Both the position numbers and the translations under genes were made by a program. From contig NZ_RSDW01000001.1 in NCBI RefSeq assembly GCF_003945235.1, positions 4,110,001 through 4,142,000 of the forward strand: a stretch of 32,000 nucleotides of DNA. The letters are read 5' to 3'. The notes below the pieces were generated by a model. That model was not told where the DNA came from. It was given only the letters and a program-made list of their open reading frames with translations, and searched no databases. The number at the start of each line of letters is the position of its first letter. Positions within the stretch are counted from its first letter, which is position 1. Source of the stretch: Edaphobacter aggregans. GTDB taxonomy: Bacteria; Acidobacteriota; Terriglobia; Terriglobales; Acidobacteriaceae. Below, one piece after another: positions 1 through 32,000 of the stretch.

Positions 1-1950
1 TCCAGCTTGGTGCAGGATCTTTCGACTGTCAATGCGGACCTAGGCGTCACCATCACGTCATCTGCCGCGAACGGCACGGGCAGCACCACCACCTATATCG
101 CGACCGTGACGAACAATGGTCCCGCGTCAGCCTCGAGCGTCGGACTCACCGCATTTCTCCCCTCCACCGGCAGCCTTACCTCTGCGACGCCATCATCTGG
201 CTCCTGCTCGACGGCTGGCGTCATTCTCTGTGATCTGGGCAGTCTCGCTAATGGCGCTTCGGCCTCGGTCGTCTTCAGCGTCTTGCAAACGAGTGCAGGT
301 AGCGCTGCGATGACAGTGCAAGTGACCGCCTCCGAGACCGACCCGGTTGGCTCGAACAATCAGGCCACCTCAACGACAAACATCACCGGTGGTGCCTATA
401 ACGTCGCTCCGACGCTCTCAGCCATTTCTCCGGCTGGGATCGTGAGCGGGTCTAGCGACACCATCATCACCTTGACTGGATCGGGCTTTAGCGACAGTTC
501 CACGGTGCTACTCAACGGGACGTCTCTGGCTACCAACTTCGTCAGCAGCACGCAACTAACCGCAACGGTACCGGCAGCGAATCTCGCTACTCTAGGCTGG
601 GCCCCGATCGCCGTCTCTAACCCGGCTCCGGGAGGAGGAACATCCTCCGCGCTTCCATTGACCGTCTTCTCAGTCCTCAACCTGGGCGCCAACCACATCC
701 TCTACGACCCATACTCGCGCAAGATCATGGCGGGCATCGGGGCAGGTACCCCCTCGGTAGCAGCAAATTCCATCGTTGCAGTCACGCCCGATACCGCCTC
801 CATCGGTACTACGGTACAGATCGGCGGGACGCCAACGAATCTCACGCTTACCTCCGATGGGCAGATCCTGTACGCGCTCCTGCCGGGCGCAACCACTGGC
901 AGCATCGCCCGCTTCAACATGCTGACCCAGCAACCCGACTTCACCGTTTCAGGTTTTGCTACTGGCTACCAGGTAGGCCTTCGCGATATTGCCACACAGC
1001 CGGGTGCGGAAAACACGGTCGCCGTGGACGAAGGCGAATACGTCGGCATCTCCATCTTCGACTTCGATCCAGCTTCGCGGATAGCAACAAGGCGAGGTGT
1101 AGCAACCACCCCTTCAGCGGGAACCTGTCTTGCCTTTCCAGAAGCTTCCAGCATGTTTGCTGTTGATTTATGGTCGAGCCCCAATGCACTGGATCTTTAC
1201 AACGTCACCACAAACGGCCTAGTCAACGGTTCCTACCCCTACTACGTCGCATCAAATATCCAGTACCTGAACTGCTACAAGCTGAGCGGCGGTTTGTTGT
1301 TCACGCAGTCTGGCAGTGTAGCGGAGACTGGAGTGAGTCCGGTCGCACAGGTCGGAGTTTTCGAAGGAATGCCGAATGTCAGCAACTACGGCGCCGGAGT
1401 CAAAGACTTCGAACCTGATACCTCATTGGGCCTATCTTTCTACCTCACGGATTTGAATCCGAATCTGTACTCAGCAATCTTCGATAGCATCACTGCGTTC
1501 AATATCCAGACGTTCATGCCAACGACGGTACTGTCGCTCCCTTTCGAAACCTTCGAAGGCAATACTGGCTTCACCGGGGTCGACGTAGTTCGTTGGGGCC
1601 AGGATGGTCTCGCCGTTCTCAGCAGCGGAGGAAATGTCTACCTTGTTCGCGGTGGCGCCATAGTCCCGCAGTTGCTCAATGTCAACTCGGCCGCTATTCT
1701 CACCGCAAGTTCGTTGACCTCCACAACTCATGGTGCTGGCAACACCAGTCTCACGCTTACTGGTAGCAATTTCGTACCTGGAGTTGCTGTGCTATGGAAC
1801 GGCAGCTATCGGACTACGACCATTGTGGATCCAACTCATGTCTCGGTAGCGATTCCAGCAAGCGATTTAGCCCAGGCCGGAACCGCCGTCATCACAGCCG
1901 TGAATCCGGGGTCACCAGCCTCCGCTCCACTCACCTTCAGCATCGACTAA
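1..1950 (+). CDS. Large secreted/surface protein, C-terminal part (5' end off-window): DUF11/CARDB-like repeat, IPT/TIG domain, beta-propeller-like core, second IPT/TIG domain
   Basis: The frame is open from base 1 (no stop before the track start at 7) to TAA at 1948-1950. Motifs include TYIATVTNNGPASA...ETDPVGSNN (DUF11-type). PTLSAISPAG...ITLTGSGF and LTLTGSNFVPGVAVLWNG are IPT/TIG-type. Domain names come from memory of these families. Confidence 0.7.
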   Translation, partial: SSLVQDLSTVNADLGVTITSSAANGTGSTTTYIATVTNNGPASASSVGLTAFLPSTGSLTSATPSSGSCSTAGVILCDLGSLANGASASVVFSVLQTSAGSAAMTVQVTASETDPVGSNNQATSTTNITGGAYNVAPTLSAISPAGIVSGSSDTIITLTGSGFSDSSTVLLNGTSLATNFVSSTQLTATVPAANLATLGWAPIAVSNPAPGGGTSSALPLTVFSVLNLGANHILYDPYSRKIMAGIGAGTPSVAANSIVAVTPDTASIGTTVQIGGTPTNLTLTSDGQILYALLPGATTGSIARFNMLTQQPDFTVSGFATGYQVGLRDIATQPGAENTVAVDEGEYVGISIFDFDPASRIATRRGVATTPSAGTCLAFPEASSMFAVDLWSSPNALDLYNVTTNGLVNGSYPYYVASNIQYLNCYKLSGGLLFTQSGSVAETGVSPVAQVGVFEGMPNVSNYGAGVKDFEPDTSLGLSFYLTDLNPNLYSAIFDSITAFNIQTFMPTTVLSLPFETFEGNTGFTGVDVVRWGQDGLAVLSSGGNVYLVRGGAIVPQLLNVNSAAILTASSLTSTTHGAGNTSLTLTGSNFVPGVAVLWNGSYRTTTIVDPTHVSVAIPASDLAQAGTAVITAVNPGSPASAPLTFSID

Positions 1951-2129
1951 AGAGATAACGACTAGATGAATGAAACAGAAGAAAGTCTGAATGGATAACA
2001 GAGATGAGATTTACACGACGATCACCTTTCAGCACATTGAAGGTGATTGCCGAATACTTGTATAAGCCAAAACGGCTTCGGAAGGGTAACGGGCTCTCCA
2101 GTCATCTGTCCTGAGTGAGTTATGAAGGC

Positions 2130-2824
2130 TCAAAAGAGTTCATCCGCTTGATAGGCATCCGTCGGCTCGACTTGAGTGATGATCGATTTCCACGGCCAAT
2201 TTACGGTCGCGAATTTCCGATAGAGCAATAACTGGCGATCGACCACGCTGATGCCTTTATCGGGGTTATATGACAGAACAAGGCCGCGGCCATCTTCATC
2301 TATTTGCAGCAATTCGATCTTCCCAAGAATGCTCTTGAGATTTCCGAGGAGAATGCGTCGCTCTCGCCGGCTCGCTGCTGCAAATATTCGATCGACGCTC
2401 AGGCCGTTCATGAGATCGGAGTCGGAGGCTGTCATGATGACCGCCATCGCATGGGCATAAATGCCGGTGAGTTCTTTCTCGACCGTATTCCTGATGCGAT
2501 ATTTCCGGCGAACGTCTGATACAGAGGATTGAGTTGCTCAGCGTATTCCATTGCGGCGTTGTCAGCAACTTCGCCGGCAGAGAGCAAAAGAGGTTCCGGC
2601 GACGATTCCTTGATTTTGAGATCGTCGAGCGCCTGCAGCACCAACGTCTGAAGCTGCCCTGCATTTCCAAATGAAGCGTCAATGATCCTCGATTTTAATG
2701 GGTTGCCAAATTTGACATTGAGGACACCGCCCCCCTTATCCGTGATCTTCTCTAAATCGGCATTGCTCCATGAGATAGATATTTCTTCGATGCGGCCTGA
2801 ATGGTTAACATTTCGCAACCGCAA
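2130..2824 (-). pseudogene. Frameshifted, N-terminally truncated remnant of an ATPase-like (AAA/STAND-type C-terminal region with probable winged-helix end) gene
   Basis: Track ORFs 2432-2824 and 2130-2447 overlap in different frames and both read as protein-like sequence. One frame gives ...NPLYQTFAGNIASGIR and the other gives NTVEKELTGIYAHAMAVIMTASDSD.... The frame switch lies at about 2447-2480. An in-frame TAA sits immediately upstream of 2824, so the P-loop part is missing. The family assignment is tentative. More broken pieces may extend to about 3260. Confidence 0.45.
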
Positions 2825-3383
2825 GTCTTTTGTTTACATCGCAAACATGGGCGAGCGGAGTGCGGTACAACTAAAATCCGGGGAGTCGATTAGCCAGTCC
2901 GATCCGGGGCTGAGACGGCCAACACCTCCAGCAATGTCTGGCCGAAAGCCAGAGGCTTGCCCAGCTTTATCGTCAGCCGTGGCCCTCGATCCCAGAGACT
3001 CTTTTGAACTCCGCGTAGCGGGACGACCTCGGCATAAAACTGGCCGGGGTGTGGGGCAGTATGGCGGAAGTCAGTGTGGAGGCACCCTGCGTTCTCTCCG
3101 TAAGATCGACCGCACAAATCCGTTCGAGCCGCTCAAATTCCTTAAGTCGAGCGGAGCTGAGATCAGTCCATTTGGGCTGGACTGCACGACGTATTGGGCC
3201 GCACAACACCTCCAGAAGATGGCACGAGAGAACAGCACTCAGTTCGTTCGTGCGCACATCTCTAACATCGTAGGTTCGAAGAACGTTAAGAAGACATGGG
3301 ATAGGTTTGCGCCGTATCTATGTTCCGGCGAAAGCGGAATCGACGAACAGATTCTGCATCAGTTGTTTTTAAGGTCGATGATG

Positions 3384-3507
3384 CTTCAGATGGGCTTTTG
3401 TGGCGACTAATCCACTCCGACCGGTGGTGCCGAGGGTGAACCTTTGGTGCAAAATGATACTTCAGATGGGCTTTTTGTGGCGACTAATCCACTCCAATCG
3501 GCGGTGC
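3384..3507 (+). repeat. Two direct copies (47/48 nt, 76-nt period) of CTTCAGATGGGCTTTT(T)GTGGCGACTAATCCACTCC...GGTGC upstream of the recombinase gene
   Basis: Copy 1 is 3384-3430 and copy 2 is 3460-3507. The first 38 nt are identical except for one extra T. Each copy is followed by GGTGCA(A/G)AATGATA (3446-3459 and 3503-3516). Confidence 0.9.
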
Positions 3508-3525
3508 AGAATGATATTCTGCACC
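3503..3525 (+). promoter_or_regulatory. Perfect 10-bp inverted repeat GGTGCAGAAT-GAT-ATTCTGCACC, a candidate operator or recombinase-binding site
   Basis: The palindrome was read directly. It ends 14 nt before the recombinase ATG at 3540. Its left arm is the end of direct-repeat copy 2. Confidence 0.5.
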
Positions 3526-3539
3526 GTACCGGAGACACC

Positions 3540-4921
3540 ATGAATTCAGCAGTTTTGTACGCTCGTGTCTCAAGCAAAGACCAAGAGCAAGAGGGGTACT
3601 CCATACCTGCGCAGATCAAAATGCTGCACGAGTATGCCCGCCGTAAAGAGCTGTCTATCGTTCAGGAATTTGTCGATGTTGAGACCGCAAAGGCACGAGG
3701 CCGAAAGCGGTTTGGTGAGATGCATGACTTCCTGTCACGAAATCCGGAGTGTCGCATCGTCCTGGTCGAAAAGACTGACCGCCTCTACCGGAATTTTTAC
3801 GACTACTTAAAGTTGGATGAACTTGGCATCGAGATCCATCTTGCAAAAGATGGACAAATCATCTCTCCCGAATCGAAGTCGCAGGCGAAGCTCACGCACG
3901 AGAAGGCTTCCCAAGGGATTTACCCGAGCCGCCCCCCATTGGGATACGTCAATGAGGTCGCGGAAGGGTCAATCGTTGTGCACGAACAGAATTCGCTCGT
4001 CGTCAAGGATCTTTTCTCGCTGTACGCGACAGGGGATCATTCCATGGCGTCGGTTCGAAAGGCGCTTTTTGAGCGCCACGGTAAGAAGTACGCGAAAGGG
4101 TACCTGCACAAACTCCTTAAGCATCGCTTTTACGTCGGATTTTTTGAGTGGGAGAAAATCGTCTATAGGGGTACGCATGAGACGTTCATAGGCCCCGCGC
4201 TGTTTGAGCAAGTGCAGGCCGTACTGGAGGGTCATAACCGTCCCAAGTATCGCAAGCATCAATTCGCGTTTGCGGGGCTTCTGACGTGTGCGCACGACGG
4301 CCTTACAGTGACGGCAGAAGTGAAGAAAGCGAAATACGTTTACTACCACTGCACCGGCTACAAAGGGAAATGCGGCCTTCCGTACATGAAGGAAGAAATC
4401 CTTGGGAGGCAATTTGGAGAGGTACTAAAGAAAATTTATGTCCCTGACCCGGTCCTGAAAGATGTAGTGGCATCGCTTCGTGAAAACGAGGACAAGTCCG
4501 TCGCCGAGCGACGCGAAACAGCGTCGTTAGTCGAGCGACGCTTGGCCGCTCTGCGCAGGAGAATGGAGCAGGCGTACCTCGACAAACTCGACGGAAATAT
4601 CACGCCAGACTTTTGGACCCGGATGCAACAGGACTGGCAACAGGAAGAGATGCGGCTTGAGCAATCCCTCCGGACGCTGGGTCAGCCCCTAGACCCGCGG
4701 CGGCTGCTAGATGCTGAGCGAACTCTAGACTCGCGAATAAGGCGCGTTCTCTATACGAAGTGCAGAATTGTGATGAGAAGGGCAAACTGCTGAAAATAGT
4801 GCTTTCGAACTGCTCTACGGATGGCGTAAGTCTATGGCCTGTCTATAGAAAGCCGTTCGATATGATCTTCAACAGAGCAAAAACTGAGGAATGGTGCGCC
4901 CGAGAAGATTCGAACTTCTGA
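3540..4921 (+). pseudogene. Large serine recombinase (resolvase-type N-terminal catalytic domain), apparently decayed by a 3' frameshift and a probable internal deletion
   Basis: The sequence MNSAVLYARVSSKDQEQEGYSIPAQ... carries the catalytic Ser motif and VEKTDRLYRN. The track frame stops at 4793. A second frame, open from 4718 to TGA at 4919-4921, continues as LANKARSLYEVQNCDEKGKLLKIVLSNCSTDGVSLWPVYRKPFDMIFNRAKTEEWCAREDSNF. That resembles the conserved C-terminus of this family as I recall it. The segment KLTHEKASQGIYPSRPPLGY appears to lack about 20 aa of the alpha-E helix region compared with remembered homologues. Confidence 0.7.
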
Positions 4922-4968
4922 CCTACAGCTTCGGAGGCTGCCGCTCTATCCAGCTGAGCTACGGGCGC
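4892..4968 (-). tRNA. tRNA-Arg (anticodon CCG), CCA encoded
   Basis: The reverse complement is GCGCCCGTAGCTCAGCTGGATAGAGCGGCAGCCTCCGAAGCTGTAGGTCAGAAGTTCGAATCTTCTCGGGCGCACCA. It has a 7-bp acceptor stem, a GCTC/GAGC D stem and anticodon loop CUCCGAA. The T arm is AGAAG-TTCGAAT-CTTCT. Confidence 0.92.
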
Positions 4969-5071
4969 ATACCTCTAGGTTAGCACGACCCATCCTTAGC
5001 GAGCAGCATTGACAGCGCATGTCCCACGGGTTCACCATCGTACCCAAATCTTCGAGGAGGGGACACAATCC

Positions 5072-5632
5072 ATGCAGCTCCGCACCATCACAACGCTGAC
5101 TTGTAACTGTATCCTCGCCACTGCTGGCCTCGCTCAGATGCCCACGCCTCCAGCTGAGAAGCCCTCAGCCGAACCTGCGGCCGTTGCAAGTCCAAGGGCT
5201 ACCGCGACCGTCTCCCTCAATGGCAAGGATGTCACTATTAGCTATGGAGCGCCTTCCATGCGGGGTCGCAAGATCTTTGGCGGACTCGTCCCCTACGACA
5301 AGGTCTGGCGCACTGGAGCCAACGAGGCCACCTCCTTCGTCACCCAGGCCGACCTCAAGATCGGCGGCACCATGGTCCCTGCAGGCAGCTACACTCTCTA
5401 CACCCTGCCCAACGCCACCCGCTGGCTCCTCATTCTCAACAAGCAGACCGGCCAGTGGGGTACCGTCTACAATGAGCCCATGGATCTCGCCCGCATCGCA
5501 ATGGAGTCCAAAACTCTCTCCCCACCCCAGGAGGCGATGTCCGTCTCGTTTGAAAACACCGTAGGCAACACCACCGAGCTTCACATCAAGTGGGACACAA
5601 CCAACCAGTTTGTCCCGGTTACCGCCCAGTAG
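5072..5632 (+). CDS. DUF2911 domain-containing secreted protein
   Basis: ATG at 5072 is preceded by GAGGAGGGG. An N-terminal signal-like segment is present. The motif GRKIFGGLVPYDKVWRTGANEATSF...AGSYTLYTLP...WLLILNKQTGQWG is typical of DUF2911 as I recall it. The track start at 5009 was trimmed. Confidence 0.8.
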   Translation: MQLRTITTLTCNCILATAGLAQMPTPPAEKPSAEPAAVASPRATATVSLNGKDVTISYGAPSMRGRKIFGGLVPYDKVWRTGANEATSFVTQADLKIGGTMVPAGSYTLYTLPNATRWLLILNKQTGQWGTVYNEPMDLARIAMESKTLSPPQEAMSVSFENTVGNTTELHIKWDTTNQFVPVTAQ

Positions 5633-5635
5633 TGG

Positions 5636-5908
5636 CTATTTAGATTCCGCAGCCTCACGATCAAGCCGCAACCGCTCCATCACTGACGCCACCAGTTCCT
5701 TGGCCCCATTGATGTTCGCCAGCACCGCCTGTAGGTCGAGGGCGGGAACATTTGGATTCCGCGCGCTCGTACAGTAAACCCCATGCTGCCCAACCAGAAT
5801 CAGCGCATCCGTCAGCACATCCAGCGTGACGGCGAGACGCCCCCTCGCCTCGCCCATCATGAACTCATATTTTTCAAGCTCATCCTGCCGGTCATAGAAG
5901 ACAGACAC
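5636..5908 (-). CDS. Hypothetical 90-aa protein, last gene of the gcv operon
   Basis: GTG at 5908 lies 1 nt after the gcvPB stop (TAA at 5910-5912) and is preceded by AAGGAGTGG. Codon endings resemble the neighbouring minus-strand genes. The longer track ORF to 6076 overlaps gcvPB and was trimmed. Confidence 0.5.
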   Translation of the reverse strand: MSVFYDRQDELEKYEFMMGEARGRLAVTLDVLTDALILVGQHGVYCTSARNPNVPALDLQAVLANINGAKELVASVMERLRLDREAAESK

Positions 5909-5909
5909 G

Positions 5910-7457
5910 TTACCACTCCTTATCGGCGCTATCGACCGCAAGCGGAGTAGAAGCAACCGGAGCCTTCCAGCGAAGCACCGGCTTCCTGGCCGCCGTAGTC
6001 TCGTCCAGACGTTGTAGTCGAGTCGAATGCGGAGCCGTCTGCACGAGTTCAGGATTCTCCTCAGCCTCGCGCGCAATCTGTTTCAGCGCATCGATCAGCA
6101 GATCCAACTCTTCGCGACTCTCACTCTCCGTAGGTTCGATCATCATCGCTCCCTGAACCACCAGCGGGAACGACACCGTATAGGCATGGAAGCCGTAGTC
6201 GATTAGCCGTTTGCCCATATCGCCTGTCTTCACACCGTTCTTGGCCTGCAGCTTGTCCGAGAACACAACCTCATGCAGCGATTGCGTCTTGTAAGGCAGA
6301 TCAAACGTACCTTCCAGCTTCGCCCGGATGTAGTTGGCATTCAGGACAGCATCCTCGGTCGTCTGCCTCAGCCCGTCCGGTCCATTCGCCAGGATATAAG
6401 CCAGCGCCCGCACGAACATGCCGAAGTTCCCATAGAACATCCGCACGCGTCCCACACTCTGCGGCCGGTTGTACTCCAATGCTAGCGAACCATCTTCACG
6501 CGTCACTACAAGCGGCGTTGGCAGAAACGGCTCCAGGATCTTCTTGCAAGCCACCGGCCCTGATCCCGGACCACCGCCTCCATGCGGAGTAGAGAACGTC
6601 TTGTGCAGATTCAAATGCATGACATCAACGCCAAAATCACCTGGTCGCGTTTTACCCACCAGTGCATTCATGTTCGCGCCATCCATGTAGAGCAACGCGC
6701 CCTTCGCATGAAGAATGTCGGCAATCTTATGAATCTCACTTTCGAACACGCCAATCGTAGAAGGGTTCGTCAGCATCAACGCGGCTGTATCTTCATCGAC
6801 CATCCGTTCCAACTCGGCGATATCTACCATCCCCTGAGCGTTCGACTTCAGGTTCGCAACCTCATATCCGCAGACAGCTGCAGTCGCCGGATTCGTACCA
6901 TGCGCCGAGTCCGGAATCAGGACCTTCTTCCGCGGATTACCCTTGCTCTCGTGGTAAGCCCGAATCATCAGGATGCCAGTAAACTCTCCATGCGCGCCTG
7001 CAGCAGGCTGCAGCGTCGTGGCATCCATTCCGGTAATCTCGACCAGCACTTCCTTCATCATCTTGATGATCGCCAGACAACCCTGCGACAGTGACTCTGG
7101 CTGATAGGGATGAGCCTCGGCGATTCCTTCCAATCGCGCCACAGCCTCATTCACGCGCGGGTTGTACTTCATCGTGCAGCTACCTAGCGGATACATCCCC
7201 AGGTCGATGGCATAGTTCCAGGTAGAAAGCCGCGTAAAGTGCCGGATGATCTCGATCTCACTCAGCTCAGGCATTACACCCAGATCGGTGCGCACAGCCG
7301 TACCCAGCAGGGAAGCGGAGTCTACTGTCGGCACATCCAGTTCGGCGAGTCTATACGCCTTTTTGCCCGGCGAGGACTTCTCAAAGATCAGATCTTCGTT
7401 CTGATTGACATGCGTCGTCGCCTTCTTGGGCGAACCTACAAACTTCTCATCTGCCAT
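5910..7457 (-). CDS. gcvPB: Glycine dehydrogenase (aminomethyl-transferring) subunit 2
   Basis: The product is 515 aa. It carries the PLP-lysine motif HLNLHKTFSTPHGGGGPGSGP and shows full-length similarity to the P-protein C-terminal subunit. Confidence 0.95.
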   Translation of the reverse strand: MADEKFVGSPKKATTHVNQNEDLIFEKSSPGKKAYRLAELDVPTVDSASLLGTAVRTDLGVMPELSEIEIIRHFTRLSTWNYAIDLGMYPLGSCTMKYNPRVNEAVARLEGIAEAHPYQPESLSQGCLAIIKMMKEVLVEITGMDATTLQPAAGAHGEFTGILMIRAYHESKGNPRKKVLIPDSAHGTNPATAAVCGYEVANLKSNAQGMVDIAELERMVDEDTAALMLTNPSTIGVFESEIHKIADILHAKGALLYMDGANMNALVGKTRPGDFGVDVMHLNLHKTFSTPHGGGGPGSGPVACKKILEPFLPTPLVVTREDGSLALEYNRPQSVGRVRMFYGNFGMFVRALAYILANGPDGLRQTTEDAVLNANYIRAKLEGTFDLPYKTQSLHEVVFSDKLQAKNGVKTGDMGKRLIDYGFHAYTVSFPLVVQGAMMIEPTESESREELDLLIDALKQIAREAEENPELVQTAPHSTRLQRLDETTAARKPVLRWKAPVASTPLAVDSADKEW

Positions 7458-7459
7458 TG

Positions 7460-7804
7460 CTAAAACTCCTGCGCATCACTTGCATCACCGGTCTCCGAGT
7501 AGCTTCCGGACTCCGGACCATCCAAATCTTCCTCACGCAACGAAAGGCCAAACACCGTGCCATTCTCGAACTCAATCGTCAGTGCATCGCCTTCCTCCAG
7601 CGAAGCCTGCACAACCTTCTCGCCAATCTGCGCGCATAGTGCATTGCGATACTCCGGCTCGCCATAGGCCACCGAAAAATCGGGCAGCAGCACATGCGGC
7701 CAGTTGTAGAGGGTGAACAGCGGAGCAGCGAAACGGAGTTGCAGGTAGTCCTGCACAAACTCCACCGCTACAAGCTCCTCACCGACAATCGCCGAGACGT
7801 CCAT
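7460..7804 (-). CDS. Hypothetical 114-aa acidic protein inserted between gcvPA and gcvPB
   Basis: The ATG lies 2 nt after the gcvPA stop, and its TAG lies 2 nt before the gcvPB ATG. I recognise no family. It has an acidic C-terminal tail. Confidence 0.7.
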   Translation of the reverse strand: MDVSAIVGEELVAVEFVQDYLQLRFAAPLFTLYNWPHVLLPDFSVAYGEPEYRNALCAQIGEKVVQASLEEGDALTIEFENGTVFGLSLREEDLDGPESGSYSETGDASDAQEF

Positions 7805-7806
7805 CG

Positions 7807-9150
7807 CTATGCTTTCTTGCCTGCGAGGGCGGTTGCTGCGGCATCAATCTGTTTCCGCGTCGTCAGTTCCGTCGCACACCACAGGCTCGCGTTCGGCCCA
7901 AGTTCCGGATACCACTTCTGCAACGCCAGTCCGCCGATGATCTTGTCGTCGAGCAGAGCAGTATTGGTCTCTGCAGCACTCTTCGGAAGCTCCAGCACAA
8001 ACTCGTGGAACCGCGGCGCGCCATCAAACAACACCTTTACCCCAGCAGCTTTCGACAAAGCGCCCTGGGCATAATGAGCCTTCGCTAGATTCTGCTCCGC
8101 TAGCTCCTTCATGCCCTGCTTGCCGTAAACCGTGAGAAAGATCGTCGTCATCATTGCCACAAGAGCTTGATTGGTGCAGATGTTCGAGGTCGCCTTCTCG
8201 CGTCGGATGTGCTGTTCACGCGTCGACATGGTCAGCACAAAGCCTCGCTTGCCATTCATGTCCTTGGTCTCGCCGATCAGCCTTCCCGGCATTTGCCGAA
8301 GAAACTTCTCCTTGCAGGCAATCACACCGCAGTAAGGCCCACCGTAGCCCAGAGCCACGCCATACGATTGCGCCTCCATGGACACGATGTCTGCTTCCAC
8401 GGGAGGCTTCACAATCCCCAGCGATACCGCCTCGGCAATCGACACAATCAGCAGAGCGCCCTTCTTATGTGCAATCTCGGCAATCGCCGCCACATCCTCG
8501 ATCGTGCCAAAGAAGTTCGGCGACTGAATTAACACGCACGCGGTGTCGCTCGTAACTGCAGCATCGAGCGCCGCCAAATCGACCCGTCCATTCGACGCAT
8601 AAGCAACCTCAGTGACGGGGATCTCCTGGTGCTGCGCATACGTTGAAATCACCTCGCGATACTCCGGATGCACAGTCCTTGCAATGACCGCGCCATCGCG
8701 TCCAGTCACACGCACAGCCATCATGATCGCCTCAGCCGCGCCGGTCGAGCCGTCGTACATCGAAGCGTTGGCGATCTCCATGCCGGTCAACTCGCAGATC
8801 ATCGTCTGGAACTCAAACATCGCCTGCAGCGTTCCTTGCGAGATCTCCGGCTGGTACGGCGTATAGCTCGTCAGAAACTCTCCGCGCTGCACAAGCGAGT
8901 CGATAATCACCGGCCGATAGTGTCGATATACACCGGCACCCAGAAAGCTCGCATAACCCGTGGCATTGCTCTCAGCGAAAGCACGAAACTTATCCACGAT
9001 CTCCGATTCGCTATGCTGTCGTGGAATCGCAAGATCGCGCGTCAGCCGATACTCGGCAGGGATTGTGGAAAACAGCTCGTCAATCGACGAGACACCGATC
9101 TCGGCAAGCATCTCCTCACGATCGGTAGGTGACTTCGGCAAATAGCGCAT
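7807..9150 (-). CDS. gcvPA: Glycine dehydrogenase (aminomethyl-transferring) subunit 1
   Basis: The product is 447 aa and begins [20 protein letters not shown]. It contains [10 protein letters not shown] and [13 protein letters not shown], typical of the P-protein N-terminal subunit. Confidence 0.95.
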
Positions 9151-9155
9151 GTCGT

Positions 9156-9545
9156 TTAGTGTCCGGTCTCTTCACTAATGAATTTTTCGTAGTCCGCGGC
9201 CGCAAGCAGTCCATCCAGCTCTGCCGAATTGCTCAGATCAAGCTTCAGCATCCATGTATTGTTTGCATCGGCATTGATCTTCTCCGGCGCATCCTTAAGC
9301 TCTTCATTGATAGCCGTAACCGTTCCGGACACCGGCGAATACAAGTCCGAGACAGCTTTCACTGACTCCACCGATCCGAAGATTTTGTGTGCTTCCAGCG
9401 TATCGCCCACCTTCGGCAGATCGACGAAGACGATATCGCCCAGCGAATTCTGCGCGTAATCCGTTATGCCGACGGTACCCTTCGCGCCGTCAACCTCGAT
9501 CCACTCGTGTTCCTTCGTGTACTTGTAATTGGCAGGATATGACAT
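9156..9545 (-). CDS. gcvH: Glycine cleavage system H protein
   Basis: The product is 129 aa. It contains [12 protein letters not shown] and the lipoyl-lysine motif [15 protein letters not shown]. Confidence 0.95.
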
Positions 9546-9616
9546 GATCTTTGCGTTTTCTCCATCTTCAATTGTAGTGTGTTCAAGCCGGAAATTAGCG
9601 TTGCGACGGGGTCGTT

Positions 9617-9907
9617 TTAGCGTGGCCCAAAACCCGGATAAGGATCGAGCTGCGTCACTACAACAACGTCGAGCATGTCCCGCTTGGCCAGTGGAAGACT
9701 CGCTGCTGCAGCGCGCACCTCATCCTCACTGGCTGCTTCCATAAGAATCGCGGCTCCGGGCATATCTTTTCGCCGCCAGATATTCCGAATGACTCCGGCA
9801 GAATAAAGCTCACGTACCCTTTGTCCCTCAGCTTCAATCAGTTCGGGCGTCCAGGCTTCCGGAGGGAACATCTCCGTACGGCGTCGACTCAAAATGAGAA
9901 ATTGCAA
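9617..9907 (-). CDS. Muconolactone delta-isomerase-like (dimeric alpha/beta-barrel) small protein
   Basis: The TTG start is preceded by AAGGAG with a 5-nt spacer. The 96-aa pattern ...IWRR..MPGAAILMEAASEDEV....LPL.....V.V..L.PYPGF resembles the MIase family as I recall it. Confidence 0.55.
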   Translation of the reverse strand: MQFLILSRRRTEMFPPEAWTPELIEAEGQRVRELYSAGVIRNIWRRKDMPGAAILMEAASEDEVRAAAASLPLAKRDMLDVVVVTQLDPYPGFGPR

Positions 9908-9925
9908 AGCAGCTCCTTGCTATTT

Positions 9926-11059
9926 TTAAAGCGATTTCTTGGGGCGCTTGTAGAAGGGTGTAGGCACAACCTTCGCCTTCACCATCTGACCGCGAATCTC
10001 CACCGCCAGCTCTGTATCCAGCGCGGAGTAATCAACCGGCACATAAGCCAGGGCAATGTTTTTCTTCAAAAACGGCGAAGGCGACCCACTTGTAATTTCA
10101 CCAAGCCGCTCCCCGTTCAGCGAAAACACAGGATACCCATCCCGGCCTATCCCGCGCTCGATCATCTCTAGCCCAACCAGCTTTCTCTTAGGCCCACCCT
10201 CATTTTGAATCGCCAGCAAAGCATCCCGCCCTACGAAGTCTCCCTTATCGAGCTTCGCATACCGCCCCAGTCCCGCCTCAAAGACGTTAATCGTGTCCGA
10301 AATCTCATGCCCATACAGCGCCATGGCCGCCTCAAGCCGCAGCGTATTGCGCGCTCCCAACCCGCAAGCCAGAATTCCGAACTCCTTACCGGCTTCCAGC
10401 ACCTCGCCCCATACCCGAGCACTGGTCGGTTCATCCGAAGGAATGTAGATCTCAAACCCGTCCTCACCCGTGTAGCCAGTCCGCGCGATCATCACATTAT
10501 GCAGCCCACAGACCTGCCCCCAGGTAAACCAGTAATTCTTGATTGGGCTCAAATCTACCGGCGTTAGCTTCTGCAGCGTCTCAGCCGCACGAGGTCCCTG
10601 AATCGCAATCTGCGTGTAGTAGTCGCTGAAGTCGTTAACATGCACGCCAGGCATAGAGCCAATCTGCGACCGAACCCACTGGACATCCTTCTCTCGCGTC
10701 CCAGCATTGATCACAATCAGATAGTCATTATCCGAAAGCTTATGTAGCACCACGTCATCGACAAACGTCCCATTCGGATACAGCATCGCCGAGTAGTGAG
10801 CCTGCCCCACCTGCAGCTTCGAAGCATCGTTCATGCACAGCTTCTGCACTGCCGCCAAAGACCCGGGCCCCCGCAGCTGAATATCTCCCATATGCGAAAC
10901 ATCAAAGACTCCGACGGCAGTACGTACAGCCATATGTTCCGCAGTCAGCCCGCAACAATCCACCGGCATATCCCAGCCGCCAAAGTCAACCATCTTGGAC
11001 TTCGCCGCTCGATGCACCGCATTCAGCGCAGTTTTGCGCAGTGTTCCTGTTTCAGCCAT
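9926..11059 (-). CDS. gcvT: Aminomethyltransferase (glycine cleavage T protein)
   Basis: Motifs [21 protein letters not shown] and the C-terminal barrel are present. The start was moved to ATG at 11059 ([10 protein letters not shown]...). The track start at 11095 adds 12 unlikely residues. Confidence 0.93.
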
Positions 11060-11161
11060 ACGATTATTTTCCCTCTGGAAAACATCAACCCGCAATCTTC
11101 AACGATAGCATCCCGCGCACAGAAAAATCCCGCATCCCCAATCCACAGGTCTCGTTCCCGA

Positions 11162-11722
11162 TTACTTCGTAGCCGAACTCGAAGTAGGCGCCCGCAAAGC
11201 AGCCACTTGTTCTTTCAACGCCCCAAACCCTGCATCTGTGACCTTGCCTGAGGTCTGCCATCGCACCTGGCCATCTCCGTCGACAACTAGAACATAGGCA
11301 TCATCGGCGTTCGCATATCGCGCAATCTTTCTCCACTCTGATTCACCGGCGAACATCGGCATAAAATGCACTAGCTCCGACTCCGGCACTCCTGATCTGA
11401 TCGATTTCACCACCATGCCTCGGATCAACTTCGGCACCGACTCCAGTACTGGCATCTGGTAGTACATCACTCCGCTGGACGCTGGATAACTAGCCGCCAA
11501 TCGCTGTCCCCAACCTTTACATACATCGCCCGAGCTCTTGGAGAAGCCAAGCACCAGCACACCGACTCTACCTCGCAGATCATCTGGTAACGTGACCTGC
11601 GTGCCCGACAACGTGGTCCCATGTGTCACTGGGATCCGCGAACTCTGCGACTGGGCCCCAGCCAAACCTCCGCCCAGCAAAGCCATGGCAAGAACAAGCT
11701 GTCCCCAAACAAGTCGCATCAA
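11162..11722 (-). CDS. Secreted hypothetical protein, possibly thioredoxin-like fold without a CxxC motif
   Basis: A signal peptide MMRLVWGQLVLAMALLGGGLAGAQ is present. GRVGVLVLGFSKSSGDVC...YVLVVDGDGQVRW resembles the TlpA/AhpC-like layout, but only one Cys is present. The fold call is weak. Confidence 0.6.
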   Translation of the reverse strand: MMRLVWGQLVLAMALLGGGLAGAQSQSSRIPVTHGTTLSGTQVTLPDDLRGRVGVLVLGFSKSSGDVCKGWGQRLAASYPASSGVMYYQMPVLESVPKLIRGMVVKSIRSGVPESELVHFMPMFAGESEWRKIARYANADDAYVLVVDGDGQVRWQTSGKVTDAGFGALKEQVAALRAPTSSSATK

Positions 11723-11742
11723 AACACCCCAGTCAGAATCGA

Positions 11743-13359
11743 CTACACCACAACTGTCTCCCGATACTCTCCAAAAACCTGTCGCAGCACATCCGCAATC
11801 TCCCCCACCGTCGCATAGCTCTCCACTGCCCTTAAAATCAGTGGCATCAGGTTTTCCCCGCCCCGAGCAGCATCCTCGACCCGACGCAGCGCCGCCGCAT
11901 GAATCCCCGCTTCCCGCCGCATCCGCAGAGCCCGTACCCGTTCCACCTGCCGCCCCTCCAGAGCCTCATCAACGCGCTGGATCGGCACCGCAACCTCATC
12001 GCGGGTGAACTCATTGACCCCAACAACGACGGCCTCCTTCTCATCTACAGCCCGCTGATAAGCATAAGCCGCATTCTGAATCTCCCGCTGCACATACCCC
12101 TGCTCGATCGCACGCAACATTCCGTACTTTCCATCGCGATCGAACTCTGCAATCGTCGTCATGTACTCATCCGCGCGCCGCTCGATCTCATTCGTCAGCG
12201 ACTCCACATAGTACGATCCCGCCAGCGGATCCACCGTCTGCACCACGCCGCTCTCATACGCCAGAATCTGCTGCGTCCTCAGAGCAATCCGTGCCGCCTG
12301 TTCCGTAGGCAACGCTAACGCCTCGTCGAATCCATTCGTATGCAGCGACTGAGTCCCACCCAACACCGCCGCCAGCCCCTGCAGCGTCGTCCTCACGATA
12401 TTGTTCTCCGGCTGCTGAGCCGTCAGCGTCGACCCCGCCGTCTGCGTATGAAACCGCAGCATCCAGCTCCGCGCATTCTTCGCACCAAAATGATCCCGCA
12501 TAATCCGAGCCCACATCCGGCGCGCCGCGCGAAACTTCGCCACCTCTTCCAGCAGATTGTTATGCGAGTTGAAAAAGAAACTCAGCCGCGGAGCAAAGGC
12601 ATCCACATCCAGCCCAGCATCAATTGCCGCCTGCACGTACGTCATACCATTGGCCAGCGTAAACGCCACCTCCTGCACCGCCGTGCACCCAGCCTCGCGC
12701 ATGTGATAACCCGAGATCGAAATCGTGTTCCACTCCGGAACCTCATCTGCCGCCCATGCAAAGATATCCGTCACCAGCCGCATCGCATGGCGCACCGGAT
12801 AGATATACGTCCCCCGCGCAATGTACTCCTTCAAAATATCGTTTTGAATCGTCCCGTTTAGCCTCTTCACCTCCGCACCCTGACGTCGCGCCACCGCAAC
12901 GTACAGCGCCAGCAGAATCGAAGCCGTTGCATTGATCGTCATCGAAGTCGAGATGGCATCTAGTCGGATCCCATCGAACAGCCGCTCCATGTCCTCGATC
13001 GAATCAATCGCAACTCCGACCTTCCCCACCTCGCCCAGCGCCAACGGCGAATCCGAGTCATACCCAATCTGCGTCGGCAGATCGAACGCCACAGAGAGCC
13101 CTTTCGTCCCATGCCCCAGAAGAAATTTATATCGCCGGTTCGACTCCTCCGCATCGCCCATCCCGGCATACTGACGCATCGTCCAAAGCCGCCCGCGATA
13201 CATCGTCGGCTGAATCCCACGCGTAAACGGATAAGCCCCCGGCTCCCCGACCTCGGCAGCAAAGTCGAACCCATCAACTCCGTCGGGCCCCTTCAAGCTC
13301 TCCGGCCCATAGACAAGCTCAACAGGGATTCCGGAACTGGTTTTAGGTCTCTCTGACAT
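11743..13359 (-). CDS. Methylmalonyl-CoA mutase family protein, catalytic (substrate-binding barrel) subunit only
   Basis: Motifs [35 protein letters not shown] and [20 protein letters not shown] are present. The 538-aa product ends before any DxHxxG B12-binding domain. Confidence 0.9.
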
Positions 13360-13390
13360 GACGCTGTAGTGTAACCGGTAGCATCAACCC

Positions 13391-14194
13391 CTAGCGTCCG
13401 CGCCCTTTGCGCCTTGCCCGCAAAAAGCTGCTGACAAAAAAATACCCAAACCCAACCGCCACCCCACTCAAGACCAGCAAATGCACATGATCGTCATGGT
13501 TCGCCGCTGTCTCATGCAGGCTTCCTCGTAGCTTCCAGGCACCCGTCGCAGCAAACAGCGCAAAGATACCGAAGAATACCCCCGTAAACTCCAGCCAGAG
13601 AACCCCCGACAGCTTCGTGAAGTTCCCCCAGACCGTCTCGCCAAACCGTTTACCGCCTCGTGCCAGACCCTCTTTGTTCTGGAGCACTTGAGCAGTCGCC
13701 TTAGCGGCCTGATCCACCAACCTACCAGCAGTAGCCGATCCCGTCGCCGTAGCCTTCTCCGGCGCTGCTCCCGCCTTGGCCTGCGCTGCCCCAGCCGAAG
13801 GATTAGGCGAAGTCGCCGCATCTACGGCAGTTACCAGCGTCTTTGCAGCCGCACGGGCTCCTACACCAAGCGCACGACCGAAGCGAACCGAGTCCATACC
13901 CAAAAGTGTAGCCCGTCGTCGGCCCTTGCGATAGTTCCAAACTCGAATCAACGCCATCGCACTTACCTGCATCCAATCCTCTGTCAGCAGTAAACGGGCC
14001 CCGGCAGGGAGGCGAACGCTATGAAGAATCTTGCCCTGGTTGTCTGTGATTTTTGCGCCGCCGCCGTAGGCCTCGTGGTCTGGAGTCCCGCCCGCACACG
14101 TTCCGTCAACGAGTTGGCCTACCGTCTCGAAGTAGCCCGGACCCACCACCATAGGGTCGTCTAGCTCGGTACATTTCAACAATTCAAATGTCAT
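13391..14194 (-). CDS. Hypothetical membrane protein (soluble N-domain, Ala-rich linker, two C-terminal TM helices)
   Basis: The start was chosen at ATG 14194 (MTFELLK...). The 314-aa track form would run across the divergent gene start. TM segments are VLWLEFTGVFFGIFALFAATGAW and LLVLSGVAVGFGYFFVSSF. There is no clear SD, so the start is uncertain. Confidence 0.6.
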   Translation of the reverse strand: MTFELLKCTELDDPMVVGPGYFETVGQLVDGTCAGGTPDHEAYGGGAKITDNQGKILHSVRLPAGARLLLTEDWMQVSAMALIRVWNYRKGRRRATLLGMDSVRFGRALGVGARAAAKTLVTAVDAATSPNPSAGAAQAKAGAAPEKATATGSATAGRLVDQAAKATAQVLQNKEGLARGGKRFGETVWGNFTKLSGVLWLEFTGVFFGIFALFAATGAWKLRGSLHETAANHDDHVHLLVLSGVAVGFGYFFVSSFLRARRKGRGR

Positions 14195-14320
14195 TGCAGC
14201 CGGTAGAAGCCGGGCGTATCCTGTATCCAGTAATCGCCGTACCCGCAATGCCGTTCCCGCCGGTCTTGTTGGCCGGGAATACCCGATGCGCGGTGGATGC
14301 ATACATAGGGAAGCCCGGAG

Positions 14321-14626
14321 GTGGCATTGAATCAAAACGTCAAAAACCTTATCCAGAAGTTAGGCGAAGCGATCCACGAGTCTGTCTCAGAGTCTGAAGA
14401 CATCGCTGGCGTCGTCAAAAACATTCGCGAACAAGGCTTTGATGTCCTCCTTATGCTCGAGGCCACCATCGGCCTGAACGAGGTCGAACCGGAGACTGGC
14501 GAAGCTGCGGAGACCTCAGATGAAACCAAAGAGGGCCCGTTCACCCAGAGCGACCTGACCTTCCTGAAATCCCTGCGTATCAGCCTCACCGAAGAAACCT
14601 CAGAGATTCCAGAACCGGAAGAATAA
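14321..14626 (+). CDS. Hypothetical small acidic protein
   Basis: The product is 101 aa. It starts at GTG 14321 or TTG 14327, next to GGAGGTG. It has an amphipathic N-terminal half and a Glu/Thr-rich C-terminal half. I recognise no family. Confidence 0.55.
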   Translation: MALNQNVKNLIQKLGEAIHESVSESEDIAGVVKNIREQGFDVLLMLEATIGLNEVEPETGEAAETSDETKEGPFTQSDLTFLKSLRISLTEETSEIPEPEE

Positions 14627-14649
14627 GCCGCCGCCCGTCACCACCCGAG

Positions 14650-14678
14650 GCCCAGCATCCACCGTTGGGCTTCTGTTC
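14650..14678 (+). terminator. Candidate intrinsic terminator after the small acidic ORF
   Basis: The stem is GCCCAGC-ATCCACC-GTTGGGC (7 bp including one G-U). It is followed by TTCTGTTCC. Confidence 0.4.
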
Positions 14679-14817
14679 CTTCCTGCCTGCCTCTGGACCG
14701 CGAAAGATCACAAAATCAATCTGATCGTGGTAGACTCGCGTTTCTCGTGAGACACGCCTAATCTTTGGTGCATCCGAGAAAAGTGACTCTAAGTTAAAGG
14801 TTCGAGGTGGTCGGGTT

Positions 14818-16083
14818 ATGAGAGATACGCTTGGAGTTCTACTAGCCGGCGGAGCCGGAGAAAGACTATTCCCCCTAACCCGAGACCGCGCCAAGCCAGC
14901 CGTTCCCTTCGCCGGCCAGTACCGCATCATCGACATCACTCTCTCGAACTGCATCAACTCCGATCTGCGCCACGTCTACATCCTCACGCAATACAAGGCT
15001 TTATCCCTCAACCGCCACATCCGCGAAGGCTGGGGCCCGGTTGTCGCCAACGAGCTCGGTGAGTTCATCGAAATCCTGCCCCCCATGCAGCGCGTCTCCA
15101 AGAGCTGGTACCAGGGCACCGCCGACGCCGTCTACCAGAACATCTACTCCATCGGCTCTGAGGAGCCCAAATACGTCCTCATCCTCTCCGGCGACCACAT
15201 CTACAAGATGAACTACGGCCTCATGCTCAAGCAACATCAGGACTCCGGCGCCGACGTTACCCTCGCGACCCTTCCGATCGCCCCCAGCGAGGTCTCCGCC
15301 TTCGGTGTCGTAGAAGTAGCCCGTAACGGCGAAGTCACCGGCTTTGAGGAGAAACCCAAGGAAACCAGAATCCGCTCCCCCTTCAACCCCGAGATGGTAG
15401 ACGTCTCCATGGGCATCTATCTCTTCAACACCGACGTCCTCCTGCCCGAACTCCTCAAGGACGCCGAAGATCCCGACTCCAAACACGACTTCGGCCACGA
15501 CATCCTGCCCAAGATCCTCGGCCGCTTCAAGATGCACGCCTACAACTTCGTCGACGAGAACCGCCAGAAGGCACTGTACTGGCGCGACGTCGGCACGCTT
15601 GAGGCCTACTACGAGGCCAACATGGACGTTGCCAGCGTCTCCCCTACCTTCAACCTCTACGACAAGTCCTGGCCAATGCGAACCCGCCCCTACCAGTACC
15701 CGCCCGCCAAGTTCGTCTTCGGCGAGCCCGGTCGCACCGGCATGGCCATCAACTCCATCGTCTGCGCCGGCTCCATCGTCTCAGGTGCCGTCGTCCGCAA
15801 CTCTGTCGTCTCGCAGGACGTCCGCGTCAACTCCTACGCCGACGTCGACTCCAGCATTGTCTTCTCCCACGTCAACATCGGTCGCCACTGCCGCATCCGT
15901 CACGCCATCATCGACCGCGACGTCCACATCCCCGACGGCACCGTCATCGGCTACGACGCTACCGAAGACAAGAAGAACTATTTCGTCTCCGCCAGCGGCC
16001 TCACCGTCGTCACCCGCGACTACTCCGTCTACGAGAACCCCGTCTCACCAGACTTCCTCCAGCAAGGAACTCACTGGTCATAG
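14818..16083 (+). CDS. glgC: Glucose-1-phosphate adenylyltransferase
   Basis: The ATG follows GAGGTGG. The motif LAGGAGERLFPLTRDRAKPAVPFAGQYRIID is present. The 421-aa product has a C-terminal left-handed beta-helix region. Confidence 0.95.
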   Translation: MRDTLGVLLAGGAGERLFPLTRDRAKPAVPFAGQYRIIDITLSNCINSDLRHVYILTQYKALSLNRHIREGWGPVVANELGEFIEILPPMQRVSKSWYQGTADAVYQNIYSIGSEEPKYVLILSGDHIYKMNYGLMLKQHQDSGADVTLATLPIAPSEVSAFGVVEVARNGEVTGFEEKPKETRIRSPFNPEMVDVSMGIYLFNTDVLLPELLKDAEDPDSKHDFGHDILPKILGRFKMHAYNFVDENRQKALYWRDVGTLEAYYEANMDVASVSPTFNLYDKSWPMRTRPYQYPPAKFVFGEPGRTGMAINSIVCAGSIVSGAVVRNSVVSQDVRVNSYADVDSSIVFSHVNIGRHCRIRHAIIDRDVHIPDGTVIGYDATEDKKNYFVSASGLTVVTRDYSVYENPVSPDFLQQGTHWS

Positions 16084-16120
16084 AAGCAAGCAAAGAAAAG
16101 TCGCAGCAAGCAAAGAAAAC

Positions 16121-16147
16121 GGGCGGAGAGGTCTTATCTCTCTGCCC
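16121..16147. terminator. Bidirectional intrinsic terminator between convergent glgC and the OMP gene
   Basis: The hairpin is GGGCGGAGAG-GTCTTAT-CTCTCTGCCC (10 bp, one G-U). T-rich runs flank it on both strands: ATTTCTATCTGCATTTGTTTTTTT on plus and GTTTTCTTTGC on minus. It is preceded by a 14-nt direct repeat GCAAGCAAAGAAAA at 16086-16099 and 16106-16119. Confidence 0.7.
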
Positions 16148-16171
16148 ATTTCTATCTGCATTTGTTTTTTT

Positions 16172-16205
16172 GATCGGTGCAATCGGTGTAGATCGGCGTT
16201 AAGTC
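16172..16205 (+). repeat. ATCGGTG-triplet element, copy A (GATCGGTGCAATCGGTGTAGATCGGCGTTAAGTC)
   Basis: Three heptamers are spaced 9 and 10 nt apart. The architecture is near-identical to the copy at 22891-22924 and to half of the element at 28483-28560. Confidence 0.85.
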
Positions 16206-16229
16206 TTCTCCTCAGGCCAATACAAAACC

Positions 16230-16970
16230 CTACCGCTTCCCAAACCGATAAACCACACCACCCGAGATCGCAAAAAACTCCCGCGTGTTCAACCCAAAGT
16301 TTTCCAGAATCAAATCCGGCGAAAACCGAACCGCCCAATTCTTCTTCACATTGAAATCGACGCTTCCACCCAGTGCCACGACCAACGCCGTCCGGTTCGT
16401 GTACAGGCCGAGCAACGGCAGAGCCGTCGGCGGAACATTCCCCGTACTGTGCGTGAAATTACCAAACGCCGGACCCGCATACGCGTGATAGTTGATCGCC
16501 GCATAGTGGTTCTTCGGCCCGCGATACTGAGCGCCAAACAGAGCCATCTGCATCGAAACCAACGGCCGGTTCGTAACAAAGGGATTCGCACGCACCGGCG
16601 TGTTACCCCACTCGCCGCGCCACTGAGCGCCCACGCCCAGCTTTGGCGTGACCCAGTACGTTCCCAGAACCTCGCCGCCGCCCATGTTCACGCGCTTCGG
16701 CAGGTCTTGTCCCGCCATGAAGTTCATGAAGTTGGCGCCGCCATAGATCTCATACTTGTTGTCGTAGGTCACCGGAGCCGACGGGCCGATCTTGCTCTTA
16801 CCCGTTGGTGTTGCCTGCGCCATCGCCCGTCCCGCACCCGCCAGCAGCATCACCGCCGCCAGCATCCCAGTCACTGCGCGGATCCCGTTCTTCCGCGCCC
16901 CCGTCGTCTTCTGCTGCAACACCATTCCCCGCATCTTCTTGTCCAACATCTTCTCCTGCGTTTCGGTCAC
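16230..16970 (-). CDS. Outer-membrane beta-barrel protein (OmpA-beta/OmpW-like small porin)
   Basis: The signal peptide is ...GMLAAVMLLAGAGRAMAQA. Alternating beta-strand patterns are present, and the C-terminus is GGVVYRFGKR. Several in-frame ATGs (M1, M8, M13, M16) leave the start uncertain. Confidence 0.75.
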   Translation of the reverse strand: MTETQEKMLDKKMRGMVLQQKTTGARKNGIRAVTGMLAAVMLLAGAGRAMAQATPTGKSKIGPSAPVTYDNKYEIYGGANFMNFMAGQDLPKRVNMGGGEVLGTYWVTPKLGVGAQWRGEWGNTPVRANPFVTNRPLVSMQMALFGAQYRGPKNHYAAINYHAYAGPAFGNFTHSTGNVPPTALPLLGLYTNRTALVVALGGSVDFNVKKNWAVRFSPDLILENFGLNTREFFAISGGVVYRFGKR

Positions 16971-17098
16971 TTATCCAAGATATAACGTCTGGAGCCCATC
17001 TGCCCCGTCCTTAGCAACGTATCTGCTAGTAGATCGCAGCTGTGCGACAATAGGGGGAGTGCCGGTCGGTACAAGTCCCGGCTGCAGGGAGAATTTAT

Positions 17099-17308
17099 AT
17101 GGGCGATCTATTTCAACCTTGGCATCTCATCATGATTGCGATCATCGTGGTGGTTTTTTTCGGTGGCAAGAAGCTGCCTGAACTCGGCAAAGGGCTCGGC
17201 GAAGGACTTCGCGGCTTCAAGGACGGCATGAAGGGCGTTACCGATGAGGTCAACAAGCCTGCTGACACGCACGCCGTGACTCCAAAGCCTGAAGAATCAG
17301 TCAAGTAA
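17099..17308 (+). CDS. tatA: Twin-arginine translocase subunit TatA/E
   Basis: The 69-aa product has one TM segment followed by the amphipathic motif FGGKKLPELGKGLGEGLRGFKDGM. Confidence 0.9.
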   Translation: MGDLFQPWHLIMIAIIVVVFFGGKKLPELGKGLGEGLRGFKDGMKGVTDEVNKPADTHAVTPKPEESVK

Positions 17309-17395
17309 TCCGCTCATTCCTAAACGGAATATCGGTGATTCAGCGCCGCGCTCTCTTCTTGTGTCGTCCGGTTCCATCGAGGCCAGACCAACAGC

Positions 17396-18202
17396 ATGAA
17401 ATTGAAGTCGCCGTACCTGATCAAACCACACGCGGCAGTCAAACTGTCGCGTCTTTCCACCGATGAAACCGGCGGCTTCGAGACCGACACCGCTGCCGCC
17501 GCCGTCCTCACAAAACACCGCGAACAACTAGCCAACCTCCAGGAAGTCTTCTACGCCAGCCAGAAGAAGGCCCTGCTCATCGTCCTCCAGGGCATGGACA
17601 CAGCAGGCAAAGACGGCACCATCCGCCACATCTTCTCAGGCATCAACCCTCAAGGCTGTGACGTAGCGCCCTTCAAAGTCCCCACGCCCATCGAAGCCCG
17701 CCACGACTTTCTCTGGCGCGTCCACGCCCAGGTCCCCCCGCGCGGCATGATCCAGATCTTCAACCGCTCACACTACGAGGACGTCCTCGCTCCCCGCGTC
17801 CACAAGCTCATCTCGCCCAAAACCGTCCGCCGCCGCCTCGAAGACATCAACGAATTCGAAGCCATGCTCGTCGACAACGATGTCATCATCCTCAAATTCT
17901 TTCTCCACATCTCTCAAAAAGAGCAGACCGCCCGCCTCCAGTCCCGCATTGACGACCCCGACAAACACTGGAAGTTGGCTGAGGGAGACTTCAAAGAGCG
18001 CGAGTTCTGGCCCCAATACGAAGAGGCCTACAACGACCTCATCCCCGCCACCAGCAAAAAGCACGCCCCCTGGTTCATCATCCCCTCCGACCGCAAGTGG
18101 TACCGCAACGTAGCGATCTCCCAAATCCTCGTCGACGCCATGAAGAGCCTAAAGCTCGAATACCCTCCACCCACCATGGACCCCACCAAAATCAAGCTCT
18201 AG
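17396..18202 (+). CDS. ppk2: Polyphosphate kinase 2 family protein (single-domain PPK2)
   Basis: The P-loop is LQGMDTAGKDGTI. Also present are DFLWR, FNRSHYEDV and a PPK2 lid-like region. The product is 268 aa. Confidence 0.9.
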   Translation: MKLKSPYLIKPHAAVKLSRLSTDETGGFETDTAAAAVLTKHREQLANLQEVFYASQKKALLIVLQGMDTAGKDGTIRHIFSGINPQGCDVAPFKVPTPIEARHDFLWRVHAQVPPRGMIQIFNRSHYEDVLAPRVHKLISPKTVRRRLEDINEFEAMLVDNDVIILKFFLHISQKEQTARLQSRIDDPDKHWKLAEGDFKEREFWPQYEEAYNDLIPATSKKHAPWFIIPSDRKWYRNVAISQILVDAMKSLKLEYPPPTMDPTKIKL

Positions 18203-18207
18203 CCTGT

Positions 18208-18335
18208 GCCGTTGCCGTTGTCGTTGCTTTTCTTGTTGTCATCCCGTAGGGATCTGCTGTTGCCTTTGTCTTTGCTCGTCATTCTGAGCGCAGCGAAGAA
18301 TCCCTGTATTTCCGAGGGGAGCGAAGCGACCCGAG
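18208..18335 (+). repeat. Composite modular intergenic repeat, copy 1, with modules in the order b-c-a(-d)
   Basis: Module b is GCCGTTGCCGTTGTCGTTGC. Module c is GTCATCCCGTAGGGATCTGCTGTTGCCTTTGTCTTTGC. Module a is GTCATTCTGAGCGCAGCGAAGAATCCCTG. All three recur at 22767-22884 in a different order. Confidence 0.85.
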
Positions 18336-18360
18336 TGCTGTTGTCGCGTTTAGTACCCCG

Positions 18361-19248
18361 CTAAAGCGTAATCATCACCACAGCAGCCGCCGCAACCACC
18401 ATCCCCACCCCCTGCCGCCGAGTAGGCCGTTCATGCAGCGTCCAGGCCGCCAGCAAAATAGTCGAGGCCGGATAAAGCGAAGCCAGCACAGCCGCAACAT
18501 CCAGCCGCCCCGCCCGCGTCGCTGCAATAAACAACAAATTCCCCGAAGTATCCAGCAGAGCCGTCCCCATCGCCCAAAGCATCGCGACCCGCGTCAGTCG
18601 CCCCCGCTTCACCTCATCCGACCCAAACAGCATCGTGGCAATCAGCATCACCGAGCAGACGCTCAAACTCCCCATCCTGGCCGTAGCCATCGGCCAGATC
18701 ACCCCCGCCGCTCCGGCAAACTTCAGCGCAACAAAATAAACTCCGAATCCCGCTCCCGCCAGCACCGCCAGCCAAACCGTACCCGCCGAAGCCGGCACAG
18801 CCTCCGGATTATCCCCCGCCGCAATCAGCCAGATCGCCAGCCCCGCCACCACAAAACCCACCATGCGCAGCACTCCCGGCGACCCCTCCCCTGCGATCGA
18901 AACCCCTGCCGGAATCGCCGCCGCCAGCAACCCGCTCACTGCTGCAGAAGCCCCCATCGCTCCCCGCGACAGCGCCACATAGAAAGCAGTCAGTGAAAGC
19001 CCGCCCATCACCCCAGCGGTCAAGCCCCACCACAAAGCCGCACCATGCGGAAACGGATCGCCCCGCAACAACTCGATCGCCAGCAGCACGCTAAAACTGC
19101 AAACATGGCTCAGCAAAACCACCCGCAGCGCGGCCCCCATCGTGCCTCCGGCGGTCTTCGCCCCCATGCCGCCCGAAAAATCCCCACCGCCCCAAAGCAC
19201 AGCAGCCGCCAGCGCTAGCAGGGCATTCCCATGCAGCAGCATATCCAT
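18361..19248 (-). CDS. EamA/DMT-family transporter
   Basis: The 295-aa product has about 10 hydrophobic helices and a duplicated EamA-like layout. The family call rests on architecture and composition. Confidence 0.8.
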   Translation of the reverse strand: MDMLLHGNALLALAAAVLWGGGDFSGGMGAKTAGGTMGAALRVVLLSHVCSFSVLLAIELLRGDPFPHGAALWWGLTAGVMGGLSLTAFYVALSRGAMGASAAVSGLLAAAIPAGVSIAGEGSPGVLRMVGFVVAGLAIWLIAAGDNPEAVPASAGTVWLAVLAGAGFGVYFVALKFAGAAGVIWPMATARMGSLSVCSVMLIATMLFGSDEVKRGRLTRVAMLWAMGTALLDTSGNLLFIAATRAGRLDVAAVLASLYPASTILLAAWTLHERPTRRQGVGMVVAAAAVVMITL

Positions 19249-19291
19249 CCAGAGATCTCCAAATCAGGAAAGCAGGACCGTTTTCGACGAC

Positions 19292-19335
19292 ACACCAAAA
19301 AGAACCAGCGCAAAACAGCACTCGCCGTCTTGCGC
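19292..19335 (-). terminator. Intrinsic terminator after the 438-aa VWFA gene
   Basis: On the minus strand the hairpin is GCGCAAGACGGC-GAGT-GCTGTTTTGCGC (12 bp, two G-U). It is followed by TGGTTCTTTTTGGTGT and starts 25 nt after the stop. Confidence 0.65.
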
Positions 19336-19360
19336 CGTCTCTACCTCGAACTGCTCAAAG

Positions 19361-20677
19361 CTACTGGGGCGTAACCGGATTCGCCGGTTTTATATCTGTG
19401 GCCGACGGGAAATAGCCTTTTTTCGCGATGACATTGAGGCCCGGCTTCAGCACCTTGACCTCGATCGGACGATACTTCCCATCGATGAACGGCTCGTGCG
19501 TGTAATACCCGATCGTGTACTGGTTCCGAGCCTCTTCCGTAATCCGTGCAAAGCTCTGCTCGATGCCCTTCTGTCGGAACTCAGCGTCAAAGTACCCGCC
19601 CGTCTCGCTCGCATAAGCCGGAAGCAGGTTGTCCTTCATCATCAGCGGCAGGTGGATCTTGTCGAGATAGCCCACCACCGGCAGGGAAGAGTCGCCCACC
19701 AGAGTCCCATACACGGCAACCTTGTTCGTCTGCAGATACTTCACCACATCCTTATACTTCGCCTGGCTGCCATACTCTTTACCGTCGCTGATCACATAGA
19801 CCACGCGCCGCCGTCCTTTACCTGCCTTCGACGTGGCGATTGCAGCGGCCAGAATAGCGTCGTTCAGCGTGTGAACCTCTCTGGGCGGATTGATCTGCAT
19901 GCTCGCGCGGTTCCGGTTCGCAGACGTATTCGGATCAAATTGCTGGTCGTTACGCACAATTGTCTGCGCCAGCGGTCCACCCAGCGGTTGCAGTGGTTCG
20001 CGCCCCGTCGTCCTCGATGAATCCAGCACGAACTTCAACCGATCACTCTGGCCCGCCGTGAAAGGTGTACGCATCTGCGGCCCATTGTTGTAGGTAAAGA
20101 CCGCAACCTCGTCATAGGGTGAAAACGCATCCGACAGCGCGGTCATGGCCGCGTTCACCTTGGCCATGTTGTCGACGGTCAGGCTCTGATCGATCACCAC
20201 CGCCACCGACAGCGGCCATGGATCCACGGTAAAGAGCCTCATCTGTTGACGCAGTCCATTTTCATAGACCCGAACATCGCGCCAGGTCAGTCCCGGCACC
20301 AGCTTGCCACTCTTGTCCTTCACCGTAAACGGCACTTCGACCAGGTTGACCTGGATCGACGGCAGCGTAAACGCCTTCGCGCCCTGACCCGCCGCCGGAA
20401 CCTCCGGCGCGGCACCCTCATCGGGATTCGAGGCAGTTGGCTTGGTTTGCGGCAGACTGGTCGTCGGTGCGGTTGGCTGTTGCGGATCCGGCGCCTCATC
20501 CCCATTTGAAGTCGCCGTCGTACCCATACCCGGCCTGGTTCCTGTAACGGGTAAGCCCTGCGGCCTCGGAGCATCAGGGATCGACTGCTGCGCTACATCC
20601 TGCGCCGCCGTCTGCTGAGCAGGCTGCCCAAGCACCATGCACGCCAAAGCACCTGCCAATAAACCATTCCTTACCAC
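19361..20677 (-). CDS. VWA domain-containing protein (VWFA-related acidobacterial domain type) with a Pro/Thr-rich N-terminal linker
   Basis: A signal-like N-terminus and a low-complexity PQ/PT region are present. The core has LSVAVVIDQSLT (MIDAS-like DxSxS variant), VVYVISDGKEY and the C-terminal motif YTIGYY...YRPIEVKV...KGYF. Confidence 0.85.
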   Translation of the reverse strand: MVRNGLLAGALACMVLGQPAQQTAAQDVAQQSIPDAPRPQGLPVTGTRPGMGTTATSNGDEAPDPQQPTAPTTSLPQTKPTASNPDEGAAPEVPAAGQGAKAFTLPSIQVNLVEVPFTVKDKSGKLVPGLTWRDVRVYENGLRQQMRLFTVDPWPLSVAVVIDQSLTVDNMAKVNAAMTALSDAFSPYDEVAVFTYNNGPQMRTPFTAGQSDRLKFVLDSSRTTGREPLQPLGGPLAQTIVRNDQQFDPNTSANRNRASMQINPPREVHTLNDAILAAAIATSKAGKGRRRVVYVISDGKEYGSQAKYKDVVKYLQTNKVAVYGTLVGDSSLPVVGYLDKIHLPLMMKDNLLPAYASETGGYFDAEFRQKGIEQSFARITEEARNQYTIGYYTHEPFIDGKYRPIEVKVLKPGLNVIAKKGYFPSATDIKPANPVTPQ

Positions 20678-20891
20678 GCAACAACCCCCATACTCTTCCA
20701 GCCGGCCGGTTTCCGGCCCCAGCTATGCCAAGTACCAGATTACCAGCGCATTCGCCGCGCCGCCATCCTACACCAGTCACTTCTCTTTTGACGTAGACCC
20801 CACCCCCAACGTTGTGCTGGACATCCACACATCTACGCTTTCTCTATACCCGTCATTTTCCCGCTGACTCCAAGCCCCTATTCATCGTCTA

Positions 20892-21932
20892 ATGGGACAT
20901 ATGCGCCCCTCCGTGCTCGCCGCTGCGACTCTCTGCCTCTCCCTCATCCCCGTCCTCCGCGCACAGGAGGCCCCCTCCCCCGGCGGCCCACCCCCTGCCA
21001 GCGAAGCTGCCCCTCAGCCCATCGCAGGCCTCGATACCGAAACTCTCAAGGTCAACGTCAACCTCGTCAACGTCTACTTCTCCGTTCGCGACAAAGAGGG
21101 ATACATCACCAACCTCAAAAAACAGGACTGCAGCATCTTTGAGGACAAGGCCCTCCAGAAGACCAAGAACTTCACCCAGGAAAAAAACCTTCCCCTCACC
21201 ATCGGCATGCTCCTCGACACCAGCGGAAGTCAGATAAACGTCCTTCCCTTGGAGCAGGAAGCGGGAGCCGAGTTCCTCCGCGACGTCATTACCCCAAAGG
21301 ACGAAGCCTTCCTTATGTCCTTTGATATCAACGTAGATCTCCTCGCCGACTACACCAACAGTCCCCGCGAGATCAAGCGCGCCATGGACAAAGCCCAGAT
21401 CAACACCGGCGCCGGCACCGGCTCCGTCACCGGCAACAGCAACCCCCGTGGAACCCTGCTCTTCGACGCCGTCTACCTCGCATCCAATGACAAGCTCCGT
21501 CAAGAAGCCGGTCGCAAGATCCTCATCCTCCTCACCGACGGCGGAGATCAGGGCTCTCAAGAAACGTTGAAGACCGCTACCGAAGCCGCCCAGAAGGCCA
21601 ACGCCATCGTCTATGTCATCCTCATAGCCGACCGCGGCTTCTACGGCGGCTTTGGCATCAACCTCGCCGACTCTGGCGCCGCCGACATGGAGCGTCTCGC
21701 CAAAGACACCGGCGGCCGCGTCATCAACGTAGGCAACAACGGCAAAAAGCTCCAGGACGCCTTCAACCAGATTCAGGACGAGCTCCGCACCCAATACCTC
21801 GCCAGCTACACCCCCCTCAACCTCAAGGCCGACGGCACCTTCCGCAATCTCAACATCACCTGCCAGCCCGGCCAGAAGGTCCAGGCCCGCAAGGGCTACT
21901 ACGCCATAGCCGACAGTCCCGACAACAACTGA
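20892..21932 (+). CDS. VWA domain-containing protein (VWFA-related acidobacterial domain type)
   Basis: A signal peptide is present. Motifs are VNLVNVYFSVRDK, LTIGMLLDTSGSQ (MIDAS DxSGS), ILILLTDGGDQGS, and YLASYTP...FRNLNITC...ARKGYYA. Confidence 0.88.
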   Translation: MGHMRPSVLAAATLCLSLIPVLRAQEAPSPGGPPPASEAAPQPIAGLDTETLKVNVNLVNVYFSVRDKEGYITNLKKQDCSIFEDKALQKTKNFTQEKNLPLTIGMLLDTSGSQINVLPLEQEAGAEFLRDVITPKDEAFLMSFDINVDLLADYTNSPREIKRAMDKAQINTGAGTGSVTGNSNPRGTLLFDAVYLASNDKLRQEAGRKILILLTDGGDQGSQETLKTATEAAQKANAIVYVILIADRGFYGGFGINLADSGAADMERLAKDTGGRVINVGNNGKKLQDAFNQIQDELRTQYLASYTPLNLKADGTFRNLNITCQPGQKVQARKGYYAIADSPDNN

Positions 21933-21956
21933 TCGAATCGGCAAGCAGTCGGGTGC

Positions 21957-21991
21957 CCCATCTTCGCGCAGTCTTATCGCGCTAAGGTGGG
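21957..21991. repeat. Imperfect hairpin element between convergent VWFA and hisA genes
   Basis: The hairpin is CCCATCTTCGCGC-AGTCTTATC-GCGCTAAGGTGGG (12 of 13 positions pair, one G-U). Neither side has a U-tract, so it is not a canonical terminator. It resembles a dispersed-repeat motif. Confidence 0.55.
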
Positions 21992-22033
21992 CATCGCGCG
22001 AAGCGCGACCGCTCCTGCCCATCTATCCAGCCC

Positions 22034-22735
22034 TCAAGCCTCCATTGCCCCCGAATAAACCGCCATCCCCGCCACGGCATCCACCCCCATAGCATCCAGA
22101 GCATCCACCTCAGCCCGCTCCTTGACTCCCCCCGCCACAATCAACTGCTTCGCCGTAGTAGCCCGCAAAATCGCCGCCACATCAATCGGAAACCCGGTCA
22201 TCGTCCCCTCCGTATCAACATGCGTATACAAAAACGCAGCGCAATAATCCTCCAGCCACGTCACAGCCTCTTCCGGCGTAAGCGCAACCGAATCCTTCCA
22301 CCCCTTCACAGCCACCTGCCCACCCTTCGTATCCACGCTGAACACCAACGCTTCCTCTCCCAAAGTCTTCTTCAACTCCTCCGCAAACTCCAGCCTGATC
22401 AACTTGTGCCGCCGCACCTCACCCTCTGCCGCAGCCCCAAACAAACTCGACCCATAGATCACCCGCTTAGCCCCCGCATCGAGCAGCGCCCGCCCATCCG
22501 CCGCAGTCCGCAACCCCCCGCCCACCTGGCAAGGCAGCCTTTTGCAGATCATCTCAATCAGCGCCCGATTCTCCCCCTGCCGCATAGCCGCATCCAGATC
22601 GATCAACTGCACCACCGGATACTTCGAAAACCGTTCAATCCAATACTCAAAATCATCAAAAGCGAGCTTCAGCTTCTCACCCTGAACCAGCTGCACGATC
22701 CGCCCACCCATCAAATCAATCGAAGGTATCAACAT
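22034..22735 (-). CDS. hisA: 1-(5-phosphoribosyl)-5-[(5-phosphoribosylamino)methylideneamino]imidazole-4-carboxamide isomerase
   Basis: Motifs MLIPSIDLMGGRIVQLVQG, QVGGGLR, VAVKGW, HVDTEGTMTGF and VAGGV are present. It is a divergent HisA/HisF-type barrel located in the his operon. Confidence 0.85.
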   Translation of the reverse strand: MLIPSIDLMGGRIVQLVQGEKLKLAFDDFEYWIERFSKYPVVQLIDLDAAMRQGENRALIEMICKRLPCQVGGGLRTAADGRALLDAGAKRVIYGSSLFGAAAEGEVRRHKLIRLEFAEELKKTLGEEALVFSVDTKGGQVAVKGWKDSVALTPEEAVTWLEDYCAAFLYTHVDTEGTMTGFPIDVAAILRATTAKQLIVAGGVKERAEVDALDAMGVDAVAGMAVYSGAMEA

Positions 22736-22766
22736 CTTTCTCTCCCTGGCTAAACCAATAAACGTT

Positions 22767-22924
22767 TGTCATTCTGACCCTGAGCGCAGCGAACGGGGAA
22801 GAACCCCCGCAGTTCGCTTTTGTCGTTGCCGTTGTCTTTCTAGGTGTCATCCCGTAAGGGTCTGCTTTTGCCCTTGCCGTTGCTTGTTTTGATCGGTGCC
22901 ATCGGTGAAGATCGGTGTTAAGCC
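22767..22924 (+). repeat. Composite modular repeat, copy 2 (modules a-b-c), fused to ATCGGTG-triplet copy B; it fills the hisF-hisA spacer
   Basis: Module a at 22767-22808 contains the hairpin GCGAACGGGG-AAGAA-CCCC(CGCA)GTTCGC. Module b is at 22820-22840 and module c at 22844-22884. The triplet GATCGGTGCCATCGGTGAAGATCGGTGTTAAGCC is at 22891-22924 and ends 2 nt from the hisF stop. Confidence 0.85.
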
Positions 22925-22926
22925 TT

Positions 22927-23697
22927 TCAGCAAGGCAACCTCACACTAACCCCAGCCCGCTGCAACTCCCCCTTCAACTCCTGGGAATCCGTAACCCCAA
23001 AGTGAAAGATACTAGCCGCCAAAGCGGCATCCGCTCGCCCACGCCCAAACACATCCACAAAGTGAGCCGCACTTCCCGCGCCGCCCGAGGCAATCACCGG
23101 AATCTGCACCGCGCCTGAAACCGCCGCCGTCAACTCACAATCAAACCCACTCCGCATCCCATCCGTATTCATGCTGGTCAGCAAAATCTCCCCCGCCCCA
23201 CGCTCCTCCGCCTCACGAGCCCAATCCACCACCCGCCGCCCAGTCGGCTTCCGCCCGCCACTCACATAAACCTCAGCATCCTCTACACCTAGCGACCCCC
23301 GCCGAGCATCGATCGCCACAATCACCGCCTGCGCCCCAAAGCTCCCGCCAATCTCCCCAATCAACTCCGGCCGCGCAATCGCACTCGAGTTGATACTCAC
23401 CTTATCGGCCCCCGCATCGAACACCGCCGCCGCATCCTCCGGACTCCTGATCCCCCCGCCCACCGTAAACGGTACAAACAACGCCGCCGCCGTCCGCTTC
23501 ACCGTATCGAGCAGCGTCCCGCGCCCCTCATGCGTAGCAGTAATATCCAGCAACACAATTTCATCGGCCCCCGCCGCCGCATGACGATGCGCCAACTCAG
23601 CCGGATCACCCGCATCCACGATGTCCACAAACTGAACACCCTTCACCACGCGACCATCGCGAACATCCAGACAAGCAATAATCCTCTTTGTTAGCAT
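22927..23697 (-). CDS. hisF: Imidazole glycerol phosphate synthase, cyclase subunit
   Basis: Motifs [28 protein letters not shown] and VGGGIRS are present. The product is 256 aa. Confidence 0.95.
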
Positions 23698-24224
23698 GAT
23701 GGTTCCTTGTTCTCACGTAACAGATCTTTCAACCGCGCAATTTGCAAGTCGGTGACTACACGACGCGGGATGATAATGTAAGCGCCTTTACGTGCAGCTA
23801 TGATCACGACCCTCTTGTTTTGAGCAATACTATGCGTCGCCGACCAGAGCCATGTCAGATCGCCCATCATGTGTATCTGGCGTGCAAACGAAGTTTTATC
23901 CGATTGGAAGGTCATTTGCGGAGGCTGTGAAGGAGTCAGCTTCAATCGTTTGTAGCTATAACGCCAGCTAATCCAAATAGCGGATGGCATGAGAAAGAAC
24001 AGGAAGATAAGGGGAATGATTGGCGGGACCGTAGATCCGTGGCCGTTGAAGAGATTAATCAAGGCCATGGCCACAAGCAGTAAGGCTACCGCTAGAGCAA
24101 TATAGCGGGCCAGTATATGGAAGAGCAGAATAGGAATGCTTTGCCTTACAGCTAACTTCTGGCCTGCGACGAACTCGCGATAGCTTAGCGAGTAATCAAT
24201 TGATATCTCTGGGTTCTCGATCAC
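23691..24224 (-). CDS. YcxB-like membrane protein (two TM helices plus C-terminal YcxB-type domain)
   Basis: The product is 177 aa. TM segments are [26 protein letters not shown] and [20 protein letters not shown]. The C-terminus ...[23 protein letters not shown] resembles the YcxB family as I recall it. Its stop overlaps the hisF start by 7 nt. G+C is visibly lower than in the flanks. Confidence 0.6.
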
Positions 24225-24261
24225 GTTTCTTATCCTTCGTACAGTGTTACTAATATTTGTC

Positions 24262-24543
24262 TTATCCTAGCCTCGACGGTACAACCGTCGGTACCGCAAC
24301 CTCCGCCCCTTCACAAACAATCCGAGCAATCGGCCGCGAAGCATCAACCTTCGCACCATCCTCTGCGAACCAAGCCACCAGCAAACCCTGCTTCGGAGCA
24401 GGCAGATGAAACTCCATCTTCCCATCCGACAGCACAGCCACAGCCTGCCCCGTTCCCACCAGCGTCCCCGGAGGAACCAGATGCTGCACCACCGTATACT
24501 CCGGCTCATTCTCATCCAGCATCAACTCATAAAGAAAAGGCAT
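24262..24543 (-). CDS. Small lipoyl/biotinyl-domain-like (single hybrid motif) protein
   Basis: The ATG lies 1 nt after the hisH TGA. The sequence LSDGKMEFHLPAPKQGLLVAWFAEDGAKVDASRPIARI fits the hybrid-motif hairpin pattern, with a Lys (K42) at the tip position. The track start at 24558 was trimmed. Confidence 0.55.
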   Translation of the reverse strand: MPFLYELMLDENEPEYTVVQHLVPPGTLVGTGQAVAVLSDGKMEFHLPAPKQGLLVAWFAEDGAKVDASRPIARIVCEGAEVAVPTVVPSRLG

Positions 24544-24544
24544 C

Positions 24545-25153
24545 TCACAACTCCACAAAGTTCTTCAAAACCTGTAAACCCACAGCGCTCGACTTCTCCG
24601 GATGGAACTGAACCCCCATCACATTCTCCCTCTCGACCACTCCCGTAAACACTCCTCCATAATTCGTAACCGCCGCAGTTTCATGAACCACGGGAGCCCG
24701 CCACGAGTGCGTGTAATAAACAAACCCACCATCCTCCACGCCACGCAGCAACCGAGAATCCGCCCTTACCCCCTCCAGCGAATTCCAACCCACATGCGGA
24801 GACTTCAACTCTGCACCCTCAAACAGAGCAGGGAAGCGCTCACACATCCCCGCAAAGTGCCCCAACCCCGCAACCCCCGGAGCCTCCGTAGACCCCTCAA
24901 ACAACCACTGCAACCCAACACAAACCCCCAGAAACCAAGCCCCCTTAGCCACACTCTCCCGAACAGCCTCCGTCAACCCAAGATCAGTCAGCAACCGCGT
25001 AGCCTGAAAGTGCCCCACCCCCGGCAGCACCACCTTAGACGCTGATCGCACCACCTCCGGATCCTGAGTCACCTGCGTCTCAGCCCCCAGATAGCGCAGC
25101 GCCTTCACCACGCTAGTAAGATTCCCCGCCTTGTAATCAATCACAGCAATCAT
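24545..25153 (-). CDS. hisH: Imidazole glycerol phosphate synthase, glutamine amidotransferase subunit
   Basis: Motifs MIAVIDYKAGNL, LPGVGHF, GVCVGLQ (catalytic Cys) and GVQFHPEKS are present. Confidence 0.95.
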   Translation of the reverse strand: MIAVIDYKAGNLTSVVKALRYLGAETQVTQDPEVVRSASKVVLPGVGHFQATRLLTDLGLTEAVRESVAKGAWFLGVCVGLQWLFEGSTEAPGVAGLGHFAGMCERFPALFEGAELKSPHVGWNSLEGVRADSRLLRGVEDGGFVYYTHSWRAPVVHETAAVTNYGGVFTGVVERENVMGVQFHPEKSSAVGLQVLKNFVEL

Positions 25154-25183
25154 GAATTCAGTACCGATCTAACTTCTTATTAG

Positions 25184-25468
25184 CTAAAGTCTGTTTTCGA
25201 AAAAGAATTCCCCGATCCAGACCAAGACCATGAGGACGACAAGGCAGCCAGTCAGAACGAACCACCGCCGCGATGCAAATGCTCCAGCTCCCGCTGAGAA
25301 AAGCATCGCTCCGAAATAAAGGAAAAGGAAGACAGCACCAGAAATATGCGGCACTGGCGAAGATCGAAAATAGGTATCGATGACGAGCCCAGCCATCAAC
25401 ACGAGCGATATTAGGCCACAGAGATGACCTAGCTTTGCTTGCCGCGCTGAATTAGCAATACTGCTCAC
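25184..25468 (-). CDS. Hypothetical 94-aa membrane protein (three predicted TM helices)
   Basis: The GTG start overlaps the hisB TGA (GTGA). Three hydrophobic stretches are present. G+C is lower than in the flanks. Confidence 0.55.
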
Positions 25469-26073
25469 AACAATCCCTTCGTGCTAGGCAACATCTCCCG
25501 CATCCGCTCATCCCGCGAGCAAGCCCCGCGCAGAGCCCGCGCAAACGCCTTAAAGATCGCCTCAATCTTATGGTGATTCGACCGCCCATACATCGTCTTC
25601 ACATGCACATTCGCCTTCGCACCCCGAGCAAACCCATCAAAGAAATCCGCCAGCAACTCACTCTGAAAGTCCCCAACCAGCCTCACCTTCACCTTGTCAT
25701 CGACGACATAAGCCACGCGCCCGCTCAAATCCACAGCGGCCACAGCCAGCGTCTCATCCATCGCCATCACAAAGTACCCAGCCCGCATAATGCCCTTCTT
25801 ATCGCCAAGAGCCTTATTGAAAGCCTCCCCCAACGCAATCCCGACATCCTCCACCGTATGGTGCTGATCAACATCCAGATCGCCCGTACACTTCAGCGTC
25901 AAATCAAACCCGCCATGCCGAGTAAACAACTCCAGCATGTGATCGAAAAACCGAATCCCCGTTGAAACCTGATAGACACCCTGCCCGTCGACAACCAGCT
26001 TCAACGCAATCTGCGTCTCCGTCGTATCTCGCTTGATCGTCGCCGTCCGCACGCCCGTAGCACTCTTCGCCAT
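25465..26073 (-). CDS. hisB: Imidazoleglycerol-phosphate dehydratase
   Basis: Motifs [30 protein letters not shown] and [10 protein letters not shown] are present. The 202-aa product is monofunctional. Confidence 0.95.
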
Positions 26074-27209
26074 TATTCAAACTCCCGCACACCATCATTA
26101 ACGCCACCGGCCAAACCCTGCACCGGCACCCATCCAATCTCATTCAGCGAAACCTTCATCGCCTCCAACCCACGAGTCACATGATCCTCCACACCAATCG
26201 TGATCCGAACATACCCATCGCATCCTGGATCGCCTGACCGATCCCGCAGCAACACACCATGCTTACGCATCGCTGCCACCAGCTCCTTATGCTTCGGCCC
26301 AATCTTCATCAACACAAAGTTCGCTTCACTCGGGAAATAAGGAACCCCCAACTCCGCCAGCCCCGTCATTATCCGCTCGCGCCCAGTCTTTACCTGATCC
26401 ACATACCAGGCCAGATAAGCCTCATCCTCAATAGCAACCGAAAGACAATCCAGCGCCACGCCATTGATGTTGTAAGGCGAGCACACCTTCCGCACATACC
26501 GCAACAACTCAGCATTTCCCGCAAGCATCCCAGCTCGCAGATTCGCCAGCCCATACGCCTTCGAAAATGTCCGCGCCACAATCAGATTCGGCACATCCGC
26601 CAAATCCTGCATCACCGACTCGCCATGAAAGTGGTAGTAAGCCTCATCCACCATCAACACTGCCTGCGGAGCAGCCTTTGCAATCGCCAGCAGATGCTCC
26701 CGGCTCACCGGCGCACCCGTCGGATTATTCGGAGTAGCCACCATAATCAGCTTCGTTTTCTCCGTAATCGCAGCCATAAACCGTTCAAACGGAAACTCTA
26801 GCGACTCATCCGACTGCACCTTCACCAGCCCACGCGTCATGATGCTGATGTTCACGTCATACATAAAAAACGTAGGCGGCGCGATCAACGCCTCATCGCC
26901 TTCATCCAAAAACGCGCAGCACATCAGGTGAATCCCCTCATCCACCCCATTGGTCAGCAGCACCTGCTCCGCCTGCAGACCAAAGTGCGCCGCTACCTTC
27001 CGCTCCACCGGCTCCCGCTCCGGATACTTCGTCAACCCCTCAGCCGTAATCTGCCTCACCCGCTCGATCACCTTCGGAGAAGGCGCCAGCGTGTTCTCAT
27101 TGAAGTCCAGCCGCAGCACCTCACGTCCTGCCAATGGCGGATGATACTCCGGCATTTCCAGCACCGCACGCCGCGGCCTAACAGTCTTCGTTTCTGTAGC
27201 AATACTCAT
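26073..27209 (-). CDS. hisC: Histidinol-phosphate aminotransferase
   Basis: Motifs [20 protein letters not shown] and [15 protein letters not shown] (PLP Lys) are present. The stop TAA shares its last A with the hisB ATG. Confidence 0.95.
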
Positions 27210-28468
27210 CGCATCCTCACTCGCACACTCTCAGCATGCCCAACCAAACCCTCAGCTTCAGCCAGTGCAATCGCATGAGGCCCCATCTTTCGCAGCCCCT
27301 TGCGCGTGTACTCCTGCACCGTGATCACCTTCACAAAGTCCGCCACACTCAACCCACCGCGGACACGTCCCACACGTCCTGTAGGCAAAACATGATTCGG
27401 CCCCGAGACATAATCTCCCATAGACTGCGGAGCATATGCCCCTACAAACACACTCCCCGCATTCCTAATCCACTTCAAATCCGCCGCAGAATCCACAGTC
27501 AAGTGCTCCGGAGCCAGTCGATTCGTCAATTCCCGAGCGTCTGCAACCGTAGCAGTTACAAATATGCAACCCTGCGCCGCCAAAGACTGCTTCGCAATCG
27601 CACTCCCCTTAGCCTGCGCCTTCACTTCACCCAAAACAGCCTCGGCCAGCGCTGCATTGCTAGTAATAAGCACAGCCAATGCCTCAGGATCATGCTCCGC
27701 CTGAGCCACCAGGTCCGCCGCAATCCCAGCCGCATCGCCCGTCTCGCTCGTAACGACAATCTCCGTAGGCCCAGCAGGCATATCGATCCCGCACTCGCTC
27801 GAAACAATCGTCTTCGCCGCAGTTACAAATAGATTTCCCGGTCCCACAATCTTATCGACGCGCCCAACGGTCTCGGTCCCATAAGCCATGGCCGCAATCG
27901 CCTGAGCCCCACCCACCCGGTAAAACTCAGTCACTCCAGCAAGCCACGCCGCAGCCATCGTCTCCTTCGCAGGCTTCGGCGAACAAACCACAATCCGCTC
28001 CACGCCCGCCACCTGGGCCGGAGTCACTGTCATCAACAGCGTAGAAGGCAGCGGATACCGCCCACCCGGAACATAACAACCCACACTCCCCAGCGGCCGA
28101 ACGATCTGCCCCGTCTTCACTCCATCCGCTGGCTCAAACGCCCACTCCTTCGGCAACTGAGCCTCAGCAAACGCCAGAATATTCCCTCGCGCCACCATCA
28201 TCGCCGCCTGCAATTCAGGAGCCGTAGCCTCCCATGCCGCCCGCATCTCTTCACGCGAAACCAGCAGTGCTCCACCCTTCGTCAGCCCATCGAACTTCGC
28301 GGCATACCGCATCAACGCAGCATCCCCACCCTTACGAACATCCGCAAGAATCCGTCGCACAACGGGTTCCACCTTGGCCGTACTCACAGCACCACGCTGC
28401 TCGATCTTTTCAATCAAAGCTGCCGCAGCCTTAGCGCTCCGTCCAAACGTCTTAACCAGCTTCATCAA
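27206..28468 (-). CDS. hisD: Histidinol dehydrogenase
   Basis: The product is 420 aa. Motifs YVPGGRYPLPSTLLM, AQAEHDP and GDYVSGPNHVLPT are present. It overlaps hisC by ATGA. Confidence 0.95.
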   Translation of the reverse strand: MMKLVKTFGRSAKAAAALIEKIEQRGAVSTAKVEPVVRRILADVRKGGDAALMRYAAKFDGLTKGGALLVSREEMRAAWEATAPELQAAMMVARGNILAFAEAQLPKEWAFEPADGVKTGQIVRPLGSVGCYVPGGRYPLPSTLLMTVTPAQVAGVERIVVCSPKPAKETMAAAWLAGVTEFYRVGGAQAIAAMAYGTETVGRVDKIVGPGNLFVTAAKTIVSSECGIDMPAGPTEIVVTSETGDAAGIAADLVAQAEHDPEALAVLITSNAALAEAVLGEVKAQAKGSAIAKQSLAAQGCIFVTATVADARELTNRLAPEHLTVDSAADLKWIRNAGSVFVGAYAPQSMGDYVSGPNHVLPTGRVGRVRGGLSVADFVKVITVQEYTRKGLRKMGPHAIALAEAEGLVGHAESVRVRMR

Positions 28469-28482
28469 CAGACTCCGTAGAA

Positions 28483-28560
28483 CTTAACACCGATAAGCAC
28501 CGATCAAACCAATCCAATCGTTTTTTGAAATCGATGTCATCAGTGCAAATCGGTGTTAAG
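28483..28560. repeat. 78-bp imperfect inverted-repeat element built from ACCGAT/ATCGGT units, in the hisG-hisD spacer
   Basis: Perfect 12-bp termini are CTTAACACCGAT (28483-28494) and ATCGGTGTTAAG (28549-28560). The inner arms GCACCGAT and ATCAGTGC also pair. The right half matches the ATCGGTG-triplet copies A and B. Confidence 0.85.
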
Positions 28561-28573
28561 CCTTTCGATCAAC

Positions 28574-29455
28574 CTAAATAACAACCTTACTCAGCGGATA
28601 CTCCACAATCCCCGTCGCGCCCACAGCCTTCAGCTTCGGAATCACATCCCGCACCAGGCTCTCATCCAGAATCGTATTCAGCGCAACCCACTCCGGGTCG
28701 CTCAAATGCGAGATCGTGGGAGAGTTCAACGCCGGCAGCACACCCACTACAGCATCCAGATCAGCAACGCGAGCATTCAGCATCAGCCCAACGCGCCCCT
28801 GCGCCGCAATCGCAGCATTCAGCATCAGCGAAATATTCTCAATCTTCTTCCGCTTCCACTCATCCTTGAAAGCGCCCTTATTCGCAATCAGTTGCGTCTC
28901 GCTCTCCATCAGAGTCTCAATAATCCGCAGCCGATTCGCCCGCAACGAAGACCCCGTCTCCGTTACCTCAACAATCGCGTCAGCCAGCGTAGGAGGTTTC
29001 ACCTCCGTAGCACCCCAGCTAAATTCAACAGTCACCGGAATATTCTTCGAAGCAAAATACCTCTTCGTAAATTCAACCAACTCGGTAGCGATAATCTTCC
29101 CCGCCAAATCCTCGGGCTTCTGAAACGGCGAATCCTCCGGCACAGCGAGCACCCACTTCACCTTCTGCCGGCTCTGCTTCGAGTACGTAAGACTCGTCAC
29201 ATATTCAACATCGTGCTGATTCTCCATCACCCAGTCATTCCCAGTCAGCCCAGCATCCAGCGCCCCATGCGCCACATACCGAGCCATCTCCTGCGCCCGC
29301 ACCAGCATGCACTCAATCTCTTCATCGTCGATAGAAGGGAAGTAGCTCCGCCCATTCGCGAAGATCCTCCACCCAGCCCGCTCAAACAGCGCCACCGTAG
29401 CATCCTGCAGGCTGCCCTTCGGAATCCCCAGCTTCAACTTTTTCGTCTCGCTCAT
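28574..29455 (-). CDS. hisG: ATP phosphoribosyltransferase (long form with C-terminal regulatory domain)
   Basis: The 293-aa product begins [23 protein letters not shown]. Its length is consistent with HisG-long, so no HisZ is needed. Confidence 0.95.
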
Positions 29456-29805
29456 TTCGTCTCCGTCTCAATCTTCTTCGTAAAGCAGCTCACCGTACCT
29501 TCGTGGCACACCAGCCCATCGCCCTCAACCTCAACCTTGAACAGCAATGCATCGTTGTCACAATCGGTCGAAGCCTCAATCACCCGCAGCCGATTCCCAC
29601 TCGTCTCGCCCTTCATCCAAAGCTTGCTCCGCGTCCTGCTCCAGAACGTCACAAACCCGGTCTCCAGCGTCTTCGCGTAGCTGGTTTCGTTTAGAAAACC
29701 CAGCATCAGCATCTCGCCCGTCTTCGCATCCTGCACGATCCCCGGGACCAGCCCATCCATCTTCGCAAAATCGATCTTCACAGCATCTGCCATCACAATC
29801 TCCAT
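29452..29805 (-). CDS. hisI: Phosphoribosyl-AMP cyclohydrolase (monofunctional HisI, no HisE domain)
   Basis: Motifs [18 protein letters not shown] and DCDNDALL are present. The start was chosen at ATG 29805 (AGGAC upstream); ATG 29793 is the alternative. The track TTG at 29820 lies inside the terminator U-tract. Confidence 0.9.
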
Positions 29806-29820
29806 TTCGTTGTCCTGCAA

Positions 29821-29865
29821 AACACAAAGAAAAAGGCCCGCTCGCGGTTAGCGCGTTAGCGGGCC
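29821..29865 (-). terminator. Intrinsic terminator of the his attenuator
   Basis: The minus strand reads GGCCCGCT-AA-CGCG-CTAAC-CGCG-AGCGGGCC (8 bp plus 4 bp). It is followed by TTTTTCTTTGTGTT. It sits between the leader ORF stop and the hisI start. Confidence 0.85.
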
Positions 29866-29926
29866 TTTCAGAAGTCCTTAGTAAGCGTTCGTTACTTCGC
29901 CACACCGGACACAGCCGCCAACACGC
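29851..29926 (-). promoter_or_regulatory. Candidate antiterminator pairing of the his attenuator
   Basis: GCGTGTTGGCGG (29926-29915, leader codons 17-21) is complementary to CCGCTAACGCGC (29862-29851). The pairing has 10 Watson-Crick and 2 G-U pairs, plus one further A-U. It occupies most of the terminator 5' arm, so the two helices are mutually exclusive. Confidence 0.6.
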
Positions 29927-29975
29927 TCTCCGCATGATGATGGTGATGCCCGTGATGGTGCTTCACGAAATTCAT
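29892..29975 (-). CDS. hisL: his operon leader peptide (27 codons, 8 His within 9 consecutive codons)
   Basis: The minus strand reads ATG AAT TTC GTG AAG CAC CAT CAC GGG CAT CAC CAT CAT CAT GCG GAG AGC GTG TTG GCG GCT GTG TCC GGT GTG GCG AAG TAA. An in-frame ATG GAG extension starts at 29981. The ORF is below the ORF-track length cutoff. Confidence 0.8.
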   Translation of the reverse strand: MNFVKHHHGHHHHHAESVLAAVSGVAK

Positions 29976-29984
29976 CTCCATTTC

Positions 29985-30013
29985 AGCCTAACTTTCACGC
30001 CCGCATAAGTCAA
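29985..30013 (-). promoter_or_regulatory. Candidate sigma70-type promoter of the his leader (TTGACT - 17 nt - TAGGCT)
   Basis: TTGACT is at 30013-30008 and TAGGCT at 29990-29985 on the minus strand. The -10 match is weak. The implied transcript start would fall at or next to the leader ATGs, giving a possibly near-leaderless mRNA. Confidence 0.3.
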
Positions 30014-30127
30014 ATCGCGACGACGCATCCACCAATGAAATTCCCCGGAAAGGTCATTGACGACCTCGTTCCCGCTGCGTACCCTTCGGCAAGAAAGCAG
30101 TCAGCAGCTCTCAAGGAGACCCACCCC

Positions 30128-30442
30128 ATGCTCAAGCTTCGCCACAAAATTCTCGCAGCCGCTCTCCTCTTCACCTCCCCCATCTTCACCGTAGCCCAGA
30201 CCGCTCCCCCGACTCCCAAGACCCCCGCGCCAGCAGCCGCCACCGGCCTCCTCGACATCAACACCGCCAACCCCGACCAGCTCAAAGCCCTCCCGGGCAT
30301 CGGCGACGCCTACGCCAAGCGCATCATCGACAATCGCCCCTTCACCAGCAAAGACCAGCTCGCCAGCAAGGGCATCATCCCCCAGAAGACCTACGACGGC
30401 ATCAAGAACCTCATCATCGCCAAGCACGCGCCGTCCAAGTAA
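30128..30442 (+). CDS. ComEA-like helix-hairpin-helix DNA-binding protein (secreted)
   Basis: ATG at 30128 follows AAGGAG. A signal peptide is present. The motif LDINTANPDQLKALPGIGDAYAKRIIDNRPF is an HhH motif. The track start at 30035 was trimmed. Confidence 0.8.
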   Translation: MLKLRHKILAAALLFTSPIFTVAQTAPPTPKTPAPAAATGLLDINTANPDQLKALPGIGDAYAKRIIDNRPFTSKDQLASKGIIPQKTYDGIKNLIIAKHAPSK

Positions 30443-30467
30443 CCAAAACAATCTCTGCCACACCCAC

Positions 30468-30503
30468 AAGGCTGACTGCTACCATGCAGCCAGCCTTTGT
30501 CTT
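30468..30503 (+). terminator. Candidate intrinsic terminator after the ComEA-like gene
   Basis: The hairpin is AAGGCTGACTGC-TACCAT-GCAGCCAGCCTT (7 + 4 bp with one A-C mismatch). It is followed by TGTCTT. Confidence 0.5.
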
Positions 30504-30514
30504 GCCATCTTCCT

Positions 30515-32000
30515 ATGCTGCAACGATCGGCTCGCCTCCAATATCTCCTTCTCGCAATCGTGGCGTTCTTCGCGCTCACGCACCTCTACCTGGGTTTCAA
30601 GCAGAACTTCTATACCCAGGCCAACGGCCGCTACCTCGCTCGCGTACCCTTCTTCGGTAACACTCGCGGAGCCACCCTCACCTCCCTTTTGCCCGAGGCC
30701 ACAGCCGCCGGACTCAAGGCAGACGACACCATCCTCACCGTGAATGGCCGCCCCTTCACCGGCAACATAGTCCTGTCGCAGGAAGTCCGTCACAGCCAGC
30801 CAAACCAGCTCCTCGACGTCACCTTCGTCCGCCCCGGCAACTCCGCACCGTCGCACGCGAGCATCGTCCTCGCGCCCATCCACACGCAGGCCACTACCCT
30901 CTGGGGCTGGATCGTCCTCACCGTCATCTCCCTCCTGGCCGCCTTCTGCCTCTTCACGGGTCTCTACGTCGTTCTGGCGAAACCCCGCAACCCGCACGCC
31001 TGGCTCATCCTCGGCATACTAGGCTATTTCGACGCTCTCTTTGTCTCGCCCTCCTCGCTACACGGCCCGCTGGTGCCCATCGCCATTATCTGGTCCGTGA
31101 TATCGCAGACCGCCATGCCCCTCTGCCTCATGGGCTTCGGCATCTACTTCCCCGATCGGTCGACGATCGACATCCGTTTCCCCTGGATCAAGTGGCTCTT
31201 TGTCCTTCTCATCGTTTCGCTCATGCCGTTCGATATGTTGCAGTTGTTCGGTCACAACTACAACTTCGCCCTGGTGCGCTGGTTAGACCCCTATCTGAAC
31301 CGCATCTTCGCCATCGATACCATCGCCAGCTTCCTCGCCATCTGCTACTTCTTCATCTGCCTCCTCCCGCGAATCCGCACCGCCACCGGCGACGCTCGCC
31401 GCCGCCTTCGCATCCTCTACCTCGGAACCTCCATCGGCCTCGCACCATTCTTCGTCCTCCTCTTCATCGCTATCGTCCGCAAGACCGACGTCGGCGCGGC
31501 CATGCCCGAGTGGATCGTTCTCACCATCGTGGGAATCCTCTTCCTCTTCCCCCTCACCCTCGCCTACGTCGTCGTCGTCCAGCGCGCCATGGACGTCCGC
31601 ATTCTCATCCGACAGGGCACCAAATACTTCTTCGCCCGCCAATCCATCGTCATCGTCTCCATCCTGCTCACCACTTGGATGGCCTACAACATCAGCCGCT
31701 TCTTCTCGAGCTCCGGCCACCACCGCGTCGTCGACGTCGTCCGCATCTTCGGTATCATCGCCCTCTTCTTCGCCTTCCGCTTCGTCTTCTCCAAACGCCT
31801 TCAGCAAAGAATCGACCAGCGCTTCTTCCGCGAGGCCTACTCCACCGAGCAGGTCCTCTCCGAAATCTCCGACGAAGCCCGAACCTTCACCGAGGTCGCC
31901 CCACTCCTCAACACCATCACCCAGCGCATCGGCGACACCCTCCACGTCGACCGTATCGCCGTCTTCCTTCGCTCCGGCGACACCTACCACCTCCAGCTAG
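30515..32000 (+). CDS. Membrane sensor protein, N-terminal part (PDZ domain, multiple TM helices, start of a GAF-like domain); 3' end off-window
   Basis: The frame is open from ATG 30515 to the window end. It is absent from the track because it has no stop. The translation reads MLQRSARLQYLLLAIVAFFALTHLY...AAGLKADDTILTVNGRPF...(about 8 hydrophobic helices)...EARTFTEVAPLLNTITQRIGDTLHVDRIAVFLRSGDTYHLQL. The strong C-ending codon bias matches other plus-strand genes. The output domain is unknown; SpoIIE/PP2C is only a guess. Confidence 0.75.
   Translation, partial: MLQRSARLQYLLLAIVAFFALTHLYLGFKQNFYTQANGRYLARVPFFGNTRGATLTSLLPEATAAGLKADDTILTVNGRPFTGNIVLSQEVRHSQPNQLLDVTFVRPGNSAPSHASIVLAPIHTQATTLWGWIVLTVISLLAAFCLFTGLYVVLAKPRNPHAWLILGILGYFDALFVSPSSLHGPLVPIAIIWSVISQTAMPLCLMGFGIYFPDRSTIDIRFPWIKWLFVLLIVSLMPFDMLQLFGHNYNFALVRWLDPYLNRIFAIDTIASFLAICYFFICLLPRIRTATGDARRRLRILYLGTSIGLAPFFVLLFIAIVRKTDVGAAMPEWIVLTIVGILFLFPLTLAYVVVVQRAMDVRILIRQGTKYFFARQSIVIVSILLTTWMAYNISRFFSSSGHHRVVDVVRIFGIIALFFAFRFVFSKRLQQRIDQRFFREAYSTEQVLSEISDEARTFTEVAPLLNTITQRIGDTLHVDRIAVFLRSGDTYHLQL

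Follow-up and report, generated by a model that had tools for sequence, protein, structure and literature searches.

A candidate histidine leader-peptide attenuator ahead of the hisIGDCBHFA operon in Acidobacteriota

The segment preceding hisI on the minus strand of the window (the whole stretch of DNA that was analysed, 32 kb in length) is very probably a ribosome-mediated, that is, leader-peptide, transcription attenuator, which senses histidyl-tRNA and controls the operon hisIGDCBHFA. The parts of such a switch are all present: a short ORF with a run of histidine codons, a protecting helix, an antiterminator and an intrinsic terminator, which exclude each other, are conserved and covary among related leaders, and are thermodynamically feasible. 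The attenuator belongs to a known mechanism and not to a new one, and its sequence family is absent from Rfam. A preliminary description of this DNA had proposed the logic of hisL and trpL, and the comparison of sequences argues for this view, as mini-ORF, terminator, antiterminator and protector are conserved and covarying in 76 leaders and recur in ten distant loci. Its authors were also not aware of a his attenuator described for this phylum; in agreement, a full-text literature search found no prior description of one for Acidobacteria.

In soil, Acidobacteriota rank with the most abundant bacteria. Among the attenuators predicted for this phylum, almost none has an assigned function (PMC2965389). 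The leader presented here is a well-supported cis-regulator candidate for a core biosynthetic operon of Acidobacteriota; the covariance model derived from it could serve for the annotation of genomes and MAGs and enter Rfam.

The first structural gene, hisI (29452..29805, minus strand; Pfam PRA-CH, 7.8e-30; NCBIfam PRK00051), has a product with phosphoribosyl-AMP cyclohydrolase function only, and its Shine-Dalgarno motif AGGA (29813..29816, minus strand) was read from the sequence 7 nt before the ATG. According to the gene calls, hisI heads the operon in the window, with hisG next, and comes first in each of the ten distant loci as well, which extends the earlier remark that the operon starts with hisI rather than hisG. 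The remaining operon (22034..29455, minus strand) comprises hisG, hisD, hisC, hisB, a 94-aa ORF, hisH, a 98-aa ORF, a 177-aa ORF, hisF, and hisA; hisE was not found among the small ORFs inside the operon. As the gene upstream of the leader is divergent, the terminator does not serve that gene.

Alternative helices of the leader and their conservation

The leader ORF (29892..29975, minus strand) consists of 27 codons plus UAA and encodes MNFVKHHHGHHHHHAESVLAAVSGVAK; as read from the sequence, it begins with ATG 29975 and ends with UAA 29894-29892. The mechanical ORF list contains a 29-aa version starting at the in-frame ATG 29981; only 3 nt separate this ATG from the predicted -10 box, and it is ATG 29975 to which the homologues align. 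The regulatory run of 8 His in 9 codons (29934..29960, minus strand) was found exactly where the preliminary description had placed it, the His codons being at 29960, 29957, 29954, 29948, 29945, 29942, 29939, and 29936, i.e. codons 6-8 and 10-14 of the ORF. This run constitutes region 1, which is the 5' strand of the 1:2 helix.

The 3' strand of this anti-antiterminator helix is 29898..29926 (minus strand), in which region 2 makes up the first 12 nt (29926-29915, GCGUGUUGGCGG). A protector of this type had been postulated and does exist; the assumption that it is short has to be corrected, because the helix is much longer and pairs 29960-29932 with 29926-29898 at -29.6 kcal/mol. As 5' strand of the antiterminator (2:3 helix), region 2 extends over 29913..29927 (minus strand) and pairs with 29865-29850. 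The core of this duplex, GCGUGUUGGCGG (29926-29915) with CCGCUAACGCGC (29862-29851), is the pairing proposed at the outset, including its incompatibility with the terminator. Region 3 (29850..29865, minus strand) serves both as 3' strand of the antiterminator and as 5' arm of the terminator; the 1:2, 2:3 and 3:4 helices are mutually exclusive. Together with a nested hairpin, the 2:3 helix has an energy of -33.1 kcal/mol, and the mean energy of the antiterminator duplex is -19.4 kcal/mol versus -14.5 kcal/mol for shuffled sequence.

The nested hairpin (29874..29910, minus strand) lies in the antiterminator loop and encloses the leader stop codon. At its base, UCC 29909-29907 pairs with the conserved GGA of AGGA 29878-29875. 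It occurs in the MFE structure of 77/77 leaders; its stability relative to shuffled sequence, however, gave a mean z of just -0.66, which is not clearly more stable. For this reason, we regard the nested hairpin only tentatively as part of the design and not as a strongly selected element.

The intrinsic terminator hairpin (29831..29869, minus strand) reads GAAAGGCCCGCUAACGCGC-UAAC-CGCGAGCGGGCCUUUU and has an energy of -25.8 kcal/mol; the alternative states, whose energies it had been recommended to compare, have -29.6, -33.1 and -25.8 kcal/mol for 1:2, 2:3 with nested hairpin, and terminator, respectively. Its GC core begins at 29865, 26 nt 3' of the leader stop, in accordance with the original observation; the full hairpin is wider (29869-29831). 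The U-rich tract UUUUUCUUUGUGUUUU (29819..29834, minus strand) follows and ends at 29819, so that the distance to the hisI ATG 29805 is about 13 nt instead of the approximately 16 nt given before. A terminator and promoter scanner called neither element at the leader. This negative is uninformative: the terminator was missed because of a 2-nt internal loop and the promoter because its -10 box matches just 3/6 consensus bases.

A His-run mini-ORF precedes hisI in 79/79 informative Acidobacteriaceae loci, and a hairpin with U-tract is found at the same relative position in 77/78 leaders. There are 77 His-run clusters at the leader position, as opposed to 31 weak ones in approximately 930 kb of other sequence. 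Covariation was determined for 76 distinct aligned Acidobacteriaceae leaders; slid pairings and 500 shuffles served as controls. The antiterminator is 93.4% paired (28-54% for slid pairings) with 5 doubly changed pairs, and the 1:2 helix and the terminator taken together are 88.8% paired (35-46% for slid pairings) with 12 doubly changed pairs; the terminator helix alone is 88% paired and has 5 such pairs. The core of the 1:2 helix is 96% paired in the leader alignment, with a CG/GC swap at the closing pair. None of the 500 shuffles (0/500) matched the observed percentage of paired positions or the covariation score. An example from the antiterminator is the pair UA 42 / CG 18 / UG 8; two main clades supply much of the covariation, and independent events are fewer than such cell counts suggest. 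The mini-ORFs and the doubly changed pairs are the conservation and the compensatory changes that the preliminary description had suggested looking for upstream of hisI.

Ribosome position and proposed mechanism

To follow the effect of ribosome position, a transcript ending before the 3' arm of the terminator was folded with a ribosome mask at each codon. In this footprint model, P(2:3) was approximately 0.95 as long as the A site was on codons 1-13, 0.78 on codon 14, and at most 0.16 on codons 16-25. Thus, the modelled geometry is that of an attenuator: region 2 is free during a stall at the His codons and is blocked by a ribosome that has moved on. When the full leader was folded at equilibrium under a ribosome mask, the terminator was the MFE at every ribosome position. 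As the decision is a kinetic one, this fold is no test of a switch; it was set aside, and the truncated transcript is the relevant model. The same result implies that, as in trp, the switch has to be a kinetic one. In a run on a longer transcript, with a footprint that was too long, the antiterminator appeared at four positions of the His run (A site on His-Gly-His-His, 29954-29945).

If ribosome and 3' arm are both omitted, 2:3 is thermodynamically favoured over 1:2. Consequently, termination in the state of plenty needs either an early, kinetically trapped 1:2 helix or steric exclusion by a terminating ribosome. In the long leader form of the window, region 2 is positioned 21 nt 5' of the leader stop, and a ribosome parked at the stop does not mask it.

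For transcription start, stalling, timing and the response to histidine, we follow the classical trp/his model. A sigma-70-type promoter, TTGACT-N17-TAGGCT, would direct the start of transcription, probably 0-3 nt upstream of the leader AUG, and a ribosome would be able to bind once the 5' end is exposed, presumably without a Shine-Dalgarno sequence. When histidine is plentiful, the ribosome would pass the eight His codons and, with its A site on codons 15-25, cover region 2. Once it has gone past, region 2 would fold onto the neighbouring His-codon segment and give the 1:2 helix, whose loop has 5 nt; region 3 would then be free for region 4, the terminator would form, and RNA polymerase would halt at the U-tract before hisI. 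When histidine is scarce, a ribosome stalled on the His codons would mask region 1 and leave region 2 single-stranded. Region 2 could then pair with the newly made region 3, giving an antiterminator of 13-15 bp that closes the nested hairpin and sequesters the 5' arm of the terminator, and polymerase would continue into hisI.

The same leader ORF and hairpins might act mainly via translation, mRNA stability or Rho and not via intrinsic termination, for example by controlling access to the hisI ribosome-binding site or loading of Rho. Some amino-acid attenuators do sequester a ribosome-binding site (PMC9413887), a conserved AGGA is present in the spacer, and, given that the terminator always wins at equilibrium, read-through might need an extra factor. 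We nevertheless consider this improbable. A canonical GC-rich hairpin plus U-tract is what the 77/78 leaders have conserved; moreover, between 21 and 146 nt separate the terminator from hisI in the different leaders, for which reason occlusion of the hisI Shine-Dalgarno sequence by the hairpin cannot be the general rule, and in the window the AGGA of hisI (29816-29813) is outside the terminator hairpin.

Leader peptide, promoter and distant lineages

In the Acidobacteriaceae family, the leader ORF has a median of 27 codons and 8 His; its length ranges from 24 to 29 codons, and the Gly that interrupts the His run is conserved. These properties, length and His run being maintained family-wide, would also suit a functional His-rich micropeptide, e.g. 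a metal-binding one, whose place before hisI and near a terminator is incidental or secondary; at least one leader peptide, peTrpL of Sinorhizobium, is reported to function in trans (PMC7298713). We judge this reading very unlikely, as conservation of the peptide is confined to the His run and the element is always located upstream of hisI. Among 76 leaders there are 45 distinct N-terminal 5-mers. The tail is clade-specific, SVLAAVSGVAK versus SMPADCHGLK, with the pairing kept, and the tails of the leader peptides from distant lineages are unrelated. At the nucleotide level, the picture is reversed: the region-2 codons have zero third-position entropy in two clades with different peptides (SVLAA, SMPAD), whereas the third positions of the His codons vary synonymously (1.0 bit versus 0.35 bit at positions 1-2). 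Invariant third positions next to synonymously varying His codons indicate that the sequence of region 2 is constrained as RNA, which is the opposite of protein-level selection.

The idea that rare codons contribute was rejected: CAU makes up 56% of the leader His codons and 61% of those in the his genes (p=0.74), so that codon usage is not biased.

The predicted promoter consists of a -35 box, TTGACT (30008..30013, minus strand), and a -10 box, TAGGCT (29985..29990, minus strand), which follows the general form TAnnnT, is located 17 nt past the -35 box and is separated from the leader ATG by 9 nt. TTGAC[A/T] is found at a fixed distance in 76/77 homologous leaders, 76/77 leaders have a spacer of 17 or 18 nt, and the gap between -10 box and leader ATG is 8-9 nt in most of them. 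The segment between the -10 box and the ATG is variable; CAG, GAG or GCA are most common just before the ATG. The preliminary description had overlooked that the promoter abuts the leader ATG. No Shine-Dalgarno sequence precedes this ATG; the sole GGAG in the window leader adjoins it with zero spacing. Because 8-9 nt separate the end of the conserved promoter from the leader ATG, the ORF is probably near-leaderless; with no Shine-Dalgarno sequence visible, efficient translation of the leader presupposes leaderless initiation. A start codon abutting the promoter would make this leader a simple natural system for leaderless initiation coupled to attenuation.

A search for relatives with the HisI of the window gave only proteins of at least 83% identity; breadth was gained from 50%-identity representatives and two profile searches. 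HisI relatives from the representatives, with 49-69% identity to the HisI of the window, led to ten distant loci: one from Bryobacteraceae, one from Vicinamibacterales, the rest being unplaced or annotated only as 'Acidobacteria bacterium'. Seven loci are placed just by their similarity to matches that carry the names Acidobacteria, Bryobacteraceae or Vicinamibacterales. That the element spans more than one lineage of the phylum had been missed before. The ten loci share the architecture, including the promoter layout, and their helix sequences are unrelated to those of Acidobacteriaceae. An intrinsic terminator exists in 10/10 loci; the 2:3 duplex of 3/10 is no better than shuffled sequence (18-22/100 shuffles as good). 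A covariance model trained on Acidobacteriaceae alone detected 10/10 loci at full length, starting at the ATGs, with one sense match per locus in 544 kb. In total, one model covers 89 loci (79 + 10), which represent at least two classes.

Alternatively, the switch could be set by an RNA-binding protein or an uncharged tRNA, in a manner similar to T-box, TRAP or HisR, the His codons not being sensed. T-box and HisR control of his genes is common in other phyla (PMC9413887). For the leaders studied here the probability of such control is slight: the T-box covariance model (RF00230), like the other Rfam families, had no match in the window or the ten distant loci, and a non-systematic inspection for a palindromic operator noticed none. 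Besides the hairpins, the sole feature common to all lineages is the in-frame His run at a fixed distance from the promoter. Finally, GC-rich genomes hold many spurious ORFs, but the view that a His-rich ORF and a terminator met here by chance is refuted by their conservation in 79/79 plus 10/10 loci, by the covarying helices and by the leader run being the sole site with more than 5 His per 9 codons in six frames of the whole window, and hardly deserves any credence.

Returning to attenuation by a leader peptide, these data allow a wider proposal, to which we assign an even chance: a single ancient RNA family may control histidine biosynthesis across Acidobacteriota, at least in Terriglobia and Vicinamibacteria, with the leader peptide made from a leaderless or near-leaderless transcript and coupling set by the promoter and not by a Shine-Dalgarno sequence. 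If true, no amino-acid attenuator would have been described for Acidobacteriota before this one, which would be an addition to Rfam and would hint at a regulatory use of leaderless initiation in this phylum.

Comparison with known systems

The enterobacterial his leader ORF has 16 codons, compared to 27 here, and the his leader of Salmonella and E. coli forms the helices A:B, C:D, and E:F, whereas the Acidobacteriota leader follows a simpler 1:2 / 2:3 / 3:4 scheme with a nested hairpin. Further differences from hisL are the 8 His with a conserved Gly interruption, the lack of a Shine-Dalgarno sequence and the promoter abutting the AUG; in addition, the first gene is hisI and not hisG. Similarity in sequence or structure to the Rfam family His_leader (RF00514) was not detectable: there was no match at E<=10 in 29000-31000, and neither the window nor the ten distant loci had one at the gathering score, an outcome which the preliminary description had associated with a distinct family. 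Common to both systems are a short ORF with a His run, a terminator before the first his gene, exclusive hairpins and, as proposed here, sensing of His-tRNA by ribosome stalling (PMC9413887).

His leader-peptide attenuators have also been predicted in Firmicutes, namely for hisZ/hisS of the Bacillus cereus group, in Peptostreptococcaceae and in Erysipelotrichales (PMC2965389; PMC9413887). Like the Acidobacteriota leaders, these are lineage-specific finds of comparative genomics without a match to RF00514; they differ in phylum and sequence, contain 3-5 His codons and have been described for a handful of species. The Acidobacteriota leaders are thus more evidence that leader-peptide attenuation is phylogenetically broad and not a proteobacterial speciality.

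With respect to initiation, the leader resembles the leaderless attenuators of Deinococcus deserti and mycobacteria, which also have no Shine-Dalgarno sequence and an ORF start near the transcription start. Fourteen predicted leader peptides of D. deserti begin at the transcription start or 1-3 nt from it, one of them at -1 (PMC4007540); the main text of that paper contains 0 occurrences of 'histidine'. For mycobacteria, a preprint reports that leaderless poly-Cys short ORFs act as attenuators (bioRxiv 10.1101/834739). In those organisms transcription starts were mapped experimentally, whereas the start proposed here is deduced only from a conserved -10 box at a distance of 8-9 nt from the AUG.

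In architecture, the leader corresponds to E. coli trpL (RF00513), with its four-segment 1:2 / 2:3 / 3:4 logic and the regulatory codons in segment 1. This shared architecture is reflected in a weak sub-threshold match of the Trp_leader model to 29828-29926 (16.9 bits, the gathering score being 41; E=3.9). The leader does not belong to RF00513, the amino acid is a different one, and in the window the stop is placed 21 nt past region 2, which a terminating ribosome leaves unmasked. In the short Bryobacteraceae-type variants, region 2 is located at the stop codon, as in trpL.

Leader elements and operon context

The minus strand of the window between 30013 and 29800 holds the whole set of elements claimed in the preliminary description, and these very probably constitute a real, strongly conserved leader-peptide attenuator working as proposed there. 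The 27-codon ORF with its His run extends from the ATG at 29975 to the UAA at 29894-29892 and encodes MNFVKHHHGHHHHHAESVLAAVSGVAK. Its His codons (29960-29934) are interrupted solely by one Gly codon at 29951, and no other site in the 32 kb window, whichever of the six frames is read, has more than five His codons in nine. The leader stop precedes the GC core of the terminator hairpin by 26 nt, the spacing given before; with its A/U extension, this hairpin spans 29869-29831 (-25.8 kcal/mol). On its 3' side follow UUUUUCUUUGUGUUUU, the hisI Shine-Dalgarno sequence AGGA (29816-29813) and the hisI ATG at 29805. The U-tract reported before hisI is present; only its end has to be revised, as the U-rich stretch runs on to 29819.

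We designate the His codons, the post-His segment, and the 5' and 3' arms of the terminator as regions 1 to 4. The proposed antiterminator (2:3) pairing exists between GCGUGUUGGCGG (29926-29915) and CCGCUAACGCGC (29862-29851), the latter being the terminator 5' arm. A 1:2 protector hairpin was likewise found; it had been called short, but the His codons (29960-29932) pair with 29926-29898 over about 21 bp in an imperfect helix (-29.6 kcal/mol). The unconstrained minimum free energy (MFE) fold of the leader consists of the 1:2 helix plus the terminator.

Downstream on the same strand, the gene order is hisI-hisG-hisD-hisC-hisB-hisH-hisF-hisA, so that the operon is indeed headed by hisI and not by hisG. 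Three non-his ORFs are interspersed, all on the minus strand: one of 94 aa between hisB and hisH (25468-25184; no family match), one of 98 aa after hisH (24558-24262; Biotin_lipoyl domain, 1.2e-9), and one of 177 aa before hisF (24224-23691; no family match), which shares 7 nt with the start of hisF. The hisI product is monofunctional (PRA-CH only) and hisG is of the long form; hisE (PRA-PH) was not found within the his cluster of the window. The upstream neighbour (30125-30442, plus strand) encodes a ComEA-like helix-hairpin-helix protein (HHH_3) with a signal-peptide-like N-terminus and diverges from the leader promoter region. Since it lies on the opposite strand, the terminator is not owned by an upstream gene. 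Downstream of the operon, a VWA-domain protein of the acidobacterial type (TIGR03436 acidobact_VWFA, 1.9e-47) is encoded at 19361-20677 (minus strand).

Conservation and covariation

A HisI scan of 185,579 species genomes yielded 80 Acidobacteriaceae loci from the genera Edaphobacter, Granulicella, Terriglobus, Terracidiphilus, and Tunturiibacter. The His-run mini-ORF is kept upstream of hisI in 79 of them; the remaining locus (L018) has just 12 nt of upstream sequence. In the nearest relative (L001), the leader peptide is identical and HisI is 97% identical. Of 78 leaders, 77 have a hairpin with U-tract that begins 25-30 nt past the leader stop. Clusters of His codons (at least 5 in 9) number 77 within the approximately 26 kb immediately upstream of hisI and 31, almost all of them just reaching the threshold, in the remaining 930 kb or so that were scanned.

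Some loci deviate. L011 (2832-2982) scores 142.6 bits with R1, a covariance model trained on 76 Acidobacteriaceae leaders only, yet has no in-frame ATG ahead of its His run, which may reflect a frameshift or an assembly error. In L051 (2773-2933) and L071 (2783-2942) the His runs are weakened to 4/9 (R1: 33.6 and 57.2 bits), and L051 has no recognisable U-tract terminator; these three leaders are possibly degenerate copies. The leader and hisI regions of L029 and L030 are identical; both contigs come from a single MAG (binchicken_co3_11), in which assembly redundancy or duplicated strains are the probable cause.

For 76 distinct leaders aligned from ATG through terminator, RNAalifold predicted the 1:2 helix plus terminator without constraints, and a 12-bp antiterminator (columns 53-64 / 146-158) when His codons and terminator 3' arm were masked. 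The antiterminator is paired in 93.4% of cells (slid controls 28-54%) with 5 pairs changed on both sides, and the 1:2 helix plus terminator in 88.8% (slid controls 35-46%) with 12 such pairs; note that independent covariation events are fewer than these cell counts suggest, because much of the signal comes from one two-clade split. In each of the two structure tests, 0 of 500 shuffles did as well as the real alignment in percentage paired or in covariation score. Two antiterminator pairs may serve as examples (UA 42 / CG 18 / UG 8; CG 35 / UA 23 / UG 16). The peptide tails of the two main clades differ (...AxSVLAAVSGVAK vs ...GTSMPADCHGLK), and the tail change UUGGCGG to CCGGCGG is matched in the terminator arm by CCGCUAA to CCGCCGG. 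Variants within clades are UCGGCGG:CCGCUGA, CUGGCGG:CCGCCAG, and CAGCGGG:CCCGCUG.

Entropy in the His run is about 1.0 bit at third codon positions vs about 0.35 at positions 1-2, which means that the encoded amino acid is what selection maintains there. Across the four or five codons of region 2 (39 and 25 sequences), third-position entropy is zero, which is selection on nucleotides. This constraint, together with an N-terminus that varies freely (45 distinct 5-mers in 76 leaders), argues against the mini-ORF product being a functional micropeptide.

Predicted promoter and switching

The motif TTGAC(A/T)-N17/18-TAnnnT precedes 76 of 77 leaders, in most of which the ATG follows 8-9 nt further on. 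In the window, the predicted boxes are TTGACT (-35, 30013-30008) and TAGGCT (-10, 29990-29985), both on the minus strand. The -10 box usually lies 6-7 nt from the transcription start; with this spacing, the 5' UTR would comprise 0-3 nt and leave no room for a Shine-Dalgarno sequence. The prediction is then a leaderless or near-leaderless leader ORF. A second in-frame ATG at 29981, giving a 29-codon version, is, judging from the promoter position, probably upstream of the transcription start and hence outside the transcript.

The four-segment architecture with conserved and covarying helices bears out the proposed hisL/trpL-type logic. In a ribosome model (27-nt footprint, transcript ending ahead of the terminator 3' arm), P(2:3) is about 0.95 with the A site on codons 1-13, 0.78 on codon 14, and at most 0.16 on codons 16-25; the His codons are codons 6-8 and 10-14. 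When the whole leader is folded, the MFE structure is the terminator in every case, also with the ribosome mask; therefore, the outcome must be kinetic and set by the first partner of region 3. The outcome of trp attenuation is likewise decided kinetically. Region 2 ends 21 nt ahead of the leader stop codon, so that a ribosome parked there leaves it uncovered, and termination under histidine plenty must rest on one of two processes: the local 1:2 hairpin (5-nt loop) would re-form fast behind the ribosome, or the terminating ribosome inside the loop would sterically exclude the 2:3 helix. That 1:2 is strongly conserved would agree with such a reliance.

A nested hairpin (29910-29874 in the window) surrounds the stop codon in all leaders when they adopt the antiterminator state; its base involves a conserved AGGA (29878-29875), and its stability is not clearly greater than that of shuffled sequence (mean z -0.66). 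The AGGA(U/A)U motif lies 10-15 nt before the terminator (alignment columns 118-121; GA at least 90% conserved, flanks variable) and occurs even in the Vicinamibacterales locus L090. In Edaphobacter/Granulicella-type leaders, it pairs with UCC (29909-29907) when the antiterminator is formed.

Distant loci and known attenuators

Representative HisI proteins with 49-69% identity to that of the window served as stepping stones to ten further loci, whose protein names include one Bryobacteraceae, one Vicinamibacterales, and two 'Acidobacteria bacterium'. The order hisI-hisG-hisD is found in nine; the L090 contig ends within hisI. All ten have a promoter-proximal His-rich mini-ORF (e.g. MFAARHHHPHHHGHAVTG, MLRLAGHHHRAAVRRAVF, MRSGVHHAHHHHHPRQRAGLWTCA, MSLNRHHHVHHHHHRSSGREGFARMG) with the same promoter-ATG layout. 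Each also has a terminator whose 5' arm is complementary to a segment following the His codons, and the helix sequences are unrelated to those of the window (e.g. GGGCGGGGCUGCGG:CCGCGCCCCGCC). For seven loci, 96 or more out of 100 shuffles give a poorer 2:3 duplex than the real sequence; L082, L086, and L090 fall short of this. All ten are recovered by R1 over their full length, each match beginning precisely at the ATG (E 1.5e-11 to 0.02). With the cut-off at E<=1e-4, 86 of 88 sources (544 kb searched) have a single sense-strand match each, L087 and L089 exceeding this cut-off, and the window has a single match; the few other matches are weak, antisense, and to palindromic hairpins only. L082 is limited to three His codons (HHH). 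In L086 (2001-2420), hisI as called (139 aa) overlaps the leader terminator at its start; the deposited gene call is probably too long, the true start lying about 50-60 nt downstream.

Rfam His_leader did not match 29000-31000 of the window even at E<=10, the outcome that the preliminary description had named as a sign of a distinct family. At gathering thresholds, the window and the ten distant loci gave nothing except a tRNA (4895-4968, minus strand; RF00005, 70.3 bits), the only Rfam family of the window. A sub-threshold Trp_leader match (16.9 bits, E=3.9) merely reflects shared architecture. Outside Proteobacteria, predictions of His leader peptides exist for Firmicutes (PMC2965389, PMC9413887); PMC4833913 cites a search for them in Actinobacteria that was reported at a conference. 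In agreement with the preliminary description, no his attenuator in Acidobacteria was found in the freely accessible full-text literature, and subscription-only papers, among them earlier comparative surveys of attenuation, may hold an earlier mention.

The mechanism itself is textbook attenuation; new are the sequence family, the phylum, and hisI as first gene, and probably also the near-leaderless leader ORF. Leaderless leader peptides are known from mapping in Deinococcus deserti (PMC4007540) and in mycobacteria (10.1101/834739); for Acidobacteriota they are a prediction. The element is very probably the functional equivalent of hisL/trpL without membership in Rfam His_leader. It shares the four-segment logic with trpL, but its region 2 lies 21 nt before the stop. 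The long form (L001-L080; 24-29 codons) has region 2 well ahead of the stop and the nested hairpin across it, and in the short, Bryobacteraceae-type form (L081-L084; 17-19 codons) region 2 overlaps the stop codon, which is a trpL-like geometry.
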